Source: an uncultured virus (IMG/VR IMGVR_UViG_3300025848_000036) (Duplodnaviria > Heunggongvirae > Uroviricota > Caudoviricetes). Taken from it: 64,000 bases of DNA. Every line of letters begins with the position of its first letter. Within the stretch, counting starts at the first letter, position 1. Positions 1 through 64,000 of the stretch are shown here, piece after piece. The notes beneath the pieces were generated by a model. That model made no database searches. It had not been told where the DNA came from and was given only the letters and a program-made list of their open reading frames with translations. The stretch lies in IMG/VR virus record IMGVR_UViG_3300025848_000036; one strand, given 5' to 3'. Position numbers and translations under genes: made by a program.

Positions 1-689
1 AGATATACTTTGACGAATTTGGCACAATCATGAGAGAGGCACATTACTTTAATGTAAAATATGATAAAGCCTTTCCTGCACTTTATGCAAAATTGTCACC
101 AACATTTAATAACATTAAGGGATATACTGTCTCTGGCTTTAGGGCAGGATCGTATGCAGCAGAATTTATGGTATTTAATGCAACAGACAAAGCATTAAGT
201 TTGGACAGCGGTAGTGGAAATTATTTAAGAATTCAAGGCGTAACATTTACGCAGCAGTCTCAGAATGATTATACTGTGGATGAGTATTTTACTAAAAATT
301 CTAATTTTTCTAATCCACAATTTAAGGGAACCAATTTAATATCTTCTCCATTTAAGGTTAATAAACTGTATGAGGATATTAAAATAAGTAGATTAACTCA
401 TGGTAAAAAAGATTTTTCATTAAATGCACCATACATACAATCATATGACGATGCACAAAATATGATGGAATGGATTATTTCAAAAATCTCTAAGCCAAGA
501 AAATCTATTGGTCTTAAAATATTTGCAATGCCAACATTACAACTTGGAGATATTGTTAATATTAAATTTAAACAAGAAGATGTAGATGTTTTGGTTTCAG
601 ATACAGACCGTTTTGTAGTATATAATATTGAATATAGCAAAGATGGTCATGGCCCTAACATGACGGTATTTTTAAGTGAGGTAAAATAA
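1..689 (+). CDS. C-terminal part of a large virion structural/tail protein (truncated by the window edge)
   Basis: The frame is open upstream of ATG30 to the window edge. It is the first of a series of TAATG-coupled genes, and the C-terminal 'LQLGDIV' is typical of tail-hub proteins. Confidence 0.55.
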   Translation, partial: IYFDEFGTIMREAHYFNVKYDKAFPALYAKLSPTFNNIKGYTVSGFRAGSYAAEFMVFNATDKALSLDSGSGNYLRIQGVTFTQQSQNDYTVDEYFTKNSNFSNPQFKGTNLISSPFKVNKLYEDIKISRLTHGKKDFSLNAPYIQSYDDAQNMMEWIISKISKPRKSIGLKIFAMPTLQLGDIVNIKFKQEDVDVLVSDTDRFVVYNIEYSKDGHGPNMTVFLSEVK

Positions 690-1180
690 TGGTAGAGGCA
701 ACACCCAACTTACCAACAATTGTTCCATCAACATCAACGTCAGGAATCAAAGTAGCGACACCTGATCTAATTATTACAACCGAAGAGGTCGTACCAGTAG
801 AGGTAATGACAGACCTTCTATTTGAGGATATAGGTGCTGAGGAAATTATTAATATAGCAAGAAACGATATTGTTGCAGGTCAACTAGTATCCTACCAACC
901 AATCAAAAACCTAACAAGCATTTATTTGCAATATAATCCACAAAATGTTTTATCATTACAAAATACTGCAAATACATTTTTTAAGAATTTCCCAATCAAG
1001 TTTGAAAACAAGGTGCCAGATGTTGGTACTGGACCCAATGGGGAAATTGTCTATATCGATTCAGAAACTGGGGACATCATTATTAATGTTATTAACCTAG
1101 AAGAAGACGAGCAGGTAGAGGTTCAAATGCTAAACGCTGGGGACCTACTTAATGATACAATATATGAGGTGAATAATTAA
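689..1180 (+). CDS. Putative virion structural protein
   Basis: Acidic 163 aa ORF translationally coupled (TAATG) within the structural operon. Confidence 0.45.
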   Translation: MVEATPNLPTIVPSTSTSGIKVATPDLIITTEEVVPVEVMTDLLFEDIGAEEIINIARNDIVAGQLVSYQPIKNLTSIYLQYNPQNVLSLQNTANTFFKNFPIKFENKVPDVGTGPNGEIVYIDSETGDIIINVINLEEDEQVEVQMLNAGDLLNDTIYEVNN

Positions 1181-2337
1181 TGATTACTAATACTGGGAAA
1201 AGAATTTTAGCCAAATACCTTATTGGCCAGGCTCCAGCCTACGCCTCTTACATTGCTATTGGATGTGGACCAACCCCTCTAGATACTGGGGACAACTTTG
1301 CAGATTATTCAAATAAGACAAACCTAGATTTTGAGATGTTTCGTGTTCCAATTGCTTCTCGTGGTTTTGTAACTGAGAACGGTATTTCTAAGATTGTATT
1401 TACTGCTGAACTACCTAGTGAAGAAAGATATGAGTTATCTGAAGTAGGAATTTATTCTGCAGGATCCAATAATACAGCAGGTGCTTATGACAGTAAAACT
1501 TTGTTTGCTTATTCTCCAGAGGAAAACTGGGAAGAGCACCTTTCTGGAGAAGAGCAGGCAACGTCAATTCCATCAATATACACACCACTAAATGGTTCAG
1601 AAGATAGTAATAATATTGTTACAGATCTCAATGTTTTACAAACAAACGCTAACAATAGAGTATTTAATGATGCAAACAGAGTTGCAAGATATGAGCGTTG
1701 CCGATTTTTAAATAATATTGTTGCTGTTAGAGGTAATCATTGCAATATTCAAAAACAAACAGTTAATGGTATTTCTAGACTTTCCGTTGTTGGAGATGAG
1801 AACCATATTCATCAATCTGGATTAGTAGCAGACTTTAGCAAGAATGCACCAACAGATGAGTTACGATTTGCTTTCAGTGTAGCAAATACTATTGCAGATT
1901 CAAATGAAGTTCCAGATGCTGTTCGTATTATTGTTGAATTTTCTTCAGATGATGGTGGATCTAATTTATCATCTAGCCAAACAGCAAAATTAGAAATCGA
2001 TGTACCAAATGGCACAGGATCAGGACAGTATGACTTTAGCACTAACCGATATGTTGTTGTCAAAAAGCAATTACAAGAACTATTTAAAACAAACCCATTT
2101 GCCTGGAGTGCTATTAATGTTGTAAAGATTTATTCATGTGTTATTAAAAATGGTGAGCCATCAGAAAATTTCTTTGTGTGTATTGATGCAATGAGACTTG
2201 AAAATGTTTCAACAGAAAATGCTTTGTACGGATTAACTGGATATTCTGTTATTAAAAATACAAATGCAGAAACAATTGTAAAATTACAAAATACAACTAA
2301 TTACCTAGAATTTAGATTTGCCCTGGATGTGCAATAA
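1180..2337 (+). CDS. Putative tail/baseplate protein with tail-fibre-like N-terminus
   Basis: The N-terminus MITNTGKRILAK...YIAIGCG...ELSEVGIY resembles phage tail-collar/fibre N-termini. Confidence 0.55.
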   Translation: MITNTGKRILAKYLIGQAPAYASYIAIGCGPTPLDTGDNFADYSNKTNLDFEMFRVPIASRGFVTENGISKIVFTAELPSEERYELSEVGIYSAGSNNTAGAYDSKTLFAYSPEENWEEHLSGEEQATSIPSIYTPLNGSEDSNNIVTDLNVLQTNANNRVFNDANRVARYERCRFLNNIVAVRGNHCNIQKQTVNGISRLSVVGDENHIHQSGLVADFSKNAPTDELRFAFSVANTIADSNEVPDAVRIIVEFSSDDGGSNLSSSQTAKLEIDVPNGTGSGQYDFSTNRYVVVKKQLQELFKTNPFAWSAINVVKIYSCVIKNGEPSENFFVCIDAMRLENVSTENALYGLTGYSVIKNTNAETIVKLQNTTNYLEFRFALDVQ

Positions 2338-2765
2338 TGTCAGATGCAGGAATAAAGAAGGTTGTTATAAAGTCTTCTGATTTACCACCACTTGGTAAAG
2401 ATAATAATGTTATTTTAAGATACAGGATTATTTCTGAAGATAGAAACAGAATGTCACATTGGTCTCCACAATATAACCTAGTTGAAAAAACCCCAACTAC
2501 TGTTACTGGTGTTATTGAGGTTGGATCTAAAACTATAAATGTTGTATGGAGTGATTCAGATAACAATGTAAATAAAGATGCCTATGATGTTTTTGTTAAA
2601 TTTGATAATGGTCAGTATAAATATGCTGGTACATCATACGTACATAGTTTCTCATTTTTAAAAGAAACGGCAAATAGCGTAAGTGTAGCAATTCAATTCG
2701 AAGGAATTACAAAAGAAAGAAATACAAAATTAACAATATACGAAGGTACCGAACCTTTGGTATAA
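2337..2765 (+). CDS. Putative structural protein (beta-rich, Fn3-like)
   Basis: Coupled ORF with beta-strand-rich composition. Confidence 0.4.
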   Translation: MSDAGIKKVVIKSSDLPPLGKDNNVILRYRIISEDRNRMSHWSPQYNLVEKTPTTVTGVIEVGSKTINVVWSDSDNNVNKDAYDVFVKFDNGQYKYAGTSYVHSFSFLKETANSVSVAIQFEGITKERNTKLTIYEGTEPLV

Positions 2766-2782
2766 TTGGATAAGGAGATACT

Positions 2783-3226
2783 ATGTCAAAAATACCACTA
2801 CCAGAACGAGGTCAGCCAATGGATGTGACCTACATCTATCAGATTGCTAATGCAGTCAATGATCTTGCCAGCCAAATTTCACCATCTACTTATAAGTATG
2901 TAACCGTTGATACTGTTAATGCAGGCAAGCAAAGTGTCAAAGCATCTGAAGCCAGAATCATCGGTGGATATGTAAATATTTATTCAGATACTACTGTAAA
3001 CAGCGGAAACGAAAAATCATTTTCATATGACTTTCCAGCAGACTTCAAGTATGCACCAATTTGTACAGCAACACCAATAAATGTTGGCGGTACACCAGCA
3101 GGTGGAAATGTATCTGTGGTATTAAAAACAGTTAATACTTCTAGGGTAGAGGGTGTAGTTCGTTTTAACACTAGCGGAAACTTAACTGTTGGGGTCAATC
3201 TAATAGTTATTGGTATTCCGAACTAA
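2783..3226 (+). CDS. Putative minor tail protein
   Basis: SD AAGGAG; the C-terminal 'FPADFKYAPICTAT...LIVIG' resembles tail-fibre tip/H-type-lectin-like domains. Confidence 0.45.
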   Translation: MSKIPLPERGQPMDVTYIYQIANAVNDLASQISPSTYKYVTVDTVNAGKQSVKASEARIIGGYVNIYSDTTVNSGNEKSFSYDFPADFKYAPICTATPINVGGTPAGGNVSVVLKTVNTSRVEGVVRFNTSGNLTVGVNLIVIGIPN

Positions 3227-3417
3227 TGTTAAAATGTGATAAGTGTCACAAAAGAATGTTTCTAGATAGACAATATACTAAAGCCGATCACTTAGAAACT
3301 TTTTGTTTGACATGTGGATCACGCAAATTTTTTCACCCACCAACTGATTCAAATGAGGGACAATGGCTATTAAAAAAGGAAGCATTGAGAGCGAAGGTTA
3401 CAATAACGCCTCTGTAA
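3226..3417 (+). CDS. Small Zn-ribbon protein
   Basis: CDKC...CLTC motifs. Confidence 0.6.
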   Translation: MLKCDKCHKRMFLDRQYTKADHLETFCLTCGSRKFFHPPTDSNEGQWLLKKEALRAKVTITPL

Positions 3418-3905
3418 TTCCTGGAAACAAAAAGGTTTGGTTTCTAAATGGTGATCTTGTTCGAGTTCATCATTTAAATCGTTCTAATGGAATAATGTCT
3501 GTTTATAATATTACAAAAGATAGAATTGAAAGTTGTCTTATTAGTGATTTTAAAAATAATAGAGAACGTGCCTATACAGTTGGAGAAACTGCAGAACTTG
3601 TAAATAGACACAAAAAGTATATGCCATCACTTATGAAGCGTGGGGTTATTCCATTTCCAATGGGATCTCAAAAGGGTGGGGCTAGGGGTTGGCAAGTTAG
3701 ATCATATTATTCTGAATCGCAGGTAAAGGAAATTCGTGATATATTGGCTACATACCATATTGGCAGGCCAAGAAAAGATAAATTAATTACAAATGATATA
3801 ACACCCTCACGCCAAGAGTTGACAAGGCGAATGGGGGACGGTATACTTACATATGTAAAGACTGAAGATGGTAGATATATACCAGTTTGGAGTGAAACGC
3901 TTTAA
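3363..3905 (+). CDS. MerR-like HTH DNA-binding protein
   Basis: YTVGETAELVNRH...LMKRGVIP...RSYYSESQVKEI follows the MerR-type winged-HTH pattern. Confidence 0.6.
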   Translation: MAIKKGSIESEGYNNASVIPGNKKVWFLNGDLVRVHHLNRSNGIMSVYNITKDRIESCLISDFKNNRERAYTVGETAELVNRHKKYMPSLMKRGVIPFPMGSQKGGARGWQVRSYYSESQVKEIRDILATYHIGRPRKDKLITNDITPSRQELTRRMGDGILTYVKTEDGRYIPVWSETL

Positions 3906-4021
3906 TGGGTCATAAACCAGCCTCTAGGGGGCAGAATGACCAGCAACTTATGGTAGGGGCTAAAAACCCCTATAAAGTGGCTTTAATGGATGATTTGGCA
4001 CCTTCCATAGAAAGACAATGC

Positions 4022-4050
4022 TTGACTTTCACAGACTTCTGTGATATGAT
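4022..4050 (+). promoter_or_regulatory. Sigma70/SigA-type promoter of the replication operon
   Basis: TTGACT-17-TATGAT with extended TG, followed by SD AGGAG and ATG4079. Confidence 0.7.
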
Positions 4051-4078
4051 TGTTTAAAACACATAGGAGAAAATATAA

Positions 4079-4285
4079 ATGGAAAATGAGAATACTAAAG
4101 TTTCTGTAACATTGGGTTATACCCTAAACCTTGGAAATTTTCAATCCTTGAGACTGGATCTTGGGGTTGTAGATTCAAAGCGTGATGGAGAGAATACTAA
4201 CGATGCTTTTGAAAGAGTCTACAAGTTTGTAGAAGATAAACTAACTGAAAAAATTGCTGAAGCAAAGTCTGAGTTAGAAGAGTAG
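4079..4285 (+). CDS. Conserved phage hypothetical protein
   Basis: SD present; the TLNLGNFQSLRLD motif is one I recall from actinophage replication modules. Confidence 0.6.
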   Translation: MENENTKVSVTLGYTLNLGNFQSLRLDLGVVDSKRDGENTNDAFERVYKFVEDKLTEKIAEAKSELEE

Positions 4286-4287
4286 TA

Positions 4288-4596
4288 ATGGCTGAGCGCA
4301 AAGACCGCATGGCTTTGCTTAGTCGTTATAGCAAATTATATACTCAGCGATATGAGCAGAAGCCATCTCTCAATTTAAACGTAGAGCAATGGGCTGCAGA
4401 TGCATTGATTGAATCATATGGATTGCCAGCATGTTATGATTTGTTATCCTATTATTTTGAAATTGCAAATGAACCAAATTGGAAGTATTACGTCAATTAT
4501 GCAGATGCTATAATTGAAAAACGAAATCAAATAGAACAAGACAAAAGAGAACGAGAAGAGAGACGAGCAATGGCTAGGAAGTGGTTAAGTGAATAA
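4288..4596 (+). CDS. Hypothetical protein, possible helicase loader
   Basis: Overlaps the start of dnaB; function inferred from position only. Confidence 0.4.
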   Translation: MAERKDRMALLSRYSKLYTQRYEQKPSLNLNVEQWAADALIESYGLPACYDLLSYYFEIANEPNWKYYVNYADAIIEKRNQIEQDKREREERRAMARKWLSE

Positions 4597-5806
4597 TACT
4601 GAGAATAAACTTATTACCGCTGTCCTTGAAGATAGACAGGTTCATGTACTCTTACAAGCAAATGTTGACAACATCCTAAGAACTCATGGAGACATTTGGA
4701 ACTTTATACGAAACTATTCTGAACACAATGGATCCGTTCCACCACTATCCCTTGTTGTTGAAAAGTTTAGAGACTTTACACCTTCTACTGGAGTGGGAGC
4801 AACAAAGCATCACCTAGATGAATTGCAGGCAGAGTATTTAACAGATAGTCTTAAAGATATTCTTAGGGCTACTGCAACAGAGGTACAGAGTGGCCAAGGT
4901 CCTGCAGCACTTGAAACACTGATTCAGAAAACTTCAGAATTAAAAAAGAACACTGCTGCAATTCGTGATATCGATGTTACGGATTTAGATTCAGCAGTTG
5001 CATATTATGAACAAGTAAAGAAGCAACAAGAATTAGGTTCTGTTGGAATTAAAACTGGTTTACCAGGATTTGATAATTATCTTCCAGCAGGAATCATGCC
5101 AGGACAGTTGGGTGTCTTCCTAGCATATCCTGGTATTGGTAAGTCTTGGCTTTCTTTGTACTTTGCTGTACAAGCATGGAAGCAAGGCAAATCCCCATTA
5201 GTCATTTCATTGGAAATGAGTGAGACAGAAGTTCGTAACCGTGTATTTACAATTATGGGCGAAGGTCTTTGGTCACATAGAAAACTCAGTTCTGGACAGG
5301 TTGAGATTGACATGCTTAAGAAGTGGCATGGAGATCGTCTTGTTGGAAAACCCGAATTTCATATTATCTCTAATGACTCTGGTGGAGATGTAACTCCATC
5401 TGTCCTGCGTGGAAAGATTGATCAGTACAAACCAGACTTTATTATTGTTGACTACCTACAACTCATGAGTCCAAATCAAAAGTCTGACAATGAGACGGTA
5501 CGTATGAAGAACCTCTCTCGTGAATTAAAGTTAATGGCAATTGCAGAAGAAGTACCAATTATTGCAATCTCATCTGCTACTCCAGATGACGTTACTAAAC
5601 TCGATACCGTTCCAACATTGGGTCAAACTGCTTGGTCTAGACAGATCGCATATGATGCTGACTGGGTTATGGCACTTGGTCGTGGAGCCAATAGCGACAT
5701 TATTGAATGTGTATTTAGAAAGAATAGAAATGGTTTTATGGGTGAATTCTTGGTTGAAGTAGACTTTGACAGAGGACATTATAGATATAAAGACTTTGAG
5801 AATTGA
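4589..5806 (+). CDS. dnaB: DnaB-like replicative helicase
   Basis: Walker A AYPGIGKS, ISLEMS, IIVDYLQLM, SRELKLMA, IAYDAD, KNRNG. Confidence 0.95.
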   Translation: MNNTENKLITAVLEDRQVHVLLQANVDNILRTHGDIWNFIRNYSEHNGSVPPLSLVVEKFRDFTPSTGVGATKHHLDELQAEYLTDSLKDILRATATEVQSGQGPAALETLIQKTSELKKNTAAIRDIDVTDLDSAVAYYEQVKKQQELGSVGIKTGLPGFDNYLPAGIMPGQLGVFLAYPGIGKSWLSLYFAVQAWKQGKSPLVISLEMSETEVRNRVFTIMGEGLWSHRKLSSGQVEIDMLKKWHGDRLVGKPEFHIISNDSGGDVTPSVLRGKIDQYKPDFIIVDYLQLMSPNQKSDNETVRMKNLSRELKLMAIAEEVPIIAISSATPDDVTKLDTVPTLGQTAWSRQIAYDADWVMALGRGANSDIIECVFRKNRNGFMGEFLVEVDFDRGHYRYKDFEN

Positions 5807-5828
5807 GATAGCAGATATAATATGATAC

Positions 5829-6173
5829 ATGGCAACTTTTCATCACAAACCATTGAAGAAGTTCAATCTCAACGGAATGATCAGCGACGAGGCTGTAATC
5901 TGGAGATTGAAGGAGGAGTATATCCGCCTTCTGGTTACAGAAATGCGATTGGCAGGTTATGTACCAAGACTTGACATAGTGCCAGATTTTACGGTAGACT
6001 ATAACGAAAAGAAAAAATTTTTTGAATTTGAATTAACATTATACGGAGTATACATAGGAAGAAGACAGAGCGAATGGATAATAGGACTAGACGAACACAA
6101 AGCAATACCTACACCAAAGAACAAATTAAAAGAGTTCTCACAGGTTCGGGAATCACAATCGAATCAGAAGTAG
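5829..6173 (+). CDS. Hypothetical protein (leaderless)
   Basis: TATAAT ends 7 nt before the ATG; no SD. Confidence 0.6.
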   Translation: MATFHHKPLKKFNLNGMISDEAVIWRLKEEYIRLLVTEMRLAGYVPRLDIVPDFTVDYNEKKKFFEFELTLYGVYIGRRQSEWIIGLDEHKAIPTPKNKLKEFSQVRESQSNQK

Positions 6174-7018
6174 ATTCTGATTATATTATCTTTTGTCCAT
6201 TTCATTCTAATACAAGAACTCCTGCTGGCGAAGTGCATAAAAGCGATGGAACATTTTTTTGTTTTTCTTGTCAGAAAGTCGCAGATTTAGTAGAACTTGT
6301 TATGCACACGTCTGGTCGCACTTATTTTGAATCTATTCGTTTTATCAAAGGTAAAGAATCTGAATCTAATTTAGAAAAAGATATTAACCAAGCACTTTAT
6401 GTTAAACCAGATTTTATCCAGTTTGATGAGATATTGATTAAAAGATTAAATTCTCAGGCAATGGAGTCTCCAAGAGCAAAAAGATATTTTTCAGGCAGAC
6501 TAATTACCGAACAGTCAATGAAAAATTTTTGGCTTGGATTTTCTGAAAAGCAAGATATGGTCACTGTTCCAGTACATAGCCCAGATGGAATGATTATTGG
6601 TTTTGTTGCACGAACCATCGAAGGTAAAGAATTTAAGAATACCCCAGGATTACCAAAATCAAAAACTTTATTTAATTTGCATAGAGTAAAAATTGCAGAC
6701 AAGGTTTATGTGGTTGAATCCTCATTTGATGCTATTAGATTAGATCAGGTTGGTTTCCCAGCAGTGGCTACTTTGGGTGCAAATGTTTCAAATGCACAAA
6801 TAGAATTGCTTCAAAAATACTTCAATAATATTATTGTTATTGCAGATAATGATGAGGCAGGCGGTAACATGAAAGATCGATTAATTGAAAGATTAGGTTC
6901 TCGTGTTAGCGTAATTCAGTTAGATAAACAATATAAAGATATAGGCGATATGGACGACACGTCAATTAAACAATTAGAATATCAGTTTGACAAGTCAATA
7001 CTGTCTATGCTAAACTAA
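6074..7018 (+). CDS. dnaG: DNA primase (CHC2 Zn finger + TOPRIM)
   Basis: CPFH...CFSC; VVESSFDAI; IADNDEAG; KDIGD. Confidence 0.92.
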   Translation: MDNRTRRTQSNTYTKEQIKRVLTGSGITIESEVDSDYIIFCPFHSNTRTPAGEVHKSDGTFFCFSCQKVADLVELVMHTSGRTYFESIRFIKGKESESNLEKDINQALYVKPDFIQFDEILIKRLNSQAMESPRAKRYFSGRLITEQSMKNFWLGFSEKQDMVTVPVHSPDGMIIGFVARTIEGKEFKNTPGLPKSKTLFNLHRVKIADKVYVVESSFDAIRLDQVGFPAVATLGANVSNAQIELLQKYFNNIIVIADNDEAGGNMKDRLIERLGSRVSVIQLDKQYKDIGDMDDTSIKQLEYQFDKSILSMLN

Positions 7019-7039
7019 GATAACAAACAAGGAGAAAAA

Positions 7040-7693
7040 ATGAGCGTAATTAAAGGACTCAAAGATATCAATGCCTTGCTCGACAAGCCAAAGTATGAAG
7101 GTACTGGACAAAAGGTTCGTTGGGTAAAGTTGGCTGATGGACAATCAGCAAAAATCCGATTCGTAGAAGAACTAGATTCGGACTCAGCAAACTATGCAGA
7201 GAGCCGTGGTTTATCTGTAGTAGTTGCAGAACACACTAATCCAAAAGATTATAAGCGTAAGGCTGCATGCACAATGGAAACAGAAGGTCGTTGTTTCGGT
7301 TGTGAAATGGCCAAGAAGGAACCGAAGTCTGGCTGGAGAGCACGTCTTCGTTTCTACTGCAATGTTTTGATTAATGATGGTCTTGAAGATCCATATATTG
7401 CTGTATGGTCTCAAGGTATTAGCAAGCAATCAGCATTTAATAATATTCGTGAATATGCACTTGACACAGGTAGCGTATCAAACCTTGAATGGAAGTTAAA
7501 GCGTAATGGTCAGGGTACTGAAACCAATTACACACTTCTTCCTACCAAGCCAGATTCAGAACCATTTAAGTGGGATGGTCTTGAATTCTTCAACCTAGAA
7601 AAGGTTGTTCGTGAGGTTCCATATCCAGAACAAGAATCATTCTATTTTGGATTTGACACACCTTCTGTTACTAGTACAAATATCGACTGGTAA
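7040..7693 (+). CDS. Single-stranded DNA-binding protein (gp32-like)
   Basis: Lies between primase and polymerase; H/C Zn-ligand pattern, KRNGQGTETNY, acidic-aromatic C-terminus; strong promoter and SD. Confidence 0.7.
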   Translation: MSVIKGLKDINALLDKPKYEGTGQKVRWVKLADGQSAKIRFVEELDSDSANYAESRGLSVVVAEHTNPKDYKRKAACTMETEGRCFGCEMAKKEPKSGWRARLRFYCNVLINDGLEDPYIAVWSQGISKQSAFNNIREYALDTGSVSNLEWKLKRNGQGTETNYTLLPTKPDSEPFKWDGLEFFNLEKVVREVPYPEQESFYFGFDTPSVTSTNIDW

Positions 7694-7696
7694 TAG

Positions 7697-10600
7697 ATGT
7701 CTTACGTAGGCTTACACGTACACACCCATTACTCGTTATTTGACGGGATTGCTACTCCAGAAGAATACGTGAACCGTGCAGTTGAGTTAGGGATGCCAGC
7801 ATTGGCAATCACTGACCACGGTACTTTATCTGGGCATAGGGAACTGCACCGTATTGCAAAAGCAAAGGGTATTAAGCCTATTCTCGGCGTAGAAGGCTAT
7901 ATGTGTTCTGATAGATTTGACACTAGAGATAAGTCTGAAAGAGATGGAGATCTAGATCTAGTCTATAACCATATAGTCCTTCTCGCCAAAAATAAAATTG
8001 GTTTGGAAAACCTAAACAAGATTAATGAGATTGCGTGGACAGAAGGATATTTCAAAAAGCCACGATTTGATTTTGAAACTTTAGAAAAATATTCAGAAGG
8101 CATTATTGTTACATCTGCTTGCCCAAGCAGTGTTTTGGTTAAGGCTTTGGAAAATAGTGAATTTGCTATAACCAAAAAATATATTGAATGGTTTAAAAAA
8201 GTATTTAAGGATGACTATTATATTGAGGTCATGCCACATAATGAGTCAGAAATCAACAAGCAACTGATTGCTCTGGCAGATGAGTATAAGATTAAGGTTG
8301 TTGTTACTCCAGACTGCCACCACAGCACAACAGATCAAAAAGAAATTCAAGAGTTTAAATTACTCTTAAATACACATGTCAAGATTGACAAAGAACACAC
8401 TTTTGAAAAGTCCAAAAAGCATACCAACATGATGAAGCGTTTGGATTATTTGTATGGTGCTGACAGAGACATAACTTTTAATAAGTTTGATATTCATTTA
8501 CTATCATACGAAGAAATAAAGGCTGCAATGGAAAAGCAGGGTATCGATAGACCAGATATTTATGCTAACACATTAGAGATTGCTAATAAGGTAGAGGATT
8601 ACGATATACAAGAAGGCTTAAACCTTTTGCCAGTTCAGTATAAGAATCCAGACAGAGAACTTGCAGAACTTGCTTTTGCTGGGCTTGAAGAAAAAAGATT
8701 AAACTCAAACTGGCTTGGTAACGATATATACGAACAAAGACTAGAAGAAGAGTTATCAGTTATTCGTGATAAAAAATTTGCTCCATACTTTCTTGTTGTA
8801 AGAAACATGATTAACTGGGCAAAGAAAGAAGGAATCATGGTAGGTCCAGGTCGTGGATCTGCTGCTGGTTCGTTGCTCTGCTACACACTTGGTATTACGG
8901 ACATAGATCCTATTGAGCATGGACTTTTGTTCTTCCGTTTTATTAACCCAGAGCGTAATGACTTTCCAGATATCGATACAGATATTCAGGATTCTCGTCG
9001 TGAAGAAGTTAAAGATTATTTAGTTAGACAGTATCGACACGTTGCTTCTATTGCAACATTTCTTTCTTTTAAAGATAAGGGTGTTGTTCGAGATGTTGCA
9101 CGTGTATTGAATATTCCACTACCAGATGTAAACAAAGTTTTAAAGTTAGTAGATAGTTGGGATGATTTCTGTAGTTCAAAAACAACGGAATGGTTTAGAG
9201 ATAAATATCCAGAGGTGGAGGTATATGGTGAACAATTACGTGGTCGTATTAGAGGTACTGGCATTCACGCTGCTGGCGTTGTCACTAGCAAAGATCCTAT
9301 TTTTAAATACGCACCAATGGAGACACGTAATTCTCCTGGTAGCGATGACCGTATTCCTGTCGTTGCTGTGGATATGGAAGAGGCTGAAAAGATTGGTCTC
9401 ATCAAAATCGATGCACTTGGACTTAAAACCTTAAGTGTATTAAAAGATACATTAAATATTATTGAAGAAAGAGAAGGTAAAAAGATAGACCTTCTTTCTA
9501 TTGATATGGATGATAAAAATGTTTATCAAATGCTTTCAGATGGATATACCAAAGGCGTATTCCAGTGTGAAGCAACACCATACACCAACTTACTCATTAA
9601 AATGGGTGTAAAGAATTTGGCAGAACTTGCTGCATCAAATGCTTTGGTACGTCCAGGTGCAATGAATACAATTGGAAAAGATTATATTGAACGCAAGCAT
9701 GGTCGTCAAAACATTGACTATAAACATCAGGTATTAAAAGAGTTTACAGAAGATACCTATGGTTGTATTTTATATCAAGAACAGGTTATGCAGGCATGCG
9801 TTGAACTTGGTGGTATGTCAATGTCAGAAGCAGATAAAGTTAGAAAGATTATTGGAAAGAAGAAAGATGCAAAAGAATTTAACGCCTTCCAAGATCGTTT
9901 CGTTACTGGTGCTAGTAAGTATATTAGTCCTAATAACGCTCTTGACCTATGGCATGATTTCGAAGCCCACGCAGGATATTCTTTTAACAAGTCACATGCA
10001 GTGGCCTACTCAACCCTCTCCTATTGGACAGCATGGTTGAAATATTACTATCCACTTGAGTTTATGTACTCAATACTAAAGAACGAAAAGGATAAAGATG
10101 CGAGGACTGAATATCTTATTGAAGCAAAGAGAATGGGGATCAGCATTAAACTACCTCATATTAATGATTCAGATATTGATTTTAAAATTGAGGGTAAGGG
10201 TATACGATTTGGTCTTTCTGGTATTAAGTACATATCAGATAAAATTGCTGAGAGGTATATCTCTGCTAGGCCTTTCAATTCGTATTCTGAACTTGAGGAG
10301 TTTACTTTTACTAAGGGAAACGGAGTTAACAGCCGTGCTCTTCAAGCATTACGTGTTGTCGGTGCAGCAACATTTAGTGACAACCCAAGAAATGACGAAG
10401 AGATTAAAGAAAACCTCTACGAATATTTAAACTTACCAGAATTTAATTTGACAGTTCCATCTCACTATCATGCATTTATTACACCTGTAGAAGATTATGA
10501 AGAAAAGGGATCTTTTATTATGATGGGCATGATAAAAGGAATTAAGAGAGCAAAGGGATGGTCAAGAGTTGAACTGCTAGATAAAACTGGTAGCACTGGT

Positions 10601-10981
10601 ATTTTTGATGATGAGCAGACAACTATTGAAGCAGGCAAGACGTATATCTTACTTGCTAATGACAACAGGGTTGTTTCTGCAGTACCAATTGAAGAAATTA
10701 AAACATCTGACAATGCATTAATTAAGTTTTTAAATTATAGAATGTTGCCATATAAAGATGAAGAGATGTTCGTGGTATCATTTAAACCACGTGTTACAAA
10801 AACTGGCAAGAAGATGGCATCCCTCACAGTTGCGGATGCATCTAGAGACTTACATTCTGTTACTGTATTTCCTACCGCATTTGCTAAAGCATATATGAAA
10901 ATACAAGAAGGAAATGTTTATAAGTTTGATTTTGGCAAGACAAAAGATGGAACGGTTATATTGGAGGATATAAATGCTTGA
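7697..10981 (+). CDS. dnaE: DNA polymerase III alpha subunit
   Basis: PHP motifs HVHTHYS and TDHG; GPGRGSAAGS; FPDIDTD; HAAGVV; YSFNKSHA; C-terminal OB folds; no intein. Confidence 0.97.
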   Translation: MSYVGLHVHTHYSLFDGIATPEEYVNRAVELGMPALAITDHGTLSGHRELHRIAKAKGIKPILGVEGYMCSDRFDTRDKSERDGDLDLVYNHIVLLAKNKIGLENLNKINEIAWTEGYFKKPRFDFETLEKYSEGIIVTSACPSSVLVKALENSEFAITKKYIEWFKKVFKDDYYIEVMPHNESEINKQLIALADEYKIKVVVTPDCHHSTTDQKEIQEFKLLLNTHVKIDKEHTFEKSKKHTNMMKRLDYLYGADRDITFNKFDIHLLSYEEIKAAMEKQGIDRPDIYANTLEIANKVEDYDIQEGLNLLPVQYKNPDRELAELAFAGLEEKRLNSNWLGNDIYEQRLEEELSVIRDKKFAPYFLVVRNMINWAKKEGIMVGPGRGSAAGSLLCYTLGITDIDPIEHGLLFFRFINPERNDFPDIDTDIQDSRREEVKDYLVRQYRHVASIATFLSFKDKGVVRDVARVLNIPLPDVNKVLKLVDSWDDFCSSKTTEWFRDKYPEVEVYGEQLRGRIRGTGIHAAGVVTSKDPIFKYAPMETRNSPGSDDRIPVVAVDMEEAEKIGLIKIDALGLKTLSVLKDTLNIIEEREGKKIDLLSIDMDDKNVYQMLSDGYTKGVFQCEATPYTNLLIKMGVKNLAELAASNALVRPGAMNTIGKDYIERKHGRQNIDYKHQVLKEFTEDTYGCILYQEQVMQACVELGGMSMSEADKVRKIIGKKKDAKEFNAFQDRFVTGASKYISPNNALDLWHDFEAHAGYSFNKSHAVAYSTLSYWTAWLKYYYPLEFMYSILKNEKDKDARTEYLIEAKRMGISIKLPHINDSDIDFKIEGKGIRFGLSGIKYISDKIAERYISARPFNSYSELEEFTFTKGNGVNSRALQALRVVGAATFSDNPRNDEEIKENLYEYLNLPEFNLTVPSHYHAFITPVEDYEEKGSFIMMGMIKGIKRAKGWSRVELLDKTGSTGIFDDEQTTIEAGKTYILLANDNRVVSAVPIEEIKTSDNALIKFLNYRMLPYKDEEMFVVSFKPRVTKTGKKMASLTVADASRDLHSVTVFPTAFAKAYMKIQEGNVYKFDFGKTKDGTVILEDINA

Positions 10982-11291
10982 TGATTTAGCAGAACAATTA
11001 CACGAAACGGCAGTAGCAAAAGGTTTTTGGCCTAATGAAACTGATGATATTTTTATTGCAAAACAATGTATGATGATTGTATCAGAGGTCACAGAACTTA
11101 TGGAAGCAATTCGTAAGGACAAGGGAGAAGAAGAGATTGCAATGGAAACTGCAGATATCTTTATTCGTACACTAGATCTATATGCTGGTCTTGTACAGGC
11201 AGGGTATACCACAGTCTCCCTTGACTATGCTTTACAGGAAAAGGCTAACATTAATAAAGATCGTCCACAGAAGCATGGGGTAAGATTCTAA
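10974..11291 (+). CDS. mazG: MazG-like nucleotide pyrophosphohydrolase
   Basis: SEVTELMEAIRK...EEIAMETADIFIR (ExxE...ExxD). Confidence 0.8.
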   Translation: MLDDLAEQLHETAVAKGFWPNETDDIFIAKQCMMIVSEVTELMEAIRKDKGEEEIAMETADIFIRTLDLYAGLVQAGYTTVSLDYALQEKANINKDRPQKHGVRF

Positions 11292-12301
11292 TGTCAGTAA
11301 CAGTAGAAGAAGTACTAGCAAACTTAAATCCTAAGTTACGTAAAAATATTCTTGTAGGCGATGCTGTGCCTAAGACAGAGTTTGCTGCCACACCAAGTTT
11401 TGGACTAAATCGTGCTTTGGGTGGTGGCTTACCGTATGGAAGGCAGGTACTTATCTGGGGATCTAAATCATCTGCCAAGTCCTCACTCTGTCTACAAATG
11501 ATTGCACAGGCCCAACAGGAGGATAAGATTTGTGCATGGATCGATGCAGAGATGTCTTATGATAAGACTTGGGCTGAAAGATTAGGCGTAGATACTACTA
11601 AACTGATTTATTCTCAAGCAAGAACAATTAATGAGATGGTAGATGTGGGTGTACAATTGATGGAGGCTGGGGTTGATATGATTGTCGTTGACTCAATTAC
11701 ATCTCTACTTCCAGCAATCTATTTTGAAAAGGATTCTGATGAACTCAAGCAACTGGAGAATACCAAGCAAATTGGAGCGGAATCTAGAGACTTTAGCAAT
11801 GCATGGAAAATGCTTAACTATGCTAACAATAAAGTTAAGCCTACTTTGCTTGTCCTTATTAGCCAGTCTCGCAATAATATTAATGCTATGTATACTAGCC
11901 AGCAGCCTACTGGTGGTCAGGCTACTAAGTTTTATTCTTCTACGGTTATTAAATTATTTTCGTCAGAATCAGAAAACCAAGCATTGAAGGGAAAAATACA
12001 TGTTGGTGACAAACTTATTGAAGAAAAGATTGGTCGCAAAGTTAGATGGGAATTACAGTTTTCGAAAACTTCTCCTGCTTTTCAGTCTGGTGAATATGAT
12101 TTCTATTTTAGAGGTGATTCTATTGGGATTGACACTATCGGCGATCTTTGTGATACTGCTGAATCACTTGGCATAATCAATAGAACTGGAGCATGGTACC
12201 AGTTTGATGATGGAACAAAAGTTCAGGGTAGAGAAGGATTTATTAATCGTGTCAAAGAAGATTTAGATCTTCAGGAACAGATTAAAGGAAAGATCTCATA
12301 A
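11291..12301 (+). CDS. recA: RecA/UvsX-like recombinase
   Basis: LGGGLPYGR, WIDAE, IVVDS, LISQSR, TGGQATKFYSS, GAWY; Walker A reads GSKSSAKS. Confidence 0.93.
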   Translation: MSVTVEEVLANLNPKLRKNILVGDAVPKTEFAATPSFGLNRALGGGLPYGRQVLIWGSKSSAKSSLCLQMIAQAQQEDKICAWIDAEMSYDKTWAERLGVDTTKLIYSQARTINEMVDVGVQLMEAGVDMIVVDSITSLLPAIYFEKDSDELKQLENTKQIGAESRDFSNAWKMLNYANNKVKPTLLVLISQSRNNINAMYTSQQPTGGQATKFYSSTVIKLFSSESENQALKGKIHVGDKLIEEKIGRKVRWELQFSKTSPAFQSGEYDFYFRGDSIGIDTIGDLCDTAESLGIINRTGAWYQFDDGTKVQGREGFINRVKEDLDLQEQIKGKIS

Positions 12302-12837
12302 TGAAACCATATATTGTAAGAAATGTTTTATCAGAAGAACAAGTTGCTCTATTAAAATCATTTATTGAAAGAGAGCAGAATTCTCGTGAGACAGTATACC
12401 TAGATGATCCAGGATACCTAGAAGGACAAAATACTAAAACTGTAGTGCATAAATTTATGGGTCGTTTAGATGTTGAGCAATTAAATATACCAAAATCTAT
12501 TATGCCTTCTATTCAAAAAATAGCAGATGACTTAGATGGCACTAATCATCATTCCATAAAGGCTCATGGAATTATGGCGGTAGAGTATTCTGGAAAATAT
12601 GGTAGGCCAGTTTTAAGATCACACAAGGATGGCGGAGATTCATCCTTGATGATTAATTATCAACTAGAATCAAATACCAGTTGGGATTTATGTATAGATG
12701 ATGAAATTTATACTTTAGGAGATAATGATGCGCTAGTAATGGATCCAGTAAGACAGTTGCACTCTAGGGTAGACAAAACTTTTGCAGAGGGTGAATTTCT
12801 TAAGATGGTATTTTTTAGATTTGGTTCAGGTGCTTAG
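12301..12837 (+). CDS. 2OG-Fe(II) oxygenase-like protein (subfamily B)
   Basis: HKD...INYQLESN..W...HSR facial-triad pattern. Confidence 0.6.
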   Translation: MKPYIVRNVLSEEQVALLKSFIEREQNSRETVYLDDPGYLEGQNTKTVVHKFMGRLDVEQLNIPKSIMPSIQKIADDLDGTNHHSIKAHGIMAVEYSGKYGRPVLRSHKDGGDSSLMINYQLESNTSWDLCIDDEIYTLGDNDALVMDPVRQLHSRVDKTFAEGEFLKMVFFRFGSGA

Positions 12838-13019
12838 TGGCATCCTATACAGTTTATTCTGGCAAGTTTGTATGCCACACATGCAAGATGGAAGTACCAA
12901 CATTAAGACTCTATGCTGATACAAAAGAGGCAACTTGGATGTGCAAAGAAAAGCATTTGAGCAAAGTTTCTTTTGCAAAAAGAAAGAAAAAGGATTATGA
13001 GCGAACAGACGGAGAGTAA
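12837..13019 (+). CDS. Small Zn-finger protein
   Basis: CHTC...CKEKH. Confidence 0.55.
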   Translation: MASYTVYSGKFVCHTCKMEVPTLRLYADTKEATWMCKEKHLSKVSFAKRKKKDYERTDGE

Positions 13020-13281
13020 AAGAATTGGTGCCAAGCCACATAAAAACTCTGGCAGAAATACTAAAAAAGGTGATGCCACATGGCATAACTTTACTGTAGA
13101 TTTTAAAGAATACCCAAAAGGATTTACAGTAAATAAAGATAATTGGGCCAAGGCCGTTACTGATGCGATTCGGAATGGTAATGATCCAGCAATTTTTGTG
13201 GTGCTGGGCGAGGGTAATGCAAAGGTAAGACTAGCAATTATAGAATTAGAGATGTTAGAACAACTGATTGATGCTGTATAA
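12997..13281 (+). CDS. Hjc-like PD-(D/E)XK Holliday junction resolvase
   Basis: E...NSG...KGD...VDFK pattern; start moved to ATG12997 (AAGGA upstream). Confidence 0.65.
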   Translation: MSEQTESKRIGAKPHKNSGRNTKKGDATWHNFTVDFKEYPKGFTVNKDNWAKAVTDAIRNGNDPAIFVVLGEGNAKVRLAIIELEMLEQLIDAV

Positions 13282-13304
13282 TAGAGTAGTAACTAGGAGA
13301 AAAA

Positions 13305-13913
13305 ATGAGATACGATATACCAAATGTAGTAGTAGATAATGTTTTTACAGAAGAAGAGATTGGTCAGATAAAGGAGTCCGTTGTTGCAAGCACTGGCTCC
13401 GCATTTGTGGCTCCACACTGTCAATTAAATAATTTTATACAACTCCCACAGAATATTGTAGATAAATTAACACATTATGCAATAGTTATCAGTGGCAATG
13501 AAAATATTGTTTTGACTGAATACTGTCATGCAATATACAAGAATACTGAAAAGGATGGGGTAAAGTTCCGTCCATCATTATTCCCACATTATGATGAAAC
13601 TTTCAAAGAATCCAAATTCACGTTTGACTATCAACTAGATGGAAACGTTGACTGGAACATTGTCGTTGAGCATAGAGCACTACCTCTATTAAATAATCAG
13701 GCAGCAACATTTTCTGGTACACATCAAATTCATTGGAGAGAACCAAAAGAATTCTCCGATGACCAATATGTAGAAATGATATTCTGTCATTTCACAGATC
13801 CAACATTGCCACCAAAAGATGAGGCTACAAAGAAGTTTGTAGATGCAAAAGCAAAATTGTACAAGGATTGGTATTTTGCAAACGGAGGGTTCTCGAATGA
13901 GAAAACTGCATGA
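13305..13913 (+). CDS. 2OG-Fe(II) oxygenase-like protein (subfamily B)
   Basis: PSLFPHYD, FDYQLDGN, HWR; has its own TATAAT and SD. Confidence 0.65.
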   Translation: MRYDIPNVVVDNVFTEEEIGQIKESVVASTGSAFVAPHCQLNNFIQLPQNIVDKLTHYAIVISGNENIVLTEYCHAIYKNTEKDGVKFRPSLFPHYDETFKESKFTFDYQLDGNVDWNIVVEHRALPLLNNQAATFSGTHQIHWREPKEFSDDQYVEMIFCHFTDPTLPPKDEATKKFVDAKAKLYKDWYFANGGFSNEKTA

Positions 13914-14682
13914 TTACCTTACTGGATTTGACAAATACAATAGGCCCTTGCCATTCTATGTAGATAATCTTTTTTCTGTTGAGCAGGTAAATAGTTTAAG
14001 AAATCTAATTGAAGAAAATCGAAAGATTGAGCCATTTGTTATTGGGGATAGAATTGAAGATGGCTACATTCGAACATCTGATTTCAGAAGTCGGTATCAG
14101 CCAAAGATTGCAAGAAACATGTCTAGAATGCTAATTGAATTTGATATGCCTAAAGACTGTGAAGATACCTTGGACAGTATTGCAAAGCCTCTTTATAACG
14201 GAGACGTTGCATTATGCCACTACAACTATATTGATTATAATCGCAAGTGGGGTTACGGAGATAATAATCCATCCCTACCACCACATCTAGATGCAGATGA
14301 AAATTTAATTACAGTGAATTATTGCCTAGATTCAAATATTGAATGGGATCTTTATGTTGGCAATTGGAATGATACGAGCAACTTTACCAAGTATACGTTG
14401 ACTCCTGGACAAACGATTGTCTTCAGTGCAGTTAATCAAATACATTGGAGACCAAAACGTAAATTTAAAAATGATGAATTTTGTGAAATTATTAGTATGG
14501 ATTATTGCCCTACAGATAATTATAGATTTACTGGTGAAGATAATCCTATTGATCCAGAGAAATCACCACAAGAACGCAAAAAGTATTTAGATGAACTACA
14601 ATCACGGCCAGATATGATGGCAGCATTTAAGTTATGGAATGACGAAGGCATGTTAGATGGAATAGATATGAGGTCAATGTAA
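13897..14682 (+). CDS. 2OG-Fe(II) oxygenase-like protein (subfamily B)
   Basis: PSLPPHLD, VNYCLDSN, HWR; start ATG13897 after GGAGG. Confidence 0.65.
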   Translation: MRKLHDYLTGFDKYNRPLPFYVDNLFSVEQVNSLRNLIEENRKIEPFVIGDRIEDGYIRTSDFRSRYQPKIARNMSRMLIEFDMPKDCEDTLDSIAKPLYNGDVALCHYNYIDYNRKWGYGDNNPSLPPHLDADENLITVNYCLDSNIEWDLYVGNWNDTSNFTKYTLTPGQTIVFSAVNQIHWRPKRKFKNDEFCEIISMDYCPTDNYRFTGEDNPIDPEKSPQERKKYLDELQSRPDMMAAFKLWNDEGMLDGIDMRSM

Positions 14683-14996
14683 TGACAATTGAAGCACCAA
14701 GTAAGACCACCCTTGAGATGGTGAATGGACTTGCAGAAGTTGCAGAGTTTATGGAAGACGAAGAATTAACTACAGCCCTAACCTTTATTGCTAAGTTAAT
14801 TATTAAACCAGATATCCCAATCAATACTGCTACAATTGAGATAGTAAGGTTACAGGCTATCGCAGCAAAAATGGCTTTTAAAGCAACATGGATGACTAAT
14901 GTAGATAAAGGAGATAGAGCAAAAAAGAATATTTATTATACAGCAGCCGAATCAATTAATGATTTGGTTTCTGCTCTTAAATATATTACTCGATAA
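14682..14996 (+). CDS. Conserved helical phage protein
   Basis: Coupled ORF in the recombination module. Confidence 0.55.
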   Translation: MTIEAPSKTTLEMVNGLAEVAEFMEDEELTTALTFIAKLIIKPDIPINTATIEIVRLQAIAAKMAFKATWMTNVDKGDRAKKNIYYTAAESINDLVSALKYITR

Positions 14997-15001
14997 TAAA
15001 A

Positions 15002-15853
15002 ATGACAAAAAATCTATTAAAACAAGTAATGATTAAATCAGAACCTAAGAAAACAAGTTCCGATACAGACTTTACAGAAGGGCTAGTTGATGCAATCAAT
15101 TCTGGCTATACTGCAAAAATTAAGCCACGTTTTCAAAAGAAGACAACCTTTGCTCCGTCAACACTAACTTATGGTGCTGGCGAATGTGCAAGGTATTGGT
15201 ATTTAGCATTTGAGGGAGCAATCTTTCATGATAATGCAGATGCATATGGTGTAGCCAATAGAACAAGCGGAACACTCAGTCATGACAGAATTCAAGATGC
15301 TATTATGGATGCTGGTCTTTTAGATGAAACGATGGAGTTTGATCCAGAGCCAAGCAAATACAAGACACAGAAGCACCCTGCTCTTGAGTTTAGAATTAAA
15401 TATCAAGATCCACCTATTTCTGGTTACGGGGATGCGATGTTGAACTATAATGGCAATACTATTCTTGGTGAAATTAAAACAATGCCAAACGAAGGCTTTG
15501 AATACAAGAAAGCAAGTAGAAAACCAAAAGATGGACACCTAATGCAACTTATTATGTATATGAAGATACTTAAAAAGGATTTGGGTGCTTTGATTTACGA
15601 GAATAAAAATAATCATGAACTAATGGTTATTCCTGTTCAAGTAAGTGATCATTACCGCAGGTGGGTAGACCAAGCGTTTGATTGGATGAGAACGGTTCGG
15701 AAGTCTTGGGAGAACAAAGAACTTCCACAAAAAACATATCGTGCAAACTCAAAAATTTGCAAGGTATGTCCGATTCAGAAGGCATGCGCTGAGGCCGAAA
15801 CAGGGGTAGTTAAAATTAAACCTCTGGAGTTGTTAGGGAATGAAGCATTGTAA
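15002..15853 (+). CDS. Cas4/RecB-like exonuclease
   Basis: GECARY plus CKVCPIQKAC form the Fe-S staple; GYGD...GEIKT...QLIMY. Confidence 0.85.
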   Translation: MTKNLLKQVMIKSEPKKTSSDTDFTEGLVDAINSGYTAKIKPRFQKKTTFAPSTLTYGAGECARYWYLAFEGAIFHDNADAYGVANRTSGTLSHDRIQDAIMDAGLLDETMEFDPEPSKYKTQKHPALEFRIKYQDPPISGYGDAMLNYNGNTILGEIKTMPNEGFEYKKASRKPKDGHLMQLIMYMKILKKDLGALIYENKNNHELMVIPVQVSDHYRRWVDQAFDWMRTVRKSWENKELPQKTYRANSKICKVCPIQKACAEAETGVVKIKPLELLGNEAL

Positions 15854-16115
15854 CTGGTGTGATACTGAATTCTTTACAGCAATAACCTATCAGGTATATT
15901 GCTCAGATGAGTGTAGGGCTGCTGCTACAAAACAAAAAATAGCGCAGCGTTACCTCATTACAAGAAGACAAAAAAGAAAAGGCAAGGATCGTAAATGCAA
16001 GTCATGTGGGTCACCGCTATCTATATATAATGATGACCCACTATGCATTAAGTGTAGCGTTAATCCAAATGAAGTACTAAAGGCTTTAAAACAGATTAAG
16101 GGAAATAGCAAATGA
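15840..16115 (+). CDS. Cys-rich Zn-finger protein
   Basis: CNWC, CSDEC, CKSC, CIKC. Confidence 0.6.
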   Translation: MKHCNWCDTEFFTAITYQVYCSDECRAAATKQKIAQRYLITRRQKRKGKDRKCKSCGSPLSIYNDDPLCIKCSVNPNEVLKALKQIKGNSK

Positions 16116-16678
16116 AACAAAGGCCATCCAAATTTGTATCTATTGATGCAAGTACTAATAGTCTTGCTTTTTGTCTTTTTGTTTTTGGCAAAATAGAATT
16201 AGTTGGAAAAATAAATTTTGATGGCAAAGATATCTATCAAAAATGTATTGATGCATCACAAAAGGTTCAGGCCTTTTTTAAAAATCCATTATTTGATAAT
16301 ACTGAGCATTTGATTATTGAGCATACGGTTTTTATGAATAGCCCTAAAACCGCTGCTGATCTTGCTTTGGTTCAAGGTGCAATTATTGGTTCTGCTGGAG
16401 TTGTTGGAATCAAGGGTATCGGTAAGGTATCCCCAATCACATGGCAAAACTACTTAGGAAATAAAAGATTAACCAAAGAGGAACAGTTGGTACTAAGACA
16501 ACAGAACCCTGGAAAATCAGATTCTTGGTATAAAAGTTTTGAAAGAGATTATAGAAAAAAAAGAACTATTAAATTGATAGATGTTATTTATGATAAAACC
16601 ATAGATGATTATGATGTAGCGGATGCGTGTGGCATAGGTCATTGGGCATTGAACAATTGGGAAAAGGCTCTTGCATGA
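16112..16678 (+). CDS. RuvC-like resolvase
   Basis: SIDAST, LIIE, DVADACGI catalytic pattern. Confidence 0.8.
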   Translation: MKQRPSKFVSIDASTNSLAFCLFVFGKIELVGKINFDGKDIYQKCIDASQKVQAFFKNPLFDNTEHLIIEHTVFMNSPKTAADLALVQGAIIGSAGVVGIKGIGKVSPITWQNYLGNKRLTKEEQLVLRQQNPGKSDSWYKSFERDYRKKRTIKLIDVIYDKTIDDYDVADACGIGHWALNNWEKALA

Positions 16679-16866
16679 CTAATAGACAACCATTTAGTTT
16701 TCCAGAAGAAGACGAGCCAGTATTCTTAGTTGTAAAAACAAAAGCACCCACAAAATGGATTTTAATTGACAGGGAAACTGGCCAGGTATACGAGGGAAAC
16801 AAAAATGGATATTGGGATAAATTAAAACAGATGGAACGAGTTGACAAAAAAGAAGATGAGTGCTAG
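16675..16866 (+). CDS. Hypothetical protein
   Basis: ATGA overlap with the upstream gene. Confidence 0.55.
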   Translation: MTNRQPFSFPEEDEPVFLVVKTKAPTKWILIDRETGQVYEGNKNGYWDKLKQMERVDKKEDEC

Positions 16867-17011
16867 ACTATATACAAACGAAGCATGGCTTAAAAAACGT
16901 TTTATTGTGGATAAAAAAACTCCACAAGAAATTGCCAAAGAGTGTGGAGCAAGTGTAGAAACTATCTACGCATATTTGGCTAAATTCAAATTAAGAAAGA
17001 GCAGACGATGA
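16856..17011 (+). CDS. Small HTH protein (not in ORF track)
   Basis: Hand-translated as MSARLYTNEAWLKKRFIVDKKTPQEIAKECGASVETIYAYLAKFKLRKSRR; HTH pattern; overlaps both neighbours. Confidence 0.7.
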   Translation: MSARLYTNEAWLKKRFIVDKKTPQEIAKECGASVETIYAYLAKFKLRKSRR

Positions 17012-17241
17012 CAGATAAATTTAACATTACGGTAGATCAGGTTAACCACCCATTACATTATACTAGCGATCCATCTGGAGTTGAGTGTATTCAAATTACT
17101 AGACATCGCAATTTTAATATTGGTAATGCTTTTAAATATCTTTGGAGAGCAGGACTCAAAGATGATAAGAAACAAATTGAAGATTTACAGAAAGCAATCT
17201 TCTATATTAAGGATGAGATAGAAAGATTACAGAATGTCTGA
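17008..17241 (+). CDS. DUF3310 family protein
   Basis: VNHPLHY...ECI...GNAFKYLWRAGLK...EDLQKAIFY. Confidence 0.85.
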   Translation: MTDKFNITVDQVNHPLHYTSDPSGVECIQITRHRNFNIGNAFKYLWRAGLKDDKKQIEDLQKAIFYIKDEIERLQNV

Positions 17242-18013
17242 TATCTTTGATATTGATAGCGGTTCTGTCTACAGAGAAATAGCCTTCCCCTTTAAGAAAG
17301 ACTTTCCCAAAATACAGGCACACCCATATCTACATGATCCCAAAATTAGATTAAATAAACATAAATATAGGTCAGATGATTTTACTACAGAGCATGCTGG
17401 ACTTCATATTTTGTTTGCTGGATGCTCTAATACTTTTGGGGATGGTTTAGAAGAGCATGAGATTTGGGCAAAAAGACTTTATGACAAAATTCATCACAAA
17501 GAAAATACTTCTGGATTTTTTAATATAGGTGCACCTGGATTAGGCATTCTTGCTATTGTTTTTAATATTTATAAATATATTGAATCATTTGGCAAACCAA
17601 ATGTAATCTTTATTAATTTCCCAGTATCAAGAAGATTCCTTTCATTTGATACAACAATACAAAAACATATTTATGTTAATATTCATGAGCCAGAAGAAAT
17701 CTCAGAAGAACTCTGGCATACGATTCCATTAATAGAATATCAATATATTTTTATGCTAGAAAGATATTGTAAGTCAAATAATATTAATTTAATTTATGGC
17801 ACATGGGCACCTCGTTCTAATTTTAATCATTATCAAGATTTAAACTGTTATGTCAATATTCTAGACGATGACATGGTTGCCAAATATGTAATAGAAAATC
17901 CAGATGATGAATATGCAATGAATGCTAGAGATGGCCATCATTATGGAAATGGATACCACACGGTATGGGCCGAAATAATGTATAATAGATATATGGAAAA
18001 GAGTTCAAAGTGA
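17234..18013 (+). CDS. SGNH/GDSL-like hypothetical protein
   Basis: FAGCSNTFGDG...RDGHH; paralog of 40557..41474. Confidence 0.55.
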   Translation: MSDIFDIDSGSVYREIAFPFKKDFPKIQAHPYLHDPKIRLNKHKYRSDDFTTEHAGLHILFAGCSNTFGDGLEEHEIWAKRLYDKIHHKENTSGFFNIGAPGLGILAIVFNIYKYIESFGKPNVIFINFPVSRRFLSFDTTIQKHIYVNIHEPEEISEELWHTIPLIEYQYIFMLERYCKSNNINLIYGTWAPRSNFNHYQDLNCYVNILDDDMVAKYVIENPDDEYAMNARDGHHYGNGYHTVWAEIMYNRYMEKSSK

Positions 18014-18546
18014 CAGCAGAAGAAGATCTGGTCAAGCATTTAGATCAAGTCAATGATGTAGTTTCTGAGTACCTAAAGGGAAATGATCCAACACAAATTT
18101 CTAAAGACTTGGCTATTCCACGCACACGGGTAGTTGCGTACATTGATGAATGGAAGCAAATGGCTTCTGATAATGCTGTCATCAGAGCAAGAGCAAAAGA
18201 AGCATTGGTAGGTGCTGATGCACATTATAGTAAATTGATAACAAAATCATATGAAGTTATTGATGAAGCGTCTATGACTAATAATCTTGGAGCAAAAACC
18301 GCAGCCATTAAACTTGTTATGGATATCGAATCTAAGCGTATTGATATGCTACAAAAAGCAGGACTACTTGAAAATAAGGAACTTGCAGAAGAAATGGTTG
18401 AGATTGAAAGACGACAGGAAATCCTTGTTGGAATTCTAAAAGATATTGCATCTGAGTATCCAGAGGTTCGTGATGATATTATGCGTAGGTTATCTGCTAT
18501 TGCAAAAGAAAATGAAGTGATTACGGTGGTTAATGGAGTTCAATGA
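18010..18546 (+). CDS. Putative terminase small subunit
   Basis: N-terminal HTH and coiled coil; overlaps terL. Confidence 0.55.
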   Translation: MTAEEDLVKHLDQVNDVVSEYLKGNDPTQISKDLAIPRTRVVAYIDEWKQMASDNAVIRARAKEALVGADAHYSKLITKSYEVIDEASMTNNLGAKTAAIKLVMDIESKRIDMLQKAGLLENKELAEEMVEIERRQEILVGILKDIASEYPEVRDDIMRRLSAIAKENEVITVVNGVQ

Positions 18547-20320
18547 TTTTTTATTGGCACTTCAAGACGATCATTTTGAAGAAGTACCAGTAGATGTAAA
18601 AACATTTGTAGAGTCACCAGACTATCTTGCACAACCTGGATTATCAGATATTCAGTATGATATCGTGCAAGCAATGAGCCAGGTTTATAAAAAAGAAGAT
18701 TTGATGTCCTTGCTTGGTGAAGAAGAAGGTGCACGTTATTATGATAAGTATACAAAAAATGAAATTATTCTACAACTAGGAAAAGGCTCTGGTAAGGATT
18801 TTACTTCTACAGTTGGTTGTGCTTATACTGTTTATAAGTTGCTCTGCCTTAAAGATCCAGCACGGTACTATGGAAAACCTTCTGGAGATGCCATCGATAT
18901 TATTAACGTTGCTATTAACGCTCAACAGGCTAAGAACGTTTTCTTTAAAGGCTTTAAAACAAAGATTGAAAAATCTCCATGGTTTGCTGGTAAGTTTAAT
19001 GCAAAGGCAGACTCTATTGAATTTGACAAATCTATTACAGTTTACTCAGGTCACTCAGAACGTGAATCACATGAGGGTTTGAACCTTATTATGGCAGTGC
19101 TTGATGAGATTTCTGGTTTTGCTCAGGAGATTGGAACGGGTAACGATCAAGGTAAGACTGCAGATAATATCTATAAAGCATTCCGTGCTTCTGTGGATTC
19201 TCGTTTTCCAGATTTGGGAAAGGTAGCCCTATTGTCATTTCCAAGATATCAGGGAGACTTTATTTCTGAAAGATATGATGCTGTAATTGCTGATAAAGAA
19301 ACGATAACTAAGACACATAGATTTATTATTAATCCACTTTTGCCAGAAGATGATCCAGAGAATTGGTTTGAAATTTCATGGGATGAAGATCACATCAAAT
19401 CATACAGATATCCTGGTGTGTTTGCTCTTAAGAGACCAACATGGGAAGTCAACCCCACAAGAAAAGTTGATGATTTTAAAATCGCATTCTTAACTGACAT
19501 GGGTGATGCAATGCAACGTTTTGCTTGCGTACCAACTTTTGCTTCTGACGCATTCTTCAAACAGGCAGACAAAGTTAGAGCATGTATGACAGCACGAAAT
19601 CCATTAGATCAATTTAGAAGATTTGAAGAAACATTTGTTCCAGATCCAAATAAAATTTATTATGTACATGCTGACCTTGCACAAAAGCATGACAAGTGTG
19701 CGGTTGCTATTGCACACGTGGAAAAGTGGGTAAATGTGCAGGTATTAAAAGATTACCAGCAGGTATCTCCAATAGTAATTGTAGATGCCGTAGCATGGTG
19801 GGAACCAAAGGTAGAAGGTCCAGTGAATCTTTCAGAGGTAAAACAATGGATACAAAACCTTCGAAGACTTGGTTTTAATATTGGATTGGTATCGTTTGAC
19901 CGTTGGCAATCGTTCGATATTCAAAATGAACTCCAATCCGTAGGAATGAGAACTGATACTGTTTCTGTTGCTAAGAAACATTATGAGGATATGGCCATGC
20001 TAGTTTACGAAGAGCGACTAGTTATGCCAGCAATTGAACTATTGTTCAATGAGTTAACAGAACTCAAAATCATGAAAAATGATAAAGTTGATCACCCCCG
20101 TAAAAAATCTAAGGATTTGGCAGATGCTGTCTGTGGTGCTATTTTTGGAGCAATCTCCTATACCCCAAAATATCAAGATGTGGTTGTAGAGATTCACACC
20201 TTCAAAGATAGACCCAAAGTTGACAAGCAGCCAGATGGTGTGATACAATTTAAACCTACTCGTAAAGATTCAGACATCGATAATGATGATGATTTTATGG
20301 ATAGATTAAAAACAATATAA
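18533..20320 (+). CDS. terL: Terminase large subunit
   Basis: GKGSGKD Walker A, AVLDE Walker B, nuclease motifs HADLA, FDRW, DHP...KDLADA. Confidence 0.9.
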   Translation: MEFNDFLLALQDDHFEEVPVDVKTFVESPDYLAQPGLSDIQYDIVQAMSQVYKKEDLMSLLGEEEGARYYDKYTKNEIILQLGKGSGKDFTSTVGCAYTVYKLLCLKDPARYYGKPSGDAIDIINVAINAQQAKNVFFKGFKTKIEKSPWFAGKFNAKADSIEFDKSITVYSGHSERESHEGLNLIMAVLDEISGFAQEIGTGNDQGKTADNIYKAFRASVDSRFPDLGKVALLSFPRYQGDFISERYDAVIADKETITKTHRFIINPLLPEDDPENWFEISWDEDHIKSYRYPGVFALKRPTWEVNPTRKVDDFKIAFLTDMGDAMQRFACVPTFASDAFFKQADKVRACMTARNPLDQFRRFEETFVPDPNKIYYVHADLAQKHDKCAVAIAHVEKWVNVQVLKDYQQVSPIVIVDAVAWWEPKVEGPVNLSEVKQWIQNLRRLGFNIGLVSFDRWQSFDIQNELQSVGMRTDTVSVAKKHYEDMAMLVYEERLVMPAIELLFNELTELKIMKNDKVDHPRKKSKDLADAVCGAIFGAISYTPKYQDVVVEIHTFKDRPKVDKQPDGVIQFKPTRKDSDIDNDDDFMDRLKTI

Positions 20321-20342
20321 ATATAAATATAAGGAGAAATGA

Positions 20343-21437
20343 ATGAATTCATTTAAGAAAATCGCCCTAGCCGTGGTTGCAGCCATGACTACCGCAACAA
20401 TCGTGGCAACGCCTGCAAGTGCTGCCGTAATGACAGTCGCTGTATCACTTGACGGAACTGCTAATACAACAGCATCCGCACTTGCTACGCCTGCATCATT
20501 GCCAGTCCCAGCAGATAACACAGTTGATGCTGCTGATGCACTAAAGTTTGTTGCAACAGTTGATACAGGAACAAACGTTTCTGTTGTAGCAACAAATGCA
20601 ACAATCGTATCAGCACTACACACATCTGCTGCACCAGTATCTGCATCTTCAGGATCATCATCTTTGACGATTGCAACTGGAACAGGAACAACCGCAACAT
20701 TTTATGTCTATACAAAGACAACAGCAATTGGTACAGTTGCTATCACAAATGGCGGAACAACACTAACATATTATGTACAGGGAACTGCTGGTAAGATTAA
20801 TACCATTGCACTTTCATCTGCTGATGCTGGAACAACCTCAAGCGTTGTAACTGCAACAGTAACCGCAACAGACGTATTTGGTAACAAGGTATCAGGTAAG
20901 GGTCTAACAGCACTTGTTGTTGGTGGAACTCTTGATACAACAACCGCTACAACTGGCGCAACTTTGTCTAACTTTGGTCAGGCAGAATTTAAGGTAACAC
21001 TTCCAGCAACTGGTTCTTCAACCATTGTTGTTTCTGTTACAAATTCATCTGATGTTGCAACTGCAGTAGCAGGATTCAACACAGTTACTTCAAGCGTAGT
21101 TAAGACAATCACAGTTCGTGATCTTTTGTCTGAACTTGCAGCACAAAAGGCTATCGCAGATGCAGCAGTTGCTGCTAAGGCTGTAGCAGATGCTGCTCTT
21201 GCAAATGAAGTTGCTGCACATGCTGCAACAAAGGCTTCATCTACAAAGGCACTTGCAGATGCAAAGGCTGCTTCAGATTCAGCAACAGCAGTTGCAATTG
21301 CTGCTAAGGATGCTGAAATTGCAAAATTGAAGGCAGACAATGCTGCTGCTCTTGCTGCAATTAAGAAGGCATTCAACGATCTTGCTAAGAAGTGGAATGC
21401 AAAGAATCCAAAGGCAAAGGTTACACTAGTTAAGTAA
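20343..21437 (+). CDS. Secreted Ala/Thr-rich Ig-like surface protein
   Basis: Signal peptide ending ASA; ATDVFGN Big-like motif; Ala-rich coiled-coil tail; promoter TTGACA-18-TACAAT at 20220-20249 inside terL. Confidence 0.7.
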   Translation: MNSFKKIALAVVAAMTTATIVATPASAAVMTVAVSLDGTANTTASALATPASLPVPADNTVDAADALKFVATVDTGTNVSVVATNATIVSALHTSAAPVSASSGSSSLTIATGTGTTATFYVYTKTTAIGTVAITNGGTTLTYYVQGTAGKINTIALSSADAGTTSSVVTATVTATDVFGNKVSGKGLTALVVGGTLDTTTATTGATLSNFGQAEFKVTLPATGSSTIVVSVTNSSDVATAVAGFNTVTSSVVKTITVRDLLSELAAQKAIADAAVAAKAVADAALANEVAAHAATKASSTKALADAKAASDSATAVAIAAKDAEIAKLKADNAAALAAIKKAFNDLAKKWNAKNPKAKVTLVK

Positions 21438-21451
21438 TTAACTTATAAATT

Positions 21452-21484
21452 AGAGGGTCAGTTATATACTGGCCCTCTTTTTTT
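21452..21484 (+). terminator. Rho-independent terminator
   Basis: AGAGGGTCAGT/ACTGGCCCTCT stem followed by a T run. Confidence 0.85.
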
Positions 21485-21539
21485 GCAATAAAATGGTATA
21501 ATCATCCTATCAGACATTCGTCTGCAAGGGGGAAGGCAA

Positions 21540-23573
21540 ATAAAACGATTAATACGCATAGCAACAGCCACCATATTAGCCTTTGGATGGCTTTTAATAG
21601 CCCCTACAGACGCTAATTCAGACGACCCTATATCAGTTGCTGCACAAGAAATAACAAAACTTAATAACAGCGTTGATGACTTAAACTATCAGACTGATTT
21701 TGTAAACCTAATAGATATAGCAGAAAATAAATATGATGCTGCCGTATCAGCACGAGACTCAAGAGATGCAGCAAACCAAGCCTATGAAGATGCAGTAAAT
21801 GCTCAAGCGGTTGCACTTGAAGAAAAGACTTTGGCACAATCTGCAGTTGATGGTCAAACTTCAACGGTAGCAACAGCACTATCTGCAAAGAATGCTGCTC
21901 AAGATACCCTAGATCTAGCAAACATTAATGTTCAAACAACCCAAGCAAATATGCAATCTGCTAGTGGTCAAGGACTTCAATACACAGTTTATAACCTTGC
22001 TAGGGTTTGGCCAAGCATAGCAGTACCAGATTCTGTTATTTGTTCTGGTACCTGGAATTCAAATTCTATGTACCTGCCAGTCTGTGGTAATAGATATGAA
22101 AATATAGTAGTTAAGTTTACTGGAAAGATTACAGTTCCATCTCATTGGACTTCAACTTATTTTGCAGGGTATACAGACGATGGTTTTAAAATGTATGTCA
22201 ATGGTCAATTAGCAATTGATAACTGGGTAGAACAGGGAGCAAGATGGAGTGCTTATTCACCAGTATATGATGTTAGCCAAAATAAAACATTAGATGTAGA
22301 AATTTGGTGGTATAACGGTGGTGGTCCAGGATCTTATTATCTTGGATGGGCTATTCCTGGAGGATGGACTGGAGCAGGATGTGACTATACTGGTGGTTGG
22401 GGTGTAGGTTTTAGTTGCAATTTAAATACTTTTTCTTCTGGTTCTGGACCAACACAGGCACAGACTAATGCATATAATCAAGCAGTAGAAGATCAAGCAA
22501 CAGCACAAACAAATTATAATAATAAAGTTACTGCATATAATAGTGCCAATTCTACACTAACAACATATAATCAAACTTTACAGGAAAAAATAACAGCATA
22601 TAATACTTCTGTTACAAATACAGAAAATGCATTATCTAATAAGAATACTGCTAATGATAATTACAATCAAGCAATAATAGATATGAATAATGCTATAGAA
22701 GATGCATGGGAATATTATAATAAACAAAAAGAAAGAGAAATTCAAATTGCAATTGCACAAGCAGCAGCCAATGCAGCAGCAAATCAGCCTACTCCAGAAC
22801 CAACAATTATCGTAGATCCAACACCTGAACCTACTCCAGAAGTTTCTCCAGAACCTACCCCAGAACCTACACCTGAAGTTACCCCAGATCCAGAACCAAC
22901 AATTGATCCTACCCCAGAGCCAACTCCAGAGCCAACGGTAGAACCTACAACAGAGCCTATAATAGATCCAACTCCAGAGCCTACACCTGGCCCAGAACCA
23001 ACAGTAGAGCCAACTACCGAACCAACCACTAATCCTGAAATAAAAGATGAAGAATTGGCAGCACTTATTCCAGAAAAGGGTACTGGAACAACAGAAGATT
23101 TATCTGGAGTTATTGCAAACCTTACAAGCAAAGATAATAAATTAGTTAAACTTTCTGCCGAACAAATAGCAGCAGTTAGCCAAACACTGCAAACCTTAAC
23201 TCAAGAGGCAAAGGCTGAGGTTGCAAAAGATCTTGGTATTAAAACATCAGAAATTGGACAAATTGCAAATCAAATGAAATCTAATCCAGCACTTGCAGAA
23301 GCATTTGTTGAGTTTTCAGCAAGAGCAAGTGATGCTGGAGATACCCCAATGCCATTTACATTGGCAGACGCTGTTACAGAGGTACAAGCAGAAGCATTTT
23401 TAGAAGATCCACTTGGTGCATTATTTAATGTAGACCCACTAGAACTCCTATCTAATTTCTCTGAGTTAGGTATGGATATGACAGACGATCAGAGAGAAAA
23501 AGCACAAGAGGTAATAATCCCAGTAGTCATTGTATCTCAAATTGCAAGTACGATTATTGGTATGAGGAGGTAA
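21540..23573 (+). CDS. Secreted PA14-domain protein with PTPE repeat linker and C-terminal membrane anchor (probable non-canonical start)
   Basis: The frame is open from 21492 and encodes a signal peptide from ATA21540; PA14 motifs FTGKITVP, TDDGFKMYVNG, YNGGG; C-terminal hydrophobic helix + RR. Confidence 0.75.
   Translation: MKRLIRIATATILAFGWLLIAPTDANSDDPISVAAQEITKLNNSVDDLNYQTDFVNLIDIAENKYDAAVSARDSRDAANQAYEDAVNAQAVALEEKTLAQSAVDGQTSTVATALSAKNAAQDTLDLANINVQTTQANMQSASGQGLQYTVYNLARVWPSIAVPDSVICSGTWNSNSMYLPVCGNRYENIVVKFTGKITVPSHWTSTYFAGYTDDGFKMYVNGQLAIDNWVEQGARWSAYSPVYDVSQNKTLDVEIWWYNGGGPGSYYLGWAIPGGWTGAGCDYTGGWGVGFSCNLNTFSSGSGPTQAQTNAYNQAVEDQATAQTNYNNKVTAYNSANSTLTTYNQTLQEKITAYNTSVTNTENALSNKNTANDNYNQAIIDMNNAIEDAWEYYNKQKEREIQIAIAQAAANAAANQPTPEPTIIVDPTPEPTPEVSPEPTPEPTPEVTPDPEPTIDPTPEPTPEPTVEPTTEPIIDPTPEPTPGPEPTVEPTTEPTTNPEIKDEELAALIPEKGTGTTEDLSGVIANLTSKDNKLVKLSAEQIAAVSQTLQTLTQEAKAEVAKDLGIKTSEIGQIANQMKSNPALAEAFVEFSARASDAGDTPMPFTLADAVTEVQAEAFLEDPLGALFNVDPLELLSNFSELGMDMTDDQREKAQEVIIPVVIVSQIASTIIGMRR
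22787..23036 (+). repeat. Pro/Thr/Glu-rich coding repeat (PTPE/PTVE)
   Basis: Imperfect 12-nt tandem units such as cctactccagaa. Confidence 0.85.
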
Positions 23574-23575
23574 AT

Positions 23576-23782
23576 ATGAAAATGATTAAGAAAGTTATAA
23601 AGGGATTCATGACATGGCTAAAAGATGCAGGTGTAGAAATAATTGCTCAAGCATTTACTCTCCTTGGATTTTTTATTGCTTGGCTAACCCTTACAGGATC
23701 AGCAAGAGATATTGTTGGTATAGCAATTCTTATTACTACAGTGGTTTGGTTAATATCCATTCCATTGAGAAAGGAGGACTAG
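23576..23782 (+). CDS. Small two-TM membrane protein
   Basis: Two hydrophobic helices; SD GAGG. Confidence 0.65.
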   Translation: MKMIKKVIKGFMTWLKDAGVEIIAQAFTLLGFFIAWLTLTGSARDIVGIAILITTVVWLISIPLRKED

Positions 23783-23783
23783 A

Positions 23784-24083
23784 ATGAAAGGTGTAAAAAA
23801 TATTTGGAATATTATTATGCGTATCGTGGCAGTCTTTGCTGCTAATGGCCTTGCAGTCATTGGTGCTGGTGCTATTGCTGGTATCTCTACAATTAAGGCA
23901 GTTACCGTTGCTGGTTTGACAGCAGTTGCAGCAGTAGTTGAAAAGTTGGCTCGTGCATTTATGGACGATGGCAAACTAACTATCGATGAGATTAATTCAG
24001 CATTCTCTACTGTAGACAAAAATGCAATTACCGTAGAAGACATGGTGGTTGAAGAGCGTAGATCACGATCAAAAAAGGGTTAA
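23784..24083 (+). CDS. Membrane protein (holin-like)
   Basis: Two hydrophobic segments and a charged C-terminus. Confidence 0.5.
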   Translation: MKGVKNIWNIIMRIVAVFAANGLAVIGAGAIAGISTIKAVTVAGLTAVAAVVEKLARAFMDDGKLTIDEINSAFSTVDKNAITVEDMVVEERRSRSKKG

Positions 24084-24185
24084 TTAATCATTAATAGTGG
24101 TAATTGACACCCCCCTTAAGGGCTGGTATACTATATGTATGCCCCATCCTTAATGGGGGGTTTACTACTACCTAAAGAGGATAAA

Positions 24186-25832
24186 ATGGCAAGGCATCGA
24201 TCAGAAATTTTTAGGCTGTCTGAAGAATATAGCCTTAAGTCTTTAGAATATGATGCTATCGCTTCAACCTTTGCCAATGATACAGACCAAAATTCAGACT
24301 GGAACGACTATGCCTACCATGAGGTAGACCCATTTTTAAAGATAGCAAAAAAATATTACAAACAAATCAGCGAGGTAGAGCCAATTGATCGCTATGATGA
24401 GATTGCAAAAAAGGTTATCTTGTTTGATATTAATGATTACATAGAAGATGCTGATGACAATTGGAACTATGTAAACTTCGGCTCAGTTTTTTCAGAGCCA
24501 CAATCCATGTTTGAAGTTTTTGAGGTCATGCCTAAAGAAACAAGGAAAGATGTTTTAAATATTATTAAGCGTATGGAAAAAATTCCAACGGCACTTACAC
24601 AATGGGTCTCATCACTGAAAGACGTATCAGCATTGGGTCAGCCTGGAATTAAGTTACGTGTTGAATATTTGATTGATATTTTAAATAATTATGCAGAAGG
24701 TTTGTTTGTTAAAATTGCCAAAGATATTGATGATGCTGACAAAAGACTTTTAAAGGCTGCAAAGGAAGCGCAGATCGCATGTGAGCAAGTCTCTACTTGG
24801 TTAGAACTTAAATACCTTCCTACCTGTTTAGATAAGTTTGCTGTGGGTGAAGAAAGATACATAAAACTAGTAAAGTCTCAAACTGGTTTAATGATTAATC
24901 CTAAAAAGGTATATGCTTCTGGCTTCAAAGATTTAGAAAATATTCATAAGCAGATGTGGGATGTTGCCAAAAAAATTAAACCAGATGCCAAGTCCTTGAC
25001 AGAGGTTGCAAATTTTTTAAATAATAGTCCAGACTACACCATCGAGGGCAAAGATAATTTTAAAAAGTTTTTAGATAAAATAACTAAGCAAGCAATTGCG
25101 GATCTAAGTGGTGAGTATTTTACAATTCCTGCTGTTATTCGTAAATGTGAAGTGATCATGGATGAAGATACTATTGATGAATCTCCATATTACAAAGGAC
25201 CTTCAGATGATTTAGAGAGACCAGGAAGAACATATTATCCAACATTGGGACGTACAAAGTTTACAACATGGGAAAATTATTCGACATGGTTCCATGAGTC
25301 AGTGCCTGGCCATCATATGCAAATTGCAACTGCAACATACAACAAAGAAACACTGACAAGATATCAAAGAGAAGATGCTTGGAATTCTGGGTATGGTGAA
25401 GGATGGGCTTTATATGCAGAAACACTAATGGATGAACTTGGCTATTTTGAAGATCCTGGATATAAAATGGGATACTTACTTTGCCAAGCAATGAGAGCAG
25501 CAAGGTTAGTTGTTGATATTGGGTTGCACTTAGAATATGAAAGTCCATATGGTGAAACATGGACACCAGACTTGGCTGTAAAATTTATGGAAGAGCAAGC
25601 ATTATTAACACATGACTATGCTGTTAATGAAGTTAAAAGATATATTTCTTGGGCAGGACAAGCAATCACCTATAAACTTGGTGAGCGTATTTGGCTCGAA
25701 GCCAGAGAAAAATCAAAAACTAAATTAGGTGACAATTTTAATCTCAAAAAATGGCATATGTACGCATTGAAATTAGGTCCTATGGGGCTAGATATGCTCA
25801 AAAAAGAACTTGACAAGTGGAACGGTAAGTAG
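24186..25832 (+). CDS. DUF885 family protein (putative zinc metallopeptidase)
   Basis: HESVPGHHMQ, EGWALYAE, RAARLVVDIGLH, GQAITYKLG; promoter TTGACA...TATACT upstream; SD GAGG. Confidence 0.85.
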   Translation: MARHRSEIFRLSEEYSLKSLEYDAIASTFANDTDQNSDWNDYAYHEVDPFLKIAKKYYKQISEVEPIDRYDEIAKKVILFDINDYIEDADDNWNYVNFGSVFSEPQSMFEVFEVMPKETRKDVLNIIKRMEKIPTALTQWVSSLKDVSALGQPGIKLRVEYLIDILNNYAEGLFVKIAKDIDDADKRLLKAAKEAQIACEQVSTWLELKYLPTCLDKFAVGEERYIKLVKSQTGLMINPKKVYASGFKDLENIHKQMWDVAKKIKPDAKSLTEVANFLNNSPDYTIEGKDNFKKFLDKITKQAIADLSGEYFTIPAVIRKCEVIMDEDTIDESPYYKGPSDDLERPGRTYYPTLGRTKFTTWENYSTWFHESVPGHHMQIATATYNKETLTRYQREDAWNSGYGEGWALYAETLMDELGYFEDPGYKMGYLLCQAMRAARLVVDIGLHLEYESPYGETWTPDLAVKFMEEQALLTHDYAVNEVKRYISWAGQAITYKLGERIWLEAREKSKTKLGDNFNLKKWHMYALKLGPMGLDMLKKELDKWNGK

Positions 25833-25845
25833 TAGAATTAATAGT

Positions 25846-26052
25846 ATGAATCACACACATGAAGAAGATTTATCTCCAGAGGAAACAGAGTTTGGTATTT
25901 GGCTTTCTAATGGTATTGATCGTGGTTGGGTAACACCCCCATATTGCAATACCCACGATGGCGGATACGAATATATGGGTGAGGAAGAGTTAGAAGAATG
26001 GGAAGCAGGAGGCGACCCATGTTGTCATGTCATCAGATTGATGATATCGTAA
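25846..26052 (+). CDS. Conserved acidic hypothetical protein (leaderless)
   Basis: TTGACA25810-17-TAGAAT, then ATG 7 nt later; CNTHDG...DPC motif. Confidence 0.6.
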   Translation: MNHTHEEDLSPEETEFGIWLSNGIDRGWVTPPYCNTHDGGYEYMGEEELEEWEAGGDPCCHVIRLMIS

Positions 26053-26068
26053 GAGCAAAAGGAATAAA

Positions 26069-26833
26069 ATGAAAAAAATCATAGCACTAGTAGCAATACT
26101 ATTTTCAGTTGTAGTACCAGTTCAAGCACAGGCAGATACTAAGTCTCTTGTCATTATTGATTCTTATTTTCAGTCTAATGTTGCACTGAATCCAATTACA
26201 CCATCTGGAACATCTTGTCCACAAACTGCACCTATTTCTGGTGCGTTGGCATCAAGCCCATACAATCATGGTACAGCAATGTACGCTGTTGCAAAATTGC
26301 AAAATCCAGCATTAAATATTATTGCAATTTGTGGAGCAAATGCAAAAACAGAAATGACTCCAGCACAATTTATCTCGTCTTTGCAGTGGGTTGAAAAGAA
26401 TGCATCTATGGTAAAGGCTGTCTCATTTTCAAGATATTTTAATCATGCAACTAAACCATGTATGCCAATTGCATCTGCACCATGGACACCAGATACAGCA
26501 GATAAAGAAATTAAGAGAATTATTACAGTGTTAAAGCAAAAAGGTATTTTGGTTTTTGCATCTACTGGCAATGACAAGGCTAAGCCAGTAAACTATCCAG
26601 CATGCATTGTAGATACTGCTTCAGTAGTACATGCCAATGAAGTTGGAAGTGCACTTGGACAGTTTAATGCTGATACAGATTACTTTGTAAAAATCTCTGA
26701 TGATGGATCTAAGTTTAGTTATTCAACTACTATTGGCTTAGTAGCACATACATCTTCATCTGCCACTGCAGCACTTGCAGCAATGTGGTCATCTGATGCA
26801 GTTACATCTAAAATTGTAAAAGCAGCAGCATAA
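26069..26833 (+). CDS. Secreted subtilisin-like (S8) serine protease
   Basis: Signal peptide; IIDS, NHGTAM, STGND, YPAC, TSSSATA. Confidence 0.7.
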   Translation: MKKIIALVAILFSVVVPVQAQADTKSLVIIDSYFQSNVALNPITPSGTSCPQTAPISGALASSPYNHGTAMYAVAKLQNPALNIIAICGANAKTEMTPAQFISSLQWVEKNASMVKAVSFSRYFNHATKPCMPIASAPWTPDTADKEIKRIITVLKQKGILVFASTGNDKAKPVNYPACIVDTASVVHANEVGSALGQFNADTDYFVKISDDGSKFSYSTTIGLVAHTSSSATAALAAMWSSDAVTSKIVKAAA

Positions 26834-26840
26834 AAGGTTT

Positions 26841-26913
26841 TGGTCTGTAGTTCAGTTGGTAGAACACTCGACTGTTAATCGAGATGTCGCAGGATCGAGA
26901 CCTGCCAGACCAG
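26841..26913 (+). tRNA. tRNA-Asn(GTT)
   Basis: Cloverleaf with TGGTCTG/CAGACCA acceptor stem; atypical T-loop ATCGAGA; no encoded CCA. Confidence 0.9.
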
Positions 26914-27025
26914 CATAGCGTATGTTTGTCCCTGTAACACGAAAGTGTCGGTCACACATCATCACATGCAGTGCACTGCCTCTGTGCCTAAGTCTAACTA
27001 GGACGCAACAACAAAGTTAGACACT

Positions 27026-27096
27026 GCGAATGTTGCATAATGGTAGTGCCTCTGCCTTCCAAGCAGAAGGTGGGAGTTCGATTCTCCCTATTCGCT
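27026..27096 (+). tRNA. tRNA-Gly(TCC)
   Basis: Cloverleaf; anticodon loop CTTCCAA. Confidence 0.93.
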
Positions 27097-27100
27097 CTGA

Positions 27101-27174
27101 GGTCCCGTAGTTCAGTTGGTTAGAACGCTTCCCTGTCACGGAAGAGGTCGACGGTTCAAGTCCGTTCGGGATCG
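27101..27174 (+). tRNA. tRNA-Asp(GTC)
   Basis: Cloverleaf; anticodon loop CTGTCAC. Confidence 0.93.
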
Positions 27175-27178
27175 CTTA

Positions 27179-27250
27179 GGCCCTATCGTCTAGTGGTTAG
27201 GACATCAGATTTTCAATCTGGAAACGAGAGTTCAATTCTCTCTAGGGCTA
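27179..27250 (+). tRNA. tRNA-Glu(TTC)
   Basis: Cloverleaf; anticodon loop TTTTCAA. Confidence 0.92.
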
Positions 27251-27251
27251 C

Positions 27252-27323
27252 GCCTCCTTAACTCAGGGGTAGAGTACTCGCCTTGTAAGCGAGTTGTCGT
27301 AGGTTCAAATCCTACAGGAGGCT
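27252..27323 (+). tRNA. tRNA-Thr(TGT)
   Basis: Cloverleaf; anticodon loop CTTGTAA. Confidence 0.93.
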
Positions 27324-27366
27324 CTGATGAATGTGTTGGTATAATGAGTTGTCGAAAGGTTTTGTA

Positions 27367-28056
27367 ATGCAAGGACCAGAAATCCTAACAGATCAAAAAT
27401 ATAATTTTCATATTTGGCAAGAAACATGGGACCCAGTTTTTTCTGATATTAGTGAAAAATCCAGGGTAAATATAAATTGGATTACATATTCTAAAGTCAT
27501 GCAGAGTGAATATAAAGACTCAATAATCAAGCCAATCAACAACTATGTAAGGAATTTATACCCAGCACCAAAACTTGTATCGATTGAAAACAATACAGTT
27601 AGACTTAGGCAGGGAAATCATGCTGAATTCTTTTTGCTAGTAAGACAACACACTAGGGCATTTTTTAATTTAGATCGTCCATGGATAAGGCAATACTATC
27701 AAACCAAAGAAACCTTTGATTTGACAGATGATTGTTTTAATTCTTTTTATAAGTTTTATGTTCCGTGGTTTATAGATGAAAACATCAATGTGAGGTTTGA
27801 AAAACCAGACGCTGCCTCACCATTCTATATTAATCCAACAGAATATAGTTATACAAAAACCACTGGCGATGAAAAATATATTGAGCCAGCATTTGTTACA
27901 TTTGCCTTTAAAAAAGTTGGACCCCATATGATCAATGAGAATTTTGGCAAAATTAAAAGACAACAGCCAATGTTTGATATGGTTTTTGAGGCAGATGATA
28001 TAATTGTTAATAGAGTAAAGGAGTTCTATGAACATCATTCGGTTTTATCCGTTTAG
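27367..28056 (+). CDS. Hypothetical protein, first gene of the modification cluster
   Basis: TGGTATAAT promoter and GAAAGG SD; C-terminal KIKRQQPMFDM weakly echoes the next two genes. Confidence 0.55.
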   Translation: MQGPEILTDQKYNFHIWQETWDPVFSDISEKSRVNINWITYSKVMQSEYKDSIIKPINNYVRNLYPAPKLVSIENNTVRLRQGNHAEFFLLVRQHTRAFFNLDRPWIRQYYQTKETFDLTDDCFNSFYKFYVPWFIDENINVRFEKPDAASPFYINPTEYSYTKTTGDEKYIEPAFVTFAFKKVGPHMINENFGKIKRQQPMFDMVFEADDIIVNRVKEFYEHHSVLSV

Positions 28057-28750
28057 CGAAAGAACAACATTTTTCGCACCAGAACCAACACCAGCAATCA
28101 AAAATACACCAGACTGGTATAAGAGACAGCCAGCATCTGTAAGGGATGACGAGTTCCTTCCAAAGGGAGAATTATCATCAACTATTAAACGTTGTATGCC
28201 AATTTTTGATGCTATGACAGCAGGGTATGTCATTCCGTTTCCATGCGATGTTTATATTGATGCAACAAACCCAGCAAAGATTGAGTTCTCAGTTCCGTTG
28301 ACGATGAAGCAATTTGTTAATGATATGTTTGCTGTACATGCTCCAGAACAATACGATCATTATCCAATCGATACTAATAAGTATCACAAACAATTGTTTA
28401 GAGTTATGCCATTCTGGGCAGTTAAAACACCAGAAGGTTATAGCACACTTTTCATGCATCCCTTGCACAAAGATCACTTACCTTTCTTAGCAATACAGGG
28501 ATTCATTGACACAGATAAGTTTATTACAGATGGTCACCTATCTATTCTTATTGAAAAAGATTTTAAGGGTGTAATTAAACAAGGAACACCTCTTGTTCAA
28601 GTCATCCCATTTAAACGTGAAGATTGGAAGATGGAGTTAGTTCCAACTTCTGAATCATCAGCAGAATTAACAAAACAAAGATTTAAACTTAGAAGTAATT
28701 TTGTTCACTCTTATAAAAATAAATATAGAGCAAAGAAAGAATTTAAGTGA
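28028..28750 (+). CDS. Conserved aquatic-phage protein (DUF6065-like)
   Basis: PDWY, CMPIFDAMTAGY, TPEGYS, GTPLVQVIPFKRE. Confidence 0.6.
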   Translation: MNIIRFYPFSERTTFFAPEPTPAIKNTPDWYKRQPASVRDDEFLPKGELSSTIKRCMPIFDAMTAGYVIPFPCDVYIDATNPAKIEFSVPLTMKQFVNDMFAVHAPEQYDHYPIDTNKYHKQLFRVMPFWAVKTPEGYSTLFMHPLHKDHLPFLAIQGFIDTDKFITDGHLSILIEKDFKGVIKQGTPLVQVIPFKREDWKMELVPTSESSAELTKQRFKLRSNFVHSYKNKYRAKKEFK

Positions 28751-29517
28751 CAGATCCTAACATTATTAAATTTACACCAGCCTTTACTGGTTATGAGCAT
28801 AGACTTACGCCACCAGAGCCAGCGGTAAAGAATGTGCCTGAATGGTACAGAAGTCTTGCAAAGTTTGATAAGTCAAATGATGATATTACTCTTGGTGTAA
28901 AAAATAATATTGGTGCAGACGGAGCAATGGTTGCTACTAAAATGTGTATGCCATTCTTTGATGCCATGACTGGTGGATATCACTATGTCCTAGAAGATGA
29001 TGTTCACGTAGATCAAACCAAGCACGGTAAGCCAATTGTGTCTTGGAATGGTGAAGTAATGATGGTTGATAAAAGACCAACGATTGAATTACCAGTGCCA
29101 GATGGGTGTCATCCAATCCATTACGGATGGAGAATGAACTGGTATTATGAAACACCACCTGGATACTCTGTTCTTATTACCCACCCAATGAATAGACACG
29201 ACCTTCCATTCTATACAATGTCTGGCGTTGTTGAGGCTGATATTTGGGGACTACCAGTATTTACCGCATTCTTTTTAAAGAAAAATTTCATTGGAACAAT
29301 TCCAAAGGGAACACCAATATTTCAAATGATACCATTTAAACGAGAAAACTGGGAAATGGAATTAGCAGAAAAAGATTCAGATTTAGAAAGACATGAGTTT
29401 ATGGCAGAGAATCGAAGATCCAGACTATATGGTTATTATAAAGAAACTGCTTGGAGACGTAAGATTTATGGTATCAAAAATGCATTGATGAAAGAAGTCA
29501 AGCATGACGATGAATAA
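28747..29517 (+). CDS. Paralog of 28028..28750 (DUF6065-like)
   Basis: PEWY, CMPFFDAMTGGY, TPPGYS, GTPIFQMIPFKRE. Confidence 0.6.
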   Translation: MTDPNIIKFTPAFTGYEHRLTPPEPAVKNVPEWYRSLAKFDKSNDDITLGVKNNIGADGAMVATKMCMPFFDAMTGGYHYVLEDDVHVDQTKHGKPIVSWNGEVMMVDKRPTIELPVPDGCHPIHYGWRMNWYYETPPGYSVLITHPMNRHDLPFYTMSGVVEADIWGLPVFTAFFLKKNFIGTIPKGTPIFQMIPFKRENWEMELAEKDSDLERHEFMAENRRSRLYGYYKETAWRRKIYGIKNALMKEVKHDDE

Positions 29518-30373
29518 TGTAGACATAAATATTTTTATTTATTCTTATAAGGGTAAACATCTTAAAGATGTTATTCAACAGATTATAGATAATTCAAGTA
29601 AGAAACATTCAATTGGTATAGGTATATATGATCAACATCCACTAGATAGAAAAGATACCTTTGAAAAAATGGGTGTTGGATATAAGCACCTATTCTGGGA
29701 TTGGATTACAAATCATTCAGCCCTAAGAGCATCAAATGCAATGTGGTCCAAATCAAAATATTTTATGTTGTTGTCGGACAATGTTATGTTGTCTAAGGAT
29801 TGGGATGTAAAACTAATTGAGGCGTGTAAGCCAAATCAGATAATTTCTGGTAATCACCAAGTTGCTATATCCGCAAAGAATGTATTCTATATACAAAAAG
29901 AAAAAATTGAAACTTCTGAAATTGTTCAAACAGATTTTATTGATAGGGATCTAATATTTGGTGATAAGAAAACAATGTCTAATCTTAACTATCCAAGTTA
30001 TATAAAATATAATGGTGTGGAAGAAGTCCTATCCCTAGATTTATTTACAAGGGGTATTCCAGTTTTTGCAATGCCCACAGATTTTTATACTCTTGCTGGT
30101 AAGCCAACTATGGAAACACTGTACGTACCATTTTCAATAAATCATAATTACAATGAAGCAATCACAATGCTAAGGACTGGTATTAATTGCTGTGGATCAA
30201 TTCTTGGCAGGGACTTAACGGTAGATGATTTCTGCACAAGACACAACTTTGATTTCAAAAGTTTAGAACCACTACCATTTGAAACTAATGATGTTCAATA
30301 TGATCCAGAAAAATTAAATTTTAATCAAATTGATGCTAGAAGATATACTGCTACCACCAAAGCAGTTCACTAG
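29504..30373 (+). CDS. GT-A glycosyltransferase resembling GT60/PF11397 hydroxyproline GlcNAc-transferase
   Basis: IFIYSYK...IGIYDQ; YFMLLSDNVMLSKDWDVKLI; NGVEEVLSLDLFTRGIPVFAMP. Confidence 0.6.
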   Translation: MTMNNVDINIFIYSYKGKHLKDVIQQIIDNSSKKHSIGIGIYDQHPLDRKDTFEKMGVGYKHLFWDWITNHSALRASNAMWSKSKYFMLLSDNVMLSKDWDVKLIEACKPNQIISGNHQVAISAKNVFYIQKEKIETSEIVQTDFIDRDLIFGDKKTMSNLNYPSYIKYNGVEEVLSLDLFTRGIPVFAMPTDFYTLAGKPTMETLYVPFSINHNYNEAITMLRTGINCCGSILGRDLTVDDFCTRHNFDFKSLEPLPFETNDVQYDPEKLNFNQIDARRYTATTKAVH

Positions 30374-30398
30374 TGGTATAATAATAAGAGGAGAAAAA

Positions 30399-31049
30399 AT
30401 GATCGAAGTAGCAAATCCAGAAAACTATTTAGAGGCACACGGACCAGAAACCTATGGCCATAGAATTCATGTTATAGAAAATTACATTACACCAGAAGAT
30501 GCAGATCTCTTAGTTAGAGAAATGCAAAATCCTTCTGAGGTTAATGATTATCCAGATTATTATAAGAAAAGATTTGGAGGAACTTCTCTTCCTTATAACA
30601 AGCAAGTTATGGAAGTACTTGTTAAGTATGGACAGAAAGCAAACGAAGACCACAGAAGACTCAATGGGTATATGCATGATATATATGTATTCAAAGGGTT
30701 TGGATCTTGGTGGGCAGAAGGTAAAAAGGGAGACCTACACATTGATGCACAAGGCCCAGAACCATGGATTGAGTGGAGTACCGTTATGTATCTTAACGAT
30801 GATTTTGAAGGTGGAAGAATTTATTTTCCAAACCAAAATGTTGTTTATGCTCCTAAGAAATATTCGGCGGTATTTTTCCCAAGTGCTGGAACAGAATATG
30901 TACATGGTATTACAACGGTAACTAAGGGCAATAGATATACGGCACTGTATATGCATACTAGTTTGCCACAAAATGCAGATCCAGAGTTCCTATTCCCAGG
31001 CCAAAGACCAAAGTGGCTTGCAAGAGAATATGGACTTAACCATGTTTGA
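30399..31049 (+). CDS. Prolyl-4-hydroxylase-like 2OG-Fe(II) oxygenase
   Basis: HID, YLNDDFEGG, HGITTVTKGNRY. Confidence 0.85.
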   Translation: MIEVANPENYLEAHGPETYGHRIHVIENYITPEDADLLVREMQNPSEVNDYPDYYKKRFGGTSLPYNKQVMEVLVKYGQKANEDHRRLNGYMHDIYVFKGFGSWWAEGKKGDLHIDAQGPEPWIEWSTVMYLNDDFEGGRIYFPNQNVVYAPKKYSAVFFPSAGTEYVHGITTVTKGNRYTALYMHTSLPQNADPEFLFPGQRPKWLAREYGLNHV

Positions 31050-31707
31050 TTATGAAGTTTTAGATCTTGGTTTAGTTTATTATACAAATGTAATTAAAGA
31101 ACCACAAAAGATTATTGATGCTGTTGAAGAACTTGAGAATAGATGGCTTACTGATAAGCCTGGACCAAATCAAACATCCGTAAAGCCATGGGTTCCTTGG
31201 ACATATGGCGAGGGTGAAAGCATGCTGACGTTTAACATGCAGAAGTTTATTCCACAAGTCAAAGACATTCCAGCAAATGATATATATGGTGAAGAACAAA
31301 AGTTTATTTCTTCAGAACTATTTGGTGCATTAGATATAACGCTTGATCACTATACAAAAGACTTATATCCATTTGCAGAAAAGAACATTAAGTCTAGAGA
31401 ACATACAATGCATTTATTGAAGTATGAAAAAACTGGACACCTTCCTGCTCATCAAGATCAAGGAATTAGTACAAGAGTTTTATCTGTATTGCTTTATCTC
31501 AATGATGACTATGAGGGCGGAGAGATAGAGTTTAGACATTCAGACCTTGTAATTAAACCAGATCCAGGAAGCGTTTTGTTCTTCCCATCTAACTTTTTGT
31601 ATGTTCATGAAGTTCATCCAGTTACAAAAGGTCCAAGATATGCGTTACCAAATTGGTATCACAATGTTCCCCTTTCTGCTAAAAGAGATTCCACTGGACA
31701 AGAATAA
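31042..31707 (+). CDS. Prolyl-4-hydroxylase-like 2OG-Fe(II) oxygenase
   Basis: HQD, YLNDDYEGGE, HEVHPVTKGPRY. Confidence 0.85.
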   Translation: MFDYEVLDLGLVYYTNVIKEPQKIIDAVEELENRWLTDKPGPNQTSVKPWVPWTYGEGESMLTFNMQKFIPQVKDIPANDIYGEEQKFISSELFGALDITLDHYTKDLYPFAEKNIKSREHTMHLLKYEKTGHLPAHQDQGISTRVLSVLLYLNDDYEGGEIEFRHSDLVIKPDPGSVLFFPSNFLYVHEVHPVTKGPRYALPNWYHNVPLSAKRDSTGQE

Positions 31708-33131
31708 TGAAAATATTTGGATTCAATGAGACATCTCACGATGCTGCACTTGCTGTAATTAAAAATAGTTCTATTTTATTTGCTGGACACGCAGAAAGAT
31801 ATAGCAAGATTAAAAATGATTGGTATACCAATAATGAGTTATGGAAAGATGCAGAGCGATACGGAGGAACTCCAGATGAAATTGCATACTATGAAAAGCC
31901 TGGACTTAAAAAGTTAAGATTGGTTTTACGTGGTGGTGCTGCAGATTGGAAGCCAAAACATAAGTTTGATATATCATTTAAGCATCACTACACCCATGCT
32001 TGTGCAGGATATTATACAAGTCCATTTGACAAAGCAGCAATTGTTGTTTTAGATGCTATTGGAGAATTTTCTACGTCTACTGTTTGGGTAGGAGATGGAG
32101 AGGATATCAAACTTGTTAAAGAAATAAAATATCCATTAAGTTTCGGTTTATTCTATTCTGCATTTACACAACTGATAGGTTTAATGCCAAATCAAGAAGA
32201 ATATATTCTAATGGGTATGGCAGGGTATGGAAATCCAGACACATATTACAAAGAGGTTTGGTCCTACTTCCCTGATATTAAAACACAAAAATATAATTAC
32301 CATCAAGGAATTAAAGATTGGCCATACCACATCTTGACTGATCAAGATAAGTTTGATATTGCTGCTTCAGTTCAAAAGGTGTATGAAGAAAGATTGTGGG
32401 AGTTTATGATAATGGTTCGAGGAGAACTATTACCAGAATATAAGAATTTGGTTTTTATGGGTGGTTGTGCATTAAATGCTTCAGCCAATACAATGCTTTG
32501 GGATATTTTTGATGACGTTTGGATCATGCCAAATCCTGGAGATGCTGGTAGTTCTTTGGGTGCTGCCCTTGCTCTTCGTGCAAAACATGTAAAATGGGAA
32601 GGACCATATCTTGGATATAATATTCCAGGAAAGTATCCAGTTGATGCTATCTTTAATGAGATTATGACAAATCAAATTGCTGCAGTAGCAAGCGGTAGAG
32701 CAGAGTTTGGTCCAAGGGCATTAGGAAATAGAAGTATCCTTGCTGATCCAAGAGATCCAAATATTAAAGACAAGGTAAATCTTATTAAGAAGCGTGAATT
32801 GTTTAGACCTTTTGCCCCCGTAATAATGGCAGAACACGCCTCAGAATGGTTTGACATGAAGTATGAATCCCCATATATGCAATATACCCCAAGATGTTTA
32901 AAGCCAGATTTAATACCTTCTGTGGTGCATATTGATGGCACATCTAGGGTTCAGACAGTAACTAAAGAACAGCATCCTGGATTGTATGCTGTTTTAGAAA
33001 AATTTTATAAGGCAACTGGTGTTCCTATATTATTAAATACCAGTTTAAATATTAAAGGCCAACCACTACTAAATGATGAGAGTGATATAATAGAGTGGGA
33101 AAAGACCTATAATACAAAAATTATCAGGTAA
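31707..33131 (+). CDS. Carbamoyltransferase (CmcH/NodU/TobZ family)
   Basis: HDAA, HHYTHA, DAIGE, GGCALN, GDAG, EFGPRALGNRS, RPFAP, LNTSLN. Confidence 0.93.
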   Translation: MKIFGFNETSHDAALAVIKNSSILFAGHAERYSKIKNDWYTNNELWKDAERYGGTPDEIAYYEKPGLKKLRLVLRGGAADWKPKHKFDISFKHHYTHACAGYYTSPFDKAAIVVLDAIGEFSTSTVWVGDGEDIKLVKEIKYPLSFGLFYSAFTQLIGLMPNQEEYILMGMAGYGNPDTYYKEVWSYFPDIKTQKYNYHQGIKDWPYHILTDQDKFDIAASVQKVYEERLWEFMIMVRGELLPEYKNLVFMGGCALNASANTMLWDIFDDVWIMPNPGDAGSSLGAALALRAKHVKWEGPYLGYNIPGKYPVDAIFNEIMTNQIAAVASGRAEFGPRALGNRSILADPRDPNIKDKVNLIKKRELFRPFAPVIMAEHASEWFDMKYESPYMQYTPRCLKPDLIPSVVHIDGTSRVQTVTKEQHPGLYAVLEKFYKATGVPILLNTSLNIKGQPLLNDESDIIEWEKTYNTKIIR

Positions 33132-33145
33132 CACTAGGAGGAAAA

Positions 33146-33928
33146 ATGGCAGAAAAAGGTACAAGAGCACTTCTACTTGAAGTGATTCAAAAAGAAGTTG
33201 GAACCGTAGAAGGTCCAAAAGATAATGAAACAAAATATGGTGCATACACAAAGGCAAATTTCTTGCCATGGTGTGGATCGTTTGTTAACTGGTCCGCTAA
33301 TCAGGCTGGTGTAAAAGTTCCAAATACAGTTTATACACCTGCTGGTGTAGCAGCATTTAAAAAGATGAACAAGTGGGTTCCTGTTAAAGGTAACAAACCA
33401 CAGCCAGGTTGGGTAGTTTATTTTGACTTCCCTGGTGGTCGTGACATTGACCATGTTGGTTGGGTATTGAAAGATAATGGTGATGGAACTGCTTGGTGTA
33501 TTGAAGGAAATACATCCGCTGATGGAAAGAAGGGTAGTCAGTCAAATGGTGGTGAGTGTGCAAAGAAACTTCGTGCATACGGTCCTAACAAGAAAGGTCT
33601 TCAAGTATTCATTGCAGGATACGGAGTAGTTGATTATCCAGATGCAGATGCACCAATGCCTTTAGAAGACAAGAAGGTTGCACTTGCTGAAGTTGCTAAA
33701 TCACAAGGTGTCGAAGTTCCAGAAGTAAAATTATTTAAACCATTTAAGCAAGGATCGAAGGGATCTTCAGTTAAGGTTGTTCAAGTAGCACTTGGTGTTA
33801 AGCCAGCAGAAGGTGTGTTTGGACCAATTACCGATAAAGCGGTAAGGGCTTTTCAGAAAAAAGAAGGTCTTCCAGTAAATGGTATTGTAGATGAAGAAAC
33901 ATACAGAAGAATTAAGGGAGTAAAGTAA
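33146..33928 (+). CDS. Endolysin (CHAP + peptidoglycan-binding domain)
   Basis: PWCGSFV, DHVG, IEGNT; C-terminal GVFGPITDKAVRAFQ...GIVD. Confidence 0.88.
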   Translation: MAEKGTRALLLEVIQKEVGTVEGPKDNETKYGAYTKANFLPWCGSFVNWSANQAGVKVPNTVYTPAGVAAFKKMNKWVPVKGNKPQPGWVVYFDFPGGRDIDHVGWVLKDNGDGTAWCIEGNTSADGKKGSQSNGGECAKKLRAYGPNKKGLQVFIAGYGVVDYPDADAPMPLEDKKVALAEVAKSQGVEVPEVKLFKPFKQGSKGSSVKVVQVALGVKPAEGVFGPITDKAVRAFQKKEGLPVNGIVDEETYRRIKGVK

Positions 33929-34128
33929 TGGATACACCAAAAAAGAGTCTACTTAAAACAGTTACTTGGCAACTGGTTCACATGACAATGGTTGCAGGAA
34001 CAATTTTTCTTTTAACAGGAGAATGGGAAATTGCTGGTATTGCTGCTCTGGCGGAATTATTTTGGGAATCTGCTTTGTACTTTGTGCATGAAAGACTTTG
34101 GACAAAATTTGGGAATAAGGTAAAATAA
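33928..34128 (+). CDS. DUF2061 membrane protein
   Basis: SLLKTVTW...YFVHERLW. Confidence 0.75.
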   Translation: MDTPKKSLLKTVTWQLVHMTMVAGTIFLLTGEWEIAGIAALAELFWESALYFVHERLWTKFGNKVK

Positions 34129-34235
34129 TGCGTATTAAGATTATTAAGTTTGTTGTTAAACTACTTGGCTATGAATGGTCTGGAGATAATTTAAATTTAC
34201 CAATATGGTACGTTAAAGCAAAGAAGAAAAAGTAA
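34128..34235 (+). CDS. Tiny basic protein (35 aa, not in ORF track)
   Basis: MRIKIIKFVVKLLGYEWSGDNLNLPIWYVKAKKKK, with TAATG coupling at both ends. Confidence 0.55.
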   Translation: MRIKIIKFVVKLLGYEWSGDNLNLPIWYVKAKKKK

Positions 34236-34420
34236 TGCCATCATACGAATATGATTGCATGGCTTGTGCCCAAAGATATATCAAAGTTAGGGCTATGACT
34301 GAAGATGATCCAGGATATTTGTGTGAAACTTGCCAAAAACCACTAGTTCGTGTATACTCTAATGTAGGAGCGGTTTTTAACGGCTCTGGCTTTTATTCCA
34401 CTGATAATCGAAAGGTATAA
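34235..34420 (+). CDS. FmdB-family zinc-ribbon protein
   Basis: MPSYEYDCMAC...CETC...FNGSGFYSTD. Confidence 0.85.
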   Translation: MPSYEYDCMACAQRYIKVRAMTEDDPGYLCETCQKPLVRVYSNVGAVFNGSGFYSTDNRKV

Positions 34421-34427
34421 TATGAGT

Positions 34428-34682
34428 ATGACGGCAACACACCCTTCCGTATCTAAAAGGGAGTGGGTACTAGATGCAAATGATAGATGTGACAGATGTT
34501 CTGCACAGGCCTATGTTAAGGTAACTGGAGTATCTGGAGATCTACTTTTTTGTGCACATCATTATAACGGTATTATGTCTACTCCAGAGGGGTACGATAA
34601 AATGATGCAATTTATGTATGAAATATTAGATGAACGTGAACGTTTATCAGAGAACAAACTTGAGGACGAAACAGAAGAATGA
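34428..34682 (+). CDS. Actinobacterial-type Zn-binding hypothetical protein
   Basis: DRCDRCSAQAYV...LLFCAHH; leaderless start after TATAAT. Confidence 0.65.
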   Translation: MTATHPSVSKREWVLDANDRCDRCSAQAYVKVTGVSGDLLFCAHHYNGIMSTPEGYDKMMQFMYEILDERERLSENKLEDETEE

Positions 34683-35440
34683 TTATTCAAATAATTGGAT
34701 TGCCAGGTTCTGGCAAAACAGAACTTGCGAAGGCATTAAAAGAACGTATTAACGCTATTCATCTTAATGCAGATGAGGTTCGTGCAACAGTGAATTCAGA
34801 TCTTGGCTTTACGCCAGAGGATCGTTTAGAACAGGCACGACGCATGGGAGAGATGGCACGTCTTATTTCAAAGCAAGGTGTTGCTCCAGTTATTGTTGAC
34901 TTTGTATGCCCAACAGATTTAACTCGTGCAGCATTTGGTAAGCCAGATATTCTTATTTGGATGAGAACAATCAAGGAAAGTCGTTTTGAAGATACAAATA
35001 AAATGTTTGAAGAGCCAACTCAATATGACATCTCGTTTCCAAGCCACATTCTTGATGCAGATGATAAAGCATCCGTAATAATTAAAGAATTTGGCTTGCA
35101 TGATTGGTCTGCACCAACAACACTTATGCTTGGGCGATATCAACCATGGCATGAGGGTCATCACGCTCTATATGTAGAAGCAGGTAAGAGAACTGATCAG
35201 GTACTTCTGGGAGTGCGTAATACATATAAAACAAGCGAAAAAGATCCATTAAAGTTTGATGAAGTAAAAGATTATATTGCTAAAGATTCATTTATGGATG
35301 GATCAATGGTTCTTAGATTACCTAACATTACTAATATTGTTTATGGTCGTGACGTTGGATATAAAATAGAACAAGTTAAACTTGGTGATGAAATTGAATC
35401 CATTAGTGCCACACAAAAGCGAAAAGAGTTAGGTATCTAA
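34679..35440 (+). CDS. cysC: Adenylylsulfate-kinase-like domain fused to an HxGH nucleotidyltransferase domain
   Basis: GLPGSGKT, NADEVR, DLGFTPEDR; then GRYQPWHEGH...ISAT. Confidence 0.75.
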   Translation: MIIQIIGLPGSGKTELAKALKERINAIHLNADEVRATVNSDLGFTPEDRLEQARRMGEMARLISKQGVAPVIVDFVCPTDLTRAAFGKPDILIWMRTIKESRFEDTNKMFEEPTQYDISFPSHILDADDKASVIIKEFGLHDWSAPTTLMLGRYQPWHEGHHALYVEAGKRTDQVLLGVRNTYKTSEKDPLKFDEVKDYIAKDSFMDGSMVLRLPNITNIVYGRDVGYKIEQVKLGDEIESISATQKRKELGI

Positions 35441-35441
35441 A

Positions 35442-35999
35442 ATGTACAAGAGGGACGAAGAATTTAGCATAACAATGCACAAACAATTTGACGTTTCTCA
35501 ATTGCGGTCTATTGTTGAAAAATTTAATTCAGAATGGCAAATTAATACAAGCAGGCAGCGCAGCGAATATACACACAGATTTACAGAGTCATTTTTTTTA
35601 TATACTCACCCTTTGGGGTGGGGTATTAATACGCCATACCAAGGTCAACAATTATGTTTTGATGACAACATTATGAGTCTTGTTGATCCAATTGTAAGGG
35701 ATTTAGAGATATTACATGATGGTAAAGTTGGACAATGCCTTCTAATTAAACTAAAAGGATTTGGAGACATTCATCCACATAGTGATAGTGGTGACTACCT
35801 TATGCATTCTCGCAGACACCATATACCAATCATAACAAATCAGAATGTCTTTTTTACTGTAGATGAAAAAACAGTTACAATGAAAGAAGGAGAATGTTGG
35901 GAAATAAATAATGCTAAGATTCACTCTGTGGTTAACAAGAGTCCGTTGCATCGCATTCATTTATTGGTAGACATTATTCCTAATAGGTATATCTCATGA
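35442..35999 (+). CDS. Aspartyl/asparaginyl beta-hydroxylase-like oxygenase
   Basis: IHPHSD, RHHIPIITN, GECWEINN..HSVVN, RIHLLVD. Confidence 0.8.
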   Translation: MYKRDEEFSITMHKQFDVSQLRSIVEKFNSEWQINTSRQRSEYTHRFTESFFLYTHPLGWGINTPYQGQQLCFDDNIMSLVDPIVRDLEILHDGKVGQCLLIKLKGFGDIHPHSDSGDYLMHSRRHHIPIITNQNVFFTVDEKTVTMKEGECWEINNAKIHSVVNKSPLHRIHLLVDIIPNRYIS

Positions 36000-36072
36000 T
36001 TACAAAACTTAAAAAGGTTTTATCGAAGATCTGGGATATTATCACAAGACCAAATGATATGGAGTGGCCATC

Positions 36073-36276
36073 ATGAAAGTAACTAAATCAAGATCTGCAC
36101 TAAAAGCAATTACATGGAGAGTTGTTGGTACATTAGATACCTTCGTTCTTTCATATTTCATAACACATAAGGCAGTTACGGCAGCGTCTATTGCTGGTTT
36201 TGAGGTATTAACAAAAACAATTCTTTATTATTTCCATGAGCGTGGATGGAATAATATTCAGTGGGGTAGACAATGA
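36073..36276 (+). CDS. DUF2061 membrane protein
   Basis: RSALKAITWRVVGTLDT...YYFHERGW. Confidence 0.8.
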   Translation: MKVTKSRSALKAITWRVVGTLDTFVLSYFITHKAVTAASIAGFEVLTKTILYYFHERGWNNIQWGRQ

Positions 36277-36932
36277 CAAAGAGCCATCAACTTAAAGCAT
36301 TCTTTACAGATGATGAGATTGCAGAACTCAAAGAAGCAATGTATGGATTTTTTAATTCTATGGAGCCAGTAACCATACCGCTTGAAACTATTGCAAAAGA
36401 AGGTAGACCAACAGATAAGGTCTTAGCACAGGAATGGTCTGGACGTGCCCTGTTTGTTGCTACTGATAGAATTCCAAAAAGGATTGCCGATAAGATAGAA
36501 AAATATGCTAGAGATAATTATGGTGAAGATCTAAAACCAGATGGTTATGCTTTTACAAGATACTCGCCTAAATATGGAACTCCACGACTTGCACCACATT
36601 ATGACACTGGTCATTCTACATTTACTATTGACTATCAACTAGAATCTAATGTTGAGTGGAAATTGGTTGTAGAAAATAAAGAGTATTCTTTAGAAGATAA
36701 CGATGCACTAGTTTTTAAACCATCGTATGAGGTACACTGGAGAAAGCCTACAATATTAAAAGATGATGAATATGTAGATATGATATTTTTTCATTTCCAT
36801 GATGGAAAACAAGATGATTATGGAATGACAAAAGAAATAAAGAAACTAACAGAAAGCGCATACCAAGAAAACTTCCAAAAAGAATTCATAGATCTTCATG
36901 GTTGGGATTATTGGCATGGGAATAGGTTATAG
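36273..36932 (+). CDS. 2OG-Fe(II) oxygenase-like protein (subfamily B)
   Basis: YSPKYGTPRLAPHYD, IDYQLESN, HWR. Confidence 0.65.
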   Translation: MTKSHQLKAFFTDDEIAELKEAMYGFFNSMEPVTIPLETIAKEGRPTDKVLAQEWSGRALFVATDRIPKRIADKIEKYARDNYGEDLKPDGYAFTRYSPKYGTPRLAPHYDTGHSTFTIDYQLESNVEWKLVVENKEYSLEDNDALVFKPSYEVHWRKPTILKDDEYVDMIFFHFHDGKQDDYGMTKEIKKLTESAYQENFQKEFIDLHGWDYWHGNRL

Positions 36933-36933
36933 A

Positions 36934-37341
36934 ATGTACGAATATAGAGTAAAAAATGTTATAAAGATAGTCGATGGAGATACTATCGATGTTGATATTG
37001 ATCTTGGCTTTGATATTTCTTTAACAAAGCGTGTGAGATTGGCTGGTATTGATACCCCTGAATCTCGTACAACAGATAAGGTTGAAAAAGCATTAGGATT
37101 AGAAGCAAAAGAGTACTTGAAATATAAGTTCAAAGATGCTAAACTAGTAGTAATTAAAACTGAATTGCCAGACTCTACAGAAAAATACGGTCGTATTTTG
37201 GGGTGGGTATATTTAGATGGAAATACTATTTCCGTCAATGATCAAATGATTGAAGACGGTTATGCATGGGGCTATCTTGGAGATACCAAGGTAAAAGATT
37301 TCGATGCTCTTGCCAAGCAACGTGCTAAGAAGAAGAAGTGA
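36934..37341 (+). CDS. Thermonuclease (SNase-like)
   Basis: VDGDT, RLAGIDTPE, KYGRILG. Confidence 0.9.
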   Translation: MYEYRVKNVIKIVDGDTIDVDIDLGFDISLTKRVRLAGIDTPESRTTDKVEKALGLEAKEYLKYKFKDAKLVVIKTELPDSTEKYGRILGWVYLDGNTISVNDQMIEDGYAWGYLGDTKVKDFDALAKQRAKKKK

Positions 37342-37580
37342 ATATCAATATAAAAACTGAGGCACTTTTAGAACACTTACTTTTACAAGGTGCGCTAGAA
37401 GTGTCTGGTATGGATCCTCAAACTGGTGAGACTTTGTATGCAATTACAGATAAACTTGAAGAGGTTTCCCCAGCAATGTACAAAGAAGTAAACGCAATTT
37501 TTAGAAAAAATATGATCCAGATGATGTATGCTGGACCTAAAACAATGACTTGGAGAATTAGTGATGGAACCAGAGGATAA
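37338..37580 (+). CDS. Hypothetical protein, paralog of the next gene
   Basis: GALEV..MD..T.E.L...TDKLE is shared with 37561..37899. Confidence 0.6.
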   Translation: MNINIKTEALLEHLLLQGALEVSGMDPQTGETLYAITDKLEEVSPAMYKEVNAIFRKNMIQMMYAGPKTMTWRISDGTRG

Positions 37581-37899
37581 AATCGTAGAGCAATTAATCC
37601 TTGATGGAGCACTTGAAGTTGCTGCTGTTGATATGGATACAAATGAATTACTATTTTCTTTTACTGACAAACTAGAAGTTGTCAATCCACAATTACATGA
37701 TGCAATGTTTACATACTTTTATACAGATGTAATGACATTATGGCAATATGGGTTTTTGGAAATACAAGAAATGGATACCAATGATCCAAAGGTTATGCTG
37801 ACACCAAAGGCTTTAGATGTTATTGAGACTAATAAACTAACCAGTGATCAACAAAATGTATTAAAGGAAATTGTAAGAATCGTTAGTGAAGAATCCTGA
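37561..37899 (+). CDS. Hypothetical protein
   Basis: Tandem paralog of the previous gene. Confidence 0.6.
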   Translation: MMEPEDKIVEQLILDGALEVAAVDMDTNELLFSFTDKLEVVNPQLHDAMFTYFYTDVMTLWQYGFLEIQEMDTNDPKVMLTPKALDVIETNKLTSDQQNVLKEIVRIVSEES

Positions 37900-37925
37900 T
37901 ATAATAGTATTAGGAGACATATATC

Positions 37926-38348
37926 ATGGAATATTTTATAGGTTCTTTTGTCACTTTTTTGGGGGCTGCCTTCCTATATATACTCCTGAATAACCTTACA
38001 CGCATTCCGCCAACCAATACATACAGATATTCACAAAGCCATATACATAGCATTATAAGGCCTCTAATGCCCCCTACAGCCTCTCTCAGGAAGCCTCTGA
38101 ACACTCAGTCCTCAAAGCACCTGGAAGGTGTTCAAATCAGGGTTATTATCATTGGGCCAGATGCCTATTGGATTAAGGATAACATTTTATATACCGCCAA
38201 AGTTACCAAAGAAGGGGTAGATAAAGAAACTACTTTTCCAGTTGACACAATGAGTATGGATAAGGTAGAATTAGATAAGACGATCTTCATAGTAGATCAA
38301 TTACAGAACGGACAAAAACGTGATAGTGGGAGTACAGGGAACAAATAG
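37926..38348 (+). CDS. Membrane-anchored hypothetical protein
   Basis: N-terminal TM helix; own promoter and SD AGGAG. Confidence 0.55.
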   Translation: MEYFIGSFVTFLGAAFLYILLNNLTRIPPTNTYRYSQSHIHSIIRPLMPPTASLRKPLNTQSSKHLEGVQIRVIIIGPDAYWIKDNILYTAKVTKEGVDKETTFPVDTMSMDKVELDKTIFIVDQLQNGQKRDSGSTGNK

Positions 38349-38670
38349 TTTTAGCGACTATAATGTTTTCTTAAGGGCCATGGGTGTGGCTATGTCCAGC
38401 ATGCCAGCAGATGACAACCTCTTGGCTATCTATACCGCTGGACCAGCCAAAGTAAATTCAATGGCTATGGAGTTTGTAAACCTTTCTGAAAAAGGTATGA
38501 AACTTCGAAATAAAAAAATAAAGTTATATAAAGTACCAGCAAGTTGGTTAGAAGAGAATATGAGTTCTTTTAACTATTTTGCGTTTTTATCAACACCAAA
38601 AGAGACAACATCAAAAATTGTTTCGACTGCCGAAAACAACAATGTTGAGGTAGGAATTTTTAGATACTAA
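38320..38670 (+). CDS. Hypothetical protein (possibly SLOG/YspA-like)
   Basis: IVGVQGTNSFSDY resembles the SLOG N-terminus. Confidence 0.4.
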   Translation: MIVGVQGTNSFSDYNVFLRAMGVAMSSMPADDNLLAIYTAGPAKVNSMAMEFVNLSEKGMKLRNKKIKLYKVPASWLEENMSSFNYFAFLSTPKETTSKIVSTAENNNVEVGIFRY

Positions 38671-38678
38671 GGATAATA

Positions 38679-38888
38679 ATGAAAATCGAATCACTTGAAA
38701 AAATGGAAAAAATTGTAGCAAAGAATAAATCCCTAGATTGGGATGGATGGACAGTAGTCCATAGATATCCATCAGACAAGGGTAGAACATCCAAATTTGG
38801 AGCACTTATCAATAATAAGTGGCATATGACACGTCGTTTTGTTCCTACTCGTTCTGGATGGGAGTTACCAGACAAATTGGCGGTATAG
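38679..38888 (+). CDS. Hypothetical protein
   Basis: SD AAGGA; WDGW motif. Confidence 0.55.
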   Translation: MKIESLEKMEKIVAKNKSLDWDGWTVVHRYPSDKGRTSKFGALINNKWHMTRRFVPTRSGWELPDKLAV

Positions 38889-38891
38889 CCA

Positions 38892-39173
38892 ATGAAGAGA
38901 CATGAGTGGAAAGACTCATCTGCATGTTTAGATTATGATACAAACATGTTCTTTGAAAAATATGAAGAGGATGTTCTTTTGCGAGATGCATTAGACAAAC
39001 TCTGCAATCAATGCCCAGTTAACAAGCAATGTTTTGCTGTTGGAATTTCTCAAAAAGAATGGGGAGTTTGGGGTGGAGTTTACCTAGAAGATGGGGCGAT
39101 CTCTAAAGAATTTAATTTACACAAGGACAAAGATAAATGGAATGAAACCTGGCAATCTTTGACTATGGGTTAA
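38892..39173 (+). CDS. whiB: WhiB-family Fe-S transcription factor
   Basis: W...AC...FF...CNQCPVNKQC...GVWGG. Confidence 0.9.
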   Translation: MKRHEWKDSSACLDYDTNMFFEKYEEDVLLRDALDKLCNQCPVNKQCFAVGISQKEWGVWGGVYLEDGAISKEFNLHKDKDKWNETWQSLTMG

Positions 39174-39177
39174 TAAT

Positions 39178-39399
39178 ATGAATCAGTGGTGGTCTTGGAT
39201 CTTAGCAGTAATTGGAGTTTCTGGAATATATGTTGTTGGTAATAAGAACATGCTGGGATGGTTAGTATTATGTATCAATGAGTGCATCTGGATACTTTAT
39301 GCACTTGCTACAAAGCAATATGGTTTTATTATAATGGCTCTTGCGTATGCTTCTGTTTATATTAAATCATTTAGACAGTGGAGGGCAGAAGAGAAATGA
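39178..39399 (+). CDS. PnuC-like small membrane protein
   Basis: Three TM helices; WSWIL...GW...W pattern. Confidence 0.55.
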   Translation: MNQWWSWILAVIGVSGIYVVGNKNMLGWLVLCINECIWILYALATKQYGFIIMALAYASVYIKSFRQWRAEEK

Positions 39400-39626
39400 C
39401 ATATACTTTGTCAATGCAGAAAGCATTTAGATCCTTGACACCGCCTAAAAATTTTAGTGTGCAAATAATTGATAATGAAAATTTTTTAACAGTCAAGGCT
39501 AATACTGAGCAGTTCATGAGACTTGGACATGATGATAAGATTTCTGCTGTTGAGTATATGATTAGAGTTAAAAAAGCACTAGAAGATAATGGGGCAATTG
39601 TTATGCTTGTTAGGGATAAGATGTAA
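39396..39626 (+). CDS. Hypothetical protein
   Basis: ATGA overlap with the upstream gene. Confidence 0.55.
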   Translation: MTYTLSMQKAFRSLTPPKNFSVQIIDNENFLTVKANTEQFMRLGHDDKISAVEYMIRVKKALEDNGAIVMLVRDKM

Positions 39627-40030
39627 TGTTAAACTTTATACTATTTATTATTTTCTTTTTAGTTTTAATGTCGTCATTGTTTTATAATATTATTGCAACA
39701 TTAAAAATAAAAAAATTAATTCAAAGTTTGTTTCAAGTAAATCTAGATTATTTTATAGTGGCGGATCAATTAAAAAAATCTAATATTGCAGATAACGAAG
39801 GGTTTACTAACTTTTTATTAAAATCAAGAGACGATGCGTTTGTTTATATAGAGGTTGTTCAGCAAGCACTGAACAAATTCAAGGATGAGGTTGGTCCAGT
39901 AGTAGATTACCACAAAAAATATGGTGACGTAATATGGACACCAAACATTAATAGTTTAAATAGACTAGTGACAGCGTATGAAGAATTGATGTTGTTGTTG
40001 CCAAAAGAAGAAGACGAACAATCGTCCTAA
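39626..40030 (+). CDS. Membrane-anchored hypothetical protein
   Basis: N-terminal TM helix. Confidence 0.55.
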   Translation: MLNFILFIIFFLVLMSSLFYNIIATLKIKKLIQSLFQVNLDYFIVADQLKKSNIADNEGFTNFLLKSRDDAFVYIEVVQQALNKFKDEVGPVVDYHKKYGDVIWTPNINSLNRLVTAYEELMLLLPKEEDEQSS

Positions 40031-40047
40031 TATGATAGAATAGATAT

Positions 40048-40560
40048 ATGGATCCAAAAATAGTACATGGTGTTTTTACACTTGATAGGTTTGAGGAAGT
40101 TGTTTCATACTGTAAACGACTACTGTCTCATTCTGGTGTAAACAAACAACAAAGAACTATGTTTGATAGTATCAATAATCCAGTGCTACAAATGTTTGGA
40201 CAAGAACTTTTACCATTGGCAAGAGAACTATTTGACAATCCAAATCTTTCTTCTACTAAAACAACATTTGCACATTACGAAGGACATCAAGGTGTTCTTG
40301 GGAAGCACGTTGATTTAAATCCAACTGTATGTCTTTTGGATGTGTGTCTATATGAAAATTTGCCATGGGGAATCATGGTAGAAGATAAAGAATATGTTTT
40401 CCCACCAAACTCTGGTGTTGCTTTTAATTCAGGCAAACTAGAGCATTGGAGAAACACAAACCCCGACATTAACAATAATAAGACTGGTGTTCTTCTTGCA
40501 TACTTTGATGAACGACCATTAACTATATATAGCCAACCAGTAGGAGAGGTATTAGAGTGA
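40048..40560 (+). CDS. 2OG-Fe(II) oxygenase-like protein (leaderless)
   Basis: LGKHVD...HWR; TAGAAT ends 6 nt before the ATG. Confidence 0.6.
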   Translation: MDPKIVHGVFTLDRFEEVVSYCKRLLSHSGVNKQQRTMFDSINNPVLQMFGQELLPLARELFDNPNLSSTKTTFAHYEGHQGVLGKHVDLNPTVCLLDVCLYENLPWGIMVEDKEYVFPPNSGVAFNSGKLEHWRNTNPDINNNKTGVLLAYFDERPLTIYSQPVGEVLE

Positions 40561-41474
40561 AGAAGACAGATCCTTTTGTTTTAAGAAGTCTTGATGGTGG
40601 AATAGATGACGTATTTTACAACAAGTTCGATGCGACTTGGGGTAAGATGAACGGTATTTTAACTACACAAAGACATTGGACAAGAATTCCAATTGAGATT
40701 GCAGATGATGATGGCACAGTAGATTATAACTACAATGATGATTTTTTTAGATGTGATAACTTTACCGCAGACCATTCAAATGAAAAGCATATTTTGTTTG
40801 CTGGTTGTTCTCAAACTGAAGGTGTTGGTGCGCCACAGGAAACGGTATGGACAAAAGTTTTATTAAATAATCTTAATAAGAAGAATAATACTAATAACGG
40901 TTTTTATAGCATTGGCAAATCTGGATATGGATGGCAAAAGGTTATAACCACATACATGATTTATATTGAAAAATATGGTGCTCCAGAGTATATGTTTGTT
41001 TTATTACCAAACTTAGGTAGATTCTATGACTGGGATCAAGAAAATGAAAAGTATGTATATGTACAGAGATACCCAAATGGTGGCGGAGTAAGCACTGACC
41101 AACTAGATGAATCTAAGGTTCCAGATTTCTTATTGATTGAAAAGCCTTTTACACTTCTTGAGCATCGTAAATGCTTTATAGATTTTGCAATTAGTTGGAA
41201 ATTATTTGAAAAGTTTTGTGAGTCAATGGGCACTAAGTTGTTATGGGGTTCATGGGATTATCAAGAAAATGTAAACTATAAGTTTGCAGATCTATCTTCA
41301 AACTATATTGACATATCAGATGAAGAGTTGCTAGACTTTATTAGAGAGAAAAGACCAGATGGCAAGATTGAAAAGTTTGATCTAAATAGAAGAGATGGTC
41401 ACGCAGGTACTCTTGTAAATGAATACTGGGCTGCAAAGTTCCAGAAAGAAATAGAAAAACGAGGTTGGTTATGA
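40557..41474 (+). CDS. SGNH-like hypothetical protein
   Basis: HILFAGCSQTEGVG...RDGHAG; paralog of 17234..18013. Confidence 0.55.
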   Translation: MKKTDPFVLRSLDGGIDDVFYNKFDATWGKMNGILTTQRHWTRIPIEIADDDGTVDYNYNDDFFRCDNFTADHSNEKHILFAGCSQTEGVGAPQETVWTKVLLNNLNKKNNTNNGFYSIGKSGYGWQKVITTYMIYIEKYGAPEYMFVLLPNLGRFYDWDQENEKYVYVQRYPNGGGVSTDQLDESKVPDFLLIEKPFTLLEHRKCFIDFAISWKLFEKFCESMGTKLLWGSWDYQENVNYKFADLSSNYIDISDEELLDFIREKRPDGKIEKFDLNRRDGHAGTLVNEYWAAKFQKEIEKRGWL

Positions 41475-41550
41475 TTAAAAAAATAATTCAGTGGTACAGA
41501 TTTAGAAAAATTAAAAAAGAAATACGTAAGCCAAGAAAGTTTATTTATTA

Positions 41551-41709
41551 ATGAAAGATATATTACTATCAATAATCACAGGTTTTGGATGTGGCGTTGC
41601 ATTTGCTGCGTTCAAATTACCAGTTCCAGCACCACCAGTATTTGCAGGAGTTGCAGGTATTGTAGGTTTATGGGCTGGTTACTATGTCATAACACACTAT
41701 ATTTCTTAG
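41551..41709 (+). CDS. XapX/DUF1427 membrane protein (not in ORF track)
   Basis: MKDILLSIITGFGCGVAFAAFKLPVPAPPVFAGVAGIVGLWAGYYVITHYIS; PVPAPP motif. Confidence 0.8.
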   Translation: MKDILLSIITGFGCGVAFAAFKLPVPAPPVFAGVAGIVGLWAGYYVITHYIS

Positions 41710-41717
41710 GAGGAAAA

Positions 41718-41987
41718 ATGACAACTGAACAACTAAAGGCAATGCTTGCATCATACGGACGATCAGTTCTAGGTGCTGCAATTGCTCTATATATGTCTGG
41801 GGTAACAGACCCTAAGACACTTGCCTATTCATTGGTGGCTGCTGTTGCGCCTGTTGCGCTAAGAGCAATTAACCCCAATGATAAGGCTTTTGGTAGATTG
41901 CCAGCGGAAGAAGACGTTGCTGCAGCATTAACATCTGTAAAGGTTAAAAAGGCTCCAGCAAAGAAGGCAACAACAAAGAAAAACTAA
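41718..41987 (+). CDS. Holin-like membrane protein
   Basis: SD AGGAGG; SYGRSVLGAA...LRAINPNDKAFG; basic tail. Confidence 0.6.
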   Translation: MTTEQLKAMLASYGRSVLGAAIALYMSGVTDPKTLAYSLVAAVAPVALRAINPNDKAFGRLPAEEDVAAALTSVKVKKAPAKKATTKKN

Positions 41988-41989
41988 AT

Positions 41990-42041
41990 AAAAATAAACA
42001 GGCTAGGTAGTTTAATTACATATCTAGCCTGTTTTTATTTT
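41990..42041. terminator. Bidirectional terminator between convergent genes
   Basis: AAACAGGCTAG/CTAGCCTGTTT stem flanked by A and T runs. Confidence 0.8.
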
Positions 42042-42742
42042 TAAAACAATGATTTAAAGATTGGTTTGTATGGAAATTCTAGGCCTTCTCGTCTCATATT
42101 GGCTTCTTTTTCATCTCCAAAATACAAGAACGATACAACAGTCCATCTTGGATTTCCACCAGTGATTTCATGAATCTTATGCTCATAAGAATAAGCAGAT
42201 GGGAAAAGAAATAGTTGACCAGCCTTTGGTTTAACTGTTACTCCAAAGTGAATAAACTCTAATTCTCCACCTTCGTAGTCATCGTTTGGATAATAAACTA
42301 AAGATATTGTTCTTGGTGTTGCATATGTATCATCAGAATGTGCACCAAACCATTCTCCATTTGAATATCTTGTAATGCGTAAACTTTCACGACTCTTTGG
42401 ATCTAGATTCCAATGAAAGCAGTATGAATCAATAACGCCTCTGAGTGCATCATTTGCTTCTGGGTATGTATGTATCCAGCAAGTGTCTGCTTGTTTTCCA
42501 TTTTCTCTAGTATATTCCTGATTGTCAAAGAAATCTTCTCTAACCCATTTTCTATAATTCTTATTACCTTCATGCTTATCCCAAAACTCCTTATCCAATA
42601 GTGAATTGAAAAAGTCCATAGAGTTTTCCCAAACATTATCATAAATATGAACTCCAGGGATAGGGGATGTAAAACTATACTTGTTACCTTGTTGGTCTAC
42701 TGTAAAACCTTGAGCAGCCTGTTCTAGTCGTTGTTGATCCAT
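42041..42742 (-). CDS. Prolyl-4-hydroxylase-like 2OG-Fe(II) oxygenase
   Basis: HSD, YPNDDYEGGEL, HKIHE..RW. Confidence 0.85.
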   Translation of the reverse strand: MDQQRLEQAAQGFTVDQQGNKYSFTSPIPGVHIYDNVWENSMDFFNSLLDKEFWDKHEGNKNYRKWVREDFFDNQEYTRENGKQADTCWIHTYPEANDALRGVIDSYCFHWNLDPKSRESLRITRYSNGEWFGAHSDDTYATPRTISLVYYPNDDYEGGELEFIHFGVTVKPKAGQLFLFPSAYSYEHKIHEITGGNPRWTVVSFLYFGDEKEANMRREGLEFPYKPIFKSLF

Positions 42743-42784
42743 AGTTACCTTTCGACATTACCATTATATCATGCTATAATTATA

Positions 42785-42833
42785 GTACCTGCCCAGATTG
42801 GGGGGTATTTAACTCGCTTAAAAGGAGAAAAAT
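42785..42833 (+). promoter_or_regulatory. ROSE-like RNA thermometer in the hsp20 leader
   Basis: A 5' hairpin followed by CUCGCU-UAAA-AGGAG, which pairs the SD with a bulged G. Confidence 0.6.
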
Positions 42834-43238
42834 ATGGTTAAATCAGCACTGGATCTTTTTAATGATCCATTTTTTAATACCTTCAGCACAATTGCAAAGG
42901 TACAAAATACAACAAACTATCCACCTTATAATCAAATCAAATTAAATGATAAGGAATATATCCTTTCATTTGCTTTGGCTGGATTTACTAAGGATGATGT
43001 TTCTATCTCGCTAGACAATCGCAAACTTACAATTAGGGGCGAAAACAAGGGGATGGAATTACCAGAGGGTGCAGAGTATCTACATAAAGGAATTGCTACA
43101 CGCAAGTTCACAGATATCTTCACACTTCCTGAGTTTGTTGAAGTTGTTGGGGCTGAATTCAAGGACGGTATATTGAATGTCCTACTTGAAAAGCAAATCC
43201 CAGAAGATAAACTACCAAAGACTATTGAAATTCAGTAG
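42834..43238 (+). CDS. hsp20: Small heat-shock protein (Hsp20/IbpA-like)
   Basis: NYPPYN, ALAGF, YLHKGIATRKF, AEFKDGILNV. Confidence 0.93.
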   Translation: MVKSALDLFNDPFFNTFSTIAKVQNTTNYPPYNQIKLNDKEYILSFALAGFTKDDVSISLDNRKLTIRGENKGMELPEGAEYLHKGIATRKFTDIFTLPEFVEVVGAEFKDGILNVLLEKQIPEDKLPKTIEIQ

Positions 43239-43249
43239 TACAATATAAA

Positions 43250-43382
43250 TGTCGGGGGAGACAGCGACACTAAATACCTGGCATGCCTCACACAGGACCT
43301 TAGAGATGGATTAGTTACCTATCTATATGACCAACGGGCCATCGTGCTTGAATTACCTGTGTGAGGCTCTTAACATTTAGCG
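43250..43382 (+). ncRNA. Candidate structured non-coding RNA
   Basis: Perfect 12-bp stem 43285-43296/43356-43367 plus additional hairpins; no ORF with its own start signal. Confidence 0.4.
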
Positions 43383-43396
43383 GTATAATAATATTA

Positions 43397-43666
43397 ATGT
43401 CTGAGAAAAAGTTGGACCACGCAAAGAAGCAAGAGTATAAAAGAAAACTTGCTGAATTGAAAGAAAAGGCTGGCTGCAAAGATTGTGGCGTTAAAAATCA
43501 CATCATATTAGACTTTGATCATCTCAGGGACAAAAGATACAACATCTCACGTATGGTTCATGATGGTTTTTCCTGGAAGGCCATTTTGAAAGAAATAGAC
43601 AAATGTGAGGTAGTATGTGCCAATTGCCATAGAATTAGGACACATAATAGGTTTTTAGAACCATAG
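43397..43666 (+). CDS. HNH endonuclease (leaderless)
   Basis: CKDC, FDH, CANCH; TATAAT ends 7 nt before ATG43397. Confidence 0.85.
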   Translation: MSEKKLDHAKKQEYKRKLAELKEKAGCKDCGVKNHIILDFDHLRDKRYNISRMVHDGFSWKAILKEIDKCEVVCANCHRIRTHNRFLEP

Positions 43667-43680
43667 TGTATAATATTAGG

Positions 43681-44130
43681 GTGGAAGAATTAATTCAAAT
43701 GCTTAAAAGCCTTTTGGCAGATACCGTTGCCCTAAGACACAAAGCGCATGGATTTCATTGGAATGTAGAAGGTGACGATTTCCCTCAATATCATGCATTC
43801 TTTGAAATGCTTTATAGTGATTATGATAGTGCAATTGACCCATTAGCAGAATATATTCGTGCATTAGATTCTTATGCACCCTTTAGACTTTCAAGATTTG
43901 TAGAACTTACAAGTGTTCCAGATACAGATGTTACATCAGACCCTATGGTAATGGTTACAGATTTAAAAATGTCAAATGACATGGTAACAGCAAAATTAAT
44001 TGCAGCATTTGATATTGCTACTGCTGCCAAAAAACAAGGTATTGCAAACTTCCTTGCTGATAGACAATCACAACATGAAAAGTGGTCCTGGCAAATGAGA
44101 TCTATCCTTAAAGAAAATGAGATAGACTAA
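43681..44130 (+). CDS. dps: Dps/ferritin-like protein
   Basis: HWNVEG..F..YH..FE, LAEYIRAL, HEKWSWQM. Confidence 0.88.
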   Translation: MEELIQMLKSLLADTVALRHKAHGFHWNVEGDDFPQYHAFFEMLYSDYDSAIDPLAEYIRALDSYAPFRLSRFVELTSVPDTDVTSDPMVMVTDLKMSNDMVTAKLIAAFDIATAAKKQGIANFLADRQSQHEKWSWQMRSILKENEID

Positions 44131-44630
44131 TGCCATATAACGTTGGTGCTAAAGGATCACATGGATGCTCTGGTTATCCAGTAGTTGATGATAAGGGAAA
44201 AGCGGTTGGATGTCATCCCACAAGAGCAAAAGCAGTTAATCATTTACAAGCATTATATGCAAATGTTCCAGATGCCAGAGGAAAGTTTGACGGTACTGGA
44301 CAAGAAATTGGAGATTATAATCCACCAATTCCTTCACCATTACAAAACACAGAAGGCATTATAGAATGTCAATATGATGGATGTGGTTGCGCTACATGTA
44401 TAAAATTAAATGTATGCTGCGATGCTTGTCCAGATTGTCAAGCAAATGAAATGAAATCAGATTGTTGTCCAGATTTAAATAAGAAATCACCTTGTTGGGA
44501 TGGCTATGTTCAAAGAGGGATGAAAGAACAGAATGGTAAAATGGTTCCAAATTGTGTTCCAGTAAATAAAAAAGTCTTTGAAGGATTTGGTAGAGTAATA
44601 TCAAAAACAGAAAGAGTTAAGGGTTGGTAA
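44130..44630 (+). CDS. Mosaic Cys-rich protein
   Basis: N-terminal GCH...ALYAN motif, central Cys cluster, C-terminal CWDGY...VPNCVP motif. Confidence 0.55.
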   Translation: MPYNVGAKGSHGCSGYPVVDDKGKAVGCHPTRAKAVNHLQALYANVPDARGKFDGTGQEIGDYNPPIPSPLQNTEGIIECQYDGCGCATCIKLNVCCDACPDCQANEMKSDCCPDLNKKSPCWDGYVQRGMKEQNGKMVPNCVPVNKKVFEGFGRVISKTERVKGW

Positions 44631-44631
44631 T

Positions 44632-44793
44632 ATGTCATCACGTCGTTCATCAGGATCTTATAGCAAACACCATGGATTTAATCCAATTCAAATCAAGAAT
44701 GGCATGATTGTTCGTCTTCGTAAAGATGGAACAATTAAAACTGTGCTTGGCAAATATGGTGAATACAAGGGCAAAAAAGAAAAATCTGCTTAG
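44632..44793 (+). CDS. Small basic protein (not in ORF track)
   Basis: MSSRRSSGSYSKHHGFNPIQIKNGMIVRLRKDGTIKTVLGKYGEYKGKKEKSA. Confidence 0.55.
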   Translation: MSSRRSSGSYSKHHGFNPIQIKNGMIVRLRKDGTIKTVLGKYGEYKGKKEKSA

Positions 44794-45467
44794 GAATTTC
44801 TTTTTAAATAAATATCGTAAAACCCTAAATTATGAAGTGCTAATGCATCAACAGACCAATTTGGGTGAAGATGTAGGAACCAATTAACTGTTTGAAATGT
44901 TCCATAAAGTTGATCTTCAATTATTCCATCGTAAATAAGGTAATCATTCATACCAACAACACCACCTATTGCTGTTCTTTCACTTGCAAGTTGTAAACAG
45001 GCCTTTGTTGTTTTTCTTTCATTTGTTATATCAATATAAATAAAGTCATATTCTTCATCTAGCGTTTGCATAACTGCAGTGGCATTACCTTGTAATGTTC
45101 GAACATTTTTATAGTTTTTAAATTTATCTTTAATATATTGTTCGTGTGTTTCTGGCAGGTACAGTAATTCATGCTTCATTCCATCACACTGACAAGATCC
45201 AAATTGTCTCCAAGACCAGCACTTCAAATCTTGGTTATACAAATCAAGTAAATCAATTTTAGATGCCTCACTTGTACCAGCAAACAATTCTGCAGAATAT
45301 CCCCATGCAACACCTACTTCTAAATACCTGATACCTTTTGGTAAGGCCTTAGCATATTCTTCACGAGAAGAATACAGTTTGGCATTATTTAGTTGTGCTT
45401 GACTAATCTTGGGTGAATGCTCAACTTCGTCTTTACCGTTTGGAGTTTCTACTGGTTTTTTAGCCAT
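44790..45467 (-). CDS. Class I SAM methyltransferase (Methyltransf_24-like)
   Basis: LEVGVAWG, YDFIYID, GMNDY. Confidence 0.75.
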   Translation of the reverse strand: MAKKPVETPNGKDEVEHSPKISQAQLNNAKLYSSREEYAKALPKGIRYLEVGVAWGYSAELFAGTSEASKIDLLDLYNQDLKCWSWRQFGSCQCDGMKHELLYLPETHEQYIKDKFKNYKNVRTLQGNATAVMQTLDEEYDFIYIDITNERKTTKACLQLASERTAIGGVVGMNDYLIYDGIIEDQLYGTFQTVNWFLHLHPNWSVDALALHNLGFYDIYLKRNS

Positions 45468-46158
45468 AATGTTTTTGCCTTTCGTATATTTTTTTTACAG
45501 CATCATTATAATTTTCCATTGCAAGTGGCAACAATTTATTGTTTTTAACAATATCTACAGCATCATAATACACTTCTGGCTTTTTTGCAACAGGTGTGGC
45601 ATTATTATAACCTACATCACCTTTATCGTGTATTCTAATTTGTTTATTGATCTTGTCAAGTAATTCTGGCAATTCATCATTTGAATATAGATAGTATTCC
45701 ACATCAAAATTATCCATTATTGACTGCACTACAAACTCAATATCAGAAATAACCTGATTAAAAGTAAATGGATAAAGGTTATCAATGTTTTGCACTACTC
45801 CATCTACCCATCTTTTATAAACTGTGAATTGATGATTAATTAAATTATTTAATTCTAATTTGCCCATATGCTCATGTGGCATTGCAACACCAACAGTTGT
45901 TGTACCACCCAAACCACCCATTGTTTTTGTTACTACTGATGGAATGATTTGATCTGGACTCCTTAAAATAGTTGTCTGAATTGCATTATCAAATTTTCCC
46001 AACAACATTGCTGGTGTATTTGCTCTTGTAATAAATTGATCCTCAATATCATCAAAACTTATTTTAGGATCTCTGTTAAGTGAATTTATCAAGACCGTTT
46101 GTAACCAAGCATGTGCACTTCTTGGACAAGAATTAATTATGATTCTTACTTTATCCAA
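45460..46158 (-). CDS. Sulfotransferase-like protein
   Basis: SCPRSAHAWL (5'-PSB-like) and LRSPDQIIPS (3'-PB-like). Confidence 0.5.
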   Translation of the reverse strand: MDKVRIIINSCPRSAHAWLQTVLINSLNRDPKISFDDIEDQFITRANTPAMLLGKFDNAIQTTILRSPDQIIPSVVTKTMGGLGGTTTVGVAMPHEHMGKLELNNLINHQFTVYKRWVDGVVQNIDNLYPFTFNQVISDIEFVVQSIMDNFDVEYYLYSNDELPELLDKINKQIRIHDKGDVGYNNATPVAKKPEVYYDAVDIVKNNKLLPLAMENYNDAVKKIYERQKHYG

Positions 46159-46159
46159 C

Positions 46160-46825
46160 TTATCCCCTTGGTTTAAAATCTACAAACTTTGACCATTGAG
46201 ATAATGTATATCTAACGCCCTCAGTAATTGGTGCCACACCATGAACATAGTGTAAATTTCCAGGGAACGTAATAATCATTCCCTTTTTAGGTCTAATAGC
46301 ATAATCTAATTCTGGAAAATATAATTCTCCACCCTCATATTCATCATTTAAATAAGTAAGTATTGATAAGTGACCGCTCCATAAATATGGAAAACGTTCT
46401 AATTGTGATTCATATGTATCATTTTCATAATCTGGATTATCAATATCTAAGATATCTGTATGAGGATCAATATATGTACCTTTTGGATGAACTATATATA
46501 AAAACATTTGATCACGGACTAATGTAAGTCCATATAATTTTTCAGCAGTTTCAACCATCCTTTTACCCATCATAATGCCAAATGCTTTTTCATTTTCATA
46601 TGGTCCACGATAATCTTTGTGTGTATGAATTGGGTATGAGTGTGTTGCTTCAAAATTGACTGGAAGATTAGAAATAATTTTCATTGCTGTAGCACATTCT
46701 TCATCGGAAATGAAATTTTCTATTACTTTAATGTTGTCTACCCCAGTACCTATGATTGCACTGATATTATCTATCTTTTTTAGTTCTGATCTTGGTCTAT
46801 ACCAATCTGGTGTTAATGGATGCAT
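46160..46825 (-). CDS. Prolyl-4-hydroxylase-like 2OG-Fe(II) oxygenase (leaderless)
   Basis: HTD, YLNDEYEGGEL, HGVAPITEGVRY. Confidence 0.85.
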   Translation of the reverse strand: MHPLTPDWYRPRSELKKIDNISAIIGTGVDNIKVIENFISDEECATAMKIISNLPVNFEATHSYPIHTHKDYRGPYENEKAFGIMMGKRMVETAEKLYGLTLVRDQMFLYIVHPKGTYIDPHTDILDIDNPDYENDTYESQLERFPYLWSGHLSILTYLNDEYEGGELYFPELDYAIRPKKGMIITFPGNLHYVHGVAPITEGVRYTLSQWSKFVDFKPRG

Positions 46826-46860
46826 GTATCTATTCTACCATAGTTTGGTATAATGGTTAG

Positions 46861-47610
46861 ATGGATAAAATAGTAGCAATGCGTGAAGAAATGGTCAAGC
46901 AAAGCATGGAAAATAATGGCGAGTTATGTACTTGTGATTGTGGCAAACCAAAATTTCCTCTTACCAGTACTAAACAAATTAGGTCCATATCCCCTGCACA
47001 AACACGTGGTACAAAAATTTTAGAAAAACGAGAAAGTATTATAGATGTTTTACAAAATACTCAGAGATCTTTAAATGTAATGGAAGTTGGAGTTATGGCT
47101 GGTGACTTTGCCGAACTTATGTATAATAATTTAAAGATAAATAAATTAGTTCTTGTAGATCCTTTTAATAATATTGATGAAATGTCATTAGATGGAAATC
47201 GAAGATTTAATAGAGAAACAAATTTAGAATTTGTTAAACAAAGATTTCAAAATAAAAATAATGTTGAGATTCTTCAAGGGTATTCTAGGAAGGTGCTTCC
47301 TACAAATTTTTTGGGAACAAATAATAATGATAAATTTGATTTTATTTATATAGATTCAAATCATGAGTTTTTTAATACATATAACGAAATTTTGTATTCA
47401 GCACAACTAACCAAAACAACTGGAATAATTGGAATAGATGATTACACTTTAAGTTTAAATGATCCACTTTATGTATGTGAAGTTATGCAGGCAGTTACTC
47501 AATTTTTAGATACAAACAGAGATTGGAAAGTTGCCTATTATTCATTTAATGATGCAGGAATTCCTAACATATACCTATCTAGATATTTTGAAGATGAGTA
47601 CCCCCAGTAG
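46861..47610 (+). CDS. Class I SAM methyltransferase (Methyltransf_24-like, leaderless)
   Basis: MEVGVMAG, FDFIYIDSNH, GIDDY. Confidence 0.8.
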   Translation: MDKIVAMREEMVKQSMENNGELCTCDCGKPKFPLTSTKQIRSISPAQTRGTKILEKRESIIDVLQNTQRSLNVMEVGVMAGDFAELMYNNLKINKLVLVDPFNNIDEMSLDGNRRFNRETNLEFVKQRFQNKNNVEILQGYSRKVLPTNFLGTNNNDKFDFIYIDSNHEFFNTYNEILYSAQLTKTTGIIGIDDYTLSLNDPLYVCEVMQAVTQFLDTNRDWKVAYYSFNDAGIPNIYLSRYFEDEYPQ

Positions 47611-47670
47611 GATTCGAACCTACGACTTACTGCTTAGAAGGCAGTTACTCTTCCGCTGAGTTATGGAGGT
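47599..47670 (-). tRNA. tRNA-Arg(TCT)
   Basis: Reverse-complement cloverleaf; anticodon loop CTTCTAA. Confidence 0.92.
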
Positions 47671-47674
47671 ATAG

Positions 47675-47747
47675 TGCCCCTGGTTGGATTCGAACCAACG
47701 CTGAATGAATTTTAAGTCCACCACCTCTACCGCTGGGTTACAAGGGC
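47675..47747 (-). tRNA. tRNA-Leu(TAA), short variable arm
   Basis: GCCCTTG/CAGGGGC acceptor stem; anticodon loop CTTAAAA; 5-nt variable loop. Confidence 0.88.
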
Positions 47748-47750
47748 TTG

Positions 47751-47821
47751 TTCTCTCATCTAGACTCGAACTAAAACTAAAGGCTTCAAAGGCCTCTGTG
47801 CTGCCATTACACCATGAGAGA
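47751..47821 (-). tRNA. tRNA-Gln(TTG)
   Basis: TCTCTCA/TGAGAGA acceptor stem; anticodon loop CTTTGAA. Confidence 0.9.
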
Positions 47822-47828
47822 TTATTGA

Positions 47829-48032
47829 TTAAGAAGAATGCGATCCATCACAAAATGGATATTTTTTAGATCTGGTGCAGGTGCAATTTTTCTTTTTCTT
47901 AATATTATCAATGTTTGTAATGATGGTTTTTCCATCTTGTAATTTAAGTTCTACTGTATGAACTTCTATTTTGGTAATTTGGGCAGGTATTTGTTGATCA
48001 ACCAATAATACCCATTCATCATTCTTAAACAT
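47829..48032 (-). CDS. CDGSH iron-sulfur domain protein
   Basis: CTCTRSKKYPFCDGSH; start ATG48032 after AAGGAG. Confidence 0.8.
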   Translation of the reverse strand: MFKNDEWVLLVDQQIPAQITKIEVHTVELKLQDGKTIITNIDNIKKKKNCTCTRSKKYPFCDGSHSS

Positions 48033-48507
48033 TTTGCTCCTTATGTGTTGCCCAATAATACAAGCATCGATCACAACAAGGTACATTAAATGCATCATCT
48101 TTAGCAGAAGCAAAAGAGGCATAAATAATAGGATCTTTTCTGTAAAGGTTTGCCCTATGTGTTGCAGTTACACGTTGTACATGCTGTGGCTTAGCCCATA
48201 CAGGCTCATTATCTCCCCACAAATGCCCATGAGAACGTTGAAGTTCTCTAAGGTTAGATACGTTCTTGTCGGTTTTAATACCACGCCATTCAGCCTCATA
48301 GACCATGTGATCGATATAATTTATAAGGGAGCGTTCAGCATTTTTCCACATAAGAACTGCTGGATGATTACGCCAAGCACCAGAAGGTGAAGCACCAGAT
48401 AAAACTTTGAGAATCTGATAGCCCTCAAGAATTTGTTTGTTAAGTCGTTTGTTATCCAATACTTGTGCTGAGTATTCGTAGTCTGAACCTGGTAAAAATG
48501 TTTGCAT
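48025..48507 (-). CDS. Pyrimidine-dimer DNA glycosylase-like protein (MSMEG_6728/Pyr_excise family)
   Basis: MQTFLP, LDNKRLNKQILE, WRNHPAVLMW, HRANLYRKDP. Confidence 0.8.
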   Translation of the reverse strand: MQTFLPGSDYEYSAQVLDNKRLNKQILEGYQILKVLSGASPSGAWRNHPAVLMWKNAERSLINYIDHMVYEAEWRGIKTDKNVSNLRELQRSHGHLWGDNEPVWAKPQHVQRVTATHRANLYRKDPIIYASFASAKDDAFNVPCCDRCLYYWATHKEQNV

Positions 48508-48650
48508 TAGAAGTATTCCTCATCGTCATCTTCGGATATATCAAGTATATCTGAATCTAGCAATCGTGTCAAGGTGGCAGCAGCATAAATAAATAATGAA
48601 ACAAAAATTCCTACAAATGCTGTAAAAACTATAATAAGATTCTTTTTCAT
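48507..48650 (-). CDS. Small membrane protein
   Basis: MKKNLIIVF... with a TM helix and acidic tail. Confidence 0.5.
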   Translation of the reverse strand: MKKNLIIVFTAFVGIFVSLFIYAAATLTRLLDSDILDISEDDDEEYF

Positions 48651-49047
48651 GTTGCCAAAACTCCTAACAAAAATCCAATAATAGTACATAAAATGCCAAT
48701 AGACCAATAAAATGTTTTTACCATATGATCTCTATTTATTTTATCTACTATCTGTTTAGGTATTTCAATTTCATAATCTTCCTTCTCAGGATGATCTACA
48801 TAATATTTTTTCATTTGTGTTCCTTAAGGTGTCTACTTAATGTTAAATGTGCAAAGTCAGATCGAACCTCAATCTCACGTTTGCAGATTGGGCAAATGAC
48901 AAGTCTATTTATTGTCTTTGCCATATTTCATTTGAATATAACAGACTATCCAGCCAACAACAAAACCTGCCAATATCCATAATGGGTGTAAATAGGTTAC
49001 TTGATTATTCATATAATAAGTATACACTAAAAGCCAGTTGATGTCAA

Positions 49048-49605
49048 CTATAGTTTTACTGAGCGTGAAATTGCATCATTGTATAAACTATAAGACATTG
49101 TAAAATCTATTTCATCAATATTTTTCATTACTTCCAAATATCGTGGCGAACCAACAAAAGATTTTTTATATCCAAATGGATTATTATTATCAAATTCCAT
49201 TACCTTTTCTAAAATGTTATTGCTATCATATTCTCTTTCTATATCAACATTCATTTTTTTTGCAACATCGTAAAAAACTATTTTTGTTTTATTAACTAGA
49301 TCATCATACTTATAAATAACTACATCGTTGTTTTTAATTGTTTCCATAAAACTATTATAATGATTGGTTGCTGATTGAATATCTTGCATTAGTGAAACAT
49401 CTGGCTTTTCTTTAATCATTGTCGATAGCGATGCAACAGAATCTTTGGGATCTCTAGCAATACTAAATACTAAATTGTATGGTGATAAATTTAAATTTGG
49501 TTCTGAATTATTAGTTTGTAAAGATACTTTGGTACAATATAAAAATCCTATATGCAGTAAATTCCTTCCAGTTCTTGGTGGAGTAAAAACTAATGTTTTA
49601 TCCAT
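49048..49605 (-). CDS. Sulfotransferase-like protein
   Basis: TPPRTGRNLL, ARDPKDSVAS, YKYDDL. Confidence 0.6.
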   Translation of the reverse strand: MDKTLVFTPPRTGRNLLHIGFLYCTKVSLQTNNSEPNLNLSPYNLVFSIARDPKDSVASLSTMIKEKPDVSLMQDIQSATNHYNSFMETIKNNDVVIYKYDDLVNKTKIVFYDVAKKMNVDIEREYDSNNILEKVMEFDNNNPFGYKKSFVGSPRYLEVMKNIDEIDFTMSYSLYNDAISRSVKL

Positions 49606-50254
49606 ATTTCTTAACCATTTCATCATATAAAGATTTTAAATTTTGATAAATAGTAATATAAGGAAGTTCCTTTTTTAATCTATCATATATTGGATTCTTT
49701 TCAATATTGTGTGGAGTATGATAAGGTGCTTTAGAAAAATCACCAGTTCCAGAAGTATATAATTTTTTATCTTCATTTTGAATTCCCTGCATGATATTGT
49801 CTGCAGAAATTTCATTTACATATGCAGCATTACAATCATCAAATATTTGTTTAATAACAGAGTTTGGATCAGATTTTAATTTATCAAACATGATTACAGT
49901 TGCTTTATTGTGCTTGTTTTGAAATTCTAAAAACTCCATATATTCATTTACAGCCCTATTAATATTGTAATACACTGACGACATATCTCCAGTAAAACTA
50001 TAATCTGGACCCTTCTGAAAAAAAATTTTATGAATTGTTGAAGATATCACAGTATCTTCTGGATTTCTAAATAGTGTATAGGTCTTCACTTCATCAGTTT
50101 GATCAAAAGCCAAAATTGCTGGGCTATGTAAGTGTGATGAAACTCTCATATCTATTGATTTTGGATTTAACTCAATGGCGGTACTTAAACATCTACTCAA
50201 AAAAGTATTGCCAGAACGAGGAGTAGCAGAAAATAAAAGATAAATCTTATCCAT
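49598..50254 (-). CDS. Sulfotransferase-like protein (leaderless)
   Basis: ATPRSGNTFL, FRNPEDTVIS, MFDKLKSDP. Confidence 0.65.
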   Translation of the reverse strand: MDKIYLLFSATPRSGNTFLSRCLSTAIELNPKSIDMRVSSHLHSPAILAFDQTDEVKTYTLFRNPEDTVISSTIHKIFFQKGPDYSFTGDMSSVYYNINRAVNEYMEFLEFQNKHNKATVIMFDKLKSDPNSVIKQIFDDCNAAYVNEISADNIMQGIQNEDKKLYTSGTGDFSKAPYHTPHNIEKNPIYDRLKKELPYITIYQNLKSLYDEMVKKYG

Positions 50255-50286
50255 ATAACAAGTGTATCATATGGTAAAATATATAT

Positions 50287-50487
50287 ATGTGTCCAATTTG
50301 CAAAAATCAATTGATTCCTATTGTTTACGGAATGGTAGATGATCGTACCCTACGATGGAATAAAGAAGGTAAAATTATTTTGATGGGATATAGGGATAGA
50401 TATAAAGACTCCTATAACTCATATTGTGTTGTTTGTGATGAAGGTTCTGACATTTGGATTCCAAGACCAGATATAGATACTAATTAA
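50287..50487 (+). CDS. Small Zn-ribbon protein (leaderless)
   Basis: CPIC...PIVYG...CVVC. Confidence 0.6.
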   Translation: MCPICKNQLIPIVYGMVDDRTLRWNKEGKIILMGYRDRYKDSYNSYCVVCDEGSDIWIPRPDIDTN

Positions 50488-50633
50488 CCACCGTAATAAT
50501 TTTTACAGTGCTTTTTGCAAACACCAGAAACAGCCAAAATATCATCAATAAGTTCATTATATTCTGCTACATTATCGCAGTAATAACACTTTTCAGGTGG
50601 CCTATCTTCTATTGGAATCATAAAACGATTATA

Positions 50634-53280
50634 TCATAATTCAGGAAGTATTATTCTCCAAGCATCGCCAGTTTCTGGGTCTTCATGCCACAAATAATCC
50701 CAATAAGGAACACCCCTGTCGTCATAATCATCCCAGGCTTCCCCGTTCATATCTAAATCTAATCCGCTTAGATCCATTTTATATATAGTGCCCCACCAGT
50801 CGTATGGATAATTTAAAAATTTATATGTTCTAAATCCAATTTTTTCTTTTATTTCGTCCCAAACGGTGTATCCTTCATTTGACTCATAAATTTGATCATT
50901 TGCCCTTAATCCAATATGAAAAAACCACATTGAAATAGGATGGAATACATAATTTGCTAACCAGCGTAAGGGAAGAACGTTGGTTTTGTGTTCTGGAATA
51001 AAAATATTATCTCTCATTTAATTTCCTTAATTATTTTATACTTTCTATACATGCAGTAATAGCCTTAAACCAATTCTTAGCACCTGGATATTCCATATTA
51101 GCGGTTATCCCACGATTAGCATGTTTGTACCATGTAATAGTTAAACCATTCTTTTTATATACAAAATTTGGAGGACAGCCTTTAGCATGAGGATTATTTT
51201 CGTCTTCATCCCAACCTGCATCACACCAGCAATATGTACGCATTTCAAATACATCGTTGACATACTCTGGTTCACCAGAATTGGAGGTAAGTAAATTTCC
51301 ATACCCATATTGTCCATATGATTGTCCACGGAATTCAGCAATAACCTCAGCAATCATATGAAGTCCATCGGTAGCCCAATCAGCCTCATAAGACTGCATA
51401 GGTGTATTGCTAAGAAGCATTTGTCCTAATTCCATCAAAACTTTCCCTCTAATTCCTTTTTATCTAAACCAAAATAGTTTTCGTGGTATCCATAGGACAT
51501 CTTCTTTAACTTTTTGTCAATTGCTCTCCACATCCCACGTTCGGTATATGCTAAGCCACCCTTACAGGCACGACCCCAATATCCTTCATCTGGCTTTGTA
51601 CCCATCTGATACCACTTCTGAATCTCCCAGAATCTGGCTCTCTTGCCATATCTCCAGTCACGAGTAACTTTAATTATATATTTTGGTCGTTCAATTTTCT
51701 TTTTGCTCATTTCTTTTTACCCTTTTTATTTTTTGCAGGGTTATCATAATTTAAATTTAGCATTCCTTGCTCCAACAATGCTTTGTCCAATATAAAATTA
51801 GGACAGTGATTAACTGCTAAATCGTACACATTTCCACAGTCACCACATTGCCAAGTAATGTCATCTACATTAACAAATAGTCTCATGTATCCATCATAGC
51901 ACTAAGACCCTTGGTTACGCAAGTCTCTATGCTATCTCCGTACCTATGATTAAACATTTGACCAGTCTCCCAAGGAAAGTCATCTTCTACAATTAAATAA
52001 GTGTTGATTGATTCTGGGTCCGTGTCTCCTGAAACTCTACCAATATGATAAGTTTTAATTAGTTTATCATTAACATAAATTGGAATATGAATTGGCATTA
52101 ATTAGGAGCCTTTTCAATCAACTCTGCATAAGCATATGCCCAAGCCTTTGCTTCATCAGATGGATGAGGAAACTCTTCTCGCATTTGTTGTGCTATCTTT
52201 TTTATTACTTGATGTTCGATAACTGGTCTAATTGCATTTTCAATCAGCCAACAGATTTGGCAATTATCTTCGTGTGGATGGTTTATCATTTATTTACCAT
52301 TTCTCGCAATATCAACTGCATCCGCTAATCCATCTGCATAAGTTAAATGTTCTGGATTATCTGTTTTTCTCCAAACAGCAGCAATTTCTTGTGCTACCTG
52401 CTCACGCAGGGCAGTTTCAAGATCATGCAATGTCTTTCTAATTAAAGCATCTTCCATGTTCCCTGCATATTCCATCAAAAGTTGTAGAGTTAATTGTTCT
52501 TTATCCATTTACTTTTCTCAATTCTGCTTTTAGTTCTCTTTTAATAGTTTTCCATTCATGTTCATGATAATACCAACGATTAGCATGATCATTAATAGCA
52601 TAGGCTTCTACTTCTTCTGCAGTTCCCCAGAAAATCCCCTTAACAATTTCTTCTTTTAATTCTTCAACCTGTTCATCGTTTTCACAACCTTCAAGGGCAT
52701 CGCAATAAGAGCATGATCCATATCCAACTACAGTAAATCCAAATTTATTACCATTTTTGAGCAGGTATACATAATCACCCTGCCAATCACCAATATTCCA
52801 GTCTTTAATAATGGTTCCAGCAGATGCAACTAAAGAGTCATAAGACTCTGATGGATAATAATATTCTTCGCTCATAACTTTCCTAACATATATTTAATTC
52901 GTCTTAATATTGACTTAGATTCAAAACACTCAGGATGAATGTCATACCCATACTCTGCATATTGTCCAAGGGCATAATTCCAAGCATCTTGCCACTTTTC
53001 AAATTTTTTATCAGTAATTTCAGCCTCTGGCATAATCTGTTCATCATTTTCATCAGTATCAGAAGCAAATCCTATTACCGCAGCATATCCACCAAGTGGA
53101 TGTTTGCGTACTATATAAAAATTATCTGCGCTCATTTTTTAATAACTCTTTTGCTTGCTCTGGATCATTAAGATCGACATTCATTGTGATGCAATACACA
53201 TATTCTCCACGCATGCCTAGCATCCAGGCAACGGTATTTAATATTTTAGATTTCCATCTAGGCATTGCTAATATTTCCAT
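50634..53280 (-). other. Operon of small hypothetical genes (50634-51017, 51031-51438, 51435-51710, 51883-52098, 52098-52289, 52290-52508, 52501-52875, 52872-53135, first gene starting at 53280)
   Basis: Tightly coupled ORFs headed by a TTGACA...TATACT leaderless promoter at 53287-53316. Confidence 0.65.
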
Positions 53281-53312
53281 AGTTTTAGTATATACCATAC
53301 TAATCTACAATG

Positions 53313-54134
53313 TCAAGCCTTTTGCATTTCTTCTACAAGTCTCCATATCTTAGTAAGGTCTACTTGGTCTGTGTGGATAAGAAACTCTTGAATACCCCAT
53401 TTTTCTGCAATATCTTTTAATTGTTTTACGACTTGCTCATGCGTACCTTTAATTGGGTGTTTATCATGTTTTCTAAATGCATAATCATGATATTCAATAC
53501 TTTCAGGGTCTTGCCCTTCATCAAGAATTAAAGGATCTATAACAAAAAGTAACTTGGCTTTGATTCTAGACATTGTTTCTTCAGTAAGCATGCGATCATT
53601 AATTATGATATAGTCTGCATACTCATTTGCTGTCCTGATTGTGGTATCAGATGCTCCAACCACATATAGCACAGTCCTAAATTCATCTTCTACGCCCAAT
53701 TTTTTATGTTCTTCCAAAAGCACTTTAAATTTTTTCATCCATCTTTCTGTTAATGCAACACGCTTTTCGTGGCTATTAATCAATTCTACATCCCATGGAT
53801 AATCTCTAATAACCTTTTGTTCTATTTCGCCTCTATAGTTGCCACTAATAAGATTAAGATCTAATCTGTGTTTACCCCATCTTTGTGCAGTTACAAACGT
53901 TTTCATGGCATATTCTGGAGACATACCATAAGCAGGCAAAGCAATCATTATTTTAATTTTGACGGTATGCTCAAATATATCTGATAAATGTAATAAAAAA
54001 TCTGTTCCGTATGGACCATATGGCAATAGTACAGATACTATATTCCTGTTTTCTAAAAACATGAACATATCCCTTAAGCCTTTTTTGGTATTGGGCCAAT
54101 TATTTCTATGCATCCAATGGAATTTGTATGCCAC
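53313..54134 (-). CDS. Luciferase-like (LLM) flavin-dependent monooxygenase-like protein
   Basis: SVLLPY, IMIAL..Y.MSPEY, RLDLNLISG, VVGASD...ANEYAD, GTHEQV. Confidence 0.6.
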   Translation of the reverse strand: MAYKFHWMHRNNWPNTKKGLRDMFMFLENRNIVSVLLPYGPYGTDFLLHLSDIFEHTVKIKIMIALPAYGMSPEYAMKTFVTAQRWGKHRLDLNLISGNYRGEIEQKVIRDYPWDVELINSHEKRVALTERWMKKFKVLLEEHKKLGVEDEFRTVLYVVGASDTTIRTANEYADYIIINDRMLTEETMSRIKAKLLFVIDPLILDEGQDPESIEYHDYAFRKHDKHPIKGTHEQVVKQLKDIAEKWGIQEFLIHTDQVDLTKIWRLVEEMQKA

Positions 54135-54138
54135 TAGA

Positions 54139-54690
54139 CTACTCTCCTGATGTGTTTGTTAAATTTCCTAAAATTTCTGTATCAAAAAAGATCATCGCTA
54201 TGTGTGTTCCTGGTTCAAACTTTTTTTCTGGTCTAGAATGCTTAACCCTAGCAGGATAAAATGCTATTGCTTCGTTATCTTTTAATTCATAAGTATTACC
54301 ATTAACAATTATTGGCCAAGAGGTATTTCCACTAAGTTGATAATCAACCATAAAAATATCTGCCTTGTCTTCATGTTCAACAAGGTGTGGTCTTCCATAT
54401 TCTGGGGCATACTCAGTATATCCAGCACGAATAAACCTGACATCAAGCCCTTCTTCGTTGGCAATACTAATAATCTTATCCTTGACATGATCTGGCACTT
54501 CAAGTTCCAATGTGATCTTACCTAAACTAACGTTATGAATTATTTTGTGGGTATCTGTAAATTCAGGTTCTGGCTCTTTAGCAAACTCTTCCCAGCGTTT
54601 AACGGCAGATGTTTCTTTAATTTGATTTGCTTGATTACGCAAATTTAATATGTCATCTTCGGACAATAGTTCTTTGATGTGCTTTTCCAT
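54139..54690 (-). CDS. 2OG-Fe(II) oxygenase-like protein (subfamily B, leaderless)
   Basis: YAPEYGRPHLVEHED, VDYQLSGN, HSR. Confidence 0.65.
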   Translation of the reverse strand: MEKHIKELLSEDDILNLRNQANQIKETSAVKRWEEFAKEPEPEFTDTHKIIHNVSLGKITLELEVPDHVKDKIISIANEEGLDVRFIRAGYTEYAPEYGRPHLVEHEDKADIFMVDYQLSGNTSWPIIVNGNTYELKDNEAIAFYPARVKHSRPEKKFEPGTHIAMIFFDTEILGNLTNTSGE

Positions 54691-54764
54691 ATAAACCATT
54701 ATAGCGTATCTTTAAGTTCGGCGGTAAATAGAAATGTTAACCACCCCATGCTACTACCGTAGCA

Positions 54765-55334
54765 CTATTGGTTAGGAGTTTCTCGTGGCACCCATAATGT
54801 TTCATCACCATTGGCTGCATATCTAGCAAACACAAATAACAGGTCTGATAAACGATTGAGGTATTTTGGTACTAAGGTATTGACTTCAGCACCGTCATTT
54901 GACATATGAACCACAAACGCCATCCAAACATCTCGTTCTGCCCTACGGACAATTGCTCTAGCATTATGCAATAATACTGCTCCTTGTGGTCCAGCAGGCA
55001 GGATAAATGAATGTAAAGGCTCTAGTTGAGAGTTATATTTATCGATTACATCTTCAAGAAATGTGATCTGGCTCTCAATGATTCGTAATCCCTCAGCAGG
55101 AAGCGGTACTGAGAGGTCTGCCCCTAAGTCAAATAGATCATTTTGAACCTGACCAAGAAGAGCGGAGATATAAGGATTAACAAATGTTCGTGCTAGACCA
55201 ATTGCTGAGTTGGCTTCATCCACAGACCCAATAGCCTCAATAAGTGGGCTAATCTTTGCAACTCTTTCGTTGTTACCAATAGAGGTAAGGCCTTCATCGC
55301 CTGTTTTTGTATAGATTTTTGTTAGGTGTACCAT
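54765..55334 (-). CDS. pduO: ATP:cob(I)alamin adenosyltransferase (PduO type)
   Basis: KIYTKTGDEG, GSVDEANS, QNDLFDLGADL, RRAER, YLNRLSDLLF. Confidence 0.93.
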   Translation of the reverse strand: MVHLTKIYTKTGDEGLTSIGNNERVAKISPLIEAIGSVDEANSAIGLARTFVNPYISALLGQVQNDLFDLGADLSVPLPAEGLRIIESQITFLEDVIDKYNSQLEPLHSFILPAGPQGAVLLHNARAIVRRAERDVWMAFVVHMSNDGAEVNTLVPKYLNRLSDLLFVFARYAANGDETLWVPRETPNQ

Positions 55335-55517
55335 AGGTTAAGTTTATCAGATTTGGCACGGTATGTCAACTACGACTCCAACAATCCCTACATTTAGGTA
55401 AAGAATTATTATCTATTCCAATAGCCTTTTTACCACACTCACATATAAAAGTCTTGAATCCCAACAATATAGATAAATCATAGGGGTCATCATCAAGAGC
55501 CACAAGGCCATTATATA

Positions 55518-55646
55518 TTATTCTTCAAATGATATTTGTTGCTCAAACATTTTGTCCTGACATTTTGGACATTGCTTAGTAATGTTATCAGTCCCATAAT
55601 CAACCTTAAACATTACACCACAACTAAAACATAATACATCGAGCAT
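55518..55646 (-). CDS. Small Zn-ribbon protein (leaderless)
   Basis: CFSC...CPKC. Confidence 0.5.
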   Translation of the reverse strand: MLDVLCFSCGVMFKVDYGTDNITKQCPKCQDKMFEQQISFEE

Positions 55647-55673
55647 ATTCTTATTGTAGCATATAATGGTATT

Positions 55674-56006
55674 ATGAACGAGGCTATTTTGTATATTTTG
55701 TATAGTCCAATGCATAGGGCTATCAAAATAGGGATGAGTGATATCTCAGGTAAAAGGTTTGCTCAACATAGGACCAAGGGATGGCTCCTTGTTGCCTATT
55801 GGCATTTTTTCGAACGGGATCGAGCAAGAACCGTAGAATCCCTAGTACTAAAAACACTAAGAGAAAGATATGGACATGACAGGAACCAAGGTTTCCTTGA
55901 TAAGTCAGATATGCCTCAAAATGGATACACTGAGACATTTGATGCTTCAAAGATAACACGCAAAGGTTTGATCCGTATGGTCAATAGAGCGATTAAGGCT
56001 GTTTGA
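55674..56006 (+). CDS. GIY-YIG-like nuclease (leaderless)
   Basis: ILYIL...KIGMS....RFAQH...E...GYTETF. Confidence 0.65.
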   Translation: MNEAILYILYSPMHRAIKIGMSDISGKRFAQHRTKGWLLVAYWHFFERDRARTVESLVLKTLRERYGHDRNQGFLDKSDMPQNGYTETFDASKITRKGLIRMVNRAIKAV

Positions 56007-56160
56007 TACCGCTGGTTTTAGCAGTTATGAGTATATCCACAATCAGGACATTTCTCTCCTGGATTTGCTACACAATCATCACACCAATCTGGTGCATCTT
56101 TCCAAGATTTGCCTAAAGAATCATATTCTGGTTTGTCCATATGTACAGTATATCGTAAAG

Positions 56161-56370
56161 TTATCCACAGGTTCGAATACCCTTGATAATACAGGTTTCA
56201 ACTCCATCCCCATATCTATGTTCAAACTCTCTACCCATACTCCATAGTTCATCGTCCTGGACAACTAGATATTTATTAATGGAATCAGGGTTTGTATCCC
56301 CTGCTATTCGTCCAATATGGTAGGTTTTGATCAGTTTGTCATTGATATAAATTGGAATATGTATAGGCAT
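56161..56370 (-). CDS. Hypothetical protein, paralog of 51883..52098
   Basis: MPIHIPIY.NDKLIKTYHIGR...HRYGD..ETC is shared. Confidence 0.7.
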   Translation of the reverse strand: MPIHIPIYINDKLIKTYHIGRIAGDTNPDSINKYLVVQDDELWSMGREFEHRYGDGVETCIIKGIRTCG

Positions 56371-56411
56371 GGTTTAAGTATATATTGGGATAAGGGGTTT
56401 GTCAAGCATAG

Positions 56412-56431
56412 TTATCCACAAGTTATCCACA
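56412..56431 (+). promoter_or_regulatory. Tandem perfect DnaA boxes (candidate replication origin)
   Basis: TTATCCACA at 56412 and 56423; a third at 56161 and a one-mismatch copy at 56033. Confidence 0.65.
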
Positions 56432-56754
56432 TAAAAATCTTACTGATATTTTTCTTAGATGGGGTTAAAGTGGAGTGAAGTGGAGGATAGTGGGTAATGG
56501 AGCATTTATATCGTAGCGGCTCGTAATGCCAAACCACCTATCCTCATATCCAAACAAAATATCCAAACAATTCCAAACCACATTTGCAGGATTATAGCCC
56601 AAATATCCATATTTGTCAAATAAAAATATATAAGGTTTGGGCATTATACCTGCAAAACCTCTGTTTGTCAAGTATCTTCGTAAAGAAATTTTGAGCAAAA
56701 TGCCCAAATAAATCAAATAATGTTTGATATTATTTTATTTTGTTTGATATTGTT

Positions 56755-57390
56755 TTAAAACATAGAATTTTCTAAAGAAAAGGCTTTTGCAGTAGTATGC
56801 CATATAACTATAGCGTATCTATTGCCAGAGGTTACTTCTGTTGTACCGTGCCAGGTTTGAGACGGGAAGATCGTAATATCGCCTGGTACTGGATCATATA
56901 CAAAACCACCTAAATCCTCAGTGTATAGATCAAAATTACTCTTTCTTTCAAACTCTGACAAATAGGCAATCTTTCCACCTTCAAACTCATTGTTTAAATA
57001 TAATACACTTGAGCAAACTGTTGGATGAATTCCATGCTGATCTTTATGCATTCGTAATTGTAAACCAGGTGTTAGTTTGGTAAGGCTGATTCCTTCTATA
57101 TAGAGATGTGGTCCATCGTAATGGTAATATTCTTTAAATACCGCTTCGGCTCTACGTGCATAATCGTAAAGTTTTTCCATAAGTGGTTTGGGATGTACCG
57201 AAGGAGCAAAATCATTTGGAACATTAGATCTATAAACATCTCCTCGATCGTAGGCTTGACCTATATGTTTCGTAAAGACTTTTGGATCTTCACAATGTTT
57301 GTCTATATAGTCTACCCATTCCTGGGCCTCTGAATCTGAAATAAAATTATTAATGATCTTTATGTCGGGGATCAAGTTTATGCTCCTCAC
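56755..57390 (-). CDS. Prolyl-4-hydroxylase-like 2OG-Fe(II) oxygenase
   Basis: HKD, YLNNEFEGG, HGTTEVTSGNRY. Confidence 0.82.
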   Translation of the reverse strand: MRSINLIPDIKIINNFISDSEAQEWVDYIDKHCEDPKVFTKHIGQAYDRGDVYRSNVPNDFAPSVHPKPLMEKLYDYARRAEAVFKEYYHYDGPHLYIEGISLTKLTPGLQLRMHKDQHGIHPTVCSSVLYLNNEFEGGKIAYLSEFERKSNFDLYTEDLGGFVYDPVPGDITIFPSQTWHGTTEVTSGNRYAIVIWHTTAKAFSLENSMF

Positions 57391-57544
57391 GCCAAGCCTG
57401 GCGGTTGAAAAGGTCGGGGGTATATGAAAAGAACTTAGACAAACCTATAAGATGAGTAAAGGCTACAAAAGCATTAGCAAGATCTCTATCTTCTTGTTTT
57501 GCAGCATTTGGATTATTCATTCTAGAAAAGTGTCTTGGACTCAT
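57350..57544 (-). CDS. Hypothetical protein (leaderless)
   Basis: TGTTATAAT ends 6 nt before ATG57544. Confidence 0.5.
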   Translation of the reverse strand: MSPRHFSRMNNPNAAKQEDRDLANAFVAFTHLIGLSKFFSYTPDLFNRQAWREEHKLDPRHKDH

Positions 57545-57656
57545 AAAATAATTATAACACCATATGTTTGATATGGGGTTTGACAATACCTTCGTAATCT
57601 GGTACAGTAAAGGCTCTTCGTAATAAGGTTTGATACTAATGTTTGATATCGGGGGC

Positions 57657-57672
57657 TGTGACCTAAATCACG
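57657..57672. promoter_or_regulatory. CRP-like box
   Basis: TGTGA-CCTAAA-TCACG. Confidence 0.45.
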
Positions 57673-60599
57673 CCCAATCAACACCAGCCTCAACAAGCAT
57701 ATCTGCTAATGACTCATAGGACTTATTTTCAGGAATCTCAAGTGCCCCACAAAGTAATTCAAAACACTCATTCACATAAGCCTCAACTAATGGTGTAGAC
57801 TTGATTATATCCATATCCATGCAGTATGCTAGTGGCAAACCAATATCGTTATATGTTATAAAATCCTGCAAACTTTGTTCATCACGATATTCCATCCAGA
57901 AGTTTGCAAGGATCGCACATCTTTTAGAAAAGTCTGTATTGGTGTTGTTGTCTGTCATAACTATCTCTTTCATATTGTGCTGACTCTGCTATAACCATAA
58001 GACGATTATAGGATACCATTGGTGCTACCCTCGCTAGATAGACTCCAACTTTATCTATGTCAAGCCTTAAGTCTGAAACTATACCTGCGAGTTTGAGGGC
58101 AGCCCTCTCTTCATCAGTCATAGCGTATCTCATGGTTCCTCCATTGTATCAGAAAAGCAGGAGGGGCGCAAGGTAAGAAAGTAGGAAAAAACCTCACGCC
58201 CCATCCTTATTTAATTAACGAGAAGCGACCCAACTTCTCGTGCCCCAGCATAATAGTTGATGTATTCATCTATTGTGTGAGAAGAATCTGTATCAATAAC
58301 AGTATTAGTAGTAAAATCGACCATTGTGTAATGATATTCTTCCTCCCCACCAACTGGCCCTACATAAATTCCAAACCCAGTTTCTGAGTCCCAATCAGAG
58401 CCAATCAATTGGCTTATAACAATACGCAATGCATAGCCTGTATCACCAAGACGTGGCTTAGCCTTCTGCAGGGCCATAGCAAGGTCTACATCTTTAGAGT
58501 CTCCACCCCAGTGACTATATAACGTTAGAATGCCTTCTTCAGTTTTGAAATGGAAATTAGTTCTTGCTCCCATTGTGGGTCCTTTCGTTAGTACGGATAT
58601 CAAGCATATCAAAATCCAGCGGTAAAGTCAATTGTTCGAACATTGTAGATCTCCTAGTAGTGAAAGTCAACAGGTACTAAATATTGTTTTGAAGCCTTTT
58701 CAGGGTCTTCCAGGCGTTCCTTAAGGTAAACAGTGGCTGCTGTATACTCCTTACCGTCAAAGAAATGGCTATCAGGATTATAGTTGTTGCCTAACATTTC
58801 AGAGGCCAGTTTGACATAGTAACGATTCATATCAAACCTATCATCTGACATATCACGACCGTCAGCAAACTCTGAGATATCAGAGAAGAATTTATTAATG
58901 TCCATGCGCTCAATATAGGATTTCATGTTTTGTGTACGCCATTCAGTTATTTTATTTAAAGTCTCATTAAACTTTTCTGGATGTTCTGAATGGGAGATTA
59001 CATCCTCTTCTGAATCATTATATTGATTGTTAGGGTTTTCACTCCACCTACCCCCACCCACTACGTGCCAGTCGGACCAATCTGCGATACGATAACCTTC
59101 ATCGCTAGGTTCCAACAATGAGTAGACTTGGCCAAAGGCATCTTTTTTGCTTTCTGCCTCAACAGTAATATAGTGAATTGTATGCATTATAGGGTCTCCA
59201 GTTCTCTTAGTTCTTCTATTGTAGCGCAGGCTGGGCACTTTTCCAAATCTGCATCTTGAAACTTATCTCTAATCTCATTCTCAGGGTCGTCCCATTCTTC
59301 ATGACAGTTCTCACAGAAATAAACGGGTACACCAACCAAAACCTGTATATCAGTATCTTCAGGGAAAGGAACCTCAGTAATAAAGTATCCTAGTCTATTT
59401 ACAAATCCCCAACCAGACCAGATATAACTACCGCCGTCATCTCCGTCACCATACATCCAGATATTTTGTGGATTCTGGGATTTGACAAATTCTACCTCTT
59501 CGCCATATGTTTCGAACATGATACCAACACCGTCTTCATTTTGAAAAGAAGCATGTGGGTCAATGAGATTAGGGATTGGCTTATATGTTGCTTCCCACTC
59601 ATCCATTGTCATCTCAACAAATTTACGCATTATACATATCCTTTGCTTTATCTAGTACGATTGCAAGAGCCTCAATTGCTCCCTCATGATAGTCTTGCAT
59701 ACTTGAATCATCTTTGTCAAATTGGCCATTCTGACTATCTACTTTAGCAAAGATATCAGAGAGTTCTTGTTCATGTTCGTTAAGTTTGTTTTCAATAAAC
59801 ATGATGAGTTTTTCTACATATTCCGTGCCAATCTCAGTTGCACAATCGCCACACATGGCAGATTCATTTTCAGTGAAGGGTATGCTGCAGCCACACTGAC
59901 AGCACCAAGATTCATCACGCATTCCCATTAGAATGTCTCTTCAGGGTGGAAGTTAGGTTCGACATTATCTTTTGCAGGCTCATCATAGATTAGGGCAAAT
60001 GCTTCTGATAACCCCATAGCATAGCCTTCTGCTTCTTTGCGTTCGAAGCCGTCCATAGCATCGTCATAGCCTGTTTCAGCCTCAGCCTCGTGTAGTTCAT
60101 TGTAATTAGTCCAAGCAGTATCAATCATTGCTTGAAGCATTGCTTTCTTATCCATACTTTTTCCTTTTTTTAGATTACTATAATTCTAGCATTTTTGGGC
60201 AGGTATGTCAAATATGCCCACACCCACAGCCACAGCAGTAATTACATACAGTATCGTAGGATTCACAGTGCTGATCTAGATCTATATCCTCACCACACCT
60301 AGTACAGTTAAACATTGTACGTGGACAGTCTTCATAAGGGAATTCCTCCTGTTCCTCGCAGGTACAGAAACCAAACTTCTCAACCTGAGTCTCATGAGTT
60401 AGTTCTGCTAAATCAGACCAATACATAGTATCCATCATTCCCCCCAGTATCTTAGGATAGTTTTCATTGTCAAACATAAGTGGCAATCACAATCTCCACC
60501 ATTCATGTTTTCTATAAAATCAAAATGAGAGTAATTATCCTCATAAATAGTAGTAACGAGTTCGTCTATGGTATATGGCTTATAGGTTGTTTGGGTCAT
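57668..60599 (-). other. Array of small acidic, probably early hypothetical genes (57668-57958, 57924-58133, 58211-58573, 58654-59187, 59187-59630, 59623-59928, 59928-60155, 60208-60486)
   Basis: Several have TTGACN-17-TANNNT promoters and GAAAGG/GGAGG SDs; no recognisable domains apart from CxxC pairs. Confidence 0.6.
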
Positions 60600-60662
60600 A
60601 CATTTATTTTACTGGAATCATGGGGAATTGTCAAGCCCTTCTTAATACGTTCTTAATGAAAA

Positions 60663-60678
60663 TGTAATTAAAATCACA
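60663..60678. promoter_or_regulatory. CRP-like box
   Basis: TGTAA-TTAAAA-TCACA, upstream of TTGACA-17-TAAAAT on the minus strand. Confidence 0.55.
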
Positions 60679-60740
60679 TCTCGGGGGCTTTTTGTTTTTT
60701 ATTTTATGATCTGCAAATAAAAAAAATAAAATAAAAAAGT

Positions 60741-60768
60741 GAGCAGTTTTAATTCATGCTCAGGAATT
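60741..60768 (-). ncRNA. Conserved pseudoknot motif, copy 1
   Basis: AATTC-CT-GAGC-AT-GAATT-AAAACT-GCTC. Confidence 0.65.
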
Positions 60769-60775
60769 TTTTTAA

Positions 60776-61795
60776 TTATGCAACTTGCATAACATTCTGC
60801 ACAACTTTTAGCAGACGATTTTTTTCTGCGTTAATTGATGCATCGAAGCCAGAAGCAGCAGCAAGGATTGATTCGTTATTGCCACCACGAGCAGAGCGAT
60901 ACCAGTCAAGGCGTTCAGTAAGAGCGTTAAATGCACCCCACGCATTACCAGCAATCATGCCATTGAATTCGCCAGTGTAAATATCATTGATAACATCAAT
61001 TTTATTTTCCCACTTCTTCAATGCGCCCTTAGCATCTTTTTCAGGCTTTGGATAAGCAGCAAGAACAATATCGTTAAATTGCTTAGCATTAACTTCTTGC
61101 GAAATCATAGCGTGAGCCATTTTATCGAATTCGTCCATGTATGCATTAGCAAGACCAAGAGTCTCACGAGCAATCTGCACTTTACCATTGGCAGTTTGTG
61201 TGTGGCGAATCTTGAAAGATTGCTTAACGCCATTTTTCTTACGACCTACGCCACCAAGAGCAAGGTTAAGAGTATTAGCGCATACTACACGAACAGGTGT
61301 AATTGATGCCTGAATAGCGATTGAGCCATCGTGTGATGTGTTGATGAGCAAATAAGTTTTTACTTTATCTGCAACACCATTTGGGTCTAGGATTGTCTCA
61401 CGCTCAAGAGCAAGAGAGCCAAATACTACACGACCGCCACGAATAGCACCAGCAGTTTCCCAACGACCTCCGCCGTCTAGGATATTATCACCAAATGAAA
61501 ATAAATCTTCATTTTGCAATACATGATAACGCTCACCAACAACACCAAGAACATCAGTTTGTGATGAATCAGTAGGATTGGTACGAACAACATATTGATA
61601 AGATTTATCAGATGTTAAGTGAGATGGAATTTCCATATCTTCTAATCTAACATTCCAATTAGATAGATTAGCAGCATCTAGCATTTCGCTAGTAGTTTTT
61701 TCTTCAGTGAATACAGTGCCTAGACCATGCCAAGCAGGTTCACGGAATGATGCGAATGAAGCAACGCCATTTTGCGTTTCGAGTTCATGAGCCAT
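60776..61795 (-). CDS. DUF932 family protein (TIGR03299-like)
   Basis: PAWHGLG, LGVVGERY..LQN, ETAG, NTSHDGS, PVRVVCANT, IRHT, WGAFNALTE. Confidence 0.88.
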   Translation of the reverse strand: MAHELETQNGVASFASFREPAWHGLGTVFTEEKTTSEMLDAANLSNWNVRLEDMEIPSHLTSDKSYQYVVRTNPTDSSQTDVLGVVGERYHVLQNEDLFSFGDNILDGGGRWETAGAIRGGRVVFGSLALERETILDPNGVADKVKTYLLINTSHDGSIAIQASITPVRVVCANTLNLALGGVGRKKNGVKQSFKIRHTQTANGKVQIARETLGLANAYMDEFDKMAHAMISQEVNAKQFNDIVLAAYPKPEKDAKGALKKWENKIDVINDIYTGEFNGMIAGNAWGAFNALTERLDWYRSARGGNNESILAAASGFDASINAEKNRLLKVVQNVMQVA

Positions 61796-61882
61796 TTTTT
61801 TCCTTTCGATTGTTAATTTAAGTATAACAGGACAGGCTGACAAATGCAAATCGAGATAGTTAAACATGGGGCAAATCGGACA

Positions 61883-61898
61883 TGTGGCTTAAATCACA
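61883..61898. promoter_or_regulatory. CRP-like box
   Basis: TGTGG-CTTAAA-TCACA, upstream of TTGCAT-17-TATACT. Confidence 0.55.
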
Positions 61899-61976
61899 GG
61901 ATCTTAAGGCGTGTCGTAACTTGACAAATCAAAGTTTTGCCCCCCGAGCATTTTTGCCAGGAATAGAATTGAGAAG

Positions 61977-62002
61977 GGGCCTTTTAAACTCGTGCCCAGG
62001 AG
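61977..62002 (-). ncRNA. Conserved pseudoknot motif, copy 2
   Basis: CTC-CT-GGGC-AC-GAG-TTTAAAAG-GCCC. Confidence 0.6.
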
Positions 62003-62045
62003 CGGTAGATCCTAAAGAAAGGATGAAAGGGACCTACCAGTTCTT

Positions 62046-62456
62046 TCAATAGTCAACATTGTCTACAGACGATGACACATGTGTGATTTTGTCAATGTCA
62101 TATGTAATTGCATCAAAATCAATATCGCTGATGATTGAATCTACGTCTTCGCCTGCAGGTACTTCTACGGTAATGTAGTAAGTAACGTTTACTTCAACTT
62201 CAACTTCCTTAGTAAGTTCGAATCCACAAATTTCTGCAATCTCTTCTGCATTGGTTTGGGAAATCTCACGTTGCTCTAGGGCCTCAATTGTCCATGTATG
62301 CATACCGTCACGAATTCCCTGCAGTTCACCACGTGTTGCATAGTCACGTTGTGTTACACGCTGCACGTGCTCCTCTAACTGCTGAATGCGTTCGTCCTTT
62401 TGAGCAATTTGAGACTTAAGATAGTCCTCAGTGGCATTAATCATTGTTTGGTCCAT
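62046..62456 (-). CDS. Hypothetical protein
   Basis: SD GAAAGG; coiled coil followed by an acidic beta-rich region. Confidence 0.6.
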   Translation of the reverse strand: MDQTMINATEDYLKSQIAQKDERIQQLEEHVQRVTQRDYATRGELQGIRDGMHTWTIEALEQREISQTNAEEIAEICGFELTKEVEVEVNVTYYITVEVPAGEDVDSIISDIDFDAITYDIDKITHVSSSVDNVDY

Positions 62457-62719
62457 TATTCAATATCCTTTCCCATTGAATCCATTTCGTTAATTGTTTC
62501 AAGCATATCATTTAACTGCGCTTCTGTCAAACAAGCGTGTGTGACTAATGAGGCTGTTAGTGAAGCAAGATGAGCAGAGTAGTGAAACATTGCGTCAGAA
62601 AATTCTTCGTCAGTCATATTTTCACGAGATGAAGAAATTGACTTAGCCATAATTAATGTGCTAAAATCTGTGACGGCACTTCCAGTAGCGTCTTGAATTG
62701 CGAGTGCGGTTGATATCAT
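62456..62719 (-). CDS. Hypothetical protein
   Basis: Promoter TTGCAT-17-TATGAT; SD GAAAGG. Confidence 0.6.
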   Translation of the reverse strand: MISTALAIQDATGSAVTDFSTLIMAKSISSSRENMTDEEFSDAMFHYSAHLASLTASLVTHACLTEAQLNDMLETINEMDSMGKDIE

Positions 62720-62797
62720 TTTTTCCCTTTCTTTTGTACAATAATATAATCATAGCACTGGGGTCTGACAAATGCAACTTAATAGGCCCTCTTAAAA

Positions 62798-62813
62798 TGT
62801 GATTTGGGCCACA
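62798..62813. promoter_or_regulatory. CRP-like box
   Basis: TGTGA-TTTGGG-CCACA. Confidence 0.55.
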
Positions 62814-62858
62814 TCCTCGGGGGGTCCAAAATGTCCGAATTATTTACGCATAAATTAT

Positions 62859-62884
62859 GAGCCTTTTAGTGCCATGCTCAGGGC
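62859..62884 (-). ncRNA. Conserved pseudoknot motif, copy 3
   Basis: GCC-CT-GAGC-AT-GGC-ACTAAAAG-GCTC. Confidence 0.65.
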
Positions 62885-63034
62885 GTGTATCGCAATTTAA
62901 CGTTATGCGAGAACGATCTCACTAGGGGACTTTCGCAGAAGATCTGCCGTGAACGCAAGTGAGAAAACTAAGTGAGTTCTTACTTACGACATTGGGCGAG
63001 AACACTCACGAAACTGCCCCTGTTTCGTTCGCAA

Positions 63035-63202
63035 TTAGTAAGTTTTTACCATTGCAAATCGCTGTTGTCCATTTGCTAAGCGCAACATAACACGAGTTAC
63101 ATTTTTGCTTTGTGGCACAAACTTTTCAATTCGTCCTGTAACACCTGTTTTGCTTGTTGTGAATAAATCACCAATTTGGTAAGTGTATCCGCCTAATGTC
63201 AT
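63035..63202 (-). CDS. Small SH3/KOW-like protein
   Basis: YQIGDLFTTSKTGVTGRIE...RVML; SD GAAAGG before ATG63202. Confidence 0.6.
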   Translation of the reverse strand: MTLGGYTYQIGDLFTTSKTGVTGRIEKFVPQSKNVTRVMLRLANGQQRFAMVKTY

Positions 63203-63290
63203 TTTGGGTCTTGCCTTTCTGTTTTTGGGTCTTATTATTATTTTACTAGATTTTGGCAGGGAAGTCAAATACCCTCCCCTGCCTATCTAA

Positions 63291-63716
63291 TTACAAGTAT
63301 CTAGCGATAGCGTTGTAGGTAGAAGTAGAAACTACTTCCTCATCTGTCATCTTGAGAATACGGATTGCGTTCTCAATTTCCTCTTTCATTTCATTGTAAG
63401 AGTGTTGGTGTAGAACCTCAAAATCACGCTGTGGTTCAGCAGGAAAATCTGCTTCATTACAGGTTAGGTCAAAATCTACATTGAGAGTTTTGTTCCAAGA
63501 ACGATAGTTAGTGCGGAAGTTTTCTGCTTTTGCTATGTTAGCAACAGCAAACTTGCCAACTTCCTTACGCCACTTTTCTCTTGCCTTCTCATACTTTGCT
63601 TCGTTTTCTGATTGGTTAGCCCAACTCTTGTTGAGTTCTGCTAATTTAGTTTCTAAAGCCTTGATGACCTTAGTTGTAGCGATTTTCACGCTAATTGCTT
63701 TTTGGTTTCTAGCCAT
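63291..63716 (-). CDS. Hypothetical protein
   Basis: Promoter TTGATT-17-TATGAT; SD GAAAGG. Confidence 0.65.
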   Translation of the reverse strand: MARNQKAISVKIATTKVIKALETKLAELNKSWANQSENEAKYEKAREKWRKEVGKFAVANIAKAENFRTNYRSWNKTLNVDFDLTCNEADFPAEPQRDFEVLHQHSYNEMKEEIENAIRILKMTDEEVVSTSTYNAIARYL

Positions 63717-63786
63717 TGGTATTTCCTTTCTTTTTGGGTTTTTGGGTCTTATGCTATCATAGCATTTCTACGATAGAAAATCAAGT

Positions 63787-63816
63787 GAGCAGTTTATCCT
63801 CCACTTGCTCAGGTGG
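63787..63816 (-). ncRNA. Conserved pseudoknot motif, copy 4
   Basis: CCAC-CT-GAGC-AA-GTGG-AGGATAAACT-GCTC. Confidence 0.65.
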
Positions 63817-63833
63817 CGTTAGCGTTTGCTAAA

Positions 63834-64000
63834 TTACTTTGCTGTCCAAGTTGTCCAGCGAGGTGTTCCAGCGACATCAAGTTTTACACGAACACTTTGT
63901 CCGTCTTTGTTTGGCTTGATTTCTGTGATAGTGCCTGTTACCTTTGACTTCTGTGAAGTGTAGAGGTCGCCTACCTTGTAAGTTGCTGTTGCTACTGCCA
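63834..64000 (-). CDS. Small SH3/KOW-like protein, paralog of 63035..63202 (start cut by the window edge)
   Basis: (M)AVATATYKVGDLYTSQKSKVTGTITEIKPNKDGQSVRVKLDVAGTPRWTTWTAK. Confidence 0.6.
   Translation of the reverse strand, partial: AVATATYKVGDLYTSQKSKVTGTITEIKPNKDGQSVRVKLDVAGTPRWTTWTAK

Follow-up and report, generated by a model that had tools for sequence, protein, structure and literature searches.

A compact H-type pseudoknot found behind phage stop codons and its possible role at the 3' ends of messages

Four intergenic elements on the - strand of this phage DNA were reported in a preliminary description to share one pseudoknotted layout, which raises the question of what RNA they encode and what it might do for the genes that they follow. 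The window is the whole 64-kb stretch analysed (64,000 nucleotides).

Four pseudoknots in the window

A structure descriptor in which the stems were left free matched exactly four H-type pseudoknots of 26-30 nt (copies A to D) when both strands of the window were scanned, and nothing in 40 order-3 Markov simulations of it, which bears out the four copies with their coordinates, strand and stems. The first stem (S1) had been said to differ in sequence in every copy and yet to pair, and all four stems were verified; the loop-to-tail helix (S2) also varies with compensation, as proposed. The features of the region are as follows, in the order of transcription.

63834..63998, - strand: 54-aa open frame preceding copy A; start past the window end; no family above cut-off
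63787..63816, - strand: pseudoknot copy A; S1 63816-63813/63804-63801 (CCAC/GUGG), S2 63810-63807/63790-63787 (GAGC/GCUC), L1 CU, 10-nt A-rich linker
63756..63784, - strand: sigma-70-like promoter beginning 2 nt past copy A; 9/12 matches, TG before the -10 element
63291..63716, - strand: 141-aa gene, no known family; a knot lies 5-6 nt behind it in related phages but is absent here
63245..63291, - strand: plain hairpin where relatives carry the pseudoknot; -24.9 kcal/mol, z -5.5; overlaps a promoter-like site at 63268-63240
63035..63202, - strand: 55-aa gene upstream of copy B
62888..63034, - strand: structured region from the 55-aa gene to copy B; z -4.3
62859..62884, - strand: pseudoknot copy B; S1 62884-62882/62873-62871 (GCC/GGC), S2 62879-62876/62862-62859 (GAGC/GCUC)
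62743..62771, - strand: sigma-70-like promoter downstream of copy B; 10/12 matches
62046..62719, - strand: two coupled genes (87 aa, 136 aa) of no known family upstream of copy C
61977..62002, - strand: pseudoknot copy C; S1 62002-62000/61991-61989 (CUC/GAG), S2 61997-61994/61980-61977, compensated (GGGC/GCCC)
61815..61850, - strand: overlapping sigma-70-like sites downstream of copy C; 9/12 matches each
60776..61795, - strand: DUF932 gene, 339 aa, upstream of copy D (PF06067, phrog_1221)
60741..60768, - strand: pseudoknot copy D; S1 60768-60764/60755-60751 (AAUUC/GAAUU), S2 60761-60758/60744-60741 (GAGC/GCUC)
60606..60634, - strand: sigma-70-like promoter downstream of copy D; 11/12 matches

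A covariance model trained on 80 family members, three of the window copies among them, ranked copies A-D first in the window, with the untrained copy at 16 bits (E 0.025) and the next match at 12.9 bits (E 0.17). Single-strand folding, a method blind to pseudoknots, gave z-scores near zero at all four. A near-identical phage record holds a fifth copy, outside the range of the window.

As had been described, every copy lies 3' of a gene and upstream of a promoter-like site. The stop codon of a - strand open reading frame precedes the fourth S1 position by 17, 149, 42 and 8 nt in A, B, C and D, respectively, with a small hairpin between the stop of the 54-aa frame and copy A, 150 nt of structured sequence after the 55-aa gene, ending in copy B, and a hairpin between the 136-aa gene and copy C. 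Copy D begins, at its first paired base, 7 nt after the DUF932 stop and is followed by a long U-rich tract; 7 of the 10 nt after copy D are U, and 6 of the 10 after copy A. The downstream promoters, at 63784, 62771, 61850/61843 and 60634, are consensus matches only, and 56-64 kb holds 41 such matches versus 24 +/- 5 in shuffles. A scan for hairpin terminators gave no match at copies A-D, and no tmRNA was found in the window. The DUF932 protein shares 54-55% identity with genes in the terminal regions of Streptomyces phages, among them Riptide; no copy of the knot was found in Riptide.

A minimal fold and its relatives

Across the family, S1 has 3-4 bp and is closed by C-G, L1 is CU and S2 has 4 bp (RRGC/GCYY), after which come an A that never varies and a single variable base. 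The retention of CU and A noted at the outset stands, but the fixed UAAA does not, the real linker being NNW-AAA-(CU or AG), with AAA-CU or AAA-AG at its end. Among the 461 viral copies listed, 289 linkers end in CU and 155 in AG, and the next bases are GC, not AC. The loop starts with CU in 101/104 and has A second-last in 104/104. The C-G closing pair occurs in 180/185 unfiltered matches, in about 108 of which the pattern itself fixed that C.

The core sequence is well conserved, as a DNA-level site might be, and the spacing of the knot resembles that of frameshift and read-through pseudoknots. Even so, a DNA site, a recoding signal or chance is an extremely improbable explanation. In 185 matches collected with no constraint on S1 pairing, S1 pairs 2-4 are formed in 99, 97 and 82% versus 51, 46 and 42% of shuffled sequences, which largely refutes the DNA-site and chance readings, and against recoding, 71 of the 97 copies at 5-6 nt from a stop follow UAA, all three frames are usually closed soon after, and slippery-like heptamers accompany only 18 of the 461 viral copies listed. 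Free-position scans found strong covariation in S1, covariation at two positions of S2 and a bias to the sense strand, and these support the earlier proposal that selection acts on RNA structure.

At least 461 distinct viral copies are present among the matches listed, with 1-6 copies per phage record searched and tandem copies at three loci (L370, L046 and L024). Carriers comprise cultured phages of several phyla (among them Arthrobacter phage Molivia, Mycobacterium phage Labelle, which grows in M. smegmatis, and Synechococcus phage S-EIVl) and some bacteria; the phages have hosts in the Actinobacteria, Cyanobacteria, Firmicutes and Proteobacteria and also include crAss-like phages and one Microviridae genome. 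Phages of Erwinia and Vibrio carry the pseudoknot. Around the Vibrio phage copy, the minus-strand annotation is probably spurious because a 141-aa plus-strand ORF overlaps it. Matches in GTDB are mixed with chance (stem 1 present in 54/122), one 32-nt query found no match in E. coli genomes, and the pattern did not match the nearest record (G001, a 74%-complete fragment). On the sequence evidence, the four repeats are members of a widespread minimal knotted RNA fold that is common behind stop codons in unrelated phages, in many cases with a probable RNA cleavage site directly after it, and a 27-base element that lacks a model of its own is consequently invisible to annotation.

At threshold, Rfam 15 returned only 8 tRNAs over the whole window and matched no copy at or above a gathering score; at E <= 10, the 57-64 kb part gave three weak unrelated matches only. 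The statement that the motif belongs to no named family therefore survives as regards Rfam thresholds but not as regards kinship, since relatives exist in the 5' half of GP20-b, in PK1 of some Campylobacterota tmRNAs and in coremin. The apparent links of the phage knot to tmRNA PK1 and GP20-b are new here. Among the papers listed in literature searches, which covered pseudoknots of phages, stability of mRNA, protection of the REP kind and motifs near GP20, none described the knot, and those listed for its exact motif words were unrelated by title, although the supplements of PMC5737381 or PMC10690425 may hold an entry; motif words are absent from six supplementary files of PMC10690425, and the accessible sections of the Minerva preprint and the permutation paper hold no relevant passage.

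GP20-b (RF03003) is presented in the available text of PMC10690425 as a predicted motif upstream of GP20 genes. Its consensus starts with a short stem whose loop pairs to a segment after UAAAA, and it aligns over the knot at locus L382; members upstream of GP20 or scaffold genes scored 26.2 bits (Lactobacillus phage phiAQ113) and 20.8 bits (L034), below the 36.2-bit cut-off. The window copies gave no GP20-b match at E <= 10, nor did 12 further loci at E <= 0.5. Unlike GP20-b, the window copies have no second hairpin or tail and stand alone behind stops, and the genes downstream are DUF932 or of no known family rather than GP20 or scaffold genes.

One pattern match fell exactly on PK1 of a tmRNA (RF00023). 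In some Campylobacterota, for example a Nautiliaceae genome, PK1 has the same topology and nearly the same sequence, with compensated stems of its own, but it lies within tmRNA, before the resume codon. Either common descent or convergence could account for the likeness. A binding site or mimic whose partner is the ribosome or a protein of host or phage, such as a copy of tmRNA PK1 or the operator half of GP20-b, would suit the finding that the phage model detects PK1 in 4/30 Campylobacterota tmRNAs at E <= 0.0012 (9/30 with a looser descriptor), the presence of the same knot at the start of the GP20-b consensus and the retention of loop and linker bases across phyla. We regard this as very unlikely: there is no match in 21/30 tmRNAs of Campylobacterota or in any of the 10 examined from the likely host family, the host range speaks against a single protein partner, and base triples alone would probably account for the conserved loop bases. 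A review, in its available part, also holds that a stable hairpin can replace PK1, which is thought to be structural (PMC3968760). The decoy role suggested earlier found no supporting evidence.

Coremin (xrRNA-C and xrRNA-WCC) is known from plant and other eukaryotic RNA viruses and, in the accessible text of PMC6546385, PMC10520033 and PMC10321173, has a short first stem closed by Y-R. It requires a first hairpin of 3-5 bp with a Y-R closing pair (PMC6546385), and the phage knot has both. The two also share C first and A second-last in the loop, tandem copies and an untranslated or intergenic position. The spacers agree in part, with AAA-CU in the same register but GC after the phage linker where the coremin spacer reads AAA-CU-AC. 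The phage knot differs in its 8-nt loop with U at position 2, its canonical 4-bp stem 2 and its lack of a downstream hairpin, and in having AG as an alternative to CU. Its L1 of CU and four S2 pairs likewise depart from the single-G L1 and 3-bp stem 2 that define xrRNA-WCC in the available part of PMC10321173, and it occurs in DNA phages and bacteria, including hosts without a 5'->3' exonuclease.

A coremin-like barrier to RNase J, or to RNase E acting from the 5' end, might preserve the RNA downstream of the knot. The shared 3-4 bp first stem, C-G closing pair, loop bases and AAA-CU register point this way, as does the commonest 8-nt linker (9/81), which equals the first eight coremin spacer bases printed in the accessible portion of PMC10520033. 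Tandem copies, 5'-leader copies and inter-tRNA copies fit, and RNase J is encoded by 20 of 21 genomes around a Nanopelagicaceae genome of the likely host group (one of the 20 being the unpublished G073). Such resistance is nonetheless rather unlikely. The second hairpin that coremin requires follows 48 of the 461 listed copies versus 44 +/- 6 when shuffled, and 0/4 in the window; loop position 2 is U (101/104), not the G of YGAD/YGNNAD; cleavage before a tRNA or at a hammerhead would part the knot from the downstream RNA; and phages of Erwinia and Vibrio are carriers. Frameshift pseudoknots of similar size failed to stall Xrn1, according to the available text of PMC10321173. The same text describes luteoviral frameshift pseudoknots (BWYV and PLRV type), which are likewise compact and H-type with a short L1 and an A-rich loop across stem 1, but the phage knot is intergenic, behind a stop, with no slippery site and no open frame beyond.

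Spacing behind stop codons

The strongest clue, missed in the preliminary description, is a fixed minimum distance from the stop codon. From the stop to the first paired base, 8 knots lie within 3 nt, 116 at 4-8 nt and 103 at 9-30 nt (n=227), as against 33, 23 and 70 for plain hairpins that follow other genes in those loci (n=126). The peak at 5-7 nt holds after clustering by upstream peptide (41, 20 and 14 of 153 clusters at 5, 6 and 7 nt) and is absent for antisense frames.

This spacing recalls the ribosome termination structure (RTS), which lies about 5 nt behind the stop, at the edge of the ribosome (PMC7518266, in the part available); there, the RTS is a sequence-independent folding signal and pseudoknots do not appear, whereas the phage knot is one defined fold and about half of its copies lie further from the stop. 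A pseudoknot form of RTS, placed at the mRNA entry of the terminating ribosome, would block sliding or re-initiation into a downstream gene, tRNA or ribozyme. The excess at 4-8 nt over plain hairpins, its survival of clustering, its absence in antisense and the matching RTS position argue for such an insulator, as does the stalling of scanning ribosomes by coremin (PMC10520033, accessible text), and all hosts have ribosomes. Insulation is still an unlikely main role. Of the window copies, D alone falls in that range; A, B and C lie 17, 149 and 42 nt off and behind other hairpins, and neither U-rich tails nor inter-tRNA copies are explained. Moreover, the stop codon is a UGA inside the knot in 9 clear bacterial cases (a 20-aa ORF) and 5 viral copies, so ribosomes can enter the knot; no conserved continuation that would indicate read-through, frameshifting or selenocysteine at this internal UGA was seen.

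Downstream contexts and a possible 3' cap

A tRNA begins 3-18 nt downstream (peak at 4) of 52 of the 461 viral copies listed, whereas 8 have one upstream within the 200 nt scanned and none has one in antisense. In 32 of the 52 the stop lies 5-8 nt upstream, so that the knot fills the whole gap; in the annotated Arthrobacter phage Molivia, for example, the order is SSB gene, knot, tRNA-Gly. Type III hammerhead-like matches, below the gathering score, lie downstream of two copies. At least 6 U occur in the next 10 nt of 78 of the 461 listed copies, where about 18 would be expected.

These tails would suit a pseudoknot-type intrinsic terminator or pause, in which stem 2 forms last and, with the U-rich tail, releases or pauses polymerase before the next promoter. 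The roughly fourfold excess of tails, the U-rich stretches after D and A, the promoter-like site after all four window copies and the lower frequency of a nearby ribosome-binding site for U-rich copies (16/78 versus 127/383, p 0.03) favour it. However, 383/461 listed copies have no tail, 52 run straight into a tRNA, the tail shows no association with a -10 element further on (p 0.32) and the window copies have no hairpin terminator; a strict terminator scan, with 3 matches upstream and 2 downstream of the 461 listed copies, is too sparse to inform. We consider this reading improbable, and the general role of non-canonical terminator raised earlier is unlikely because the tail is confined to those 78 copies and many others stand directly before a tRNA or ribosome-binding site.

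Of the roles first suggested, 3'-end protection is the best fit to the contexts. We tentatively favour, at somewhat less than an even chance, the reading that this portable, compact pseudoknot serves as a minimal 3' end, or cap, of the gene before it. The 3' end would form a few bases past the knot, by RNase P at an adjoining tRNA, a hammerhead, a U-rich tail or trimming, and the knot would then halt 3'->5' exonucleases of the PNPase or RNase II/R type, so that the mRNA of each early cassette of this phage would be stable and would have a defined end before the next promoter is reached. A terminating ribosome must not collide with the knot, and the minimum stop distance may reflect the footprint of that ribosome. 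REP stem-loops of enterobacteria are also repeated structures just behind stops and are reported to protect the mRNA upstream of them against 3' exonucleases. They are simple palindromes that a transposase spreads, whereas the phage element is a pseudoknot with conserved tertiary-type bases.

For a cap speaks the way the knot travels with its upstream gene. Where this phage and two relatives share orthologous junctions, the knot keeps the same upstream gene while the downstream neighbour varies; a U-tract follows the DUF932 knot in this phage and a tRNA in G050, and behind the 141-aa gene the plain hairpin replaces the knot in this phage. Copies adjoining tRNAs, hammerheads and U-tails agree with a cap, as do convergent contexts with no same-strand gene downstream (L493 and L384). 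So does the presence of the knot in Erwinia and Vibrio phages, the gamma-proteobacteria using RNase E/G almost exclusively (PMC3997798, available text).

Other contexts stand against it. Apparent 5'-leader copies follow TATAAT 18-37 nt before a start codon (L426, L433, L443, L452, L453, L479 and L684; divergent in L439 and L667), two lie between tRNAs (L194 and L599), those at the GP20-type loci L011 and L456 lie behind terminator-like hairpins, and in a permuted tmRNA one occupies the spacer. Of the characterised relatives coremin is the nearest, and it blocks 5'->3' enzymes as well as scanning ribosomes. Only four S2 pairs face a 3' nuclease. The models are barely told apart by gene orientation, 170/180 intergenic copies lying between co-directional genes versus 413/448 control gaps.

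Were the cap reading true, a pseudoknot would take the role usually held by terminator hairpins, and the survival of phage mRNA after excision of an adjacent tRNA or ribozyme cleavage would be explained. If the block instead acts on the 5' side, the knot would be a bacterial xrRNA or a defined ribosome insulator. It is possible, though doubtful, that one minimal fold is common to tmRNA PK1, GP20-b, coremin and hundreds of DNA phages, and that in bacteria it is a mechanical roadblock placed exactly where mRNA enters the terminating ribosome, so as to insulate translation and resist exonucleases; the fold would then be the bacterial equivalent of xrRNAs and would offer a canonical model of the structure of coremin, reported as unsolved in 2023. 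In any case, the element could serve as a compact part in synthetic operons and as a Watson-Crick template for coremin modelling.

RNA contigs from two studies of the same year and habitat break off just inside the promoters that follow copy B (at 62725/62719) and copy C (at 61789/61787), a weak hint in favour of a cap; a run that is probably DNA continues. The stretches from copies B, C and D to the next promoters are largely uncovered by RNA contigs, and a single contig, from one study, has its end at 62853, 6 nt beyond copy B; neither the missing cover nor an end seen in one study counts as evidence. Against a cap, two RNA libraries contain contigs that span copy A together with the promoter after it, which may reflect read-through or DNA. 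Within the 136-aa gene, contigs of two studies also end, at 62125/62129.

Four pseudoknot copies and their fold

The preliminary description placed four H-type pseudoknots of common layout on the minus strand of the window, and all four were seen there:

63787-63816, minus strand: copy A
62859-62884, minus strand: copy B
61977-62002, minus strand: copy C
60741-60768, minus strand: copy D

With the stem sequences left free, a descriptor gave exactly these four matches in the window and zero in 40 Markov simulations of it. The copies lie in a block of short minus-strand genes in which a sigma-70-like site heads each unit. Because the one gene there with a known family, DUF932 (upstream of copy D), shares 54-55% identity with Streptomyces phage genes near the genome end, we infer that these genes probably belong to an actinobacterial phage and form its early region. 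Sequence of this stretch was also contained in freshwater RNA libraries. In the near-identical phage record G048 these four copies recur, and some 2.8 kb past copy A there is a fifth, whose stem 2 is AAGC/GCUU; the relatives G049 and G050 carry five and six. The view that the motif belongs to no named family held at Rfam threshold: an Rfam search of the window returned only tRNAs at that level, and one of 57-64 kb returned nothing relevant at E <= 10. No description of the element was found in the literature searched, in which supplementary candidate lists may include an unnamed entry.

Each scan of IMG/VR used a pattern in which one part of the element was free, and all figures refer to the matches listed. 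With stem 1 free, at least three Watson-Crick pairs formed in the predicted register in 109 of the 128 distinct matches, compared with 0 and 5 matches when, as a control, the register was shifted by one base. Among 185 unfiltered fixed-length matches listed from two scans, the proportions with stem-1 pairs 2-4 intact were 99, 97, and 82% (51, 46, and 42% when shuffled), with every one of the four Watson-Crick types represented. Stem-1 pairing is kept despite sequence change, as had been claimed. The claimed covariation of the loop-tail helix (stem 2) stood in part: position 2 was paired in 86% versus 71% shuffled (highest shuffle, 78%; n = 64), whereas position 1, at 75% versus 66%, fell inside the shuffle range. 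With stem 2 free, the 114 matches listed comprised GAGC/GCUC (56), GAGC/GCUU (11), AAGC/GCUU (9), GGGC/GCCC (8), AGGC/GCCU (3), three other matched types (1 each), and 26 with a mismatch or no partner. L1 was CU in 101 of 104 matches listed, the base following stem 2 was always A (104 of 104), and the linker, ending AAA-CU or AAA-AG, most often measured 8 nt (81 of 120). When 80 copies were aligned (3 window copies, 50 taken from the 185, and 27 picked for variant stem 2), the alignment had 94.4% paired cells and a covariation of 0.509, reached by 0 of 500 shuffles, with part of the stem-2 pairing imposed by the search patterns themselves. The fold is shown by these comparisons.

Position behind stop codons and tie to the upstream gene

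Genes were called with a simple caller and checked by eye against four annotated loci. The knot is strand-specific: 180 of 184 copies examined were intergenic, 170 of these between motif-strand genes, 4 divergent, 3 convergent, and 3 without a downstream call, and none lay between two opposite-strand genes. It also keeps a minimum distance from the stop codon. Counted from the stop to the fourth stem-1 position, distances peak at 5, 6, and 7 nt (62, 35, and 26 of 440; 9 at 1-4 nt), a peak that persists when counted by upstream-peptide cluster and is absent behind stops of antisense frames. Plain hairpins at the remaining gene ends in these loci, identified with a crude scan, are not excluded from the nearest positions, with 33 of 126 starting at most 3 nt behind the stop versus 8 of 227 knots. 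In PMC7518266, on a ribosome termination structure, the folding window begins at a distance of 9 nt from the stop's first base, outside the entry tunnel, and this start coincides with the place of the knot. A ribosome insulator, on which this spacing would bear, is judged unlikely. Read-through and frameshifting did not pass frame tests on the copies. REP elements and frameshift spacer lengths served as general background for comparison.

The knot is tied to its upstream gene. In the window phage, G049, and G050, the same upstream gene keeps it, whereas downstream neighbours and inserted hairpins differ. Behind the 141-aa gene (63291..63716, minus strand) the knot of the relatives is replaced by a plain hairpin, and in a relative from sequencing run X4 the knot lies 6 nt 3' of the orthologue of this gene.

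63245-63291, minus strand: hairpin of -24.9 kcal/mol, overlapping a promoter-like site
62888-63034, minus strand: 150-nt stretch of strong structure (z -4.3) that separates the 55-aa gene from copy B and may be a small RNA or an extended 3' UTR

Some contexts point the other way on this tie: apparent 5' leaders, inter-tRNA sites, places behind terminators in GP20-type loci, and the spacer of a permuted crAss tmRNA. A common cassette, in which a -10 element is combined with a GC-rich hairpin of small size and a knot with an 11-nt linker, stands before unrelated genes (L426, L433, L439, L443, L452, L453, L479, L498, and L684) and looks like a mobile leader.

Downstream sequence and possible function

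Judged by comparison, the best, though tentative, reading of the knot is a 3'-end cap. The RNA evidence consists of assembled contigs. Behind copies B and C, contigs of two libraries end a short way into the promoters, and a probably-DNA run continues; this gives a weak hint that downstream RNAs begin at promoters rather than at the knot. Copy A is bridged by contigs of two libraries. A U-rich tail follows 78 of the 461 viral copies listed. Among the same 461, a start codon with ribosome-binding-site-like sequence lies within 50 nt downstream in 143, and a -10-like element lies within 80 nt downstream in 64 versus upstream in 37. A tRNA follows at 3-18 nt in 52 of the 461, cases that are not independent because many are tRNA-Asp or tRNA-Asn of related phages. 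RNase P acts at tRNA 5' ends. Type III hammerhead-like matches lie about 5 nt behind the knot at L003:429-487 and L118:237-295 (32-34 bits, below the gathering score). Beside the putative cap, a barrier to RNase J is doubtful, a terminator or pause signal improbable, and a binding site very improbable; cap, insulator, barrier, terminator, and binding roles need not be mutually exclusive. Neither tRNA cluster of the window has an upstream knot, unlike in G050:

26841-27324, plus strand: five tRNA genes
47598-47821, minus strand: three tRNA genes

Spread and likeness to known RNAs

At least 461 distinct viral copies pass the descriptor requiring both stems. Among cultured or annotated carriers, those inspected at the sequence level include the actinobacterial phages Labelle (Mycobacterium) and Molivia (Arthrobacter), Synechococcus phages S-RIM4 and S-EIVl, Paracoccus ParKuw1, Bacillus WH1, Lactobacillus phiAQ113, Staphylococcus phiNM4, Vibrio D456, crAss-like cr124_1, and one Microviridae genome; the inspected copy of Erwinia Berlingot has two canonical stem-1 pairs only. 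In cr124_1 (L379 / L745), one knot lies in the permuted tmRNA spacer, 4 nt before the second piece, and another lies 5' of a tRNA-like sequence and 3' of a variant knot closed by a G-C pair.

In GTDB, stem 1 was present in 54 of 122 matches listed, and one match was PK1 of a Nautiliaceae tmRNA. Of 30 Campylobacterota PK1, the phage model recovered 4 at E <= 0.0012, and 9 fitted a descriptor; in the likely host family, 0 of 10 tmRNA PK1 matched. GP20-b (RF03003) opens with the same knot, with a score below threshold. The viral coremin xrRNA of PMC10321173, PMC10520033, and PMC6546385 agrees with the knot in its closing pair, in the C and A of the loop, and in the spacer AAA-CU, whereas its loop G and second hairpin are not matched. 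By the defining features of each, the knot is not GP20-b, coremin, or tmRNA, yet it is of their kind.

A conserved 20-aa ORF (MKRF-x-VPRVAHC-xx-GC-xxx-S) that has a ribosome-binding site and a promoter-like region of its own occurs in diverse bacteria (GTDB loci L263, L272, L286, L306, L316, L323, L343, L354, and L371; by eye also L370 and L341). Its UGA stop lies within the pseudoknot, and at two loci it adjoins a gene resembling hldE/rfaE by translation.

Metabolic-type genes of the window phage lie at 53313-57390 (minus strand). Two similar ORFs of this phage both begin MPIHIPIY, which suggests a duplication:

53313-54134, minus strand: luciferase-like monooxygenase (weak match)
54765-55334, minus strand: cobalamin adenosyltransferase (family match above cut-off)
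56755-57390, minus strand: 2OG-Fe(II) oxygenase (weak match)
51883-52098, minus strand: 71-aa ORF
56161-56370, minus strand: 69-aa ORF
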